Origin: a virus
Lineage: Duplodnaviria > Caudoviricetes
DNA: 52,588 nt
IMG/VR virus record: IMGVR_UViG_3300037234_000222
Location: 1-52,588 of that record
Strand: one strand, 5' to 3'
Shown in pieces: positions 1-52,588 of the stretch. A program made the position numbers and the translations under genes. The notes beneath the pieces are model-generated. The model did no database searches, was not told where the DNA came from, and saw nothing but the letters and a program-made list of their open reading frames with translations. Numbering within the stretch: the stretch's first letter is position 1; every line of letters starts with the position of its first letter.

Positions 1-1095
1 TTCAAAGTTATCTTCTTTGTACTCATGAGTAGGTGACTTTCTGGAAGCTTTTTGTGCTACATACTGATCAAAACCAGCATCCAGATAAGAAGAATCAGAA
101 TCAAATCTTGCTTGGTCGTATCCTTCAGCACCTTTAAGAACTGCCTTCTTGATAACTTCAAGAGGTTCGTTTTTGATCTCTTCGAACTCTTTTGAATCCA
201 TCCGACTCTTTGCGCCTTCCCAAACCTTTAAGGTTTCTTTGGCAATAACTAGAGCCTTTTCATCAATAGTTTTTGAATCGTTTCTTTCTTCAAGTTCTTT
301 TTTAGCGGTGGACAATTCGCCCGACATGCTATCAAACTTGGCATCTCTTGAAGATAAAAGATTCTTAGCCGTATGGCCAATATCTTCCATCCTGTTTCTT
401 AGCAGTTGAACTGCCGCCTCTGCACCTTCGGGAATCTCAGTATGAAAAGAATCAAACTTCTTTTCCCCAATGGTAAAGGCTGGAATTTCAATTTTCATTC
501 TCGATTCCCCTTGCTGTTGTTTATTGCCTTGCGGCTGTGATTGCTCGTTTTCATCTACTTGCCAAGCCCCGTTGTCTAGGCGGATAGAGCAACCTTCCCC
601 CCTTCCTTTAATGGTGCTTGTGAGATGGTTGTAAACTATGTTTCTTTGGATTCTGTCGTACTTGCCGAACTCTGGATCAATGCCTGATTTGTCTTCGATG
701 TCGCATTCATAGCCAGCCGATACGTCAAGTGCATCTTGTTTTGTGATCTTGGAAACGCCAGCTTCATCATGTACCGCCACGGATACTTCGAGAAATAGAC
801 CGTCTTCCCTAACGCTTTCACCTGTCGAGCCAACTGAATGTGCTTTTACGGTCTTTGAGGTGAGAAGCCCGCCTTTGTGTTCTAGGCTGAATGGCTTCAT
901 AGTTAAAGTATTCATTGAGTCTTGCTTGAATACTTCTTCTCTTGGCCTCAATTCTCTAGTCACCTTGCCAGACTTATCTCGATAGATAAAGACTCCGGCT
1001 CTGGTCGCACGAACACGATCAAGACGAAGAAACCCGTTCTTGTCTGGCGTGAGCTTGCCTAATTTATGAGTATGTTTGTCTAGTCTTAAAACCAT
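1..1095 (-). CDS. DUF2213-family prohead protease/scaffold protein (runs off the left edge, probably wraps to the right end)
   Basis: Not in the ORF track because it has no stop in the window. Manual translation from ATG 1095: MVLRLDKHTHKLGKLTPDKNGFLRLDRVRATRAGVFIYRDKSGKVTRELRPREEVF...SAGYECD...QRNIVYNHL...GRGGEGCSIRLD, typical DUF2213 motifs; frame open to position 1; directly upstream of decoration and capsid genes if circular. Confidence 0.85.
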   Translation of the reverse strand, partial: MVLRLDKHTHKLGKLTPDKNGFLRLDRVRATRAGVFIYRDKSGKVTRELRPREEVFKQDSMNTLTMKPFSLEHKGGLLTSKTVKAHSVGSTGESVREDGLFLEVSVAVHDEAGVSKITKQDALDVSAGYECDIEDKSGIDPEFGKYDRIQRNIVYNHLTSTIKGRGEGCSIRLDNGAWQVDENEQSQPQGNKQQQGESRMKIEIPAFTIGEKKFDSFHTEIPEGAEAAVQLLRNRMEDIGHTAKNLLSSRDAKFDSMSGELSTAKKELEERNDSKTIDEKALVIAKETLKVWEGAKSRMDSKEFEEIKNEPLEVIKKAVLKGAEGYDQARFDSDSSYLDAGFDQYVAQKASRKSPTHEYKEDNFE

Positions 1096-1100
1096 AGCGA

Positions 1101-1130
1101 ATTATAAACAATCTTTTAAGTATTCGTCAA
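1101..1130 (-). promoter_or_regulatory. sigma70-like promoter TTGACG-18-TATAAT for the DUF2213/capsid/tail operon
   Basis: cgtcaa 1125-1130 and attata 1101-1106 on plus; ATG only 5 nt downstream of the -10. Confidence 0.65.
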
Positions 1131-1442
1131 GCGTTCTTTTGCTGTTTTATATATCTCTTGCAACTCTTCATTACCTGAAATATACCATTCAAGAAGTCTA
1201 ACGTGAACCTCGAACCAATAACCTAATGAAACTAAAGAAATAAATAAGGCTAAATAAACCATTCTAATGATAAATCTAGCCTTTAATGATTGAACCCCAT
1301 CTCTTTCAGCATCTGTATTTTCTGCATATGCCATTGTCAATTTATAGGCATACACCAAAGAACCGAAGCATAAAAGCAGGGGCCAGTAAATTCTAATCAG
1401 AGTCGAAAGTCCGAATACGGCTACTAGATCGAATGGATTCAT
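1116..1442 (-). CDS. hypothetical membrane protein (2-3 TM)
   Basis: Hydrophobic segments; stop/start coupled to the upstream gene. Confidence 0.6.
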   Translation of the reverse strand: MNPFDLVAVFGLSTLIRIYWPLLLCFGSLVYAYKLTMAYAENTDAERDGVQSLKARFIIRMVYLALFISLVSLGYWFEVHVRLLEWYISGNEELQEIYKTAKERLTNT

Positions 1443-1996
1443 TAGTTATACCCATACTCAATCAGGGTTGATTCTGGAAGCTGCCTCATAAGGTCGAGTG
1501 CTTTCCTCATCTCATCAAGCTCGGCCTGAGTAAACCCAGTAGCAGATGGATCAATATATTCGGTATGCCCACTAAAAGCGAAGATCAAAGAACCAATTAC
1601 GCCCATGCAAAAGATGAATATTCCAAAGCTCTTATCCGCCGCAACGAATGGTTCAAAACCTGTACTTGGGAACCACATAGCCGTAAATTGCCAGAACGCT
1701 GCATACCCAATAAGCCCACCAACAAAAAGCTTTCCTAGATACTTCAAGGTAGGGTTGAATTTTGAGGAAGCAAACAGCATCATTGAAAAGAAGTTCAAGG
1801 CAAACAAGCCCCCTTCAAGACTGAATGGATCAATTGAATCGGACCCCATGTATCCAGTGGTCGCAAGTGAGATAGTCACCCCGATAAATAAAACATACAT
1901 TACAACATGAATTTGCTTTAGCTCGTTCAGTTTATCATAAAGCGACTGTAGCCACTCTTGAATTGTCTGGTCTGCCTTCTCTGTATTAAATGTCAT
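1442..1996 (-). CDS. hypothetical polytopic membrane protein (~4 TM)
   Basis: Four hydrophobic stretches; likely start MTFNTEK at 1996 after GGGGGAC. Confidence 0.6.
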   Translation of the reverse strand: MTFNTEKADQTIQEWLQSLYDKLNELKQIHVVMYVLFIGVTISLATTGYMGSDSIDPFSLEGGLFALNFFSMMLFASSKFNPTLKYLGKLFVGGLIGYAAFWQFTAMWFPSTGFEPFVAADKSFGIFIFCMGVIGSLIFAFSGHTEYIDPSATGFTQAELDEMRKALDLMRQLPESTLIEYGYN

Positions 1997-2279
1997 TTTG
2001 TCCCCCACTATAAAAAACTGCAATATTTTTAACCTCTTCGCTCTTAACCACCTTAACTAAAAACGGATAGTTTTTATTTTGATAAAGGCAATAATGATAC
2101 TGAGCATATTTTTTATGGCCGCCCTTATTAAAGCTTTCAAAGTCGATAGCCCTATTAGTTTTTGAAAATGAATACAATTCGCAATATGTTTCCTTGTCAG
2201 TTCTTACCGCACCATCAATATTAACTGCATAAATGCTTGATGGGATAATAAAAAACGCTGCCAATAAAATCAATCTCAT
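1986..2279 (-). CDS. hypothetical secreted protein
   Basis: MRLILLAAFFIIPSSIYA signal peptide; GGAGG RBS upstream. Confidence 0.55.
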   Translation of the reverse strand: MRLILLAAFFIIPSSIYAVNIDGAVRTDKETYCELYSFSKTNRAIDFESFNKGGHKKYAQYHYCLYQNKNYPFLVKVVKSEEVKNIAVFYSGGQNDI

Positions 2280-2923
2280 TCTGCACCTCCTAAGTCGATT
2301 ATACATCTAAACATCTTCTTTCCACTCCACCCATCATCACCACCGTCAAAGAATCCCTCTTGTGGTCTTTGGACAACGCTTGCTGATTTAACTTCCTTCT
2401 CTGTAGCTGGATAAGCATTTTGGGAATCACAAAGATCCATTGCATCTTCAGAGATAAGATTTGAGTACTCAATTTCTAACGGCTTCCCATCCCTAAACCA
2501 AACATCTTTCATCACAAAAATATCTTTCTTATCGACAACCGCATATTGATAAACATCCCGCATTGGCACACCAACTGTTTCTTGGAAGTCCTTTGCAGAT
2601 AATGTTTGATAGATTGGGTGCCGATTCAATACCGTACTCTTAAAGGCCACCTTTGTGATCTTCTCAGTAACAGGCTCTAACCCCCCACTTGCAAGGTGGG
2701 TCGATACCTCTTTAATATCCTTTACAGTCCATGAGTAAATACCAAGCGTACTGACTAAAACTAAGATGGTCCCATAGAAAAGGAATTTCCAAATATACCA
2801 CTGGAAGGTAAGGATCAACAAACTTCTCAGAGTTCCAATAAATCCGCTTTTAGTCGCCCAACTATCAGCCTCATGTGATTCACTTAAGCTTGGCTGACTG
2901 TTATATTCGTTTGGGTCAAACAT
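2276..2923 (-). CDS. membrane-anchored protein with possible C-type-lectin-like (DUF1566/FGE-like) C-terminal fold
   Basis: TM segment ~aa 30-65; C-terminal AMDLC..QNAYPATEKEV...FRCI resembles the A..C....RLPT..E...FRCV pattern. Confidence 0.4.
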   Translation of the reverse strand: MFDPNEYNSQPSLSESHEADSWATKSGFIGTLRSLLILTFQWYIWKFLFYGTILVLVSTLGIYSWTVKDIKEVSTHLASGGLEPVTEKITKVAFKSTVLNRHPIYQTLSAKDFQETVGVPMRDVYQYAVVDKKDIFVMKDVWFRDGKPLEIEYSNLISEDAMDLCDSQNAYPATEKEVKSASVVQRPQEGFFDGGDDGWSGKKMFRCIIDLGGAE

Positions 2924-4025
2924 TGACTACCTCCTTTCCGCTCATGATTGCCGCTTCAATGTATTTCTTTCTTGAATCGAAGCGTTTTACTGCATCAATT
3001 GGCTTGGCCTCATATGCAACTAGGTTATTGCTTGGCCTTCTACCGCTTCCCAATAAATGCTCTTTCATGATCACAGCTATATTTTGAAGTGATCTTGTTC
3101 TTTGGTTGTGGTTGTAAATCCTTTGGGGGCAAGTAATATTTGTAACCAGCCCCGTATTATTGATCAAGAAACTAACAGATGACCTTGTAAAATCCCCGGC
3201 CATAATACTATATCCCTTTGCAATTGGTTTTGTATCAAAATCAATTGGGTCAAGTACGGTACACATCAAAGCTTGATATACTGGCATTACTGGAAGTTCT
3301 TTCTTTGTGATCAGCAATGTTCGCCCTGAAATATCCATTGCTGGAATGAAAAGCTCTTTGGACAATTGACCCATTAGCATATCCCGCCCGTTTACCTTGA
3401 ACGCTTTTCTTAATGCCCTTTCAACCTTCTTTGGGTTTCTCTGACCTGTTCTAAGGTACTTTAAACCGCCTCTAGTAGCCTTTCTTAGCTCTTTACCCCA
3501 CCATAAGGATAGATCATAAGTAGACCGCCCGGCTGCATACCAAGCGGCGATAATGGCCCCAAAGCCAACACCTGAAAACAAGTCGTAAGTTCCAGCCAAG
3601 TTTGCTTGTTCTTTCGCTTCCAAGTCTCTGGCAATCTCGATGAACCCAAAACCCCTTGTGTAAAAGCACTGGTCAAAGCAGATAGCCCTCTTGTAATTAT
3701 GCCGAATGAAAAGCTTTTTCCGGCCTTCAATGATGGACTCTCTGAAATCTTGGCTGCTCTTTTGCTCAATCATATAATTGGCAATTGGATGCCCATCCTC
3801 ATGAATCACAAGCTTTAGAGTATCATTTGGCTGAAATGAATTAAGATCAAGTTTTAAGGCTTGCTCAGTCATTTGATCAACGATGATCTCTTTTTTTGTC
3901 GGGTTGCTGTTTAGTAGCTGGACCTCTACCCTTGGCGCACGTTCGCCTGACAGATTGATTTCAACCAGCTTCTTTTTGCCGTTTGGCACTTTGATCGTGA
4001 ATGGTCTTCCTACTACCTGTTCCAT
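2916..4025 (-). CDS. patatin-like protein with degenerate catalytic motifs (pseudo-phospholipase) and N-terminal beta-rich domain
   Basis: ICFDQCFYTRG (vs LSLDGGGxRG), YDLFSGVGFGAIIA (vs FDLIAGTSTGGIIA), LFIPAMD, CTVLDPIDF (vs ATSAAPTYF), IMAGD (vs xDGG). Confidence 0.7.
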   Translation of the reverse strand: MEQVVGRPFTIKVPNGKKKLVEINLSGERAPRVEVQLLNSNPTKKEIIVDQMTEQALKLDLNSFQPNDTLKLVIHEDGHPIANYMIEQKSSQDFRESIIEGRKKLFIRHNYKRAICFDQCFYTRGFGFIEIARDLEAKEQANLAGTYDLFSGVGFGAIIAAWYAAGRSTYDLSLWWGKELRKATRGGLKYLRTGQRNPKKVERALRKAFKVNGRDMLMGQLSKELFIPAMDISGRTLLITKKELPVMPVYQALMCTVLDPIDFDTKPIAKGYSIMAGDFTRSSVSFLINNTGLVTNITCPQRIYNHNQRTRSLQNIAVIMKEHLLGSGRRPSNNLVAYEAKPIDAVKRFDSRKKYIEAAIMSGKEVVNV

Positions 4026-4026
4026 A

Positions 4027-4302
4027 TCAGTCTTCTATTCTAACGGTTATGTTTTGCCCCGGCATTGATCGAATCAAGGCGATGGTTAACTCTTGAGCGT
4101 CCTTCTCAGATGCCCCTTGTGCTATTAATTCTTTCTTGTACGACATAATAAACCCAGCTAGAGCCTTTGGAATCTTTTCATTCTCTAAAGTGCTAATGAT
4201 CATCTCTGTCATTATCTTGCTCTCTATCTCATCCATAAATGGAAGTGAGAAGGCGTTTGTTGTGATTAGGATGAACCCGATTATTAAGCTAAATTTTTTC
4301 AT
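4027..4302 (-). CDS. hypothetical secreted protein
   Basis: MKKFSLIIGFILITTNAFS signal peptide. Confidence 0.55.
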   Translation of the reverse strand: MKKFSLIIGFILITTNAFSLPFMDEIESKIMTEMIISTLENEKIPKALAGFIMSYKKELIAQGASEKDAQELTIALIRSMPGQNITVRIED

Positions 4303-4557
4303 TTAACCCTTGTTGTTCATATTTTGAAGCATCATATACTTGACGAACTCCATTTCACCAATAAGCGCATTTGACACTTTCCCATAAAAAGTTTGACCTG
4401 TTAGACCGTTCTCTTCACGAATAATGCTCAAGCCAGAAACACGCCCGCTCTTTACCTTTTCGATTTCACCTTCAAGGCATTTAATCATTCCTTCCTTAAG
4501 ATGTTCCCATTTCTCTTTTTTCTCTTTCTTAGGTAAAACGTGAATTTTATCACTCAT
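4303..4557 (-). CDS. hypothetical phage protein
   Basis: Tightly packed ORF with GAGG RBS. Confidence 0.55.
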   Translation of the reverse strand: MSDKIHVLPKKEKKEKWEHLKEGMIKCLEGEIEKVKSGRVSGLSIIREENGLTGQTFYGKVSNALIGEMEFVKYMMLQNMNNKG

Positions 4558-5385
4558 TTAATCCTCATATACGTTTTCAGCATAACACCGACATTGAATA
4601 TCTTCCCCCGGATGATTTCTCTCACCCGCTCGTTTTCCTGTGGTAACTGTTACAGGCGGTTTATTCCAATCCTGCTCAGTTCCGTTTAATTCTTCGTGCC
4701 TATCTCGCTCCCTTCCATCAATGTTGGTGTGCCAGATATATTTTGTAACCCCGTTTCCTGTGGCCAATTGTCTTTCAAGCTGGCCGTTAATGCTGGATAC
4801 CTGATCCCTTGCGATTAGTTGCGCCCGTTGCTTTGATACTCCGAACTCTGCCTTGATCTTTGTGGCAATCGTGCTGTTTAAATCACCCCCTTGGAATCCA
4901 TCAGATACGATCCGATAAACATCATCGAAGTATCCTTGGCCTAGACTTGTGATCATTTCCACGTTTGATGCCGTTGCTGTATCAATGTAATCACTCAAGC
5001 CCGGTACATTCTTAATTGGGTCTACACCCTGAATCTTTTTGTGGCTCCGTTTGAACTTTGACCATTGAGCCGCTTGCACACCTCGAATCATTAGATTGAC
5101 AATATTCCTCTCAACAAACCCAGAATATCGGATCATGTTTGGCTGTTCACCTGCTTTTAACCTTTGACCGAAGAAAGTACCCATTGCAAAAGCAAAAGCG
5201 TCTTGTAAGCGGTCTAAAAGTGATTTCGTTGCATCAAGCCTTGTGTTACCTCTTATCTCCTCTAGGTTCGCAATTATAAGCTCATCAATGATCTTTTTAA
5301 GCCTTCGCATCTCTTTTGTTATGTTGCTTGCATAACTTTGGGTCTTCGTTTTGATGTATCTTGGCTCTGAGCTTTTCTTGGTCAT
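4558..5385 (-). CDS. minor head morphogenesis protein (Mu gpF / SPP1 gp7 family)
   Basis: RAQLIARDQ, YIWHT..DGRERDRHEELNG, HPGEDIQCRC motifs. Confidence 0.92.
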   Translation of the reverse strand: MTKKSSEPRYIKTKTQSYASNITKEMRRLKKIIDELIIANLEEIRGNTRLDATKSLLDRLQDAFAFAMGTFFGQRLKAGEQPNMIRYSGFVERNIVNLMIRGVQAAQWSKFKRSHKKIQGVDPIKNVPGLSDYIDTATASNVEMITSLGQGYFDDVYRIVSDGFQGGDLNSTIATKIKAEFGVSKQRAQLIARDQVSSINGQLERQLATGNGVTKYIWHTNIDGRERDRHEELNGTEQDWNKPPVTVTTGKRAGERNHPGEDIQCRCYAENVYED

Positions 5386-5594
5386 TCAGATACAACCCAA
5401 TCTTCAGAAAAAAGTTCGATCATTGTTTCTTTCCATGGGACTAGGCCAAATCGTGACTCAACATATAAATATGGGGCTGTCATTTTGCTGTGTGCATCTG
5501 GAAATTGTGCCTTGATAACTACATCTTCAGACCATTGAGGCAACCTCATACATTTTCCATTTTTTACTTCTTCAAGTGCTTGCCCAAAATTCAT
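5382..5594 (-). CDS. DUF2829 / Thoeris anti-defence 2 (Tad2)-like signal sponge
   Basis: MNFGQALEEVKNGK..R..W...Q.PD.HSKMT.PYLY.....VPW......SEDW matches the DUF2829/Tad2 pattern. Confidence 0.8.
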   Translation of the reverse strand: MNFGQALEEVKNGKCMRLPQWSEDVVIKAQFPDAHSKMTAPYLYVESRFGLVPWKETMIELFSEDWVVSE

Positions 5595-5602
5595 CCTTCC
5601 TC

Positions 5603-6481
5603 CTATCGAATATCTAAATCATTCAAACTTGCGGCTGCTTGGGGTGGTACTGAGATAATACCATTTGCAAGTCCAACCACTCGACTGTTCAATTTGACCA
5701 CTGCGTTGTAAGGTAAATCCCAATAGAACATTCCTGTTGTTGCATTAAATGTTGCGAGAACTTCTTGCCCTTCATAAAAGATATTATCAATATTGAAAGG
5801 CAAATTCTTGATTGTCGCTTTCCCATCAAAGCTTGGAACCGCCCCGGTTGAATCCTGAACAAATGCGAAGCCAGATACACGGCAAACATTAGCTGTAGCT
5901 GGAACCGGGATAGTTAAGACCTCCCCATTATAAGTATCTGAGGTTGCGCCTGATACCACCAGTGTTTCTGTTGGGTCAAAATTAACCTGATTCTTGGTAA
6001 GCACTACGGTATAAGAGGCATCATCCAAATTCAAGATCACTTGTCCACTTGCATCTGTAACGGCTGTTCTTAGAAGGACGGTCTGCATTAAGTTCCATAC
6101 CGCCATCCCAACATCTGGGATAGGGGTTGTGTCTGTTTCTTCAACTGTGATGGTAACTACACTAGCCCCGGCTGCACCGCCAATTAGGTTGATAATCGTG
6201 TCTGGGTAGCCCCCGAATAAGACAGCCTCCCTTTGTGTAATAACACCATTGGTCATGATGTATAGATATTCTGAAAAGGCAGTCGGTGCGGTTGTAAGAT
6301 TTGACCACGCCCACCTAAAAACACCAGTTGTCCCGATCTCTAAACATGCGCCCGTTGTTAGTGATTCAAGAGTTCCACCGAATACTTTATAAACCGTAAC
6401 CGTTACCGTGTCACCTGTTCCAAAGTTGCCGACTGCATAGGCATTTGAAGCCTCATCTGCAGTATATCTGAAAGCTGTCAT
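5603..6481 (-). CDS. putative virion-associated beta-rich protein with Ig/carboxypeptidase-regulatory-like domain
   Basis: T/G/A/V-rich; TPIPDVGMAV...TDASGQVILNLDDASYTV pattern; in head operon. Confidence 0.5.
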   Translation of the reverse strand: MTAFRYTADEASNAYAVGNFGTGDTVTVTVYKVFGGTLESLTTGACLEIGTTGVFRWAWSNLTTAPTAFSEYLYIMTNGVITQREAVLFGGYPDTIINLIGGAAGASVVTITVEETDTTPIPDVGMAVWNLMQTVLLRTAVTDASGQVILNLDDASYTVVLTKNQVNFDPTETLVVSGATSDTYNGEVLTIPVPATANVCRVSGFAFVQDSTGAVPSFDGKATIKNLPFNIDNIFYEGQEVLATFNATTGMFYWDLPYNAVVKLNSRVVGLANGIISVPPQAAASLNDLDIR

Positions 6482-7041
6482 TTTAAGAATTCCTCTTGTG
6501 AGCCTAAGCTATCTTGTTGAAAATGGAAATCGATCTCATAAAGAAACGCACCAGAGCCATAATCATCAGCCCCATCAGCTACGTCTCGGAATACACGGCA
6601 TAGAAATAGCTGTGATAGTTCCCATCCCGTTGTATCTATCATTGCGAGATCAAAATATTGATTCTGCTTTGCTGTTCCGCTTGCGGTTGCCGCATTTGTA
6701 ACTATTGTAGTGGTCGATAAGTCCCCATCAATAGCAGCCGCTACATATTCAAGCCCCCATACAACACCGCCCGCACCCGCATCTGAAGCACCCCAATGAA
6801 CATGGCAATCTAAATCAGTACCGATCAGCCAACTATGAGGCATCTGAGCTACAAAGTATAATTCCTGTTCTTGATTCTGGCTAAACGAATAAGTGAATAC
6901 CCCTTGAGATCCAGCCCCATTATCCCCTACCTTTGTAAATGTTGGGTCTTTAGTTCCACCCACCTTTGTCGAAGTGATTGGGAACCTGAGATCGGTCCAG
7001 TTTGTCCCACGACTTACTGGTATTTTTAAAGGATCACCCAT
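6478..7041 (-). CDS. putative virion-associated protein (jelly-roll-like)
   Basis: WTDLRFP...QMPHSW..GT...HVHW...VVWGLEY...RD.....D.Y pattern common in phage structural regions. Confidence 0.55.
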   Translation of the reverse strand: MGDPLKIPVSRGTNWTDLRFPITSTKVGGTKDPTFTKVGDNGAGSQGVFTYSFSQNQEQELYFVAQMPHSWLIGTDLDCHVHWGASDAGAGGVVWGLEYVAAAIDGDLSTTTIVTNAATASGTAKQNQYFDLAMIDTTGWELSQLFLCRVFRDVADGADDYGSGAFLYEIDFHFQQDSLGSQEEFLK

Positions 7042-8324
7042 TATTCAAACTCCGTAAAATCAATGGTTGATTGAACATCAGAAGTAGTGCTTTCTGCATT
7101 GGCATAAACTACAAACAGCTCTGAGTTGGTTGAATCAAGATTTTGAGAAATAAAACTATGCTTGCTTGTCTCAGAAGTTGAAGAGTCTGTGGAATCGCCT
7201 TTCGCCCCTGCTACAATGAAATCGCTTGTAAACCTGTGGATGTCACCACCTACGATTACAATTGGGCCTGTCTGTCCAGCGTTCTCAACTGCTTGCTCAA
7301 TTCCACTCTCCGCCGTGTCAATGTCTTCCCAATTCGCATCAATAGAAGTTATCCCCCTTACCTGAGCAACTTGGAATAGAACATCTTTCCCGACTGCCTT
7401 AAAGGTGGCATGGTTGAAATGCGCCGTCCTTCTATTCTCTTTGGATTTAAATGTATTCTTAAGCCTCATTACCAAGATAGGGGTAATCGCATGCTTTTCT
7501 GTTACTGGCGATGTAACTGGTACTGTTCTTGCCAATAGCCCGTTTGTTGCCGTAAATTCAAATCCTAATGGTGTTCCTTCACCTTCGGTATAAACAGCCG
7601 AACAGATTTGCTTGATTGAGTCGCCTGTAGTGCTTCCAAAGTCTCTTATTTCATAGCTTACAGGTAGCGTAGGAGTTCGCATATAAACAATATCAAGCTC
7701 ATTTGAGTGGCTCTCTTCATGGCAAATAATACTTATCCCGCCAATATTTAAATAAAACCTAACCCTTCCAGCCCCTAACCATTGAATATCAAAAGAAAGG
7801 ATTTGTGACTTCGTAATATCTAAGGTAAGTTTACTAGGCCCTGTTCCATCCAGCTTATCTTTATTCCATGCGGATTGGAGAATCTCGTTTTCAACTGCCG
7901 ATCCAGATGCATCCGATCTAATGACGAACTTTAAATCAGCTCCGTCATCTTCAAAATAAACACCGTTTAGATGATCAAAATACCCGGCTCGCTTGGTTAC
8001 ATTTGCCGTACTCGCACCAAATATTGTAGTAAGATCGATTAAATGACTTTGCCCTGAAACGTATGTGAAATACCTTGATGATCTTCTAATGGCATAAGAA
8101 CCATTAGTTCCATTAGTTGACATCTGAACAGATGATTCATCCGAAAGATAAGTGATCGCTCCACCCACCGCAAAGTCCTCATTCCAGAAATCAGACCCAC
8201 TATCAAATAAATGCTTACTTTCAAAAAGCATCTTTGGTTTTGATTGTCGGAATCTTCCGAACGCATCTACCGCCGGACTATCGGCTGGTATAGTTTGAAT
8301 TACAGTTGGGTCAAGGCTGCTCAT
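7041..8324 (-). CDS. putative virion-associated protein (DAFGR family, lectin-like beta protein)
   Basis: DAFGRFRQSKP..LFE, GYFD..NGVYF, Q..WN.DKLDGTGPS, QWLGAGRVRF motifs widespread in phage genomes. Confidence 0.6.
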   Translation of the reverse strand: MSSLDPTVIQTIPADSPAVDAFGRFRQSKPKMLFESKHLFDSGSDFWNEDFAVGGAITYLSDESSVQMSTNGTNGSYAIRRSSRYFTYVSGQSHLIDLTTIFGASTANVTKRAGYFDHLNGVYFEDDGADLKFVIRSDASGSAVENEILQSAWNKDKLDGTGPSKLTLDITKSQILSFDIQWLGAGRVRFYLNIGGISIICHEESHSNELDIVYMRTPTLPVSYEIRDFGSTTGDSIKQICSAVYTEGEGTPLGFEFTATNGLLARTVPVTSPVTEKHAITPILVMRLKNTFKSKENRRTAHFNHATFKAVGKDVLFQVAQVRGITSIDANWEDIDTAESGIEQAVENAGQTGPIVIVGGDIHRFTSDFIVAGAKGDSTDSSTSETSKHSFISQNLDSTNSELFVVYANAESTTSDVQSTIDFTEFE

Positions 8325-8387
8325 CTACTTACCTTTAGGCTTTGGTTTAGGTGCTGGCTTTCCACCGTATCCTTTATTTTTCGGCAT
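8325..8387 (-). CDS. 20-aa Lys/Pro-rich micro-peptide MPKNKGYGGKPAPKPKPKGK
   Basis: AAGGA RBS, ATG 8387, stop abuts ATG of next gene; fills the gap exactly. Confidence 0.45.
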   Translation of the reverse strand: MPKNKGYGGKPAPKPKPKGK

Positions 8388-9798
8388 CTTTTCCTTTTAT
8401 ATTATTCTGTTTTAGAGCTTCAGTTTTCTTTTCCATTTCTTCTTGCTCCATTTCGTCAATCTCTTCCAGACTCTTCCTATCGCCCTCTTCAAGTCTCATA
8501 GATGTGTAATCAGGTACACGCCCTGCAAATCTTGCGTTAGAAACCTCATTTGGGCTAAGGTTTCCCTCTTGTTGATAAATTTGATCAGCTTGGGCTACTT
8601 TAAGCCGCATCTCAGCTTCCTGTAGCGGGTCAAGTTGCTCAAGTGACCTAAACCTAAACCCAACCTTATCAGGGTCAAACCCCATGTAGGTTGAAATAAT
8701 CTTAAGCCATTGCCTAATAGCCGGGGCATAGTTCATCTTTTGGCGAGCTAGAATCCAGTCTTGAAAGTTTTTCCTACTCCCTTCAATAATATCTGCACCC
8801 ATTGACCCGCTTTCGCCCGTGTATAGCTTGTCATAAGGAACCCTTGATGAACTAGATACTCGCTTAGGGTAAGAGTCCATAAGTTCGACTAGGCCAGCTA
8901 TAGGGATGCTTGTCACCTCGAATTCCTCACCAGCCCCATATACTGCAACATTATTGATCCCCATCCTTTGGAAGAGATTTGACATCCTCTTACGGATTGC
9001 CCCAAGGATAGAGTCGTCTTTTGCCCCCTTCCATTTTTCCATGTTGGGGGATTTAAATTTGTATTGCCAGAACTTTTGAAAGGCTTCTGAACCCGTATCG
9101 CTCCCTACCGTATCTTTTCGAATGTCGTTGAAGATATGGGTCAATGTAGGTTCGCTCCAACCATGGTTAAAGGCTTGGTTTTGAATTCCTGTGAATGGAC
9201 CTGTGAACCTGATCACTCTTGAGAAGTGAACCGTTTCAGAGAATGCAGTTGAATAGTATGGGATAGCCGCCCGGTATTTCCTTGGCTTGCTGTAGTTCTC
9301 ATTGAACATATCGTTTTCAATGTCGAGTGGGGTCATTTGCCACCTATCCCCAACCTGAATATTGATTACCCCCTTTGAATTATTTAGCTCTTGATCATAT
9401 TGGTCTGAGCCATCATCCATTGTGAATATAAGGCCCCCACCACCTGACTTTCCAGCTTCGATCAGGGCTTTATAGTTCCATACTTCCCAATCAAGCCGCT
9501 CTAGTTCTTCCTCAATCTCATCAATCAGGGTTTCATCTTGTTCATCAGAGACAAAGAAATCAACCCCGCCCTTGATCATTTCCCATGCTGGAATGTCAAT
9601 TACGTTTCTAGCGGTTCCATTCTCTTGATATAACGCCTCAATTGTGTTCCTGCCAAGGAATAGACGTTGGGTCACCCCTGTTTGCTGAATAGTTGACCTC
9701 TCCCCACCAAATCCATTTGTGGAGTTGTAGAAATTATCTAATCTTTCAGCTTGCTTGTTCAATTCTTCAACCCAGTCATTTTTATCTTTTTTGGCCAT
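8374..9798 (-). CDS. portal protein (DUF1073 type)
   Basis: LYQENGTARNVIDIPA.EM, VHFSRVIRF, VP..KLYTGE.G, FRSL.Q....EAE.R.K.AQAD.IY. Confidence 0.9.
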   Translation of the reverse strand: MAKKDKNDWVEELNKQAERLDNFYNSTNGFGGERSTIQQTGVTQRLFLGRNTIEALYQENGTARNVIDIPAWEMIKGGVDFFVSDEQDETLIDEIEEELERLDWEVWNYKALIEAGKSGGGGLIFTMDDGSDQYDQELNNSKGVINIQVGDRWQMTPLDIENDMFNENYSKPRKYRAAIPYYSTAFSETVHFSRVIRFTGPFTGIQNQAFNHGWSEPTLTHIFNDIRKDTVGSDTGSEAFQKFWQYKFKSPNMEKWKGAKDDSILGAIRKRMSNLFQRMGINNVAVYGAGEEFEVTSIPIAGLVELMDSYPKRVSSSSRVPYDKLYTGESGSMGADIIEGSRKNFQDWILARQKMNYAPAIRQWLKIISTYMGFDPDKVGFRFRSLEQLDPLQEAEMRLKVAQADQIYQQEGNLSPNEVSNARFAGRVPDYTSMRLEEGDRKSLEEIDEMEQEEMEKKTEALKQNNIKGKDAEK

Positions 9799-9804
9799 GC
9801 AAAT

Positions 9805-9833
9805 ATGCTAGATTGTTTTAATGAATAAATCAA
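9805..9833 (-). promoter_or_regulatory. sigma70-like promoter TTGATT-17-TAGCAT for the portal operon
   Basis: aatcaa 9828-9833, atgcta 9805-9810; ATG 6 nt downstream. Confidence 0.5.
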
Positions 9834-9870
9834 GAGGTAAAAAGAATATTGCAGAAAGATTATTATTTAG

Positions 9871-9899
9871 TTGACAATTGTTCCTCTATGGTAGAGTAT
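9871..9899 (+). promoter_or_regulatory. promoter TTGACA-17-GAGTAT for the plus-strand cassette
   Basis: Perfect -35 preceded by AT-rich tract; same GAnTAT -10 type as three minus-strand promoters. Confidence 0.6.
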
Positions 9900-9926
9900 G
9901 AACTATAACTTTTAAAAGAGGATTAA

Positions 9927-10151
9927 ATGAAAGAGTTGAAATGGGTTAGTGTTAAGGATCGGTTGCCTGATAAGTTCACCCCTGTCCTTGTGGCGGTTTG
10001 TCCAAAACTCAGCATGTCACAAGTCAATATTGCGGTTTTAGATAATAAAAGCATTTTCGAGGTACTGGATGAGAAGGGGAATCATGCTGACTTCATAACC
10101 CACTGGAAAGATCTTCCAGAACTGCCAAAAGAGGACGAATGCAAATCCTAG
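9927..10151 (+). CDS. DUF551-family protein
   Basis: WVSVKDRLP...VLV...ITHW..LPE.P. Confidence 0.85.
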   Translation: MKELKWVSVKDRLPDKFTPVLVAVCPKLSMSQVNIAVLDNKSIFEVLDEKGNHADFITHWKDLPELPKEDECKS

Positions 10152-10372
10152 AACACCACCCCAACAAAACAAACGGCCTAAAGAGAACCAGAATCATCAT
10201 TAAGTCACTTGGAAAGGTGGTGGATGATTTCACAATACCAAAGTATCAGGCTGTCAAATATTGCCGGGCGCATCCTAATGGGAAGTACGGTAAAAGATTC
10301 GCATTAGCTGAGGAGATCGCTAAGAAGCGGGATGAATGGCTTAAGGAGATGGAGAAGAATGAGAAAATTTAG
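10139..10372 (+). CDS. hypothetical protein
   Basis: GAGG RBS, overlapping chain of small ORFs. Confidence 0.55.
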   Translation: MQILEHHPNKTNGLKRTRIIIKSLGKVVDDFTIPKYQAVKYCRAHPNGKYGKRFALAEEIAKKRDEWLKEMEKNEKI

Positions 10373-10529
10373 AACTGAGGAGTCGCCTACGCCTTGTGGG
10401 GAGTGTGAGTGTTACCATAATCACCACCTAGCATATTATTATCAGTGCAAAGCTGGGAGATGTCTTGTTCTTTTCAAGGGCGAAACCATTAGGTTATGCA
10501 AAGACTTTAGGAGGAAAGATGGAAATTAA
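10359..10529 (+). CDS. small Cys-rich protein
   Basis: CGEC..C...C...C; GGAG RBS. Confidence 0.45.
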   Translation: MRKFRTEESPTPCGECECYHNHHLAYYYQCKAGRCLVLFKGETIRLCKDFRRKDGN

Positions 10530-10713
10530 ATGGAAAAGACAAGAAAACGACCTACCAGAACATTGTGAAGAAGTCTGGGTTCTGCGTGTAGATGGAAGCG
10601 TTGATACAGATTGCTTTTATAATTATAACGGGTGGAGAGAGTACAGTAAATCAAAAGTAATCGCATGGGCCAGCATCCCAAAGAAAGAAGACATTATACA
10701 GGATATTTCATGA
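10519..10713 (+). CDS. DUF551-like protein (paralog of 26182-26385)
   Basis: W.....LPEHCEEV...CFY...GW...VIAWA.IP. Confidence 0.6.
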   Translation: MEIKWKRQENDLPEHCEEVWVLRVDGSVDTDCFYNYNGWREYSKSKVIAWASIPKKEDIIQDIS

Positions 10714-10913
10714 AAGCAAAACTAACAATTGAGCCGGGGTGTGAAGCTGGCAGTTTGTATTGTGGGGAGTGTCGGAATCTAGGGGATATTGGATATTTCT
10801 CTTGTGATCAGTTTTCAACAAAACAAAGCATGATGAGAGTTCTTCGTTCAAAACAAGGAAAACCTAAACGCTGCCAACCCTGCCTAGATGCAGAACAAAA
10901 GGAGGAGAAATGA
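10710..10913 (+). CDS. Cys-rich small protein (paralog of 17653-17979 and 33157-33477)
   Basis: KLTI...C...SLYCGEC...C...RCQPCLDAE. Confidence 0.6.
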   Translation: MKAKLTIEPGCEAGSLYCGECRNLGDIGYFSCDQFSTKQSMMRVLRSKQGKPKRCQPCLDAEQKEEK

Positions 10914-11161
10914 TTGACCCAACTACTGCGTGGACTATAATTATTTGTGGAGTGCTTTTTTGCTTACTCGTTTTCTTATTCCAATGTAGTTACGGACTTG
11001 GGCTATCGTATATACTCGTATGTTTTATTGTTATGGTATCTCTTATTTTTTCCTTTGCAGATTATTCAAAGCAAAAAACAGGTAGTTATATTACAATAAC
11101 TTGTTCTCAGAAATGCGTTTCTAAAATTCTTTCTAACTTGGAGAAATCACATGAAAATTAA
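10910..11161 (+). CDS. small membrane protein
   Basis: Two hydrophobic helices; GGAG RBS. Confidence 0.5.
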   Translation: MIDPTTAWTIIICGVLFCLLVFLFQCSYGLGLSYILVCFIVMVSLIFSFADYSKQKTGSYITITCSQKCVSKILSNLEKSHEN

Positions 11162-11420
11162 ATTACTAACCGCAATCCTGCTCTTGTGGGGTTGTGTTGC
11201 TTTTGGGGGTGAGGTTCAAGACAAGGTGGCCTCTTTTACTCTTGAATGTATTAAAAACGGAAATCCAATGTCAGATGAGGAACCTGAAGATTTAATTAAG
11301 GAATGCAAAAGAACAGCATTTGCTATCTATTGTGTTGTAAACTGGGCTGGCGTGCCTGATTGTGCATACAAAAAGAAGGCAGTTGTACCTAAGACCTGTG
11401 GGGGTAAAGATGGCAACTGA
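11151..11420 (+). CDS. secreted Cys-containing protein
   Basis: Signal peptide; CIKNGNPMSDEEPEDLIKEC motif. Confidence 0.55.
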   Translation: MKIKLLTAILLLWGCVAFGGEVQDKVASFTLECIKNGNPMSDEEPEDLIKECKRTAFAIYCVVNWAGVPDCAYKKKAVVPKTCGGKDGN

Positions 11421-11562
11421 CCACGCAAAAAGACAGCTCAAATCAATGGCTGCAAAGAACAAATATTGGAATTACCAAGATAAGCCCTATAGAGGGTTTA
11501 AAATTACTCGTGAGGCGTTGAATGAGCGGGTTGAAGAATTTAAACTTAGGAAGGGGAAGTAG
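11410..11562 (+). CDS. small protein with SutA-like C-terminal helix
   Basis: TREALNERVEEFKLRKGK. Confidence 0.4.
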   Translation: MATDHAKRQLKSMAAKNKYWNYQDKPYRGFKITREALNERVEEFKLRKGK

Positions 11563-11563
11563 G

Positions 11564-12013
11564 ATGAAAATTTATTGTTGTGATTGTGGGAAGAAAGTAT
11601 CTGCAAGGCTAACGGATGGAAAAGAAGTATATCCGCACAGGAAAGACCTCTGCAAATTGCCTTTCTGGAAATGCGATTCATGTGGTAACTTTGTTGGATG
11701 CCACCATAAAACAGGAAACAGAACGGCCCCGCTTGGTGTAATTCCAAGCCAAGAAATCAAAGAGATTAGAAAAGAGATTCATACTATTATTGATCCTCTT
11801 TGGCAGGAAATGGATATTGACAGGTCTGATATTTACTCTAAAATTAGTGACAAATTAGGCTACGAGTATCACACAGCAAACATTAGAACCGCCAAAGAAG
11901 GTGAGAAAATATTAAGTATTGTAAATGAACTGTGTAGGCAAGATTTCACAAGTAATTCAATGAAAAGATTAACCTCATACGCAATGCTAGGGTCAGCTTT
12001 CTTAGGCGATTAA
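11564..12013 (+). CDS. DUF3268-like zinc-finger protein
   Basis: CCDCG....L.DG.E.YP.R.DL....FW.C..C..FVGCH.....PLG. Confidence 0.8.
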   Translation: MKIYCCDCGKKVSARLTDGKEVYPHRKDLCKLPFWKCDSCGNFVGCHHKTGNRTAPLGVIPSQEIKEIRKEIHTIIDPLWQEMDIDRSDIYSKISDKLGYEYHTANIRTAKEGEKILSIVNELCRQDFTSNSMKRLTSYAMLGSAFLGD

Positions 12014-13719
12014 TCCCACCCCGCAAGCTCAACAGCATAATACCTAGCCAAATTTGCGAGGGCAAGTGAATCCCCATCATCAGGGGAGCCTTGCCCGGTT
12101 CTATCCTTGTATTCCTTTTTGGATTCAATCATCATTTTAGAATCGTTCTTTGAATGCACCATCATGATTGTTGGTAGCTGTTCAAGGTAAATTGTGTACT
12201 CAGGATTCAAGCAGAGCTGGCCCATTTCTTTACCGCCGCCCTTGGCCATGAATCTGCCTAGACCATATCCTTTTAGATCGGTTGATAGCTGGTCAAACAT
12301 CTTGGCCTTGATGTTTTGATAGTGCGCCCGGTCCTGTTCAACTGCCCTGTCTTCTTCATGTGTCTTATCCTTTAATGCAAAGTCATCAGCCCACCCAAAA
12401 TAGTACTTATCAAATGAAGTAGACCCGAAAGGAACATCAAAAACCATACATTCATCTAAAAGGCCCTCATACCGCTCTATATACTCTTTGAATAGCTCGG
12501 CCTGTTCAGGGTATCGCCAAGGCTCAATAATTGCCCTCAGAGCATCGTAAACGCCGGGGTTATATCCGGGGTCGACTGCAATTCTCGTTTTCCTTAGTTT
12601 TGGCCACTTGTCACCCTCTAGCCTGTGATAATCGCTTTCAACCAAGAATTCAAAGAACGCCTTTACAACTTGAAAGGTATCATTCCCGTGGAGGGTTTCT
12701 TTTGCCGATTGTTGCCAGCCTAGAATATCTGTGAAGACGGTGCTATCTGATCCGTACCGGGCAACATCCACCCCGATATATCTTAAATCGTCATTATCGA
12801 TCTCATAGGTGTTAGCCATGGAATCACGAACCACTGATTCAGGAATTAGAACGGTTGCATCCTCATCAGGGAATCGGCCTAGAACTTTGGACTGGAAGTC
12901 AGGGTGTTCAGCCCCCTTATCAATCAAAAGCTCAATGCCGAACTGGACGGTAATCAAATGGTGATTATCCACCTTATAATTATTCATCCGCTCAAGAGCA
13001 TCATCCTGATTCAAGGTCGTCAAATAGTCACGCTCTGCAATCAAGTCTTCAAGGCAGGTCATGTTGTTTGCAATGTAGTTTGGAGTATCAAAGCAGGTGA
13101 TAAAGATAGTGTGGTATCCAAGCTGTTTTGATCGGCGGTAGGCTTCACAGTTTCTTGTAGTGGGGTTTCCGATCCCGATCAGCTTATCCCTTGAGTTGGA
13201 CAGGATGCCGTCAACCATTCCCCATACTACAGGTTCAATACCTACACACTCATCTAAGATAGCTACTACCCGGTGCTTAGCGTGATACCCCTGCAATGCA
13301 GAGTTGGCACCTTGGCCTAGCCCGGTTGTTACCTTGCGCTGAACTGAGAACCCTTTGGCAAAGGTTTCGTCGTTAATATCCCATTTTGTGTTGGTGAGTT
13401 TTCCTAATTGCCATTCGGGGGGCATGCCGTTATATCTGGCCGCAATCTCTCTCCACAATAAATCTTCAACCTGCCTATGAGTTGGGGCCGTGGTAATGAT
13501 CTTTGAACCGGGGTGGCAAGTGATATACTTGGGAACCAGTGCCCCTAGCCCGTGGGTCTTCCCTACAGCATGGCAAGCGAAGACAAGTACCTTCCTATAC
13601 TTATCGATGGCATGAAAGACTTTCTGCATATATGGTTCAAGCTCTACCCCTTGGATCAATTCGGCGTGGAGGGCTGAATCTTCTATAATTTCGTGTAGGA
13701 CTTGCTCAGGTATTTGCAT
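12010..13719 (-). CDS. terL: terminase large subunit
   Basis: Walker A-like ACHAVGKT, Walker B ILDECVG, IGNPT, nuclease IGVDVARYGSD, C-terminal SPDDGDSLALA. Confidence 0.93.
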   Translation of the reverse strand: MQIPEQVLHEIIEDSALHAELIQGVELEPYMQKVFHAIDKYRKVLVFACHAVGKTHGLGALVPKYITCHPGSKIITTAPTHRQVEDLLWREIAARYNGMPPEWQLGKLTNTKWDINDETFAKGFSVQRKVTTGLGQGANSALQGYHAKHRVVAILDECVGIEPVVWGMVDGILSNSRDKLIGIGNPTTRNCEAYRRSKQLGYHTIFITCFDTPNYIANNMTCLEDLIAERDYLTTLNQDDALERMNNYKVDNHHLITVQFGIELLIDKGAEHPDFQSKVLGRFPDEDATVLIPESVVRDSMANTYEIDNDDLRYIGVDVARYGSDSTVFTDILGWQQSAKETLHGNDTFQVVKAFFEFLVESDYHRLEGDKWPKLRKTRIAVDPGYNPGVYDALRAIIEPWRYPEQAELFKEYIERYEGLLDECMVFDVPFGSTSFDKYYFGWADDFALKDKTHEEDRAVEQDRAHYQNIKAKMFDQLSTDLKGYGLGRFMAKGGGKEMGQLCLNPEYTIYLEQLPTIMMVHSKNDSKMMIESKKEYKDRTGQGSPDDGDSLALANLARYYAVELAGWD

Positions 13720-14007
13720 CTATCTTTTTCTTTTTCGTTTGTACTCAGCCTTTAAAGCTCGTTCAAGATTCTCTTTCACAGCCCTTGCAAGTTCTTGGTT
13801 TTGAGCCTCCAAAGCTACCAGCTTTAAATCCACCGCCCTTTTATTCCACGCTTCAAGTGCCTTCTCTGTAGTCAACTCTGAAACAGCTTGGGCATCGCAT
13901 TTATCGCAGCTATAGAAATACCCATCTGGGGCGTAATCCCCGCCGCTTTCACTATAGCACCCTATCTTTTCAAACCCACAGAATGGGCAAGGTTTGATCT
14001 CTTCCAT
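13720..14007 (-). CDS. Lar-family restriction alleviation protein
   Basis: IKPCPFCG...C..C......A..AWNKR. Confidence 0.8.
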   Translation of the reverse strand: MEEIKPCPFCGFEKIGCYSESGGDYAPDGYFYSCDKCDAQAVSELTTEKALEAWNKRAVDLKLVALEAQNQELARAVKENLERALKAEYKRKRKR

Positions 14008-14588
14008 TACTTCCTCCCATGCAATATGTAGTGCATTGACCCCTTGCTTTTGCCGAACTGCTCGCAAAGTGCTTTAAGGCTCACACCTTCTTTAAATAGT
14101 TTCTTGGCCCTATCCTTGTCAGTTTCGCTCAATGACTTTTGATGTCTTTTAGGTGGGGGTGTATAGCTTGGGTCGTTCCAGCTTACATTCTGGATAATTG
14201 AATAAACTGTTTGGTTTCCAAGTTCATAGTCAAACATGATCCTTGATACCGCATGACCTTTTGAATAAGCCCGTCTTATTTGGCCAGCAATCTTCATTGT
14301 AATCTTGGCTTTTGCACTATTCTGGATATTTACGGCACAAGTTACAAAGCGACAATTACTAGGCTCATAGTTTCCATCGTTATCAATGCGGTCAATCTGT
14401 AAGTCTTCCTTATAATGCTTTACAGCCCATTCAGAGAATGATTCAAAGGATAGCCATTCTTTACAGATGGAGATCCCCCTTCCCCCGTACCTATGAAACA
14501 TCTTATCATTGGGGTTATAGCACCGCTTCTTCATGCCAGACCATACTTGGTAGATAGGTCTATGCCTTGCGCTTGATCTTTCGCTCAT
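14007..14588 (-). CDS. HNH-type homing endonuclease with C-terminal HTH repeats
   Basis: W.GMKKRCYNPN...RYGGRGISIC.EW...IDRIDNDGNYEPSNCRF. Confidence 0.85.
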   Translation of the reverse strand: MSERSSARHRPIYQVWSGMKKRCYNPNDKMFHRYGGRGISICKEWLSFESFSEWAVKHYKEDLQIDRIDNDGNYEPSNCRFVTCAVNIQNSAKAKITMKIAGQIRRAYSKGHAVSRIMFDYELGNQTVYSIIQNVSWNDPSYTPPPKRHQKSLSETDKDRAKKLFKEGVSLKALCEQFGKSKGSMHYILHGRK

Positions 14589-14776
14589 TTTGGGAGTTCC
14601 TCATTAAACTCTTTTTCAAAATCTATTGCCGCTTTCATTGGGCTGTTCCCGAATCCAGCAATCCCCACTTGAAGATTATCGCCATACAGATAACACCATT
14701 GGTCACCATCTTGGGAAGGTTTTATACTAAGAATGGAAACTAGCTCAAGGGCTTTCTTTTCTAGTTCTTCCATCAT
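14585..14776 (-). CDS. conserved hypothetical phage protein
   Basis: DGDQWCYLYGDNLQVGIAGFGNSP motif. Confidence 0.6.
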   Translation of the reverse strand: MMEELEKKALELVSILSIKPSQDGDQWCYLYGDNLQVGIAGFGNSPMKAAIDFEKEFNEELPK

Positions 14777-14930
14777 TCCCCCCTCATGCTACAGCCCAAC
14801 TTATAAGCCCCGTTATGCGCCTTTAAATGCTCGCTATTACACTCTGAATACCCAATGTAGGTAGTATAGCCGATCACTGAGCTTAGGAACATTAAGAAGG
14901 CTAGGGCTGTGATTATTTCTGATTTAGTCA

Positions 14931-15347
14931 TTAGCTGATTTCGATTGGTGGGTACTGGTCTTCTGGGAGCCATTTGATGAAATTTTCAAGACACATGGCA
15001 TCAGCCTTAATCTCTTCACGCCAATATGTCACAGTATGCCCATCACCTTGACTGTATTTGAATAGGGAGGCATAAAGCTTCTTGGCCTTTGGCTTGTTGC
15101 CGATCCATTCTACAATATGGGCAGGTCCGCAAACTACACTATCACCACCTAGAGGTAAATCTATATTATTATTATCCCATGAAACGCAAATTCCAAATTC
15201 CAATGAATTGACGGCTGCAACTATATGTTTGCTATAAAAACAACCTGTTATTGTGCCTAATCCTGCTGTTTCTGATTTAACCCTTGCCTTATCTGTTCCC
15301 AACTCTTCCTTGGTCAGTTGGTCGTAAACTTCTTTAATCGTTATCAT
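14931..15347 (-). CDS. hypothetical protein
   Basis: ORF track; GAGGAG RBS. Confidence 0.5.
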   Translation of the reverse strand: MITIKEVYDQLTKEELGTDKARVKSETAGLGTITGCFYSKHIVAAVNSLEFGICVSWDNNNIDLPLGGDSVVCGPAHIVEWIGNKPKAKKLYASLFKYSQGDGHTVTYWREEIKADAMCLENFIKWLPEDQYPPIEIS

Positions 15348-15569
15348 TATTCTCCTCTAGATTCTGGCATACCAATCCAATATCTTACTGGACTTCTAAA
15401 TGGTCGCATTTTTTCATCAAGAAATTCTTTACCATCAAAGTACGACTGAAGTGTAATTTTTCTGTCACACTTCCACACATGCTTATTATTTGGAAGAACC
15501 ACATAAAGCCCTGCCTTGGTTGGGGGGGGGGTCATTCCCGCAATTCCAACCGTTGTTATTTTTCTCCAT
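15347..15569 (-). pseudogene. DUF551-like gene split by a 10-nt poly-C tract (frameshifted or phase variable)
   Basis: Strong GGAGGAGG RBS and ATG 15569 (MEKNNNGWNCGND) is one base out of frame with PPPTKAGLYVV...VRYWIGMPE; G10 at 15522-15531. Confidence 0.5.
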
Positions 15570-15810
15570 TTTCCTCCTCCTCTAATTAGTTCCGCTAAAA
15601 TAGTGTACCAAGTATTGGGGGATTAATCAATCATTATTGACATCCTCTTTTTGATAACGTCCTTTAATGGCTGAATAAATAGCAATAGCTTCAAGAAAGA
15701 TCGCCCTTTCATAGTCTCCGCTTGCGGCCATAATACATGCAAAAATAACTGATACCGTTTCAGTACCCACCCAAATATAAATCATGCTTCTTCTCCTCTA
15801 GTTTAGTGTA

Positions 15811-16524
15811 TTAGTTAATCTCCACACCATGCTTCTCTTTAGCATAGCTTTTAAGTTTGCCGTAAAGATCGGTTTGATCCTTTTGGTTATCGGTTTCTTT
15901 GGCCTTGTTCATGGCGATCGCTTTATGCTCAATGGCCCTCAGTTTGTACTGCTCATCAAGGGTTACTAGGGCTTTGACCTGTTCGCTGTCTACCACTGCA
16001 ACCTGTTTGAATATCTTTAGGGCCTTCTCTGTTGCGCCTACTAGGGTGGATATAGCGTTAGCCTCTTCCATGGTGATACCTTCATCATCAGCTTGCTTAT
16101 CGATGCGCTCTAGCTGCTTTCGGGTAATGTTGGACATGTAAAGAAATATCTTAGAACCGTTCTCAAAGCCCTTAAGCCCATCCTGCATACACTCGTTAAT
16201 GATCTTGGTTGCCTCTTCGGGTCTTTCCGTTCCACCCCTTCCAGATAGGACTATTACCTGATTGGCCTGTTTGATCTCCTTCTTAACCTCTTCAAGTTTC
16301 TTCTTTGCCTTGCCTATGTTTTGGCGGTCTACATGCTCTTGAGCTAGGTCTCTCCACTTGGATGCTTCTTGCCTAAACCGACCGAATGAGAAAGGTAGTC
16401 TCTTCTCCTCAAAGAAGGCTTTTGCGTTAACCTCGTTCCTTTCCTTGCACCACTTATAGAAAGTTAATTCTAAGGCTCTCCAATCCCCTTGGTTGTATCG
16501 TTTCTTCTTCTTTTTCTCTGCCAA
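15811..16524 (-). CDS. probable terminase small subunit
   Basis: Basic N-terminus, helical, upstream of terL, own consensus promoter, GAGGTG RBS with TTG start; position-based call. Confidence 0.55.
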   Translation of the reverse strand: MAEKKKKKRYNQGDWRALELTFYKWCKERNEVNAKAFFEEKRLPFSFGRFRQEASKWRDLAQEHVDRQNIGKAKKKLEEVKKEIKQANQVIVLSGRGGTERPEEATKIINECMQDGLKGFENGSKIFLYMSNITRKQLERIDKQADDEGITMEEANAISTLVGATEKALKIFKQVAVVDSEQVKALVTLDEQYKLRAIEHKAIAMNKAKETDNQKDQTDLYGKLKSYAKEKHGVEIN

Positions 16525-16563
16525 ACTAGCACCTCAGTTTATAAAACTAGCATATTTGTGCTA

Positions 16564-16592
16564 ATTATAAATGGCCGTGCTAGTTTTGTCAA
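16564..16592 (-). promoter_or_regulatory. perfect sigma70 promoter TTGACA-17-TATAAT overlapped by AAACTAGCA repeats
   Basis: tgtcaa 16587-16592, attata 16564-16569. Confidence 0.8.
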
Positions 16593-16630
16593 TTGGGTAA
16601 TATTGCTTTCGATTGATATGCAAGTTTATT

Positions 16631-16954
16631 TTACCCTTCTTTTGTGCTAATTTGGGATACAGCCTTATCCATAAAGTCTTTTACTGAGTTCAAAACAAAC
16701 TTATCAGCCTTGTCAAATTCACCTACCCCACATATAAGAGTCCCAATTCCTTTACTGGGCTTCCTTGAGTAAGCGGAAACGTGAACCCTTATCTGCCCGT
16801 CATCTTTTGAGTCAATCGTCACCATAAACGGCCCCATGGACCCAAGGTAAGCAGGCCATAGACCGCAAATGTTATTCATCCTCATTCCGAACCCAGCAAT
16901 CTTCCTATTCTTGCCTTTGAATTTAACTAAGTCTTCCTTTGCATTCTCATTCAT
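16631..16954 (-). CDS. hypothetical protein with its own promoter (TTGATT-17-TAAAAT at 16966-16994)
   Basis: ORF track plus promoter match. Confidence 0.55.
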   Translation of the reverse strand: MNENAKEDLVKFKGKNRKIAGFGMRMNNICGLWPAYLGSMGPFMVTIDSKDDGQIRVHVSAYSRKPSKGIGTLICGVGEFDKADKFVLNSVKDFMDKAVSQISTKEG

Positions 16955-17021
16955 CTATTTACCTTATTTTACAGTACAAATTCATTAAAATCAAGTGTAA
17001 TAAAGTCATTACAGCAAGCTA

Positions 17022-17357
17022 TCATCCCTTTGCCAGTGCAATAAGAGCTAGGGCGAAGGCTTGATCTACATCTTCTTTTAGTTCTTTCTCTTCCATGATT
17101 TTGGATACCATATTGAAGCATTGATTTACGGATACCATATCAAGTAGCTGGCAATTGCAGCGTAACATTTCCGGCCAGCATTCTTGGGCTGTGGGTTTGG
17201 GACCGACCTCTTCCCAATTTGATTCTGGCTTCGATCTCCCACCACTATGGATTCCTAACATGGGGTGTTTTCTGATCCACTCCTTAGCCCCCTGACAAAG
17301 CCCAAGGCTCTGGAGTTTTTCTGCAATATCGATGTCGATTTGTTCTGGCTGGATCAT
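17022..17357 (-). CDS. hypothetical protein
   Basis: ORF track, ATGA-coupled chain. Confidence 0.5.
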   Translation of the reverse strand: MIQPEQIDIDIAEKLQSLGLCQGAKEWIRKHPMLGIHSGGRSKPESNWEEVGPKPTAQECWPEMLRCNCQLLDMVSVNQCFNMVSKIMEEKELKEDVDQAFALALIALAKG

Positions 17358-17656
17358 AGCAATGGCTCCATTGAATTAGGTTTTGTAAATTTCCAATCTT
17401 TAAATTGAGCGTTCCACTCTTCGATTGGTGTGAATAGGCCATGGTCACATTCAATATTGTTTTCAAACCACGTAATGGATGAACCCCCTCCCATAGCCTC
17501 AAGTATTTCGTTACCGTTTTTTATTGTAAACTGCCCAACTGCATCTTTGTCTTCATTAAAGATCGTGCAGCCTTGAGATTGAAGTATCATAACTTTTCTG
17601 GCAAATGTTTCGGCGTTATTCCATCTCTCTTTTATTTGTTCTGGTGTTGGGGTCAT
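17354..17656 (-). CDS. hypothetical protein
   Basis: ORF track, ATGA-coupled chain. Confidence 0.5.
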   Translation of the reverse strand: MTPTPEQIKERWNNAETFARKVMILQSQGCTIFNEDKDAVGQFTIKNGNEILEAMGGGSSITWFENNIECDHGLFTPIEEWNAQFKDWKFTKPNSMEPLL

Positions 17657-17979
17657 GGTTCCTCTAAATGTTTTAATATGATTGCAGATGCAGCTATAAC
17701 GTGGGTTCCACCAATCTTGATGAATTCTCTCAACGCCTTTTTGGCTCCCTCTATTTTGGCATCTAACTCTTTTGCCTTCGCTTCATCCTCTAGGCATTGG
17801 GAGAGGCGTTTAATTCCCTCCCAGTCTTCACTCTCATAAATCTCACAAGAATAGACCAGACTTTTCTTTGGATCAAGGTATTGTGTTTCGTGTTCAAGAT
17901 GGAACTCACAATCCCCACACTCAGTATCCCCACAGTTGATGGTGAGCAGGATTTGGTGGGGTTTGGATTCTTTGGTCAT
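17653..17979 (-). CDS. Cys-rich small protein (paralog family)
   Basis: LTINCGDTECGDC...C...RLSQCLEDE. Confidence 0.55.
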   Translation of the reverse strand: MTKESKPHQILLTINCGDTECGDCEFHLEHETQYLDPKKSLVYSCEIYESEDWEGIKRLSQCLEDEAKAKELDAKIEGAKKALREFIKIGGTHVIAASAIILKHLEEP

Positions 17980-18209
17980 TTTGGGCCTTCCATTTTTACA
18001 GTCAATCTTGCATTGGCAGATAGCCTAATCTTTCCAGATGTTGCACCATGTCTTCCATCTTCCCAATAAAAATGCACATCACTGACATTAAAATCTTCTC
18101 TACCTGTAAGCTTACCAGACACCTCGATGAGTTCGTATTTTTTTACAAGGTTAATAAGTTCTCTTGAAAACTCAATATATTTTTCTGGTATTTCAATACG
18201 CTCGTTCAT
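17976..18209 (-). CDS. hypothetical protein
   Basis: GGAGG RBS; W..GRHG motif. Confidence 0.55.
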   Translation of the reverse strand: MNERIEIPEKYIEFSRELINLVKKYELIEVSGKLTGREDFNVSDVHFYWEDGRHGATSGKIRLSANARLTVKMEGPK

Positions 18210-18527
18210 ATCATCCTCCTACGGTACAATTATCTTGAATCCTGTTACATAGCTTATTACGGATATAGTTCCTGTTTTTGTTTTGATTAGGCGGTAGTAG
18301 TAGATCACTCTTTTGTCTCTATGAATAAGCCAGTGTCTGTGTACCCTGTAACCTTGTGAGTTACGCCATCCAAATCAAAAGAAAGAGTAATGTCACCGGG
18401 ATAATACAGATGCTTCCCAACAACCGTATCCACAAGCCCAAGGTATGCACAAATGCTATCGGCTATCCATTGGATAAAACCACCACCGTTGTGCATTCTT
18501 TGGAGCCTGTAATAAATCTTTGCTGAT

Positions 18528-18986
18528 CTACTCACCCCTGACCTCATAAATCTTACAGGCGTTCTCAGCCCCAATAGTTGACATCCCCCGCTTTTTTAAG
18601 AGGGGTAGCTTGTTGCAATCAATAAACTTTGCTTTGTCGGTATTCCTGAAGGGTACTGGCTCCCAAACATCCCCGCATTCACGAATCATTACCCGTTGAA
18701 CGCAAGTGTGGAGCGCAATGTCTAAGGCTTCCCCTGCATAGGTATCAAGGGCATCCTTTTCAATTTGGGAAAAGGCTCTTGATTTGTCGCTAATGATCCG
18801 CTTCTCTTGAAGTACCGGGGCGTTTTGGATTGCATCAAGTTCATCATAACACCTTGCAATCCCTGCCTTAAGCTTCTTTGCCGCCTTTAAATCACATACA
18901 GGGGCTAGCTTGATTAGGTTTGGGGTTGTTGGCTCTAGTGCTGTGCAGCTTGATAGGATGATTGCTAAAATTAGTAGTTTTTTCAT
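18528..18986 (-). CDS. putative lipoprotein
   Basis: MKKLLILAIILSSC lipobox. Confidence 0.6.
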   Translation of the reverse strand: MKKLLILAIILSSCTALEPTTPNLIKLAPVCDLKAAKKLKAGIARCYDELDAIQNAPVLQEKRIISDKSRAFSQIEKDALDTYAGEALDIALHTCVQRVMIRECGDVWEPVPFRNTDKAKFIDCNKLPLLKKRGMSTIGAENACKIYEVRGE

Positions 18987-19204
18987 TCTTCAACCCCTTT
19001 TACTTTGATACCGATGATTTTATCATATAACGACCTAGTAACAAGGCTGTGAACCATTACGATTAAAAAAGCATCCCAATAACCAATTTCTGGAAGGCCC
19101 AAGTGAACTAATTTATTCCAAGCCCAGCTAATAACAAAAGGCCGAATAAGAACTAATGCCCAAAATACAGTGAATTCCGATAGGCTATCTGTTGTTTTTT
19201 TCAT
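18983..19204 (-). CDS. small membrane protein
   Basis: WN......GLPEIGYW.AF motif; hydrophobic. Confidence 0.6.
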   Translation of the reverse strand: MKKTTDSLSEFTVFWALVLIRPFVISWAWNKLVHLGLPEIGYWDAFLIVMVHSLVTRSLYDKIIGIKVKGVEE

Positions 19205-19224
19205 TTCATCCTCTTTAAAGTGAT

Positions 19225-19399
19225 GCCCAGAGCTACTGAGAATAACCTACAAACGACAACCTAGGATGCCGTTCTGGCGACTATTGCTCATGAAGTGCAA
19301 TAATACTTGAGGCCATCGTTGCCATTGCCTTGCTATGCCGGGTCTGGCCGGGCTATGCATTATAAGCCTTGACATTGGCTATTCTTTCCCGCTCTGAGC
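19225..19399 (-). ncRNA. candidate structured non-coding RNA (~175 nt)
   Basis: Intergenic; nested stems 19225-19233/19391-19399 and 19239-19247/19377-19385 whose mismatches are G-U on the minus strand; internal hairpins. Confidence 0.45.
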
Positions 19400-19406
19400 T
19401 TTGTTT

Positions 19407-19850
19407 TTATGAATACCCTTCCTCAAGGGTGATTTTTTCTTTTACCGCTTCCTCAAGTGATTCTTTGAGGCATTTTGTATCAAGTGGATTGCCTAAATTA
19501 AATACGCAAAACACCTGTTCGATTGTCATGCCTTCACGGTATTCATCGTTGCCACCGTTCTCGAACAAAACAAACTTTCCATCTTGTAATCTAAAGGAAA
19601 TCTCCCCCCAAGTTTGGTTGCTGATTCTAACATTTAATGATTGTAAAGTATAGCTATTCAAGGTGATTTCTTCCAAATAATCACGCCCCATTCCACCGCA
19701 TCCAGAGGCGTATTCATCGAACCCAATATCAAGATCGTAATCTTCGTCACAAGTTTCAATGACCATTTCAAGAGGTTTTCCGTAAACTGGAACGTGATTG
19801 TATTTCCCTATCCAGTAAACTGGTTCTTTGTAATTTAGGTTGATAATCAT
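19407..19850 (-). CDS. hypothetical protein
   Basis: ORF track. Confidence 0.5.
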   Translation of the reverse strand: MIINLNYKEPVYWIGKYNHVPVYGKPLEMVIETCDEDYDLDIGFDEYASGCGGMGRDYLEEITLNSYTLQSLNVRISNQTWGEISFRLQDGKFVLFENGGNDEYREGMTIEQVFCVFNLGNPLDTKCLKESLEEAVKEKITLEEGYS

Positions 19851-19854
19851 GGCT

Positions 19855-20220
19855 TTAAAAATTTAAGGTTTGATGAACATTACCCGCAACTGTAAAATTA
19901 AACATAGACAAGGGCCTGTCACCATTTAAACAGAAAACTCCATTTAAATACTCAACTACATTCCCGAACTGATCATTATCACCTTCATAAATATCTTGGC
20001 CATTCTGGTCTTTTATCTCTGTGAATTGCCCCACAGTACCATCCAACACATGAAACCTCCGCCTAATATTGAACCACCCGCCATTGCCGAAGCTGTCAGT
20101 TACGATCCAATATTTTGTATGTTGCTTTGGCTTGTGCTTTACCCATGAAGTTGTAACGACAAGGCTTCCATATACAAACACGCCGTCTTTTGTCATTCCT
20201 CTAAACTTGTAATCTCTCAT
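19855..20220 (-). CDS. YopX-family protein
   Basis: MRDYKFRG...VYGSL...TVGQFT..KD.NG.DIYEGD...V.GN.H. Confidence 0.85.
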   Translation of the reverse strand: MRDYKFRGMTKDGVFVYGSLVVTTSWVKHKPKQHTKYWIVTDSFGNGGWFNIRRRFHVLDGTVGQFTEIKDQNGQDIYEGDNDQFGNVVEYLNGVFCLNGDRPLSMFNFTVAGNVHQTLNF

Positions 20221-20808
20221 AGCTTAATCCCTCTCTTTCGCCTTCCAAAAATACGTTTCCAAATGAACTTGACAATGCTCTTCAAAACTCGAAAGAAGCC
20301 GTAAAACATGAGTAGCCACATCCCAATTACAATGATCCAGAAAGCTATTGGTTCTCCGTACATTTTTAATCCTGTCTTGAATATTTCTTCCTAGCGACAC
20401 CGCCAAGAAATTTAATTTTCTGTTTGCTCCTGCCCCATAAATATTTGGCTTGAGCCTTTTGCAAAGCTTCAGAAATGCAATCAGCGTCAACCTCTTCGGT
20501 TATAACCTGATTCTGGTCATCAACTGAAACATTGAGTGTTACAGTCCAAACCCTAGCTCTAGCTGCGTTGAATCTCTTTACTGACTCCATTAGGCTGTCC
20601 ATGTCTTCGAATATTGTGGTTTGCTGGATCTCTGTATTCTGGGTTGTGGAGTCTGTTTGGCAATTCTTGTCGCTCATATCTTCCTCCTAGCTTGAGGCAT
20701 GCTTCTTCGTTGGTGTAGCCTTGGTTTAGTAGGCTTCTGTGTTTATTTAGGTGGTTCATTCTGTTTTGGCTGTTAGGTCTTGGTTTATTTTGAATCAATC
20801 ACATATGT

Positions 20809-21000
20809 TTAAACTTCTTCTGGAAAAAGCTGCTTATTGACGGATTCAAGCTGAGTTTTCCAGTCAAAAGATTCATGGAGCAATTTTAATTCATTGTGGT
20901 TTGCTGGCTGAGATTTAGAAAGTTTTTTTGCAGCAGCCTTGAGGTTGCTTGGCATTTTTTCAAACTTGTTTGGGCCTTGAACTTTTACTTGGTTTTTCAT
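20809..21000 (-). CDS. hypothetical protein, first gene after a repeated promoter
   Basis: GGAG RBS. Confidence 0.55.
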   Translation of the reverse strand: MKNQVKVQGPNKFEKMPSNLKAAAKKLSKSQPANHNELKLLHESFDWKTQLESVNKQLFPEEV

Positions 21001-21014
21001 AATATTCTCCGTTT

Positions 21015-21091
21015 AAGTTAGTGTTGCGTTGTTGTTGATTAGATATTCTCAGAATGGATTTATTTTGTCAACTAATAAAAAGATTATTTTA
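21015..21091 (-). promoter_or_regulatory. repeated promoter/leader, copy 1 (TTGACA-17-GAATAT)
   Basis: Near-identical to 35604-35680. Confidence 0.75.
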
Positions 21092-21103
21092 GAACTATTC
21101 TTC

Positions 21104-21448
21104 TTACACCTGATTTAGCATTCTTTTCTTAACTTCCTTGGTTCGCCTGATCAGCTCAATCCATATCTCATGTTCTTTCCATTTCTCCGCATAGGTCATT
21201 ATACCTTTGTACTTCTTGTATTGATCCCTTTCAGCATGGCATACATGGCACAAGAAAGCAGTTTCTTCATCATCCCCTTTGCTTCCCATGCATTTGCCGT
21301 ATTCATGCTGTAGGGGGCCAGTATAATGCGCTGAACAGATTGTGCCATCATTCACCCCGCACGAAACACAGCTCTGATTTCTAGCATCAAGCTCTTTTTT
21401 ATCCCTTTTGCTCTTCTTCTCCTTTCGTCCGGGCTTAGCCAGTTTCAT
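21104..21448 (-). CDS. Zn-binding HNH-like nuclease (DUF1364/DUF968-like)
   Basis: CVSCG......AH.......MG.KGDD..TAFLCHVCH. Confidence 0.7.
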   Translation of the reverse strand: MKLAKPGRKEKKSKRDKKELDARNQSCVSCGVNDGTICSAHYTGPLQHEYGKCMGSKGDDEETAFLCHVCHAERDQYKKYKGIMTYAEKWKEHEIWIELIRRTKEVKKRMLNQV

Positions 21449-22143
21449 ATAGGTAAACTCATTTGAAACTCATCGTATTTTGCCGCTTTCTGCAAATTCT
21501 CTTTTGCTGGCAATAGTCTTAAATTATCTAAACCCCAGCACCGCTGAAAATCTATGCAATAATAAGACGTTATGTTAAAAACTGAAACAGGTATAATATG
21601 ATCTATGTGCAATTTATCAAAATCATCCCAAGTGTAGCCATCTGGCATTGTCTTTGTTAAATAAGCTACCAAGTCATTCCTCGTATACCCTACTAATTTT
21701 TCCCAAGAGCTGCCATCTTTTTTATTTCGTAAAGATTGCCTTACGAGATTAGACATCCTTCTCTTTAAAATATAAGAAGGTTTTTTCTTGTTCTTCTCGT
21801 GTCTTTTTTTATTTTTTTTTGATATATTTTTAGCGTTAAGTATTGAATATTCTTTATTTCTTTTTGTTATTTTTTCTTTATTTTTTTCGCTATACTCTCT
21901 ATCATATTTTGATTTTCTCTCTTTATTTTCCTTATACCACATCTTAGCCCTCTCACGATTTTCTATTTTATTTTTTGAATTCATTAACTTTGAGCACTCT
22001 TTGCAAGAATTACTTTTTGCATACCTTGGCGACTCATGCCCACGATTACACTTTTCAAGAGGAACAAATGTTGCTTCACCATCACTAATAGCTTTTAATC
22101 TTCTTCTGTGGGACTCTTCTGAAAGTACTTTTAAATTAGGCAT
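21445..22143 (-). CDS. HNH homing endonuclease-like protein
   Basis: C.RGH...R......C.EC, HIDHIIPVS.F...CW.LDNLRLL.A.ENL.K; AT-rich; own promoter TTGCAA-17-TATCAT at 22238-22266. Confidence 0.8.
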   Translation of the reverse strand: MPNLKVLSEESHRRRLKAISDGEATFVPLEKCNRGHESPRYAKSNSCKECSKLMNSKNKIENRERAKMWYKENKERKSKYDREYSEKNKEKITKRNKEYSILNAKNISKKNKKRHEKNKKKPSYILKRRMSNLVRQSLRNKKDGSSWEKLVGYTRNDLVAYLTKTMPDGYTWDDFDKLHIDHIIPVSVFNITSYYCIDFQRCWGLDNLRLLPAKENLQKAAKYDEFQMSLPI

Positions 22144-22160
22144 AACTATAAAATAAAAAA

Positions 22161-22231
22161 CCCCCACCTAAAACCGAGTTTGCGAGAACCAGTGGCCTTA
22201 AATGGGGGCATTAAATCTTTTTGGTTCTCGC
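22161..22231 (-). promoter_or_regulatory. interleaved inverted-repeat leader (attenuator or pseudoknot candidate) upstream of the HNH gene
   Basis: GCGAGAACCA 22182-22191 / TGGTTCTCGC 22222-22231 interleaved with CCCCCA 22161-22166 / TGGGGG 22203-22208, followed by a U-tract. Confidence 0.55.
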
Positions 22232-22641
22232 TCAATTATGATAACTTAAATGGCTCAGTTTTGCAAGCTATAAATCATCCTTAAACCTTTCTATCTGTTC
22301 GTCATCAACCTCGATAATAAAAATCCTATCATCTTTTGTGAATTGAAACCTCGCTAATGCTTTGAATGGGTCAAGTTCTGTTTTGATTACCGCCTTGATT
22401 TCTGATCCATCCGCTAGAACTACGGCTAAGATATATTGTTTCATAGCTTAATTACCCCTAATTAACGGTTTAGCAAAAACACTTCCCTTCCTTTGCAGAA
22501 TTGATATGCCACAGCCTGAACACACTACAATATATAGTCCATCCCTTGCAAATGGATCATCTTTCTGGTTCCATTTAACCTTATTTTTGTTAACGCAGCA
22601 AGGGCATTCATAAGGATACTTTGACGGTTTTAATTCCTCAT

Positions 22642-23523
22642 TCATAATTCAATTACCTCCCCCTGCCTAGAATAACCCCGATAGTCATTCCCGTTTTTAA
22701 AATCAATGTACCGATTCCAGCCCTTTAGAATTACCTGCCAGCCTTCATCTAGCATTTTCTCTGTCATTCTATATACTTCAGTATTAAAAGGCTCGCAATT
22801 TTCTGTTGCCACTATGAAAAAATCATTGACGTTTAACCCTAGAGCGTTTGCAACTTTCATATAGAGCGATGCCGAACTGTGGTATCCATATTTCCAAACA
22901 TCCCTCTTAAATTCCCACGGCTCAGAACTTTTAGCTGATTTCAAATCAACGATATACCCGCCGTTTTCATCCTTCATTCTATAATCTGGCCTGATCTTGA
23001 TTAGCAAGTCGCCTTCATAATCTGGAAAGATTTTGCTTGCCTCGATCATTAAGCTCTCTTCCACCTCCCAGCTATCGCCTTTCTTATAGATGTACTGGCT
23101 GGCCTCTGGATGGGCGTAAAAGCTCTTTTTCATGGCTTCTAGCGTGTCTTTTTGGGCTTGGTCGATCAACAATAGCTTTCCTTTTGCCTCCGTTTCTTGT
23201 TTCTCCACAAGTTTTTTTAATTCTGGAAGCTTTAGCTTTTTCAGCTTACCATGGCTGCAAATGTAGCTCAAGAAATATCTCTCTAAGAAAAGGTATAGCT
23301 GCCTATTCCCCTTTAGCGTTGCCCTATTCACCTTCGGCAATACAAGCGAACGGTCAATGTCTTCAAGGATGAAGTCGTGGAAAATTGTTCCAAGGTTCAT
23401 TTCCTTTGAATCTTTGCGCTCTTTGTTCCAATCGTTGATAGACCTAGCTAGGGCTTTGAAGTCGGAGCTTGAAAGGCTGTTGGCTAAGGCGTGGTATTCT
23501 TCGTTACTTAGGCGTTTTTTCAT
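22642..23523 (-). CDS. RecE/exonuclease VIII-like PD-(D/E)XK nuclease (DUF3799 type)
   Basis: NEEYHA...LSSS, GTIFH..ILE, KIRPDY...IVDLKS, YGYH..A..Y. Confidence 0.88.
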   Translation of the reverse strand: MKKRLSNEEYHALANSLSSSDFKALARSINDWNKERKDSKEMNLGTIFHDFILEDIDRSLVLPKVNRATLKGNRQLYLFLERYFLSYICSHGKLKKLKLPELKKLVEKQETEAKGKLLLIDQAQKDTLEAMKKSFYAHPEASQYIYKKGDSWEVEESLMIEASKIFPDYEGDLLIKIRPDYRMKDENGGYIVDLKSAKSSEPWEFKRDVWKYGYHSSASLYMKVANALGLNVNDFFIVATENCEPFNTEVYRMTEKMLDEGWQVILKGWNRYIDFKNGNDYRGYSRQGEVIEL

Positions 23524-23524
23524 T

Positions 23525-23839
23525 TCAATCCTCTCCTAGCCACCAATTAGGGTGACCGTCAGTATAGTTAATTTCGTCCATTTCCCATTCACTTGTGATA
23601 GCCCCACATTTCCTACAAGCCGATCCATGCCAATATGAGCCGCCACCATAATCATGGGCAAGCTCTACAATTTCATGGCCTCCACAAGTGCATCCTCGAT
23701 TTAGTCCTTTTCTCCAATTCTCACTAAGCTCATCGCTCGTCTTAAAGAGTGGGCGCAATACAATGTCGGATGTGCCATCGTATTCCCACCACCAGATTTC
23801 ACCATCTTCAAATCTGCATTGTCCTTGTGCATGACTCAT
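23525..23839 (-). CDS. conserved hypothetical Zn-binding protein
   Basis: EYDGTSD..., CTCG, YGGGSYW.G.ACRKC. Confidence 0.6.
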   Translation of the reverse strand: MSHAQGQCRFEDGEIWWWEYDGTSDIVLRPLFKTSDELSENWRKGLNRGCTCGGHEIVELAHDYGGGSYWHGSACRKCGAITSEWEMDEINYTDGHPNWWLGED

Positions 23840-23853
23840 ATTTTACTCCTTGT

Positions 23854-23864
23854 TGTGGTTATCA
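23854..23864. repeat. dif-like half site F (TGTGGTTATCA)
   Basis: GTTGTG context at a gene boundary; second arm absent. Confidence 0.35.
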
Positions 23865-23889
23865 GCCCTCTTGGGGCGGGGTTTGTTGG

Positions 23890-24456
23890 TTATCTCCACT
23901 GCTCTTTCATCATGTACCCTTGGATACGATAAGCGGCAGTGGACAAGATTAAGTTTTTCCAATTTTCTTTTGTTTTCTCTTTGTGGAGCTGTGGTGGCTT
24001 GACTACTGTTCTCAATTGCGATTCTTGCACCCAATAGTACAACCCTGCATACTCAGGTAGCAATGGTAAAACCTTATCGACAAGCTCTTTTGGAACTGCA
24101 TATGAGAACCAATTTGGAGACATAATCTGTCCTTCTCGTGAATCAAGACTGCGGCCATTTCGCCCTGAAAGAATCTTATGCTTCCCTTCTTTTTTGAAAT
24201 CCTTTTTGAAGTCGGTTAATGAAATTTTTACCTCTGTTTCTTCAATCAAACCACCTTCTGTCATCGAGATAAAATCGGCTCTCCACATTGGACCACGGCA
24301 CCCAAGTTGGATTTCATGCACACTTAGGTTTCGTCCGTAGAAATTGGAATATAGCGATCCAACAATTGTATCTGCTAACCGGGTAGGGGGTTTCCGTGAA
24401 AGCCTCCCGGTCCCCATGCATTTATCGCAATACGGTTGCTTTTTTATTACTTCCAT
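23890..24456 (-). CDS. MmcB-like PD-(D/E)XK nuclease
   Basis: RADF......EVKISLTDFKKDFKK..KH, PNWFSYAVP, LPEYAGL. Confidence 0.7.
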   Translation of the reverse strand: MEVIKKQPYCDKCMGTGRLSRKPPTRLADTIVGSLYSNFYGRNLSVHEIQLGCRGPMWRADFISMTEGGLIEETEVKISLTDFKKDFKKEGKHKILSGRNGRSLDSREGQIMSPNWFSYAVPKELVDKVLPLLPEYAGLYYWVQESQLRTVVKPPQLHKEKTKENWKNLILSTAAYRIQGYMMKEQWR

Positions 24457-24470
24457 GCTTCTTTCTCAGT

Positions 24471-24498
24471 TGTGGTCATAATAAAGGTTATCTACACA
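24471..24498. repeat. dif-like 28-bp site A: TGTGGTCATAA-TAAAGG-TTATCTACACA
   Basis: 11-6-11 imperfect palindrome with ATAA-N6-TTAT core; overlaps the MTase stop codon. Confidence 0.75.
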
Positions 24499-25211
24499 CT
24501 TTCAATTCGTTCTTGCGCAACCTTGAAATACCCCTCATCATTTTCAATTCCAATGAATTTACGATTGAGGTTTTTTGCTGCTACTCCAGTTGATCCGCTG
24601 CCCATTGTGAAATCCAGTACGGTTTCGTTTTCGTTGGTGTAGGTCTTGATTAGGTATTCTAGTAGGGCTACTGGTTTTTGGGTTGGGTGGACTTTGCCTT
24701 TTTGAGAGGCATTACTTACTTCTAAAATTGCCTTCGGGTATTTATGCGTGTATGCCTTGTTTTCAGTAAAGGCATTATTATTTATCTCAGATTTATTCCC
24801 TTTGTTTCCTCCTCTATATTTTACCTTATCCCGTTTAACCATAATCGGGAAGTAGTTGACTTTTTTACCGCTCTTTTCAAATATCAATATATTTTCAAAA
24901 GTTTTAATCGGTTGTATTTTTGATAACAGAGGATTTCCTCCTTTCTTTTTATCCCACACCCAATCGTACTTGTAATTCTTAATATTACTCATTCTCAAAG
25001 CACTACTAAAAGGCTCACTGCCAAACAAAACGATGGCCCCATTAGGCTTGACAACCCGTTTCAACTCAGACCACATAGGCTCAAACGAAATTATGCTATC
25101 CCATTTGCAGGCCGTGGTCCCATAAGGTGGGTCAGTCAAAATCATATCAACCGACCCCGCAGGAATATCTTTCATCTCCTCCAAGCAATCGCCTAGGATT
25201 AGTTCAATCAT
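24492..25211 (-). CDS. DNA methyltransferase (N6A/N4C, beta class)
   Basis: GDCLE, DPPY, HPTQKPV.LL, VLDFTMGSGSTG. Confidence 0.95.
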   Translation of the reverse strand: MIELILGDCLEEMKDIPAGSVDMILTDPPYGTTACKWDSIISFEPMWSELKRVVKPNGAIVLFGSEPFSSALRMSNIKNYKYDWVWDKKKGGNPLLSKIQPIKTFENILIFEKSGKKVNYFPIMVKRDKVKYRGGNKGNKSEINNNAFTENKAYTHKYPKAILEVSNASQKGKVHPTQKPVALLEYLIKTYTNENETVLDFTMGSGSTGVAAKNLNRKFIGIENDEGYFKVAQERIESV

Positions 25212-25222
25212 GTCTCTCCTGT

Positions 25223-25233
25223 TGTGTTGATAA
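25223..25233. repeat. dif-like half site B (TGTGTTGATAA)
   Basis: Identical to left arm of site C; right arm degenerate. Confidence 0.6.
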
Positions 25234-25241
25234 TAAATATT

Positions 25242-25478
25242 TCAGCTTCTTGTTCCATCACAATACTGCTTCCACAGACCAATCTGCATAAACCCAATAT
25301 TGAATTGAAGCTGAATATCATTGATTAGCTTGTCAAATCCAAGCCAATTTAAGGTAAAAGGTCTATACCATGACATTGAGAAATAAAATTGATTAGTCCC
25401 GCATCGGAAACCCCTTTTGTCATTGTTGAAATAAAATCTTATCCCGCCTTTCTTTTTGTTTTTTATTGCAATTTTCAT
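25242..25478 (-). CDS. hypothetical protein bounded by dif-like sites
   Basis: AAGGA RBS; lies between sites B and C. Confidence 0.55.
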   Translation of the reverse strand: MKIAIKNKKKGGIRFYFNNDKRGFRCGTNQFYFSMSWYRPFTLNWLGFDKLINDIQLQFNIGFMQIGLWKQYCDGTRS

Positions 25479-25494
25479 ACTTCCTTTAATTGGT

Positions 25495-25522
25495 TGTGTT
25501 GATAAGGTAAATTATGACCACA
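25495..25522. repeat. dif-like 28-bp site C: TGTGTTGATAA-GGTAAA-TTATGACCACA
   Basis: Right arm is the exact reverse complement of the left arm of site A, so arm order is inverted relative to A. Confidence 0.75.
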
Positions 25523-25523
25523 A

Positions 25524-25862
25524 TCACTCAAGTAACTCAGGGTTTTCATGAATGTTGCCGACAATACGAGCCTGTAAAATTTCGTCATTGACAATAGATG
25601 CAAGGTCTACTTGGCTATCAATTGCCCAAAACCCTCCTTCTGCATCAAAATAAACCGCATGAGGTTCTAAGCTGCCATCTTCTGAGGCTAAGATATCACC
25701 GTCATAGACTTCTTTGCCTTCTATGGTTTTAGCTTCGGTGTATTGTTCAAAAATAAAATACTCATTTGGCTGCATTGGGGATAATTCATTGAATATAACA
25801 TCTTTATTATGTAACATCTCCTGACCACAAATATCCCAAGCTCTAAATTTAATCTCTCTCAT
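25524..25862 (-). CDS. YopX-family protein
   Basis: MREIKFRAWD...QYT.....GKEVYDGDI...IVGNIHENPELL. Confidence 0.88.
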   Translation of the reverse strand: MREIKFRAWDICGQEMLHNKDVIFNELSPMQPNEYFIFEQYTEAKTIEGKEVYDGDILASEDGSLEPHAVYFDAEGGFWAIDSQVDLASIVNDEILQARIVGNIHENPELLE

Positions 25863-26185
25863 TTCCCCTCCTCTACAATTCGCACAGCTTCCATGAGGGC
25901 TTCGATCCAAGAGTTGCCGATCCGTCCGGGTATTCTGTACTGATTAGTACATAGATTAGCTCCACCTAACGGGTTTGGTCGCACTTCATGCCATCCGTTC
26001 TCCCAAAGCCACTCCATAATGTCGATTGCATCTGGGCAGTTGGCTAGAATAAATTTACTTAGCACAGAGTGCCGATAACTTGATTTAGGATAATTCTCTG
26101 AATTCTCAAAAACCAAATCAGTATCCTTAAACAGATGCCCATGCTTCTCACACCAGTCAAGGTTTGGTAGTTTTTCTTGGTTCAT
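25859..26185 (-). CDS. hypothetical protein
   Basis: ORF track; GAGGAG RBS before MNQEKL. Confidence 0.5.
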   Translation of the reverse strand: MNQEKLPNLDWCEKHGHLFKDTDLVFENSENYPKSSYRHSVLSKFILANCPDAIDIMEWLWENGWHEVRPNPLGGANLCTNQYRIPGRIGNSWIEALMEAVRIVEEGK

Positions 26186-26385
26186 TTTAACTCCTCTTTT
26201 ACTTGTTCTACTGTCGGGAAAAAGGCCCACCCTAATATTAATTCTTTACCAACATAACATCCACGAATAAACCAACCTTCTCCGTCATAGAAACAACCAT
26301 TTGTGGTTTTTCCTGATTTCATTAGTATGAGAACTTCAAGGCAGTGTTCAGGTAGTTTGTCTGGATTTTTAAATTTTAATTCCAT
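26182..26385 (-). CDS. DUF551-like protein
   Basis: LPEHCLEVLI...CFYD..GW...ILGWA.FP. Confidence 0.6.
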   Translation of the reverse strand: MELKFKNPDKLPEHCLEVLILMKSGKTTNGCFYDGEGWFIRGCYVGKELILGWAFFPTVEQVKEELK

Positions 26386-26398
26386 TTCTCCTCTCAGT

Positions 26399-26460
26399 TG
26401 TGGCGATAATGAAGTTTATAGCCACGATTGTTTGTGGTTATAATCGTACTTATCGTAACC
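26399..26460. repeat. tandem dif-like sites D (TGTGGCGATAA-TGAAGT-TTATAGCCACG, 26399-26426) and E (TGTGGTTATAA-TCGTAC-TTATCGTAACC, 26433-26460)
   Basis: Same 11-6-11 geometry; E overlaps the stop of 26450-26752. Confidence 0.7.
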
Positions 26461-26752
26461 CCTCAAGCCTTTCAGCTTCAATAATTTCCTTTCGGACCTT
26501 TAAATAATGCTCTCTTGTTTCCCTGCTCATCTTGCTTTCAGATAGATATATCCCGATCACAAACATAGGTAAACTTCGCCTTTCGTGGCATACATCCTTT
26601 GAATATCTAGTAGTTATCCCGTTTGGATGTCTGGCCGTTAAACATTCATTTTTAGTTAGTTGGTAAGGGTATCCATGGAATTCTTTATGCTCTTTTGCGG
26701 TAGCTGTAGCCGAAATGATAGATATTGCTATTGTAAGAAAAACCTTATTCAT
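26450..26752 (-). CDS. hypothetical secreted protein
   Basis: Signal peptide MNKVFLTIAISIISATATA. Confidence 0.55.
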   Translation of the reverse strand: MNKVFLTIAISIISATATAKEHKEFHGYPYQLTKNECLTARHPNGITTRYSKDVCHERRSLPMFVIGIYLSESKMSRETREHYLKVRKEIIEAERLEGLR

Positions 26753-26761
26753 TAGCTCCCC

Positions 26762-27130
26762 CTAAGATAAGTACCCTTCAATTACTTTGATTGCGCTTTC
26801 TGAATTATAGCAGATTGCGGTCATGTAATCAACTGATTTTGCATATTCTAAGAATTCTTTTTGGTCTTTCGTTGGCTTATTATTTTTCCATTTTAGCTCA
26901 ATATAAAGCCCATGATAGCCTTTTGATGGAAACGGTAGGCATAGGTCACTTATCCCGTTTGTCATCCCCTCACGCTTCATTTTGATAGCAATATTCCTGT
27001 TTCTCATAAATGCCCCGTTGGGAATACTGTAAAGCCACTTCAAACAAGGCCACTTTAAAACAGCCCCCTTCCTAAGCCCTGAGCCTCTAGCCCATTTAAT
27101 TACCTCGCATTGCTCTTTGTGTTCAGACAC
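26762..27130 (-). CDS. VRR-NUC domain nuclease
   Basis: EH.EQ, YSIPNG, KREG..NGISDL......YHGLYIELK...KPTKDQKEF. Confidence 0.9.
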   Translation of the reverse strand: MSEHKEQCEVIKWARGSGLRKGAVLKWPCLKWLYSIPNGAFMRNRNIAIKMKREGMTNGISDLCLPFPSKGYHGLYIELKWKNNKPTKDQKEFLEYAKSVDYMTAICYNSESAIKVIEGYLS

Positions 27131-27434
27131 TGTTAATCACCCTCCCAATAGTTGAATTGTTTACACCATATTCCTCCATTAAATGCCTATATCTAAGGCC
27201 ATCTTCGCTGAAATACCTTTTTCTGATTACCTCTTTATCCTTTGCGAAAATCTTTTGTTTCCTTCCCCTGTTTGGCATTTTTCGAATCTTCATGCCGTCC
27301 TCTTTATACGTTTTTCCAGTCAGAATAAACCACATTGCAGATTGACTCATTCCATATTTTCTTTCTAACTCTTTGGGTGAAAGGTCTGAATCTCTAATTT
27401 CTCTTACCTGTTCAATCGTCAATTTTCTAATCAT
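27123..27434 (-). CDS. tandem HTH DNA-binding protein
   Basis: KLT.EQVREIR...L..KYG.SQ..I..GKTYK repeated unit. Confidence 0.65.
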   Translation of the reverse strand: MIRKLTIEQVREIRDSDLSPKELERKYGMSQSAMWFILTGKTYKEDGMKIRKMPNRGRKQKIFAKDKEVIRKRYFSEDGLRYRHLMEEYGVNNSTIGRVINSV

Positions 27435-27637
27435 CCGTTTAACCTCCTTGCAGTTCTCTCACCTTGCCTTTCAAATGAATTTTCAATTGCTCTCTTTATT
27501 GTATCCGCACCTACGCCATATGCCCGGCTAAGGGACGCAGGCGTTACGCTCTTGTCACCTGTCATATAGTCATCTTTTATCGCATCCTCTTGCGCTTCGG
27601 TAAATTTTTTATTATTTCTATTTTCCAGTGCTACCAT
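27431..27637 (-). CDS. HTH protein
   Basis: KFT..Q...I...Y......L...YGV..DTIKR. Confidence 0.55.
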   Translation of the reverse strand: MVALENRNNKKFTEAQEDAIKDDYMTGDKSVTPASLSRAYGVGADTIKRAIENSFERQGERTARRLNG

Positions 27638-27646
27638 TTATCCCTC

Positions 27647-28105
27647 CTAGGCATATCCTAAAACAGCGTTTACAAGTTCGTCTTCGCTGTATTGATCTAA
27701 AAAATGCTGCAAAATTGCATCAATCGTTGCAGAATAAAATTGAGCAAATTCAGCCTCCTTCATGCTGCCAAAAGAAATTGACTTTGCAACCTTCTTCACC
27801 CCTTTGCAGCCAGCGACCACTTCATAGTGACCCGCCAAGATAGTTACCTCCTTTCTGAATGTCTCTTTATTCTTTTGGACAATCTGTCCTTTGAACTGAT
27901 TGTTTTCAGTTGGCTCCCAATTATCATAAGCAAAAAGAACCAAGTCCCACCATTTCTTGAAGAATTGATAATTGCGCTTGTTCATCCTTGTACACTTGGC
28001 CTTGATCGGTTCACCAATCTTGTAACTTGCCACCTTCTCCATTTCATTTTCATTGATTGGGATTAGGCTTAGATTCGGACCTCTCATTAGTGTAATTTCT
28101 TCCAT
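27647..28105 (-). CDS. DUF1367-family (NinB/YbcN-like) protein
   Basis: RNYQFFKKWW.L, FRKEVTILAGHY, KSISFGSM.E.EF..FY. Confidence 0.85.
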   Translation of the reverse strand: MEEITLMRGPNLSLIPINENEMEKVASYKIGEPIKAKCTRMNKRNYQFFKKWWDLVLFAYDNWEPTENNQFKGQIVQKNKETFRKEVTILAGHYEVVAGCKGVKKVAKSISFGSMKEAEFAQFYSATIDAILQHFLDQYSEDELVNAVLGYA

Positions 28106-28345
28106 TTACTCTGACCCGGACCGGGGGGTATAACCAGCCCTAGAATAAGCAACACCAGTGTTGAATTCCCAAGCCTCATAGGTTTGATATGTTGTTTTCA
28201 GCTTCTTAATCTCGCCGCCTTTCTTCTTAAACTCTTCGATTTTTCCGGATAGTTCATCTTGGCTGATCTCGAAGCCTCCTTTCTTGTCTAGCATGTTTTG
28301 AATTACTCCTAAATCTTGTGCTTTTTTAAATGGCTTTACTTTCAT
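28106..28345 (-). CDS. small protein with SutA-like RNAP-binding motif
   Basis: DELSGKIEEFKKKGGEIKKL. Confidence 0.5.
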   Translation of the reverse strand: MKVKPFKKAQDLGVIQNMLDKKGGFEISQDELSGKIEEFKKKGGEIKKLKTTYQTYEAWEFNTGVAYSRAGYTPRSGSE

Positions 28346-28494
28346 CTGTTACCTCGAACAGTTCTAAAATCTCTTTAACTTTCTTTTCCCTGTACTCTCT
28401 TTGATCGGTTATTCCGTGTTCTGTTTCATATTTTTCACACCTGTCATTTAATTCTTTTATAATTTCAGGCATCATCTCTTTTAACGTAAACGGT

Positions 28495-29817
28495 TTAGAA
28501 TTCTGTAGGGTCTTCATAATTAATCTCTTTAAATTTTCCGTATTTATTTTCGACTTGAAGAAAAGTGTACCCTCTCTTTCCTGCTCTTGCTTTTGCAATG
28601 ATCAATTTATCCCTTACAGTTCCATCTTCACCTTCAATTTTATGAAGGAATAGGACATTGTTTGCATCTTGCTCGATTGATCCGCTTTCTCTCAAATCGC
28701 TTAAAATAGGCTCTTTATCTTTTCTTTGATTTGAAGCCCTGTTAAATTGTGAAAGAGCAATGATATGGATTTTATATTTTTGTGCAATCAGTTTAAGCGT
28801 TCTTGTAATATGTGAAATCTCAGCAACTCTATTCCCTCCAAAGTTGTTTCTCGATCTCATTAATTGCAGGTAATCAACTATGATCAGTTTCACTTGCTGC
28901 TTTTTTACAAGCTGGCTAGCCATTGCTTCAAAGTCCTCTATTGTAACACTTGGGTCATCAAAAAGGAATAAGTTTTTAAGGAATTCAGCATTATTTTCAG
29001 CAGCTAAATTTAATTTCCCCCATTCCTCACCTTCAAGTTTTCCACTTGATAAATGGAGGCTGTCAATCTTTGACTGCATTGAAAAAAGTCTATCCAGCGT
29101 TTCTTCATTCGTCATTTCAAGACCAATAAATCCAACTCGCTCACCATTTAAAACTATATAGTTTAAAATTGACAATGCGAATAATGACTTTCCGCCACCT
29201 GAAAGAGCCGCTAAAACTGTAAGTTGACCACCAATTAACCCAAGTAAATTTTTATTTATGATTGGGATGTTAGTCTCAAGCCCAACAATACCGTCCTCAC
29301 GTTTACTTCTCTCTTCTAACCTTTCCCAGTATTCAGGTAAAATACTATAAGCTGTCTGCAAATCAATATCATTTGCTGGTAAATCTTCAGCCAACTCATT
29401 GATTCTTGCAATCACAGAATCCCATGGTTTTCCACCTGCTAAACTCTGGCTTGCTTTTGCTAGAATCTGGGCTGTTTGCCTATTCTGACTAGATAGTTTT
29501 ACTTCTTTAATGATATTTTTAAGATCAGAAGCAAAACCGACATCCTTAACTTCATCAACTACAGAATACCACCCACCATTAGGATTGTGATCTGAATGTT
29601 TTTCCAACCATGAAGAAATATTAAACTCATCAGCTACACTACTTTCACGATCTAAAATCTTTATACTTTTGTAAATTTCTCTTATTTCAATATTTGTAAA
29701 ATCTTTTTCATTAATCGAGGCAAACTCATCAATCCCCCTGCCCATGAAGGATTCCTGAATCATCGTTGCTATCAGGATCGCCTCTTCGATCTCCTGATTG
29801 CTTTTATTTTTTGTCAT
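28495..29817 (-). CDS. dnaB: replicative DNA helicase (DnaB family)
   Basis: AALSGGGKS Walker A, LEM, IIVDYLQLM, ALSQFNR, LSDLRESGSIEQDA. Confidence 0.95.
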   Translation of the reverse strand: MTKNKSNQEIEEAILIATMIQESFMGRGIDEFASINEKDFTNIEIREIYKSIKILDRESSVADEFNISSWLEKHSDHNPNGGWYSVVDEVKDVGFASDLKNIIKEVKLSSQNRQTAQILAKASQSLAGGKPWDSVIARINELAEDLPANDIDLQTAYSILPEYWERLEERSKREDGIVGLETNIPIINKNLLGLIGGQLTVLAALSGGGKSLFALSILNYIVLNGERVGFIGLEMTNEETLDRLFSMQSKIDSLHLSSGKLEGEEWGKLNLAAENNAEFLKNLFLFDDPSVTIEDFEAMASQLVKKQQVKLIIVDYLQLMRSRNNFGGNRVAEISHITRTLKLIAQKYKIHIIALSQFNRASNQRKDKEPILSDLRESGSIEQDANNVLFLHKIEGEDGTVRDKLIIAKARAGKRGYTFLQVENKYGKFKEINYEDPTEF

Positions 29818-30212
29818 TAATGGGCCTTATTTTTAGCAAAAAACTCTTCTCTTTTTACTCTGCACAATTCTTTGTACTCCTCAGTTTCCTTGTAGGCTTC
29901 ATCCTTCTCACGCTCTTGCCTCTCTTCTTCGGTTTCTTCTTCGTTCTCATTTTTAACAGCCGCTTTCATCCTGCCTAAAATCTCCTTAAAATGTGAAGGG
30001 AAAGGCATATGATAACCATTATTCCAATCATTAATCAAGATTCTTTTTGCTTCGATTAATTTTGCAAGCGGAATCTCTTTGAAAGTATCAACCCAAAGGG
30101 CTAATAATATTTCTGCTTCTTCTTTGGAATATTTCTTTCCGACCATTAATGACAGTTCCCCTAGAAACTGTACAAAAAAGCCTTCTATGATGTTCTTAGG
30201 TCTGGCCGTCAT
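29817..30212 (-). CDS. probable helicase loader/inhibitor
   Basis: Between initiator and DnaB; LW...F.EIP......P.PS.F pattern. Confidence 0.55.
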   Translation of the reverse strand: MTARPKNIIEGFFVQFLGELSLMVGKKYSKEEAEILLALWVDTFKEIPLAKLIEAKRILINDWNNGYHMPFPSHFKEILGRMKAAVKNENEEETEEERQEREKDEAYKETEEYKELCRVKREEFFAKNKAH

Positions 30213-30964
30213 GCTTGCCCTTGCATTTTGAGAAAAGGGTTTCTGTTATCGTTATCTTGCGATTTATGGTATGATTCTAAGTCGTCTTCCCATCGTTTCT
30301 TATTTATCCATGATGCAGGGTGAGGAATGAATTTTCCACCTTCCTTTTCCCATTCTTCACTTTTTTTCATTATCTCTAGGGCTTTCATCATTTCGTTGAT
30401 TGTCTCTTGAGATGGTTTTAACTTAAAAAATGCTTTCTCTGCATCTTGCCTTGATTTCTTCTTTGGGTATTCTTCGTAGAAGGCTTTAAAATTTTTTGCA
30501 CAAGAGTTTTTCTTACCTTCTTTTTCTTCTTTAACATTCTTCCCTTCTTTATTAGGTGTTAGCTCTGTGTTGGGTCTGTGTTGGGTCTGTGTTAGCTCTG
30601 TGTTGGTCTCTGTGTTAGGTAATTCTTCTTTACCTTGGTATATACCCCAATTTACTACAGAAATCAAACTATTTATTCGTGTTGTTTCGTTTGTTAGAAA
30701 TTTCAATTTTACAAAATTTTTTAAAGCAGTCCTAACGTTTTGGCGTGTTACCCCTTTTCCACTTTTCGCTGCTAATGAATCGAGACTTGTGATCACTTGC
30801 CCTTGTTGGACTTCGTACTCTTCACCCTTCCAAACCCACTTGTTTGGCGTATGGTTTACCATGCCTAAAATAGTCATCAAGATTACTTTATGCTCTGGTG
30901 AAGAATTGGCCCAAACAGGGTGATCAAAAAGAGAACGATGAATCTTGATCCATCCGCCAGCCAT
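30209..30964 (-). CDS. phage replication initiator protein
   Basis: GWIKIHRSL, GQVITS..LA, VVNW..YQ, F..FY..YPKK, FIPHPASWIN..RWED. Confidence 0.88.
   Translation of the reverse strand: MAGGWIKIHRSLFDHPVWANSSPEHKVILMTILGMVNHTPNKWVWKGEEYEVQQGQVITSLDSLAAKSGKGVTRQNVRTALKNFVKLKFLTNETTRINSLISVVNWGIYQGKEELPNTETNTELTQTQHRPNTELTPNKEGKNVKEEKEGKKNSCAKNFKAFYEEYPKKKSRQDAEKAFFKLKPSQETINEMMKALEIMKKSEEWEKEGGKFIPHPASWINKKRWEDDLESYHKSQDNDNRNPFLKMQGQA
30556..30618. repeat. iterons / probable replication origin inside the initiator gene
   Basis: TCTGTGTT at 30564, 30575, 30586, 30597, 30609 (period 11-12 bp) next to an AT-rich tract. Confidence 0.75.
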
Positions 30965-31167
30965 TAAACAGCCTCATTAAAAATAGTCTTCAAATATGGC
31001 TTAGATTCAATTTCTTTACTTAATAACTTTGATGCTACGTTTGTTATCTCAGAACATGATTTAACCCCGCTTAGAACCTGTCCAACGTATTGTTGGGTAT
31101 ATCCAGATTCCTCCGCAACTCTCACTTGTCTTATTCCTGCAATTCTAAGTTTTTCCTTTAAATCCAT
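30964..31167 (-). CDS. Cro-like HTH regulator
   Basis: GIRQVRVAEESGYTQQYVGQVLSG. Confidence 0.7.
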   Translation of the reverse strand: MDLKEKLRIAGIRQVRVAEESGYTQQYVGQVLSGVKSCSEITNVASKLLSKEIESKPYLKTIFNEAV

Positions 31168-31202
31168 ATTAGGTTTAAATATAAACTATTAGTGTTAAAG
31201 AA

Positions 31203-31248
31203 ACCCGCCAATTTGAGGAATGATAGAAATCATCTAGCCTTGGCGGGT
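31203..31248 (-). terminator. hairpin ACCCGCCAA/TTGGCGGGT followed by TTCTTT
   Basis: 9-bp inverted repeat with internal ATGAT/ATCAT hairpin; intergenic. Confidence 0.45.
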
Positions 31249-31272
31249 GTTGTTAAATTGATTATCTACTAT

Positions 31273-31719
31273 CTAATCCGATCCGTCAACCAAATTATAA
31301 TAAATTGTAACACCTTCTTTCTTCCCAAAAATTACATCAAGTTCAACCGCTTCTTGAATTAGTTTCCAAGATGTACCGTTTGCAATCAATAACTTTTCGG
31401 CTACAAATGCAGTGGTCAAGTCTGAGTATTTACCAGCTAAATGGCGGATGTTTTCAATCTTGTCATCTGATACAATTTCGCTTGCTTCAAACTCCAAAAG
31501 TGCTTTCTCACCCTTTCCAGTCACGAAATAGAAGTGTTTGTGATAGCCTTCAATGATCCGAATTGTTTCCTCAGTATAGCCTTGTCGGTTGTGCCACCTT
31601 AGATAATGATAAGCATCTCCGACTTGCGGGAATGCCTCTTTGATCTTTTGCGCTCCCACGGTTCCAGATTGATATTCGGTTTGGATGAATTTTAGAATTT
31701 CGTATTGTGTTTTGTTCAT
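31273..31719 (-). CDS. winged-helix-like protein
   Basis: Q.EILKFI...YFVTGKG..AL pattern. Confidence 0.5.
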   Translation of the reverse strand: MNKTQYEILKFIQTEYQSGTVGAQKIKEAFPQVGDAYHYLRWHNRQGYTEETIRIIEGYHKHFYFVTGKGEKALLEFEASEIVSDDKIENIRHLAGKYSDLTTAFVAEKLLIANGTSWKLIQEAVELDVIFGKKEGVTIYYNLVDGSD

Positions 31720-31735
31720 AATATCAGTTACTTAG

Positions 31736-32098
31736 CTAGAAGGGAATGTCGTCTTCAATGAATTCTTCCTTGCCTTGTGATTGGCTATTCGAGTTTGTTT
31801 GAGACTGCCCACCACCAAGATTAGTTACCTTCTCATAGCTTGCCGATCTAACGGTAAACTGAGGGTATTTTTTGCCCTCATATTCACTTAGGCTGTATTC
31901 TGCAATAACGGCTACTTGCTGGCCTTCTTGAAGTCCGTCCAGCCACTCAGCCGTTTTACCGAAGGCGACTAGATTAAACCATGTGAATTTATCAGGATCA
32001 CCTTGTTTCGTGTATGCTTTCTCGCAAATTGAGAATTTAACAATGTTTCCTTTTTGTTCTACTTTTTTTGCCTTTCCTGCGATTGTTATGCTATGCAT
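31736..32098 (-). CDS. ssb: single-stranded DNA-binding protein
   Basis: OB-fold TWFNLVAFGKTAE; acidic tail EDDIPF. Confidence 0.9.
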   Translation of the reverse strand: MHSITIAGKAKKVEQKGNIVKFSICEKAYTKQGDPDKFTWFNLVAFGKTAEWLDGLQEGQQVAVIAEYSLSEYEGKKYPQFTVRSASYEKVTNLGGGQSQTNSNSQSQGKEEFIEDDIPF

Positions 32099-32678
32099 TC
32101 ACTACCTTTTGAATCTCGTTATAAATATCTGTACACTTCTTTTGATCACCTGCTTCATATGCGTTTGTATAATTGTCAAATGATTTTTGTTCAATGATTT
32201 TCTTTTCAACCATTGTTCTTAATTCTCCACCCCAGTTTTGAAACTTCTTTGGCATTGGCTTTGGTTTGTTTTTAGACTGGTTGTTATTGTGATCATCTTG
32301 GGCCTTTTGTCCGTCATCATCATCTTGAACAATCCCTAGCATTGCCGCCATTGCATACCGCCTTCCGTATGTCATTGCTGAACCGAACCCGTGCGGTCCC
32401 CCCATTTTGTCGGTTGGCACAAAGATAGTTCCACTAATCCACTGCCCACTTGAGTGCATAAGAGTTGTTACAAGTTCAATCCCATTTTCATTGGGGTTAT
32501 TTGTTTGTGCAACTGCAAGCTCATTTTCTTCTAAAAGGCTTTTTGACACCTCTAAGATTGATCTTAAATCCGCAAATTTACCATATTGGCCTTTGCCGTC
32601 CTTCTTTGCATGCTCTAGCTTCCCCTGTACGATTGATAGGGCTTTTGCTAGATCATTAATTTGTTCACTTTGGTTCAT
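32091..32678 (-). CDS. ERF-family ssDNA annealing protein
   Basis: T.LMHSSGQWI, GSAMTYGRRY......GI.QDDDDG; start MNQSEQ at 32678 (TAATG coupling). Confidence 0.9.
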   Translation of the reverse strand: MNQSEQINDLAKALSIVQGKLEHAKKDGKGQYGKFADLRSILEVSKSLLEENELAVAQTNNPNENGIELVTTLMHSSGQWISGTIFVPTDKMGGPHGFGSAMTYGRRYAMAAMLGIVQDDDDGQKAQDDHNNNQSKNKPKPMPKKFQNWGGELRTMVEKKIIEQKSFDNYTNAYEAGDQKKCTDIYNEIQKVVNA

Positions 32679-32776
32679 TACGCTTTCCATTGATGTTTAC
32701 ATTCTGGGCATAGCCAAAAGAAAAAATCCATAACTTGTTTTTTGATGCCGTGTGTTCCGCATTTAGGACATTTCAT
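32678..32776 (-). CDS. 32-aa zinc-ribbon peptide MKCPKCG...WLCPECKHQWKA
   Basis: GAGGAG RBS; two CxxC motifs; coupled to ERF. Confidence 0.6.
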   Translation of the reverse strand: MKCPKCGTHGIKKQVMDFFFWLCPECKHQWKA

Positions 32777-32795
32777 ATTTTCTCCTCGTTGGTTC

Positions 32796-32930
32796 AAAAT
32801 CAGACTAAGCCTTCAACAGTGTTGAAAATTGCAGCGAACAATATGCCTAGCCTGATTTCAATTTGATGCAGCCCGAAGTCAACTCAAACGCCACTTAACT
32901 AATTAAGAAGCTCGAATAATCAGGCTGCAA
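32796..32930 (-). ncRNA. structured 5' leader with alternative pairings
   Basis: Two hairpins with G-U pairs on minus strand plus a competing AGCCTGATT/AATCAGGCT pairing. Confidence 0.45.
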
Positions 32931-32941
32931 ATCTTATAAAG

Positions 32942-32970
32942 ATAATCTCATTATTACTTTATTTTGTCAA
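32942..32970 (-). promoter_or_regulatory. repeated promoter, copy 3 (TTGACAAAATAAA...TGAGATTAT)
   Basis: tgtcaa 32965-32970, ataatc 32942-32947, 17-bp spacer. Confidence 0.7.
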
Positions 32971-33144
32971 TAAAGAACTTCCGCTTTCTTTGAATGGGTC
33001 GTATGATCCTCCGTAGAATCTTTCCTCCCATAGAGTCCAGCTTGGTTCCGACTCTTTGACTTCTTGCTTTGTGATCTTTTTGATCTCGTTTCCTTGGGAA
33101 ATGAAATCTTGGGTTGCCTTTGCTATTTCTTCTCTTATGTTCAT
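32959..33144 (-). CDS. small protein with SutA-like motif
   Basis: REEIAKATQDFISQGNEIKKI. Confidence 0.5.
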   Translation of the reverse strand: MNIREEIAKATQDFISQGNEIKKITKQEVKESEPSWTLWEERFYGGSYDPFKESGSSLLTK

Positions 33145-33156
33145 TTTATATCTCCG

Positions 33157-33477
33157 TTAATCATAAATTGATACGTTTGATTTAAACTCTTTCAATAAAC
33201 ATTCTAAGGCACTCCCAAGGTCATGATAAGAAGCGGCCTCTTCTATTTTACTTAAAGGAACCATTATTCCCTCTTGTTCTGAATCTAGGCATTTTTGACA
33301 CCTCAATCTATAATAATAATCGCAATGCCCTAAAAATTCATGATCGTAATCGTGTTTTAAAGATTGATTAAAGACAGTACATGATTCGTATATAAATTCT
33401 TTGATTATCATTTTACAATCGCCGCAATACAAACTTTTTGGCTCGCATTGGATTTTAACTGTTAATTTTGTACCCAT
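33157..33477 (-). CDS. Cys-rich small protein (paralog family)
   Basis: KLTVKIQCEPKSLYCGDC...C...RCQKCLDSE. Confidence 0.6.
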   Translation of the reverse strand: MGTKLTVKIQCEPKSLYCGDCKMIIKEFIYESCTVFNQSLKHDYDHEFLGHCDYYYRLRCQKCLDSEQEGIMVPLSKIEEAASYHDLGSALECLLKEFKSNVSIYD

Positions 33478-33783
33478 ATAATCCTTTGAGATGCGCCAAC
33501 TTTCTGCCTTGATTGATAGCCGATATTTCAGGATACTTCACCATTAGCAAGTTGAACAAGTTAGATCAACTTTAAAAACCACGCTCATGCACTTTGATCT
33601 ATTAGCGGGCTTACTTATTCCATTGGCGCAAGTTCCTCCTTCCTCTCTTGTTTATCCGCCTTCTTCTGAACCTTCAAGGCGGCTTGTTTAATGGTTCTTG
33701 ATGCTTTGAATTTCCCTTTTGCATGTAGCTCTTTGGCTTGGGTGAAAAGGGATTCTGCTTTGGTTGTTAGGTCTTGTTTCATT

Positions 33784-34182
33784 TTATTGACCCAGCAAAT
33801 TCATAAAGTCGTTAATATCATGCTCATCGCAGTAATCTTCAAAGGATTCATGAATATTACCAATGACTTTTGCGCCATCAATGACCGCTGCCGAAAGATA
33901 ATCTTCTGATTTTCCGCCATACATTGGAATACACATGAAGGCGCATGCTTCTTCACAGTATCTAATTTCTCCACATGAGCCATACCCAGCTATTGGCGAG
34001 ACAATATCTCCCTCGTAAATTTCTTTTCCTGAATCGTCTTTCAGCCCGGTGTATTGCATAGGAACGCACCCAACAATATTTCCTTTTCCAAAATAGCAGA
34101 CTGAATTATCATCTGCCTTTGGGGATACGCCATAAACCATTTGTTCGTCTTTTACCCAAGCTCTAAATTTAATCTCTCTCAT
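33784..34182 (-). CDS. YopX-family protein
   Basis: MREIKFRAW...MQYTGLKD..GKEIYEGDIV...VIGNIHE. Confidence 0.9.
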   Translation of the reverse strand: MREIKFRAWVKDEQMVYGVSPKADDNSVCYFGKGNIVGCVPMQYTGLKDDSGKEIYEGDIVSPIAGYGSCGEIRYCEEACAFMCIPMYGGKSEDYLSAAVIDGAKVIGNIHESFEDYCDEHDINDFMNLLGQ

Positions 34183-34529
34183 TTCCACCTCCCATCTTTC
34201 CATAAATAAATCGGGCTATACCGCCAGTTAAGTTTCCAAAATCTTAAAAATTTTATCATTGCACCCTCCTATGCAGGTCTATGATCATCTGTATCTTGGG
34301 CATCATGAATTTGGTCAATGATGATTAATTCTTTCGTGAATTCCTCTTGATCACGCTCTTTAACTTCAACCCAGTCCCAATATGCTTGTTCTGCTAATTG
34401 GTCTTCATCATCTGGGAAGTTAAATAGATCTTCAAAGTCACTCATTCCAATCCTCCCCCATTGAAAAGCCAATGACGTATCCGAAAATAGCTCCGATACA
34501 CAGCAATAAAATCCAAAATTCATGGTCAG

Positions 34530-34937
34530 TCATTTCTCATCTCCATTTGGTGGTTCTGGCAGTAATTGGTAATGAGTCGGGGTTCCCACTAATCTTATCG
34601 GCATGTCGTCCATGGAGTCCGCCCACCAATCCGCTTGCCTTTGTTGATAAATAGCGTCTGGCTCGTACCACCCGATACACGTATTTCCATTCGCCCAAAC
34701 AAGCCAGACCTCATTCTTCTCTTCAGGAAATTGAGGATCAAGCTTAATCCATCTACTGACTCTGGTGTTCCATGTTTTGGCCGCCCCCAATTCAGTTTCG
34801 TTTGCTCCAGAGATATAAATATTGCCGCCAATTATACACTCTTCATTTTTGCATTGAGCTTCAAAATATCCGCTTACCTCTTGCATTTCAGCATAACCCC
34901 CACAAAAAGGACAAGGCTTTAGTTCTTCCTGACTCAT
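34530..34937 (-). CDS. Lar domain fused to DUF551-like domain
   Basis: LKPCPFCGG...WNTR then WI.....PE...PTHYQLLPEPP. Confidence 0.8.
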   Translation of the reverse strand: MSQEELKPCPFCGGYAEMQEVSGYFEAQCKNEECIIGGNIYISGANETELGAAKTWNTRVSRWIKLDPQFPEEKNEVWLVWANGNTCIGWYEPDAIYQQRQADWWADSMDDMPIRLVGTPTHYQLLPEPPNGDEK

Positions 34938-35164
34938 TTCCTTGCCCTCTCTTCATCAGTTCTTGGAATTCCAAGGTTGTCGATAATTTTTCTAAGCTCT
35001 TCAGTGCAAAAATCAAGCTCTTTACATAAAGAACTCGTTATTTGGCTATCAAGTACACTTTTAATCGTTATGGCTCTTTGAAAACAACTAATTAAACTTC
35101 TTTCAATTGCTGGCAATCCGAAAGCTAAATTTTCAATCATTTCTTTTTGTTCTTTTGTGATCAT
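34934..35164 (-). CDS. hypothetical protein
   Basis: ORF track. Confidence 0.45.
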   Translation of the reverse strand: MITKEQKEMIENLAFGLPAIERSLISCFQRAITIKSVLDSQITSSLCKELDFCTEELRKIIDNLGIPRTDEERARK

Positions 35165-35373
35165 CTCAACCCCACAAATAATTATTTCTTAACTCATCAG
35201 GCAAAATAGCCGTCTTCCTTAAAATCTTACCGCATGAAGGGCAACGATCACGGCCACCTTCAAAGGCGAACCTTTCACGCTTTGCCCCGTTCTTTGGATT
35301 AGGTGAGAATGATCCTTCGATATACCCAACCCCCTCAAGCAAGGCGATCTCTCGCCCGCACTTGCAGTTTGTA

Positions 35374-35589
35374 TTAAGCGTTTTTAACATTGATCCACTC
35401 AGTCTTGGAAGATGCACCGTTGCAATACATGAAGAAGAAAGCACTTGTCTTTTTGTTTTGTCCGATTGTGTAATTTCCTTTCTTTGGACCTTGAAGTTCA
35501 ATTCCGAAGGCTGACTTTCCAATGATTGAATAAGTCTTTCCGTTTAGTTCTACTGTCTTCATTGCTTCGTTGATTGTCGCTGTGTTCAT
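35374..35589 (-). CDS. hypothetical protein, first gene after a repeated promoter
   Basis: AAGG RBS directly after the conserved leader. Confidence 0.55.
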   Translation of the reverse strand: MNTATINEAMKTVELNGKTYSIIGKSAFGIELQGPKKGNYTIGQNKKTSAFFFMYCNGASSKTEWINVKNA

Positions 35590-35603
35590 GTTTGCCTTGG
35601 TAG

Positions 35604-35680
35604 AAGTTAGTGTTTCGTTGTTGTTGATTAGATAATCGCAAAACTGTTTTATTTTGTCAACAAAGAAAAAGATTATTTTA
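35604..35680 (-). promoter_or_regulatory. repeated promoter/leader, copy 2 (TTGACA-17-GATTAT)
   Basis: Near-identical to 21015-21091. Confidence 0.75.
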
Positions 35681-35691
35681 AATAAAGTTTG

Positions 35692-36105
35692 TTACTTACT
35701 AAACTTCTTGATCATTTTGCTATCAGAAAAGAGATGAACGTAGCACCCAAACCCAAAGGCTAGCGATTCGTGGAAGTACCCAAGCTTGTACCCGGCAAGG
35801 GCAAGTAAGGGGGGCAATAGAATTGAATGAGTCCAGCCCCTATGCTTATCCGTCTTGGCAAGCATGAATAGAAGGCCTATGAGGGCGGCGGGATAAGGAT
35901 TGTCTGCCAGTAGGAGGAGAAGGGAACCAGCAACACCAAATCTCGCCGCCCATTTAGACGGTGTGGAATGAATATCTAAATCAGGGAAAAGACCACCCAA
36001 GAAAGCGTATGAACCAACAAGTACGCTCAATCCTTGAGTTGCAGCAAGTGAGGAAACTGCAAGCCCCGCTATGATTGATCCTCTTAGGTGGCCTTTAAAG
36101 TTCAA
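35692..36105 (-). CDS. inner-membrane metal-dependent hydrolase (YdjM/DUF457 family)
   Basis: M..KGH, GGLFPDLD..S, HRGWTHS, HLFSD. Confidence 0.85.
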   Translation of the reverse strand: MNFKGHLRGSIIAGLAVSSLAATQGLSVLVGSYAFLGGLFPDLDIHSTPSKWAARFGVAGSLLLLLADNPYPAALIGLLFMLAKTDKHRGWTHSILLPPLLALAGYKLGYFHESLAFGFGCYVHLFSDSKMIKKFSK

Positions 36106-36911
36106 AACAAGCCTAGCTCAATTCCTGCAAACAGTTCAGCATCGCCTAGGTTGTGATAGGTATTAATGTCTCTTGAGCCGTTAGGTGCATCATTGAATTT
36201 AAGGCCCCCATAGAGCTTATTGGACCCCACGTAATACCCAATACCAAATTCAGCTAAAAATTGATCGTCACCCACTGTATCGGCTTTAGGTGATCCATTT
36301 AGCCAGACTCTTGAAGAATCCATGATCACCATTCCCATTTGGGCATACATTTCGAATCCCGGTGCTACGTCAAAGTGAAAAGTCGCATGGCCCCACCAGC
36401 GCATAATATCCAGAGAGTCAGAACCTTGATCAGCTACAAATGGAGTGCCAGCAAGCTTGTACGCTTGATACTTCGCCCCAATTGAAAACGAAGGGTTGAA
36501 ATAGTAATGGTAGGTAAAAGCAGACGGTGCAAAGTGAGAGGTAAATTGTCTTCGATAGCCTAGCTCATGAGGCATGTAATAAATTCCCCAATTGATTTGA
36601 AGGGAATGGAGCTTGTCGTATCCAATCCGCTTTACATAGTTTTGCTTGCCATCTAATACACTTTCCCAAGCTTGAATTTCACTTGATAGGGTTCCCGGCC
36701 TTTTCGCTTCTGATTTTCTGGATTGCTTTAGGTTGTATCTGTATTTACACTCCTCAACTGATCCTTTAGTAAAAGGTAGATGATTAGCACCCATACAAGC
36801 GGCCCTCGCATTCTCAGTAAAAAACATGATCGCAAAGATCACAACGGCGGCAAATAGCAGGAACTTAACAATCCTTGCTGGCCATGTAAAAGGGTTTAAA
36901 AATCCTAACAT
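36102..36911 (-). CDS. outer-membrane beta-barrel protein
   Basis: Signal peptide; alternating aromatic beta strands; C-terminal FAGIELGLF (BAM-type terminal Phe). Confidence 0.65.
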   Translation of the reverse strand: MLGFLNPFTWPARIVKFLLFAAVVIFAIMFFTENARAACMGANHLPFTKGSVEECKYRYNLKQSRKSEAKRPGTLSSEIQAWESVLDGKQNYVKRIGYDKLHSLQINWGIYYMPHELGYRRQFTSHFAPSAFTYHYYFNPSFSIGAKYQAYKLAGTPFVADQGSDSLDIMRWWGHATFHFDVAPGFEMYAQMGMVIMDSSRVWLNGSPKADTVGDDQFLAEFGIGYYVGSNKLYGGLKFNDAPNGSRDINTYHNLGDAELFAGIELGLF

Positions 36912-38126
36912 TTATCCTCCGTATAGAGATAGTTTTGGTGTAGCCGTTCCATATACGGGCCAGCTTGCGTAATCTGAACTTGTATCAAAGCTTCCGTGGG
37001 GTACAGCTTCGTAAAGCGGTAAGTTGCATGATGCCACGTTTCGAGCAACAAAGAAGTAATCACCAGCCCCTAGGGTTACGCCAAAGGTAGCTTGATTTAT
37101 ACCCGGTGTAGCCCCGCCATAATCACGACTTGGCAAGGCCCCGTTGCTTGGGGTTCCTGTGGCTACGATTCCACCGCCTAACTTTGGGTCAACATTGTGA
37201 ATCTCTACAATATCTGAGTCGCAAGTATAGCTTGCGTAGTCGATCAAAGTAGCGGCCCCTAGTGTGAATGGAATCACGATATAAAGAGGAGTTCCCAAAT
37301 TCACCGAAGCGGATTGAGTCATACCCTGATTCAGTACCGTGGATTGAAGCCTTGAAGGGTCGATTGTTGTCATTAGCGGCGTGAAGTCGGTTACAGTACC
37401 GCCACCATGGGTTGCAAGGTAGGCATTGGTGTTTGTGATCACCTGTTGGATGTCTACCGCCTGTGCGCTTGTCTTTAGGGTGTTTTTGTTGGCTGTGGTC
37501 AGGGTTCCATCAGATAAGTCATTTCCTAGATCACCTAAGATAAGCTCAATAGCCTGTTCACTTCGGCCTTGCTGGATGATTGAGGAGATTGCAAGAAGCG
37601 GATCACTCCCAGAGATAGACCATTGGTTTGCACCTGTTGCAGATGGAACCCCAAGGATTTCTTGGGATAACTCAGAGCTTGCTTGATCAATCGCCTGTGC
37701 CATTGTAGACCCAGATTGAACTAAAACTTTAGCCCTTGGCATGATCGCAAAGGTGGCTACGTTTATATTGTTTGGCCCGGTCTCTGGTAGAAGATAAGAC
37801 CATAAATTGATTCGGCTTGAACTTACTGACCCGGTATTTTCGTTGAAGTAAAAACCGTAGGCGTTCACAACTCCGTAAGCCGTACCGGGGTCAAGTGAAA
37901 CAGTGCTAGAATAATTACCTAGGTTGTCGTCAATATAGGCCGTTGCCGTGTTTCCTGTTTGGACTGAAAAGTTTGAATCTGTACCGTAGAAGGTTACAGG
38001 GCTTCCAAATTGAAGAGTCCCTTTCTCTGCCGTGCCATCTACTGTAAAGCTGCTAGGCAATTGGTTACCACCGCCGCATCCAAACAATGCTAGTGCTAGC
38101 GCAATAATTATATAATTCCTCACCAT
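36912..38126 (-). CDS. surface lipoprotein
   Basis: LALFGC lipobox; G.AEKG..Q.GS.VT......QTG......DNLG.Y, G.YFNENTG..S, NINV.T pattern of bacterial surface lipoproteins. Confidence 0.75.
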   Translation of the reverse strand: MVRNYIIIALALALFGCGGGNQLPSSFTVDGTAEKGTLQFGSPVTFYGTDSNFSVQTGNTATAYIDDNLGNYSSTVSLDPGTAYGVVNAYGFYFNENTGSVSSSRINLWSYLLPETGPNNINVATFAIMPRAKVLVQSGSTMAQAIDQASSELSQEILGVPSATGANQWSISGSDPLLAISSIIQQGRSEQAIELILGDLGNDLSDGTLTTANKNTLKTSAQAVDIQQVITNTNAYLATHGGGTVTDFTPLMTTIDPSRLQSTVLNQGMTQSASVNLGTPLYIVIPFTLGAATLIDYASYTCDSDIVEIHNVDPKLGGGIVATGTPSNGALPSRDYGGATPGINQATFGVTLGAGDYFFVARNVASCNLPLYEAVPHGSFDTSSDYASWPVYGTATPKLSLYGG

Positions 38127-38578
38127 GTTAAAGCCTCCACTTGTGCCGCCGAAGTAGCAGCGTTTACTTGCTCCTCTAATCCCGCAAGTTTGGTTCTGAT
38201 CGAGTCAATATCTTGCCTCATTTTGTCTTGATCCGCAACTAAATAATTTCCACCAGCCGTCTTGTTGTATCCTAAGCCATGGATATTTAATTGCTTTGAG
38301 ATTGGGTAGGCCATCAAGATAGCGGTTTGGGCTTTTTGATCTAATCCAGCAAGATGCAATTCCTTTAATTTGTCGATTTGGAAGTCAAGGTTTGCTGCTA
38401 CAAGTTGGCCGTTCCATGCCCACTTAAACAGTCCACGCTTATCATAAAGATCAAGATTGTATTGGCGTTCTCCGTTTTCGTTAACGCAAATATCACCTTG
38501 AATCGGTTGTTCAAAGTCGGTTGAAAAGCGGTGAATAATCGTTCCGTTTTGATCTAATCTAATATAGTGTTTTGTCAT
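38120..38578 (-). CDS. tail fibre assembly/chaperone-like protein
   Basis: Directly after fibre; HYIR.D....IH.FS.DFE.P...DI; C-terminal A.S...V.ALTW. Confidence 0.65.
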   Translation of the reverse strand: MTKHYIRLDQNGTIIHRFSTDFEQPIQGDICVNENGERQYNLDLYDKRGLFKWAWNGQLVAANLDFQIDKLKELHLAGLDQKAQTAILMAYPISKQLNIHGLGYNKTAGGNYLVADQDKMRQDIDSIRTKLAGLEEQVNAATSAAQVEALTW

Positions 38579-40077
38579 AATTCCGCATCTGAAAAATAAT
38601 CAGTTAGCCAAGTTCCTAGACCTGCCCCTGTTGATATACCTGAAAATGAAAAGCTATTTTCTGTAACATTTGGGTCAGCCACAATTGCAGTTAAATTTGA
38701 ATTTCCTACCAGGCCCGAAATAACTGGAATTCCTCTCATTATACTTGGAAAAAATGATACCCCGCCCCTAGTTAAATTAGTCGTACTATTAAATAATGCT
38801 GGTGCTCTTATTCTTCCATTTGCATAGTCATAAGCATACCTGGATGATTTTTGTAATTCAATATCATAATTTTCAGCAAAAAACCCGGTCTGAACAGTCC
38901 CCGGCCTGATTTTAATCTGATCAATCTCAAGATAATCAGAGGTGTTTGCAGCAATATTAATCCCGCCGCCTGTCTCGGAAATCTTATCGCCAGTCACCCA
39001 AGTTTCAGCCGCCGCCTCAAACCCAGTTCCAGCCGCCAACACGAAGAAGCATCTTAGCCCGGCCCCGTTGATAAAATCCCATGTACCGCCAAGCTCATCA
39101 ATAGGGATTATGAAAGTTTTGGTTTCCTTTGTGGATGCTGAATTGATCGTGTAGGATGAAATATAACTACGGTCATTTCCTGAATTTTGGAAGGCTACGA
39201 AATATTGCCCTGTGATATTTGATTGAACTCTAATTGAAACGGCTGCATATCCATTCTGGTAGTATTTGATTACATTGTATCCCTCAATGATATGCTCCCA
39301 TGCTGCAAAGTCATTCACCCCAAGTGAAGCTTGAGCCGTTGCACAGGTGGCCCTAATAGCTTGCTCACCGAATGATCCTACAGACTGTTGCACTACATTG
39401 AAAGACATAGTTCCAGTCTGCCTATACTTCATCCTATCTAAAGTATAAGTTCCATCCGCAACACCAAGAAAGCTAGTTCCTCTTTGCGCTACATTATTAC
39501 TTGAGTTGATATAATCATTCTCAAAGTTTGGAACGGATTGGATTGCGCTCTTTCCATTCAACCAAAAGTCATTCTCACCTGTGTTTACGATTGCCTCAAA
39601 GTTATCTGATCGAATATCTAAAAGGCTATTTGATCCGCTAAGGATAATGGAATTATCAGGCGCATTCGTGAAGTTCAATCGACCACGACAGCCAGCCCCG
39701 CTTAAAGTGAAAGTAATGCTGGTTAAATCGATTTCTGTATTCGGGTCCATATCGAACCATAGATTCGAAGTGGAAAACGTTACAGCCCCACCGTCAAAGC
39801 TTACAATTGCGATTCTATCACCAGCTATAAATACTACAGGGCTTGCCGCTTCATCTTCAAAGCTTGCCCCGTTCCATTTTACGTTTGCATTGCCCAGAGT
39901 CAAATCAGCCGCAGAGCCAAGAATATAATCTACTCTTTGGGCCTCTTCTAATGCCTGATTGAAATATTCGACCGCAGGAGCTTCCTTTTCAAATCCAGTC
40001 GCTCTTTTAGCTTGAGGGATACTGGCTTTCCATGTAGGCTTTACTGCAAAAAATTTACCGTTCCTAACCCAACTCAT
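38575..40077 (-). CDS. tail fibre / receptor-binding protein
   Basis: After baseplate; GF..E.P..EYFN N-terminus; N.YIN....VAQRGTSF...YTLDR; EL....RY near C-terminus. Confidence 0.75.
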   Translation of the reverse strand: MSWVRNGKFFAVKPTWKASIPQAKRATGFEKEAPAVEYFNQALEEAQRVDYILGSAADLTLGNANVKWNGASFEDEAASPVVFIAGDRIAIVSFDGGAVTFSTSNLWFDMDPNTEIDLTSITFTLSGAGCRGRLNFTNAPDNSIILSGSNSLLDIRSDNFEAIVNTGENDFWLNGKSAIQSVPNFENDYINSSNNVAQRGTSFLGVADGTYTLDRMKYRQTGTMSFNVVQQSVGSFGEQAIRATCATAQASLGVNDFAAWEHIIEGYNVIKYYQNGYAAVSIRVQSNITGQYFVAFQNSGNDRSYISSYTINSASTKETKTFIIPIDELGGTWDFINGAGLRCFFVLAAGTGFEAAAETWVTGDKISETGGGINIAANTSDYLEIDQIKIRPGTVQTGFFAENYDIELQKSSRYAYDYANGRIRAPALFNSTTNLTRGGVSFFPSIMRGIPVISGLVGNSNLTAIVADPNVTENSFSFSGISTGAGLGTWLTDYFSDAEL

Positions 40078-40676
40078 TTGACTAAACCTCCTAAAATCCC
40101 GCCTGTCGGATCGCTTAAGCTACTAAAGCCTCTACTCGCAGGTGTTGTAAGTGTTGTTGTTGAAAATAAAAAATACGCTTCAGATTCAATAGCAATTGTA
40201 TCAATTTCTACCCCGGCCTGTTTAGCTTGGCGAATTGATTCGGCTATGAGAGGACCATTTGTAATTGTTGAAGGATCAACTACTTCCACGAAAATCAATG
40301 CCGTAGCAGGATAATATTCATCAACCTCAACACTTAACGCCTCTGGGATGTTTACCTTTACTACAGAAATTAAATCCTCAATCCCGCCGTGCTTTGTTTT
40401 TTGGAAGATAGCCGTCTTAAGAGCCGTTCTATAAACTTCATCCCCTTGACCCTGCCTTGGAACGTCTAAGAACTCCCCGATATGATCAAGCTGAATCCCT
40501 GCGCCATCATAGATTCCAGTAAGTAATAAGACTTGCTGAGTTGCATCCTCAAACAATTGAAGTTCAGCCGAATAAACAGCAATCGACTTCTCAAAGTTCG
40601 GCTTTCTCAGATTTGGAATGACTTTTTCTAACCCGTTCTCTAATTGATCAAGAGGGTCGATCATATTATCTGTCAT
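40074..40676 (-). CDS. baseplate wedge protein (DUF2612/gpI-like)
   Basis: AGIQLDHIGEFLDVPR...DEVYR. Confidence 0.8.
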   Translation of the reverse strand: MTDNMIDPLDQLENGLEKVIPNLRKPNFEKSIAVYSAELQLFEDATQQVLLLTGIYDGAGIQLDHIGEFLDVPRQGQGDEVYRTALKTAIFQKTKHGGIEDLISVVKVNIPEALSVEVDEYYPATALIFVEVVDPSTITNGPLIAESIRQAKQAGVEIDTIAIESEAYFLFSTTTLTTPASRGFSSLSDPTGGILGGLVK

Positions 40677-42064
40677 ATTACAGTAACCGTGATTCTTGAG
40701 GTGTCAAAAGTTGCAATCTCAGTTGCTGAAATAACAATTGGATCATCGCTATCGGGAGGGGTATAATCATCACAGAATAAAATCGTAACGTCCTTAACAC
40801 CTTCTACCGCACCGATTGCCGCCATTACATAAGGATGAACAGGTACATCATTGCCCGGCTCAAGGGTAAGGCCATAGGCAACAATTGCATCCTTGATATT
40901 ATCTGGTCCATTGATCACATCGAAGATTGGGCCTTCATCTGGATCAGTGTTCTTAACGATTGTAGTTTCAACATAGATAAGAACTTCGGATAATCTACTG
41001 AACCCGATTGCATGGGAAAAGCCATCAGAATCAACATATGTTCCATTGGTGTTTCCAAATGCTTGGATTCCACCGCCCTTATTTAAACCAACATCATCAA
41101 TAATATCCTGATCAGCACCACCAGTTACAAAGCACTCAATTGAATATGGGGGCCTACCGCTTACAGTTATCCCGGTTGCATTCTCAAACACAATTGCGCT
41201 TGAAACGCCTGATACATTTAAGAGGTTTGCTTTGATCCCGGCTAGTGTTCCACCTGCCAAGGATGATAAAGTATCAACTCTTCTTTCCCTAAATTCTGAA
41301 TCTGTTTCCTCTTCTTGCCCTAGAGTTGCATCAACCAAGTTCTCGATCTGATCAAGCCCGGAAACGGTTGTTTCAATGGTTGTGATACTTCCAGAAAGGG
41401 CTTGGATTGGGCCTGTCTCTTGAGAGAATACAGTTATTGGCGTTCCATACTTGGCGATAATGGTGCCAGTAGCGGGGCTTGTCCCTGACCCCGCAAAGAT
41501 ATAATCAAAGGTTGTGGCTGTGACGTTTGATATTAAATAGAGGCCGTTGTATTCGGTTTCAGTTGCGCCTTCAATGAAAAGAACATCGCCATCAATATAT
41601 GGGTGACCTGCAAGGGTAGCAGTTGCGGTTGTGCCTACTGAGGTTACGCTCGTTAGAGTGAGATCACCTTGAGCCGAAAGAACAAAGTCGTTTACTGTTT
41701 CGAAGAAGTCGCCCGCATCTGAGGAAGATGTAAAGCCAGTATTGATTGCTGTACTTGGCGTTCCAGCCCCATAAACAATTGCTTCTGAAGAGGTTGCTGG
41801 CTGTCTTGTTGCGCCTGTGATTGCGCTTACTTCGTCAAGCTGTTTGCCTTGGGCTGTGCTTGGGGTCTTTGCATAGTACGCCCCACCTGCACCTTCCCAA
41901 GCGTCGGATAGCTGCTTGGCGAAGATAGCCGCTTGCTGCATGCCAACATTAGATTCATCAAGAATAAATCCAGCCCCATATTGCTCAGTATACCCGGCCC
42001 TAATCCCGTCAAGAATTTCTTGAAGTGTTCGACCTACCCATCCTGTTGCGGTTACTCCACTCAT
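40673..42064 (-). CDS. baseplate J/gp47-like protein with inserted beta domain
   Basis: P.TAQG.QLD, G.EEETD.EFR.R, V.GV......EN.T, PP.SIE..V.GG. Confidence 0.9.
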   Translation of the reverse strand: MSGVTATGWVGRTLQEILDGIRAGYTEQYGAGFILDESNVGMQQAAIFAKQLSDAWEGAGGAYYAKTPSTAQGKQLDEVSAITGATRQPATSSEAIVYGAGTPSTAINTGFTSSSDAGDFFETVNDFVLSAQGDLTLTSVTSVGTTATATLAGHPYIDGDVLFIEGATETEYNGLYLISNVTATTFDYIFAGSGTSPATGTIIAKYGTPITVFSQETGPIQALSGSITTIETTVSGLDQIENLVDATLGQEEETDSEFRERRVDTLSSLAGGTLAGIKANLLNVSGVSSAIVFENATGITVSGRPPYSIECFVTGGADQDIIDDVGLNKGGGIQAFGNTNGTYVDSDGFSHAIGFSRLSEVLIYVETTIVKNTDPDEGPIFDVINGPDNIKDAIVAYGLTLEPGNDVPVHPYVMAAIGAVEGVKDVTILFCDDYTPPDSDDPIVISATEIATFDTSRITVTVI

Positions 42065-42414
42065 AGCTGAATACTTACGGGTTCAGTAAAAATTGTTTTA
42101 ACAGTTGCATTCAATGTCAATACCCTATCGGTTCCAAGGTTTAAATTATACTCAGTCAATTCAAGAACGCCCGGTGTTTCAAGGATGCCTTGCTTGAACT
42201 CTGCGTTCATTTCAGAATCAATATTAGGTTTTCCAAGAATTGCCGAATTATCGAGTCCAAAATCAAGATTCAAAAAATAAGTATCCTGTCTTGAATCTAA
42301 CCGTAAATACATTGTTGCTTTAATAGCTTCTGAATCTTCGGCCATGTTAACCCTTCCATTAGAAACATCTAAATCACCATCGCCAGTAAGCTTAAACGCC
42401 TTGAGTGTTGCCAT
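42061..42414 (-). CDS. baseplate wedge/sheath initiator (gp25-like)
   Basis: GDL........., L.......YFLNLDFG, ILETPGV. Confidence 0.75.
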   Translation of the reverse strand: MATLKAFKLTGDGDLDVSNGRVNMAEDSEAIKATMYLRLDSRQDTYFLNLDFGLDNSAILGKPNIDSEMNAEFKQGILETPGVLELTEYNLNLGTDRVLTLNATVKTIFTEPVSIQL

Positions 42415-42602
42415 TAGTCAATAAGCTCGTCTTTTCTATCTGCAATCTTTTCTTGCAAATTACCAACTGACTTTTTCACTTTGCAATATGCCTTTGAAAT
42501 TCCTTTCTTACCCCAGCAATATGGAAGCTCCATTTTTGCTGAGGAACAAGAAACAGAGATAAATGCGAAAGCGATCAATACAACTAATTTTTTTAATCCC
42601 AT
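42414..42602 (-). CDS. small lipoprotein
   Basis: MGLKKLVVLIAFAFISVSC lipobox. Confidence 0.5.
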   Translation of the reverse strand: MGLKKLVVLIAFAFISVSCSSAKMELPYCWGKKGISKAYCKVKKSVGNLQEKIADRKDELID

Positions 42603-43240
42603 GTCGAAACCTTCAGTTTTGCTAGAGCTGCTAAAAGCTCATTGAGTTTTGATATATTGGCACCGCCACCAGCCGTTGGGTCATGGGCCAAAACTATTGT
42701 GGTTAAAGCTACCATCATGTTTATGATGTCTGACACCCCACCGTTTTCAGTCAATTCCTCTTTAGGGTCGCCAAGGAATAAACCTGTGTTGGGGTTAACT
42801 ATAATACTTCTTGCATTCTCTGGCAAGGTGTCAATAAATTTCATCGAGAAAGGATACCCGCCCGGTAAGAAGCTAGCTTGTGATCCCTCCATAATATTTC
42901 TATTCTTCGGATATACTGGTGTTCCTTTTCCAGATAACCATTCTGAAATACTCCTATCTGAAACTATTACTTGTCCAATATCGCCAACCGAAATAGGTAA
43001 TAAATCAAGGCTTGATCCTGATCTTTGAAAAATTATTGGAACATCTTGAATCAAAGCCGGGGTTCTGATTTCCCTTGTCTCAACTATCTTAAACTTGTGG
43101 GCTGGCTGAACGTCTACTTTAGCAGATACCAAGTCAACTTTCTTCACAATAACAGGATAGCTAGTCCTCTTACTTTGCATCTGAGTATCGAAATGGAAAT
43201 CTAATACTTCAATATCTTCTGGAGCTTGTGGGTCACCCAT
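42593..43240 (-). CDS. central spike (Gp138-like)
   Basis: VDVQP, DVPIIF, P..VGD...V.VSDRSI..W. Confidence 0.85.
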   Translation of the reverse strand: MGDPQAPEDIEVLDFHFDTQMQSKRTSYPVIVKKVDLVSAKVDVQPAHKFKIVETREIRTPALIQDVPIIFQRSGSSLDLLPISVGDIGQVIVSDRSISEWLSGKGTPVYPKNRNIMEGSQASFLPGGYPFSMKFIDTLPENARSIIVNPNTGLFLGDPKEELTENGGVSDIINMMVALTTIVLAHDPTAGGGANISKLNELLAALAKLKVSTWD

Positions 43241-44163
43241 TACAAAGCACCTCCTTCATAGATTCCAACTATTTCAGTAGTCCATTCACCACCGGGGTAA
43301 TTATCCCCTAAGTGAGTTATTTTCTCTGCAATGTACCTTCCAACCTTTTTAACCTGATCCCCTCCGACTTGAGCGTTCAATAGGCTCTGAGTCACTTCGC
43401 TATCAACTTCAATAGGGGTTCCATTTCTTAATCCGGGGTTCAGTCTGATTCTCACAGTCGCCCCAATGTCAGTTATAGAAGGGCTTCCCATTAATCCGGT
43501 TTCCTTGCTTACCTCAACTGGAATATCTCCGTTTGATTCGCCCGGTCCTAAAATCTGAGGCCCATTCTCATCAAAGAATATCTTTACCTTGTCTTGAAAC
43601 CGATCAGAAAACGACTTCAATGCAACTACAGCCGACCCTGATAGTGTCTCGCTGTTATCAAGCTCTAATCCATTCAAGGCACTTTTTGCGGCTGCTTTCT
43701 GATCTTTACTTAACCCAACATTAGAGAATTGACCCAATATATATTCAAGAATATTTTCCTGTTTTGTATCTTTTGGAAATGTTCTATCAACAACACCGCC
43801 TGCCATATTCTGAATCAAGTGCATCCCTTGGATATATGTCACCCGGTCACCGCCGCTTGGTGAAGTGTATGCCCTGACAATATCGCCTGAAAAGATTTGC
43901 TTCGCACCGCCCCTGTAACCAGCGTGTAGCGTAACCTTCCCGCCATATTGAACTTGGTTAATATCGTATCTGAAAGCTAACGCCTGTTCATGTTCTTGAT
44001 TCAGGTTATAAATCCTAATCTCTGCCCTGTTCGGGTCAAGTCTAATATCTTTTTGAACCGTGAATGTAATTCTTTGATCAAATTCAGAATCACCACGATT
44101 CAAGGAAAATGGTTGCCCCTCCAATGGTTCAATATCTAAAGTTACTTCATACTGGTTCTTCAT
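43240..44163 (-). CDS. baseplate hub protein
   Basis: PN.AEI.IYNL, L.AGY.....IF.GD, TGLMGSP, H.GD. Confidence 0.8.
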   Translation of the reverse strand: MKNQYEVTLDIEPLEGQPFSLNRGDSEFDQRITFTVQKDIRLDPNRAEIRIYNLNQEHEQALAFRYDINQVQYGGKVTLHAGYRGGAKQIFSGDIVRAYTSPSGGDRVTYIQGMHLIQNMAGGVVDRTFPKDTKQENILEYILGQFSNVGLSKDQKAAAKSALNGLELDNSETLSGSAVVALKSFSDRFQDKVKIFFDENGPQILGPGESNGDIPVEVSKETGLMGSPSITDIGATVRIRLNPGLRNGTPIEVDSEVTQSLLNAQVGGDQVKKVGRYIAEKITHLGDNYPGGEWTTEIVGIYEGGAL

Positions 44164-44452
44164 AGGTCAAAATAATAGAGTCACCAAAAGTATCAAGAAC
44201 TGCATCCCTATTTTGTCCTTCAAGGTCTACCATTCGCATTTCGCCTTGAGGGATTGAGTAATGCTTAAATTGAGCGAAAATATCTACACCGCCAACTAAT
44301 AGAATCCCCTGTATAACATCCACTACATCCATTGCCCACGCATCAACCCTTCTATTATACTTGATCTTAAAGGTATAGTTAACCCCATCGATATTAGCTT
44401 GAAATGTATAATTCTGTTTTGCCCTTGTTACTGGAATCTTAAAAGTAGCCAT
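44147..44452 (-). CDS. baseplate plug-like protein
   Basis: F...IDG..Y......YN.R...W.MD...GI.LV.G. Confidence 0.7.
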   Translation of the reverse strand: MATFKIPVTRAKQNYTFQANIDGVNYTFKIKYNRRVDAWAMDVVDVIQGILLVGGVDIFAQFKHYSIPQGEMRMVDLEGQNRDAVLDTFGDSIILTYEEPV

Positions 44453-45081
44453 TACACCACCAAAGGTAAAAGGGTTAATAGGCCAAGGGCATCACCTACG
44501 CCTACCGTGTTTCTTACATCATCGGTCACTTTAGTGGTGGCCACCGCTCCTTGCTGTCTTACTGTCCTACGTTTCTTGAACCCCATTGAGACATTAATTG
44601 CAAACCCTGTATTGTTATCAATCCGCTCTGTAAAAGAGCGCAATAGCATATCTTTATAGATTCTCGAATCAGTTACAATCGTTACTGTGATATTATTATC
44701 TTTGATCTTCCTTAAATCTGATACAACGTCTGAACTTCGGCCCTTATAGGTGTCTAAAATGCCCCCTAACGGGTTTATAATGTTCGTTGGCGTATCGGTA
44801 ATGATCGCCTCGATTTCGACCTCTTCAGGGCTTTTAACCACGTTATCGCTTAGAAATGTTCCATCTTCAATCGGGAACTCTGCTATAATATGTTGTTCTG
44901 TTGCGGATAGTCTTGTGATTACATCAAGCTCAACTTTAATTGGTGTGTCGTCTTGGTTTCTATAACCAAAGGCGGTAGCCCCTGCCTTTTGTAAAGCAGT
45001 TAATTGGTTGACTTTATCTTCGGGCTTGGGAATGCCTTTGATGAATGCTTTTTTAGTTGGGGTTAAAAATGTCGCTGCCAT
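44452..45081 (-). CDS. Dit-like tail tube initiator
   Basis: E.H...EFPIEDG..LSDNV...P, VT..RIY.DM. Confidence 0.8.
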   Translation of the reverse strand: MAATFLTPTKKAFIKGIPKPEDKVNQLTALQKAGATAFGYRNQDDTPIKVELDVITRLSATEQHIIAEFPIEDGTFLSDNVVKSPEEVEIEAIITDTPTNIINPLGGILDTYKGRSSDVVSDLRKIKDNNITVTIVTDSRIYKDMLLRSFTERIDNNTGFAINVSMGFKKRRTVRQQGAVATTKVTDDVRNTVGVGDALGLLTLLPLVV

Positions 45082-46370
45082 TATCCACCCGCCTGAGTTG
45101 CACGTCTAGCCTTAAGCTGCTTAAACGTGGTTTCTTGAGATGTAAAGCCAGCTTGTTTCAATTGCTTTCCGACCTCTTGACCAGCCGCTTGCCCGGCCTC
45201 TACCGTGTCTGCATGGATTGTAATGGTTGCTGTTTTGGATTCTGCACCTCCACCGCCGCCATTTCCACCCCCGGCTATATCACGTTGAAGCTTTAAAGTT
45301 GCTTCGCTAAGAAATAAATTTCTAACCTTTTGCCCTACATTAAGCCCTGCGTAAAAATCAGCTATCTTATTTTTTACAATATCAAAAATTTCCCCAAGTT
45401 CCTTTAAATCTCTAACCCATCTTTTAAAATGATTACTCTCTCCAAACCAGATAGCAGCCGAAGGATCATTTAGAGCCGCCCATAGATCATGAACGAACAC
45501 AGCCGCCGCTCCTAATGCAGTTCCGATAGCCCCAATGAAGCCCAAGACTGGACTTATTGCGATGCCAAGCAGCTTAAAAGCAAACCCAAGAAGCTTTACC
45601 CCGGACAAAACAACGGTAAGAAGACCGCCAAGCCCGACCAACTTCCCAATGAATTGACCAAGCCGATTGTTTAAAAAGAAAGCGGCCAAATCATTGAAAA
45701 TTTCAAGCAATGTTGAAAGAATAGGATTTATGAATTCACCAACAATCTGTCCGAAATCTTCAAATATCTTTAATGATCTTGATTGCTGAACGTCTAAATC
45801 TTTAAAGGCTTTTGAAACCTTCTTTTGCCTTTCAAGTCTGGTTGCTTCAAGTCGATTAAGGATTTCTTGTTTGATCGTTGCGGTAGTATAGGCTATGCCT
45901 TGCCTATTGAGGGCTTCTAATTCCTTTTGAACCGTAAGCCCTAATGCTTTAAGAGGTGCCAAGTTCTGACCACTTGCGGCCTGATCAATTAATGCCCTTA
46001 CCTCTTCAACTGATTTACCTGTCAACGCTGCAAAGTCCTCAACATCCTGCATTGTTTTTCTAGTAAATCCAATATCTCCCAACTCCTCAAGAGATTGCTG
46101 AACCGCTCTGGAAGCATCTACAGTTGAAGAAACGATACGATCCATTCCATCAACTATTTTCAAGGCATCAATTTCATTTGCGAACAGGCCAATATTTCGC
46201 CTGATTACATCCATTTCTTGGCCAACGGCGGAAAATGCGCTAAGGAGCTTTCCAACTGCAAACGTACCGATAAGCTGCTTAGTCTTGCCGAATTGTTTAT
46301 TAAACTCTTCGACAGGCTTAGTATCAATATCAAACCCGAATTTTGCTATTAGCTCTCTAACCGTTGCCAT
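45081..46370 (-). CDS. tape measure protein
   Basis: MATVRELIAKFGFD start, helical with hydrophobic Gly-rich segment, canonical position. Confidence 0.8.
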   Translation of the reverse strand: MATVRELIAKFGFDIDTKPVEEFNKQFGKTKQLIGTFAVGKLLSAFSAVGQEMDVIRRNIGLFANEIDALKIVDGMDRIVSSTVDASRAVQQSLEELGDIGFTRKTMQDVEDFAALTGKSVEEVRALIDQAASGQNLAPLKALGLTVQKELEALNRQGIAYTTATIKQEILNRLEATRLERQKKVSKAFKDLDVQQSRSLKIFEDFGQIVGEFINPILSTLLEIFNDLAAFFLNNRLGQFIGKLVGLGGLLTVVLSGVKLLGFAFKLLGIAISPVLGFIGAIGTALGAAAVFVHDLWAALNDPSAAIWFGESNHFKRWVRDLKELGEIFDIVKNKIADFYAGLNVGQKVRNLFLSEATLKLQRDIAGGGNGGGGGAESKTATITIHADTVEAGQAAGQEVGKQLKQAGFTSQETTFKQLKARRATQAGG

Positions 46371-46602
46371 TCTTTCTCTTTATCCCTTCTTCGTGTTTAG
46401 CCTGTGCAATGTATTGACTATCAAGAAAATAAATACATTGATAGAGATCAACAATATCCCAATGATTTTCGATTTCATACTTTGTTCCTTTGTCAGCAAA
46501 TACAACCTGCCAAATAAGAGATTCTTCAGTTGTTAACTCTAGGTCAGAGCTTCCAGAAAAGTATCTGCTATTTTCTTTGCGCTGATCCCAAACCTTTTTC
46601 CC
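46357..46602 (-). CDS. tail chaperone frameshift extension (gpGT-like) entered by -1 slip at G GGA AAA
   Basis: GGGAAAA at 46596-46602; -1 frame open to TAG 46357: KVWDQRK...LIWQVVFADKGTKYEIENHWDIVDLYQCIYFLD...; no own start codon. Confidence 0.75.
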   Translation of the reverse strand, partial: GKKVWDQRKENSRYFSGSSDLELTTEESLIWQVVFADKGTKYEIENHWDIVDLYQCIYFLDSQYIAQAKHEEGIKRKNGNG

Positions 46603-47003
46603 ACAGCCTCTACGATCCCCTTTTCTTGATAATACACAGAATCCATGAATAGTTTAGCAATAAAAATAAACCCATCATTATCATGTTCAGACTCCCATTC
46701 GTCCATACTTGCCATGAATTCCTTGTAAGTTCTATCACGACTTAATGTTGGTGGGGCAACTACAGATTCCTTTGCGATATTTACCATGAATTCAAGTCCA
46801 CCGCTTCCGGCTAATTTTGTTATAGCCTCTACTGTCATTCTGGCTAGATCAGTATCTAAACTAGAACCTTTTTTTAAAAGACCTAGATCAATAACACCGC
46901 CAACCTTTTCTACTAATCTTGATTTAAAATCGGCCCTTTTAAGCATTGGGAGTCTTTCAAGAGTTAGTTCAGTGTCTAATATTTTTTTTGTTTCTTGCTT
47001 CAT
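46539..47003 (-). CDS. tail assembly chaperone (gpG-like)
   Basis: Between tube and tape measure; contains slippery GK codons. Confidence 0.75.
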   Translation of the reverse strand: MKQETKKILDTELTLERLPMLKRADFKSRLVEKVGGVIDLGLLKKGSSLDTDLARMTVEAITKLAGSGGLEFMVNIAKESVVAPPTLSRDRTYKEFMASMDEWESEHDNDGFIFIAKLFMDSVYYQEKGIVEAVGKRFGISAKKIADTFLEALT

Positions 47004-47009
47004 TGTATT

Positions 47010-47098
47010 TAGGCGTTCGAGTTATAGGCGTTTAAAAAAGGAAGACGGGTAGAACACGGGTACGCCTAAGAACCCGTAGGAATGGAAACGTCTACCCG
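47010..47098 (-). promoter_or_regulatory. structured RNA element between tube and chaperone genes
   Basis: Nested stems 47046-47053/47091-47098 and 47056-47061/47072-47077; loop complementary to two downstream ACGCCTA copies. Confidence 0.5.
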
Positions 47099-47100
47099 CC

Positions 47101-47553
47101 TTATAGGGCTTCGTATTCTCCATGGGTCAAGGCTAAGTCTGCACAAAGCATAACCCACTCATTTGTAACAATTTCATTACCTCTTTCCAGAGTTGCATCT
47201 TTCTCAAATTTAGCTACAAGCGCACCAGCAATTGCATTTCCGTTGTGATCTTTTAGCTGGACTGAAAATACACCTTGTCCACTAATATTGTCAGCCGTGG
47301 TGATTTTTGAAAACACAGCGTTAGAGGTTGCCGTATGCTGCAATGAAACTGTGATCGTTCCGCTTTTATCTCTTAGCAAAACAAATGCGGAATCCCCTTG
47401 AGAACCAACATTTAAATCGTTAAGGTTATTTCTCCTTTCAGCAGCCATCATTGTTCCTTCTTGATAGCCACTCACAGTATGAGAGCCAACCCCCGGTAGA
47501 GGGCTTACAATAGTCAATGTTACTGCTTTTGGATCGTATTGATTAACTGCCAT
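47101..47553 (-). CDS. tail tube protein (DUF3277 type)
   Basis: YDPK.V, VG..GD......DKSGTITVSLQ.T..SN. Confidence 0.88.
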   Translation of the reverse strand: MAVNQYDPKAVTLTIVSPLPGVGSHTVSGYQEGTMMAAERRNNLNDLNVGSQGDSAFVLLRDKSGTITVSLQHTATSNAVFSKITTADNISGQGVFSVQLKDHNGNAIAGALVAKFEKDATLERGNEIVTNEWVMLCADLALTHGEYEAL

Positions 47554-47557
47554 AATT

Positions 47558-48835
47558 TTACTGTGTTAGGGTTACGTTGACAACTAGAGAATGAACCGAA
47601 CCGCCAATCTTAGCCGTGACTGTGATAGGTGGGATTGCCCGAACTGATTTATAAACATCCGCCGCCGTTGCCGCTCTTGGCATGTCAAGAATGTATTCTG
47701 TTGAATCATCAATCGGTGTAATGACATTCCGGGCCAAGGCTTGAGCTAGAACATCTCTGACCTGATTTTCAACAAGGCCAAAACCTGCGTCATTATAAGG
47801 AACCGAAGCGGGATTCTTAAGCTGTGTAAAGACTTGGGCTTCCATGGTATCCTTCAACCAATCTTTGCCCACGATATTATCAGTAAAATTTCCACCTACG
47901 CTTATACCTTCCTTGTAAATATCAAGCCCTCTTTCCTCAATGTAGATGTTCCCACCTTTATCTTGGATTGCTTGCATTTCACTTGAATTGATAACGGTAG
48001 TGGGGATTACTTGTTGCCCGGTAAGGGTCTTAAACTTTCTTGTGTATGATCCTACTTCACGCCATGCAACCGCCCCGATCATTGCTGATTCTGGAAAGGT
48101 GTATCTTGCGAAATAATCAATTGCATCGGCTGGTGTCGGGTCGTCAATTGCACCGCTTGCAACATAGGTGAATTGATTATCCGTTGGAACCGTGGCAACA
48201 ATGAAGTTTCCGTTAGTAGCTGCATCAGCACCAGCACTTACTGTAATTGGGTCGTTTACTCTTAACCCGTGGCCTGTGTCATCAACTGTAACGACTTCGC
48301 TAAGAATTACACCAATAATCCCAGATGTTGAATCAACCCCGCCTTGGTGGTGCCATTGCAAACTTGTGTATTCGTAATTGAATCCAGCAAGGGTGCTTAA
48401 AACATCGGCGACATCGGCTGAATCGTAAACGTCTGCATCCTCAGAACATCCGTTAAAGTACCTCTTGTTTAGTTCCGCCCATGCGGCGGCTTCAAGAATA
48501 TCAGCTTTAACCCTGCTCAGGATAACCCAATCATACCAAGCATTATCTTCAAGGAAGATCGCATTAAGTGCGGCTGTCATACTTGCATCGCCCGAATCTT
48601 GGCGGATAAACTTGATTGTAGCGGGGGCAGGGTCTTGGGTAAAGAGGGCGGCTGCTGCCTTGTACTCTTTAGTTGTTACTGCAAAATCCGCTACTACATC
48701 AGTGGGCGAAGAATAACTTTTGCTTCTATTGACTGTAAAATTTGCATCTTCAGTCAAGATGGAAGGCGTTGAGAACCCTTGCGTTTGCGCTTGATCCGTT
48801 TGGAGATCAACATTGACTGTGACTGTTTGTGTCAT
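47558..48835 (-). CDS. tail sheath protein (DUF3383 type)
   Basis: Y.AA..LF.Q.P, G.YT.KFKTL.G, G.F.D.I.G.DWL, VPY.D.G. Confidence 0.92.
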   Translation of the reverse strand: MTQTVTVNVDLQTDQAQTQGFSTPSILTEDANFTVNRSKSYSSPTDVVADFAVTTKEYKAAAALFTQDPAPATIKFIRQDSGDASMTAALNAIFLEDNAWYDWVILSRVKADILEAAAWAELNKRYFNGCSEDADVYDSADVADVLSTLAGFNYEYTSLQWHHQGGVDSTSGIIGVILSEVVTVDDTGHGLRVNDPITVSAGADAATNGNFIVATVPTDNQFTYVASGAIDDPTPADAIDYFARYTFPESAMIGAVAWREVGSYTRKFKTLTGQQVIPTTVINSSEMQAIQDKGGNIYIEERGLDIYKEGISVGGNFTDNIVGKDWLKDTMEAQVFTQLKNPASVPYNDAGFGLVENQVRDVLAQALARNVITPIDDSTEYILDMPRAATAADVYKSVRAIPPITVTAKIGGSVHSLVVNVTLTQ

Positions 48836-48837
48836 AA

Positions 48838-49338
48838 TTAAACCAAGTTTAAGGTAATTATTGTTTGATCTCTGTCAATTGTACTAACTGGTAACACAAT
48901 GGACTCTCTTGAAAATACTTGCAGCTCAATTACTGCCCTTCGTTCAAACTCTGTGCTTAGGTACAAATCTTCATTTGCATAGTCCGAATGATTCAAAATC
49001 TTGAAGTCGAACTCGACAACCGCATCAATCCCAGCCGTAGTTGAAAGATAAAGCAAAAAATCATTTGCCAACTCCCTTGCGAGCTTGCCGTTGTTTTCTT
49101 TCTTGTCTGAACTGGTGTAGAATTGAATTTCTACGTTGTACACATACGGTAGAGCGGTTTCTTCATCTACGGTCAATCCTGAGCTTGTTAAACTCGTTTC
49201 TTTTTGCCCCTGCCTAACTTGGCTAATAATATTCCAAGTTGCATATGGTCTAGCTGGTCTTTCCTTCGATTGGTTGGCTCTTATCACTTTGACCCCGGCC
49301 ACCGAAGACACGAATGCTTGAAAATCAGCTAGGTTCAT
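48838..49338 (-). CDS. tail terminator / neck protein
   Basis: VIRANQ...RP.RPYAT, FERRA. Confidence 0.8.
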   Translation of the reverse strand: MNLADFQAFVSSVAGVKVIRANQSKERPARPYATWNIISQVRQGQKETSLTSSGLTVDEETALPYVYNVEIQFYTSSDKKENNGKLARELANDFLLYLSTTAGIDAVVEFDFKILNHSDYANEDLYLSTEFERRAVIELQVFSRESIVLPVSTIDRDQTIITLNLV

Positions 49339-49693
49339 TGTTTTCTACCTTTCTTTCACTCTTCCAAAGTGCAACCGCACGATAACCAGCCGTTTCGTTA
49401 TCTCTGAACTCTCTAACTGATTCAGCCGTGTATTCTTGGCCATCCGCAATCAATATATCTTTTTGTTCCATTTTCTCAAGACTATAAAATACCTTTGCCT
49501 TGTCGTTTCTTTCACCTTCGGGCAAACTTTGAAGGTCGCTTGTGGTTGGGCTTTGAATATGGGCTAAAGCTTCTTCTTCAGCCGTTTCAGTCCTTACCGC
49601 ATCGCCTTCATCGTCATACTCAAAAGCCTCGTTATCTCTTTGCCGAATGATTCCAATCGGCCTTTGGTGTCTTTGGATAACATCGCTAATCAT
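49325..49693 (-). CDS. head closure protein
   Basis: IQ.....DLQ.LPEGER motif. Confidence 0.75.
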   Translation of the reverse strand: MISDVIQRHQRPIGIIRQRDNEAFEYDDEGDAVRTETAEEEALAHIQSPTTSDLQSLPEGERNDKAKVFYSLEKMEQKDILIADGQEYTAESVREFRDNETAGYRAVALWKSERKVENNEPS

Positions 49694-50141
49694 TCCTTAT
49701 CTCTACCTTGAGTGATTGAATCATTTTACCTGTATCAATCAATGGAATTGGATTGCCTTTCTTTTTTGCAGTCCTATTCTTTCTTCTTATCGTGAATTCA
49801 GAGTTTGCCTTGAATTCTCTATTTCTAATAGCCTTTCTAATCTCTGACCTGTAAAAGTTTCCGATCCTAGAAAGGACTCTTGAAGGTGAAGCATTATCAA
49901 AGATAATCTGATTCAGCCCTTCCTTCTTTTTCTTTTTAATCTCTGGCTCTACCTTGTCAAAGGTTTGCCGCATGAAAGGCCGTTCAGGGATTTTATCAGT
50001 CCCGAATTCGTTAGCAACCGCCTTTCTCAATTCTTCGCCCCCTCCAATGATTCCTACAACCGCAATTTTAGAACTTGATTCTTTGATATTTTGGTGGATT
50101 TTATCCCACCCTAAATCTAGTTCTTTAAATTGTACGCTCAT
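49686..50141 (-). CDS. virion morphogenesis / tail completion protein
   Basis: NEFGT..IPERPFMR, PLIDTG.M..S. Confidence 0.85.
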   Translation of the reverse strand: MSVQFKELDLGWDKIHQNIKESSSKIAVVGIIGGGEELRKAVANEFGTDKIPERPFMRQTFDKVEPEIKKKKKEGLNQIIFDNASPSRVLSRIGNFYRSEIRKAIRNREFKANSEFTIRRKNRTAKKKGNPIPLIDTGKMIQSLKVEIRND

Positions 50142-50506
50142 AAAAAATCAATCGAAGGAATAGCTGTATCTCTTATTTCTGCATAAGTTCTACCGTATTG
50201 GGTAGAATATAACCCTTCTCTTGCTGTTGGGTTATTTACTGGCATAGTGAACCCTTGGGATATTTCACCCAAAGATTCACTTGACAGAGTACCGCTTCCA
50301 GCTACCCTATCTACTGATAGTGCAAAATAGTGAGCGGAGAGATAAAGGAAACCTTCTTTATAAAGGTCGCCCCAATAATCTTCGCCTACTAATTTATCTA
50401 CCATAGTGAAGATAGTCTCTTGCGCTCTGACTGTGATATTCTCAAACTTCGAGAGTTCACCATTCATTACGTCCAAGACCTCTTCAAAGGTGACTGGATA
50501 ATCCAT
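50138..50506 (-). CDS. head-tail adaptor (DUF4054 type)
   Basis: L.AH, S.S.G.IS..F, STQYG. Confidence 0.8.
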   Translation of the reverse strand: MDYPVTFEEVLDVMNGELSKFENITVRAQETIFTMVDKLVGEDYWGDLYKEGFLYLSAHYFALSVDRVAGSGTLSSESLGEISQGFTMPVNNPTAREGLYSTQYGRTYAEIRDTAIPSIDFL

Positions 50507-50838
50507 TACTTAGCCTTGGGCTTTGGGCCGGGCTTTGGCTTGGTAAAATGATTGACTTGCCCTTGAAGCTTATCAATCTTTTCTTGCATTTTGGCCTTTT
50601 CCTTTTCAAGTTCTGAAACTCGATCATCGGCCTTTTTTTCTTGCTTTGCAGTGTGAACCATGATGTTTTCTGCTTTTACTTCCTTCTCAAAGGCTTTACA
50701 TTCCTTTAAGAGATTGTTGTAAACTTCTTCATCAAGAGGGTTCTTTCCGGGCTTGATCCAGACCTTAGTTTGGTTTTTCAACCAAAAGCCTTGGGGTGCC
50801 TTATAACTGCTATATACAGTAACTTGCTTTGCCATCAT
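50506..50838 (-). CDS. hypothetical protein after capsid gene, Lys/Pro-rich tail
   Basis: IKPGKN motif; ends KPKPGPKPKAK; GGAGG RBS. Confidence 0.6.
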   Translation of the reverse strand: MMAKQVTVYSSYKAPQGFWLKNQTKVWIKPGKNPLDEEVYNNLLKECKAFEKEVKAENIMVHTAKQEKKADDRVSELEKEKAKMQEKIDKLQGQVNHFTKPKPGPKPKAK

Positions 50839-50843
50839 TCCTC

Positions 50844-52079
50844 CTAAATTCCGTAACGGTAAGCGTGAGGTACAGAGTTACGGACAACTAGCCCTGCAAC
50901 TTTCTCGTTAGAGCCGTACTTAAGAATTTCACCTTGCCATTGAGCTGGAATCCACATTCGCTCTTGGGTAATGATGTATTCCATCATTCTGGCCTCTGGC
51001 ATGTAACCAAGCATCAAGTCAGTTGCACCAGTACCAGCACCAGTAAGATCAAGCATTGGCTGAATCTCTTTAAGCCCCGGAGTGTTAAGCAAAAGATAAC
51101 TCAAAATAGTTAAATCAGAACCAGCCGCCAAACTTCTAGCAGTGGTGGCCAATAACATATATTGGGCAATCGGCACTTTAATAATACCGGGGTTTGCATC
51201 GTTCCAATAACGATCCTGTGAAGCAATCCGAAGATCGGTCACAAGGTCTTGAACATCAAACATGATTGCATCATATCCAACTTGAGTTGCAAGGGCCTTT
51301 TTAGCCGCCCAAGTAACAGCCGCACCTGAAGTAGCCACAACCGCATTTGCAAAGTTGGAGTTGTTTAAAAGACCTTCAGTGCCATTCTCCAGCCCATTCA
51401 ATACTGCATTGTAATGGAATCTTGTGTAAGACTCATCAACTGCATTGAGGTACATTGGATCGGGGGTTTCGCCGAATTCCAAGAAAGCTTTCACTTCGTC
51501 ATCAGTAACTTGATAACCAGTTGTGTACTTGGTAATGTCTTGGGTAAAGCTTGCCATGTTGGCGTTAACCATTGGGATGTCAGAAACGCCTTCGGCACTC
51601 TCTTTCCCTTTGGCTGTGAAATCTGACATTTTGTAACGGTAGGTTACAACACCGGGCCGTCTAATATCAGTTCTTACAGGTACGAAGTTTCGCCAAATGC
51701 TTTGATCCTGATACTCGATTGCGTAAGTCTTAGGATCAAGTGCTTCCAAATCTCTTTGGAGAGCAGAGCCTAGACCACCAAAAGCATCAAGCCTCATCTC
51801 TCTATGGCTGTCAAGTGTATCTTTACGCTTGGCCAAGAATAGAGCAAGCTGATTAGATTCAGCCTTCTTTCTATCTTGGTGCATATTGACAATATCTTGA
51901 TCACTCGCATCAGCACGATAATTTACTGCGGCAATATAATCTTTTGCCATGTCGTTCTGAGAGAATGCAGTGTAACGTGCAAACTCCGCAACGCCTTTTG
52001 AATTTACATCAACTCCCATTCTTGATAGGGTGCCATCTTGCGCCCATTGTTTGAGTTGATAATCGCCTGTCCTATCCAT
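50844..52079 (-). CDS. major capsid protein (DUF2184 type) with long N-terminal extension
   Basis: GY....E, G..GLLNN, SDLTILSYL..N, L.GAG.G.TD, GLVVR...Y.YGI; start MDRTG at 52079 via TAATG. Confidence 0.88.
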   Translation of the reverse strand: MDRTGDYQLKQWAQDGTLSRMGVDVNSKGVAEFARYTAFSQNDMAKDYIAAVNYRADASDQDIVNMHQDRKKAESNQLALFLAKRKDTLDSHREMRLDAFGGLGSALQRDLEALDPKTYAIEYQDQSIWRNFVPVRTDIRRPGVVTYRYKMSDFTAKGKESAEGVSDIPMVNANMASFTQDITKYTTGYQVTDDEVKAFLEFGETPDPMYLNAVDESYTRFHYNAVLNGLENGTEGLLNNSNFANAVVATSGAAVTWAAKKALATQVGYDAIMFDVQDLVTDLRIASQDRYWNDANPGIIKVPIAQYMLLATTARSLAAGSDLTILSYLLLNTPGLKEIQPMLDLTGAGTGATDLMLGYMPEARMMEYIITQERMWIPAQWQGEILKYGSNEKVAGLVVRNSVPHAYRYGI

Positions 52080-52570
52080 TATACGCTCCAAGTGAATCTA
52101 ATTGGTACAACATCACCAGTAACTCCATTTTCTTGGAATATAGCTGGAATATCTGAGGCGGCGGCGGTATCCGCATCACCTCTAAAAGTCCAAACTGAAC
52201 TAGCACCTGCGGTATGTACCGCAAATACAGGCTCGCCTTTTGTGACAGTATCCTCAACAAGAACATATACAACGCCTTCAACTGCTACAGGTACACGATC
52301 ATTAGTCGCATATTCAGTCCCTGTTGTAGCAGATGCAAGTGGGATTTCTTTTGCGCTGCCAAATACTGCAATTCCAGCAAATTGATTTGGTGTGAAATCG
52401 GCTACTGGCAACAAGACTTGAGATCCCGGATCAGTGCCACGAACCAAAGGATAACCCGGTTCGATTGCGGTTGTGTCTTCGTTCAATAGAGCTTCGGTCT
52501 TGACAAGATCAAAGTTCGCAGGAACACCCTTCAAAGCAATGGCAGGATTTTTATCCATGGATGTTTGCAT
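52079..52570 (-). CDS. capsid decoration/cement protein
   Basis: Immediately upstream of the capsid gene; G.P..RG, FAGIAV, V.V..EG.V.V, G..VFA. Confidence 0.8.
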   Translation of the reverse strand: MQTSMDKNPAIALKGVPANFDLVKTEALLNEDTTAIEPGYPLVRGTDPGSQVLLPVADFTPNQFAGIAVFGSAKEIPLASATTGTEYATNDRVPVAVEGVVYVLVEDTVTKGEPVFAVHTAGASSVWTFRGDADTAAASDIPAIFQENGVTGDVVPIRFTWSV

Positions 52571-52588
52571 TATTTTCTCCTTTTGAGT

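Follow-up and report, generated by a model that had tools for sequence, protein, structure and literature searches.

Dif-like sites at gene borders in the early region of a tailed phage: a possible array of host Xer-type sites bounding exchangeable gene modules

What may be the role of a cluster of dif-like sequences, located at the gene borders of a tailed phage which codes for no recombinase of its own? The question is raised by a 2.6-kb segment of the 52,588 bases analysed here (the window, i.e., the whole stretch of phage DNA), which contains four full 11-6-11 sites (A, C, D and E) together with two half sites (B and F). Each full site has 16 constrained positions, TGTGnnnATAA-N6-TTATnnnCACA, and in all four the inverted arms of about 11 bp, the 6-bp centre and the inner ATAA and TTAT reproduce the geometry of dif. 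The original prediction had placed A, C, D and E correctly, with 0, 0, 1 and 2 mismatches to TGTGNNNATAANNNNNNTTATNNNCACA, respectively, and its two half sites are likewise real. As it had also claimed, there is no copy elsewhere: the entire window yields four matches at up to three mismatches. The comparison with shuffled DNA which it had proposed gave an expectation of 0.51 full sites (sd 0.66) versus the four observed, and none of 100 shuffles reached four. The half-site word TTATNNNCACAA is not enriched overall in the window when one mismatch is allowed (23 found versus 20.9 expected), and six of its seven exact matches fall within 24470-26443.

The position of the sites relative to the genes is regular (Table 1). 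The end of the gene-proximal arm lies 11-16 nt from the ATG of five genes, starting at 23839, 24456, 25211, 25478 and 26385, just 5' of the RBS, and the gene before it terminates within, or at most 9 nt from, sites A, B, C and E, consistent with the location predicted for them between one stop and the next RBS. The methyltransferase gene terminates at a TAG inside the distal arm of site A, and the distal arm of site E, which is the weakest, lies inside the 3' end of the ORF at 26450-26752. Half site B is without a distal arm. A candidate for the displaced distal arm of F can be proposed with low confidence; its TAA terminates the 188-aa gene, and the 25 nt between this arm and F include a GC-rich hairpin. 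An RNA hairpin or terminator as a conserved feature of the array was considered and rejected, as five of the six sites fold no better than their shuffles (using RNA parameters) and a better hairpin is formed at one.

Table 1. Sites of the array and the genes which they border (window coordinates; site remarks in gene orientation).
Feature	Position	Strand	Remarks
104-aa ORF	23525..23839	-	downstream of F; no family match
Half site F	23854..23864		X-type gene-proximal arm; 1 mismatch; 14 nt before ATG 23839
Candidate displaced distal arm of F	23890..23900		1 mismatch to TGTGnnnATAA; low confidence
188-aa ORF	23890..24456	-	between A and F; phrog_2776 (unknown function)
Site A	24471..24498		0 mismatches; Y then X'; centre CCTTTA
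DNA methyltransferase	24492..25211	-	between B and A; PF01555, 3e-39
Half site B	25223..25233		Y-type proximal arm, the same as that of C; 11 nt before methyltransferase ATG
78-aa orphan ORF	25242..25478	-	between C and B
Site C	25495..25522		0 mismatches; X then Y'; centre TTTACC
Three overlapping ORFs	25524..26385	-	block between D and C
YopX-family protein	25524..25862	-	in D-C block; YopX, 3.8e-14
108-aa ORF	25859..26185	-	in D-C block
67-aa ORF	26182..26385	-	in D-C block
Site D	26399..26426		1 mismatch; arms near-identical to each other; centre ACTTCA
Site E	26433..26460		2 mismatches; 6 bp from D; X-type proximal arm
100-aa ORF	26450..26752	-	TAA stop within site E

The genes between the sites are only partly those which had been named from the sequence. 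The methyltransferase and the YopX-family protein retain their identities, while DUF551 has no match in 26182-26385 or 26450-26752, and the 188-aa protein, formerly considered an MmcB-like nuclease, has no Pfam match at E<=0.01 and a weak match (6e-5) to a PHROG described as a "DNA repair protein". The suggested counter-defence function of the cargo is plausible for the methyltransferase and for no other gene. Relatives of this enzyme in other viral contigs exhibit 82-83% amino-acid identity, whereas the phage DnaB does not exceed 35% in its best non-self match among the 120 best-scoring matches listed (5.8 billion proteins); to judge from this disparity, the methyltransferase is probably cargo which the phage has acquired. 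The absence of a recognisable recombinase was predicted accurately: neither the window phage nor a second phage carrying the motif, G001, codes for a tyrosine or serine recombinase or a fragment of one, with no PF00589 domain and a best hmmsearch E-value of 0.74.

A counterpart of the phage sites is found in bacterial chromosomes, beside a gene for a recombinase. The pattern TGTGnnnATAA-N6-TTATnnnCACA has exactly one match in 14 of the 24 genomes of one bacterial order, which includes MAGs labelled SAR324, Deltaproteobacteria and Lambdaproteobacteria. This single-copy, intergenic site has non-conserved flanks (11 loci) and coincides with the maximum or plateau of the cumulative GC skew, i.e., near the terminus, in both of the genomes tested among the 14. 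An orthologous gene for an Xer-like tyrosine recombinase (55-78% identity) adjoins the site, at a distance of 3-252 nt, in 11 of the 13 genomes for which the locus was examined. In a pattern scan of the genome_contigs collection, at least nine of the 120 stretches listed adjoin the same recombinase family (for L065 this was confirmed through L229); at least four recombinase-linked stretches lie outside the order, and three of these belong to MAGs labelled Chlamydiota, a group for which the literature includes an earlier prediction of dif (PMC3025954). Additional matches in the genomes G003 and G004 were considered as possible arrays and rejected, being isolated sites. The arms stay the same from one lineage to the next, whereas positions 5-7 and the centre differ, and the phage sites behave likewise. 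The likeness between phage and chromosomal sites is based on the shared constrained positions and on identical arm words rather than on a score; site A of the phage, for example, has a Y arm identical to one arm of the site in genome G025. None of the chromosomal centres examined equals any phage centre, and the order's own chromosomal site was not found in the viral contigs.

The adjoining recombinase scores far below the curated cut-off of every Xer model with which it was compared (75 bits versus 220 for XerA, 48 versus 335 for XerC, 35 versus 267 for XerS and 25 versus 330 for XerD), in a profile comparison which covered these four models. Its matches among PDB sequences are two XerA entries alone (E=5e-9 and 3e-4), with no XerH entry at E<=0.001, and the only names it bears in databases are "site-specific integrase" or an automatic "XerD". 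In the five genomes of the order checked, no protein passes the curated thresholds for XerC or XerD. The earlier suggestion of a non-canonical Xer-like enzyme fits an arm pattern found beside such a protein. By its scores the recombinase differs from XerA, XerC, XerS and XerD, yet the bacterial counterpart as a whole resembles the single-recombinase Xer/dif systems (XerS/difSL, XerH/difH, XerA and XerL), in which, as far as the available accounts describe them, the recombinase gene also stands beside its site; such linkage is reported for XerS (PMC2731167). The site itself agrees with the features of dif given in PMC9765430, namely an AT-rich sequence of ~28 bp with inverted arms, present in single copy at the skew maximum, with varying flanks and close to a recombinase gene. 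The recombinase gene and the palindromic-armed dif beside it may be considered a candidate chromosome dimer resolution system.

The motif occurs in a second phage as well. G001 carries two exact sites 190 bp apart, flanking a 51-aa ORF, and its site 2 is identical to site C at 25 of 28 positions. Except for a homologue of the YopX protein, the only gene which they share, the two phages are unrelated. Among relatives of G001, none of 79 loci (1.09 Mb, including G001's own locus) contains a site at up to two mismatches, and the ORFs neighbouring the G001 sites have no homologues among these relatives. A motif scan of the viral_contigs collection returned 43 stretches, of which that of G001 (L021) is the only one with two full sites; in metagenome_contigs, the X/Y' type of site is found in no contig besides that of G001. 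A rough estimate, for which the size of the collection had to be assumed, puts the number expected by chance close to these 43 stretches. One other viral contig has two separate single-site stretches, and L039, L040 and a few others contain extra half-site words, those of L039 resembling a different AT-rich repeat.

The regular spacing of the sites raises an alternative, whereby they would serve as operators or promoter-associated elements for a dimeric DNA-binding protein of the phage or its host, and the likeness to dif would be coincidental. Indeed, the arm-to-ATG distance is constant at 11-16 nt, and seven of the eight phage arms are followed by an AC which the chromosomal sites do not have; both features suggest an involvement in expression. 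Moreover, B and F occupy the same position as the full sites, and as single arms they are not possible substrates for recombination. A sigma-70-like sequence, TTGAAA-16-TATTAT, overlaps site A, yet this is the sole such match among the six sites, and promoter-like matches in the region are about as frequent as chance would have it (53 versus 49.3 expected), whereby a sigma-70 promoter reading of the array was rejected. A regulator of the appropriate kind is not apparent: no HTH or repressor family was detected in the array region (10 ORFs, E<=0.01) or in 20 further early ORFs (E<=0.001). Sites A and C present different arm types to their genes, and the two phages with the motif have only a YopX homologue in common. 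The motif is lacking in all 79 loci related to G001, which argues against a control element common to that lineage. The constrained positions are exactly those of the recombinase-linked chromosomal sites. A regulatory function is rather unlikely, although the regular spacing of the arms to the start codons speaks for keeping it in view.

The distribution of arm types within the array is relevant to the possibility of recombination. The centre is different in every site, and A and C contain the same two arm types in opposite order, as had been noted in the original prediction. Arms are paired between the sites which flank a module and not inside one site: in the three cross-site pairs, eight of nine variable positions match, compared to 0-2 of three within sites. 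In a permutation test, framed after the data were seen, 546 of 200,000 permutations reach the observed level of matching; G001, as an independent replicate, gives p~0.08 alone, by arithmetic from the arm pool. Like arms enclose the module between C and A (Y inside) and that between the two G001 sites (X inside), the two pairs whose arm types allow a decision. The insertion of a circle would leave such a pairing, as would the inverted neighbouring sites known from dif modules.

The explanation which appears to fit these observations best is that the cluster consists of dif-type sites for a single Xer-like tyrosine recombinase encoded by the host, and that these sites set off, in the early part of a recombinase-free myovirus genome, three or four small modules of accessory genes. 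Subunits of the recombinase would bind both 11-bp arms (TGTGnnnATAA) of a site; the same site on two DNA molecules would then synapse, and strands would be exchanged inside the 6-bp centre. Since every centre is different, no two sites of the array would be able to recombine, which would keep the array stable. A co-infecting relative, a plasmid or an excised circle bearing the same site could insert its module by one crossover, or, alternatively, the segment between two sites could be exchanged by two. Binding of the recombinase, recombination and gene exchange at the sites are all inferred from the sequences.

The closest precedent is provided by the plasmids of Acinetobacter, in which dif modules are bounded by pdif sites that are acted upon by host XerC and XerD (PMC13141974, PMC6449649). 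As in the modules described there, several 28-bp 11-6-11 sites are located on one replicon at the borders of small accessory modules, their centres vary, the replicon does not code for the recombinase, and neighbouring sites are inverted in arm type in two cases (A versus C, and the pair in G001). Phage and plasmids share the arrangement of multiple sites per replicon, with a gene module between the members of each pair. In contrast to the latter, the replicon is here a myovirus in which no lysogeny genes were found, its arms belong to another family of sites, and the recombinase linked to that family does not reach the curated thresholds for XerC or XerD. Dif modules are typified by the recurrence of a module in other settings between sites of one kind; a search of 82 loci for such recurrence of the phage cargo gave a negative result. 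That the cluster comprises host Xer-type sites bounding exchangeable modules, in the manner of Acinetobacter, is given a probability of roughly 45%, i.e., slightly short of even odds.

Of the Xer cassette system originally proposed, then, the Xer/dif type of site is supported, and no swap of cassettes was seen. None of the 82 loci with homologues of the cargo (80 for the methyltransferase and two for the 188-aa protein) has a site at up to two mismatches, and their DNA similarity to the window is confined to the methyltransferase ORF. The collections searched contain no close relative of the phage: GenBank phages have nothing that matches 21000-30000 by megablast, the exonuclease and DnaB have no relatives in viral_contigs, and the tail sheath shows at most 32% identity in GenBank phages. 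The sole run which contains this DNA, probably that of the source sample, consists of contigs in which no site is joined to another by a deletion or an inversion, a weak negative since rare variants drop out of contigs. Two places where contigs end in that run are 23849-23878, which covers half site F, and 25837-25864. One contig of 737 bases comes from a relative, with 6 differences in 75 bases, and passes from 26386 through nine other letters to letters which fit 25216; this joint is not among the supported ones, the length of the fit beyond it is not given, and nothing is drawn from it.

Exchange could also proceed independently of Xer. The phage encodes, nearby, an ERF protein (1.6e-24), an exonuclease VIII-like PDDEXK protein and an SSB-like protein, so that homologous exchange at short repeats by its own enzymes is possible, and the sites would then be the boundary repeats of such module shuffling. 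The repeated intergenic words bordering variable small ORFs are reminiscent of the PeSLs of T4-type phages, also myoviruses, in which conserved promoter-terminator motifs are described as mediating modular shuffling (PMC2839356, PMC4122927). The copies in the present array, however, have only the 16 fixed positions in common, and differ in the centre and in positions 5-7, which leaves short uninterrupted identity; the promoter-plus-stem-loop anatomy of a PeSL is also lacking, with a promoter-like match and a hairpin at one site of six each, and the motif is instead an 11-6-11 site of the type bound by proteins. Furthermore, the match to the recombinase-linked chromosomal sites would be left unexplained, and shuffling of this kind is considered rather improbable. 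Integron cassettes resemble the phage array in being series of short, mostly promoterless ORFs with recombination sites between them. Unlike integrons, with their IntI, attI and folded attC, the phage has no integrase, and its 28-bp sites are of the duplex type, five of the six being without a significant fold.

Alternatively, the sites may be attachment sites, by which an integrase-free phage would integrate at the host dif in the manner of IMEX, using several centres for several hosts. IMEX such as CTXphi, TLCphi and LME-1 are mobile DNA without a recombinase, which exploit the host Xer by mimicking dif (PMC9765430, PMC5357621), and the use of a single-recombinase system is exemplified by LME-1 with XerL (PMC9765430). 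The phage resembles them in having dif-like sites and no recombinase of its own. Those elements, as characterised in these sources, comprise islands and phages that are filamentous or tailless, and they integrate at dif through one or two sites, whereas the present tailed phage has four to six sites at its gene borders, and sites at every gene border would not be needed for integration. No repressor or other lysogeny gene is present among the ORFs scanned, and the phage centres, as mentioned, differ from all chromosomal ones examined. In the order's 24 genomes, queried with 40,000 of the 52,588 bases (1-40000), there is neither an integrated copy nor near-identical DNA, and the matches are weak and restricted to conserved genes. 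Integration as the function of the array is therefore very improbable; Xer-type sites bounding exchangeable modules continue to be the preferred explanation.

A broader claim can be formulated, namely that lytic tailed phages possess a host-driven cassette platform, in which accessory genes are inserted or exchanged at heterospecific dif-like sites, each having a centre of its own, by a so-far-undescribed single Xer-like recombinase, with no contribution from a recombinase of the phage. The gene for this enzyme would be the one which adjoins a dif in the genomes labelled SAR324/Lambdaproteobacteria and Chlamydiota. This is a tentative proposition, a real possibility with the balance somewhat against it. 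Word searches of the open-access literature found no published description of arrays of dif-like sites in a tailed phage, which is not proof of absence. The hyperplastic regions of phages are at present mostly ascribed to illegitimate or short-homology recombination; if the proposition is true, they would gain a concrete mechanism of gene exchange, site-specific and supplied by the host. The exploitation of Xer would then extend from filamentous and tailless elements and the plasmids of Acinetobacter to tailed phages, and the array, as the phage form of dif modules, would be nature's parallel to recombinase-mediated cassette exchange. Independently of how the phage is interpreted, a candidate dimer resolution system is exposed in a bacterial order in which none of the five genomes checked passes the XerC and XerD cut-offs.

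The window record, listed as linear with 52,588 bases and an estimated completeness of 59%, carries nearly all of its genes on the minus strand, and its genes for a tail sheath, baseplate wedge, portal, large terminase and major head protein identify the phage as a myovirus. Four matches to the pattern TGTGNNNATAANNNNNNTTATNNNCACA form an array at 23.8-26.5 kb, against 0.51 expected, and none of 100 shuffles of the window reached four. No further match occurs in the whole window at up to three mismatches, and the half-site word TTATNNNCACAA has seven exact copies, six of them within the 2 kb of the array. Five genes or small operons in succession each have, read in their own orientation, a proximal arm whose end is 11-16 nt upstream of the ATG, and the distal arm contains or adjoins the stop codon of the gene before. 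With a distal arm made of coding sequence, site E is the weakest. The original observation of 11-6-11 sites at gene borders, found nowhere else in the window, was upheld for A, C, D and E, and the motif was rarer in shuffled sequence, an equal frequency there having been named beforehand as a refutation. At the hairpin feature beside half site F, the contigs of the only run that contains this DNA stop and start (23849-23878).

Coordinates of the sites, the genes between them and other features (window positions unless a locus is named)
Feature	Position	Remarks
Site A	24471	0 mismatches to TGTGNNNATAANNNNNNTTATNNNCACA
Site C	25495	0 mismatches to TGTGNNNATAANNNNNNTTATNNNCACA
Site D	26399	1 mismatch to TGTGNNNATAANNNNNNTTATNNNCACA
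Site E	26433	2 mismatches to TGTGNNNATAANNNNNNTTATNNNCACA
Half site B	25223	single arm
Half site F	23854	single arm
188-aa protein, between sites		family unknown
DNA methyltransferase, between sites	24492-25211	
78-aa orphan, between sites		
Three overlapping ORFs, between sites		last is a YopX protein
Two half-site-like words, direct repeat	23851-23900	either side of GC-rich hairpin (23865-23877)
Three YopX-family paralogues	33784-34203; 25524-25862; 19855-20220	
Lar restriction-alleviation domain fused with DUF551	34530-34937	
Island of nine small ORFs (65-163 aa)	9927-12013 (+)	between portal and large terminase genes
Perfect sigma-70 consensus (TTGACA, 17 nt, TATAAT)	16592-16564 (-)	upstream of 237-aa ORF 15811-16524
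Upstream sequence of ~50 nt, two copies	about 35590-35660 and 21001-21070 (-)	precede genes starting 35589 and 21000
Six copies of TTGTGACNATAA	L039:8765-11300	viral contig (GVMAG name); very AT-rich intergenic DNA
Candidate dimer resolution system	L173:1501-2578 (bacterial genome G003)	recombinase of 324 aa at L173:1604-2578; counterparts at L225-L230, L179-L185, L060, L094, L097, L140, L160, L168

An RNA hairpin was ruled out as an explanation of the motif: five of six sites (the four of the window and two from G001, a second phage contig) fold no better than shuffles, only site D, whose arms match each other, folding better, and within a site positions 5-7 of one arm do not complement those of the other. 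Sigma-70-like matches in the array region are at chance level (53 found, 49.3 expected), and A is the only site that one overlaps. What is conserved is therefore a fixed set of positions in the DNA duplex, the signature of a candidate protein-binding site. Elsewhere in the window a perfect sigma-70 consensus is present, and a ~50-nt sequence whose two copies both start with TTGACAAAATAAA and have the common core ATCTAATCAACAACAACG resembles a promoter or leader of host type, present twice.

When one genome of each prokaryotic species was scanned, at least 120 matches came back, scattered and single, of which three, in MAGs labelled Deltaproteobacteria, "bacterium" and SAR324, are nearly one 28-mer. 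Within the phylum the pattern is confined to the order that includes these three MAGs, matches with at most one mismatch occurring in 12 of its 24 genomes versus 3 of 64 others. Exactly one copy is present in 14 of the 24, in AT-rich flanking DNA that is not conserved. In the two genomes with the site on a long contig, for which GC skew was examined, it lies at the start of the cumulative skew plateau (G023) or at the skew maximum (G025; +0.026 to the left, -0.024 to the right). A tyrosine recombinase gene adjoins the site in all three genomes first checked, and orthologues (55-78% identity) do so in 11 of 13 genomes of the order, a count that leaves out G021 and whose two failures include a contig ending 93 bases past the site. 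Among the 120 scan matches listed, the family adjoins nine (the match at L065 being confirmed through locus L229), four of them outside the order and three of these Chlamydiota-labelled. The recombinase scores far under the curated cut-offs of XerA, XerC, XerS and XerD, two XerA entries are all that it matches by sequence in the PDB, and its family of 322 clusters bears only generic or automatic names; no protein above the XerC or XerD cut-offs was found in any of five genomes checked. The features of the chromosomal site agree with published dif criteria (PMC9765430), and site and adjoining gene may be read as a single-recombinase Xer/dif system. The candidate chromosome dimer resolution system, composed of a 28-bp site with near-palindromic TGTGnnnATAA arms and, 3-252 nt from it, the gene of a tyrosine recombinase of 320-350 aa, was seen both in MAGs labelled Chlamydiota and in a single order of the SAR324 phylum.

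Across these lineages the arms are constant (TGTGnnnATAA), and positions 5-7 and the centre (CYTCAA, GGGAAC, TTAGCC, TGCTAA and others) vary; the phage sites show exactly the same constraint. The Y arm of phage site A recurs letter for letter as one arm of the G025 site, and none of the chromosomal centres seen equals a phage centre. Host Xer-type sites bounding exchangeable modules are our leading reading of the array, with a probability of 0.45. The phage arms are of type X (TGTGGTYATAA), type Y (TGTGTWGATAA) or a type specific to D; C is X|Y' and A is Y|X', so that the reversed order of two shared arm types was seen correctly at the outset, as was the difference between all centres. Because all centres differ, recombination within the array would be prevented, and an identical partner site elsewhere would still be usable. 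Variable positions match at 8 of 9 across three cross-site pairs versus 0-2 of 3 within any site, a score equalled in 546 of 200,000 permutations, which is only suggestive because the test was framed after the data had been seen. Such pairing might have been left by a circle that went in through a crossover of two sites, each with matched arms, or, equivalently, an alternating site orientation as in the dif modules of Acinetobacter.

Of 43 stretches returned by a scan of viral contigs, only that of G001 (42,129 bases, rated complete) holds two full sites. They are exact, lie 190 bp apart between stop codon and next start, and flank a 51-aa ORF, the arms facing it being identical to each other. 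Words of its arms are found again in the window, and its site 2 is identical to site C at 25 of 28 positions, the only common gene being a YopX homologue (34% identity). Site type X|Y' was found among metagenome contigs in G001's own contig only, and the order's own site is absent from the viral contigs searched. A regulatory role is an unlikely but serious alternative: the gap from proximal arm to start codon is short and constant, an AC extension is carried by seven of eight phage arms and by none of the chromosomal sites, and single arms stand at B and F, so that an arm may serve expression too, or expression alone. However, none of the 79 loci of G001 relatives (1.09 Mb, including G001's own locus) has a site at up to two mismatches, so the motif does not serve that phage lineage as a control element. 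On viral contig L039, a repeat of six copies, two of which form part of a longer repeating unit, looks more like a promoter-like element of another kind than like an 11-6-11 site.

Genes for a tyrosine or serine recombinase, or for a fragment of the site-linked family, are absent from both phages, in keeping with what had been claimed for the window. The window phage does encode ERF, exonuclease and SSB-like proteins of its own, which makes exchange through short homologous boundary repeats an alternative, if quite an improbable one; we consider it very improbable that the sites are IMEX-type attachment sites, used by mobile elements exploiting Xer. In other viral contigs (at least 591 related stretches) the methyltransferase has relatives at 82-83% amino-acid identity, versus no relative above 35% for the phage DnaB helicase among the matches listed, a disparity that would fit acquired cargo. 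The Lar-DUF551 fusion is likely a second anti-restriction gene in addition to the methyltransferase. The island of small ORFs opposes the orientation of the remaining genome, with reversed GC skew; by eye, two of its ORFs resemble DUF551, and the one of 163 aa has many CxxC pairs.

No close relatives of the window phage were found in the collections searched, and no near-identical DNA is shared with the 24 genomes of the order over the window up to its last 12.6 kb. The excision circles or inversions proposed beforehand as a check did not appear, there being no joints at the sites in the only run that contains the DNA, a marine sediment metagenome stored as contigs and probably the source sample. 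Loci elsewhere with relatives of two cargo genes carry no sites, and DNA similarity stops inside the ORF.

In its proposed working, the closest known system would be the Acinetobacter dif module, for which alternating site orientation is described, compatible with the arm order of C and A. The array nevertheless falls outside that group, because the Acinetobacter hallmark, a module that turns up in other places flanked by the same sites, was not found and the candidate recombinase is of a different type. The Xer-type nature of the sites, proposed at first from sequence alone, now has stronger support than sequence alone could give, the same pattern standing at single-copy, recombinase-linked chromosomal sites, and cassettes may be exchanged at the phage sites.
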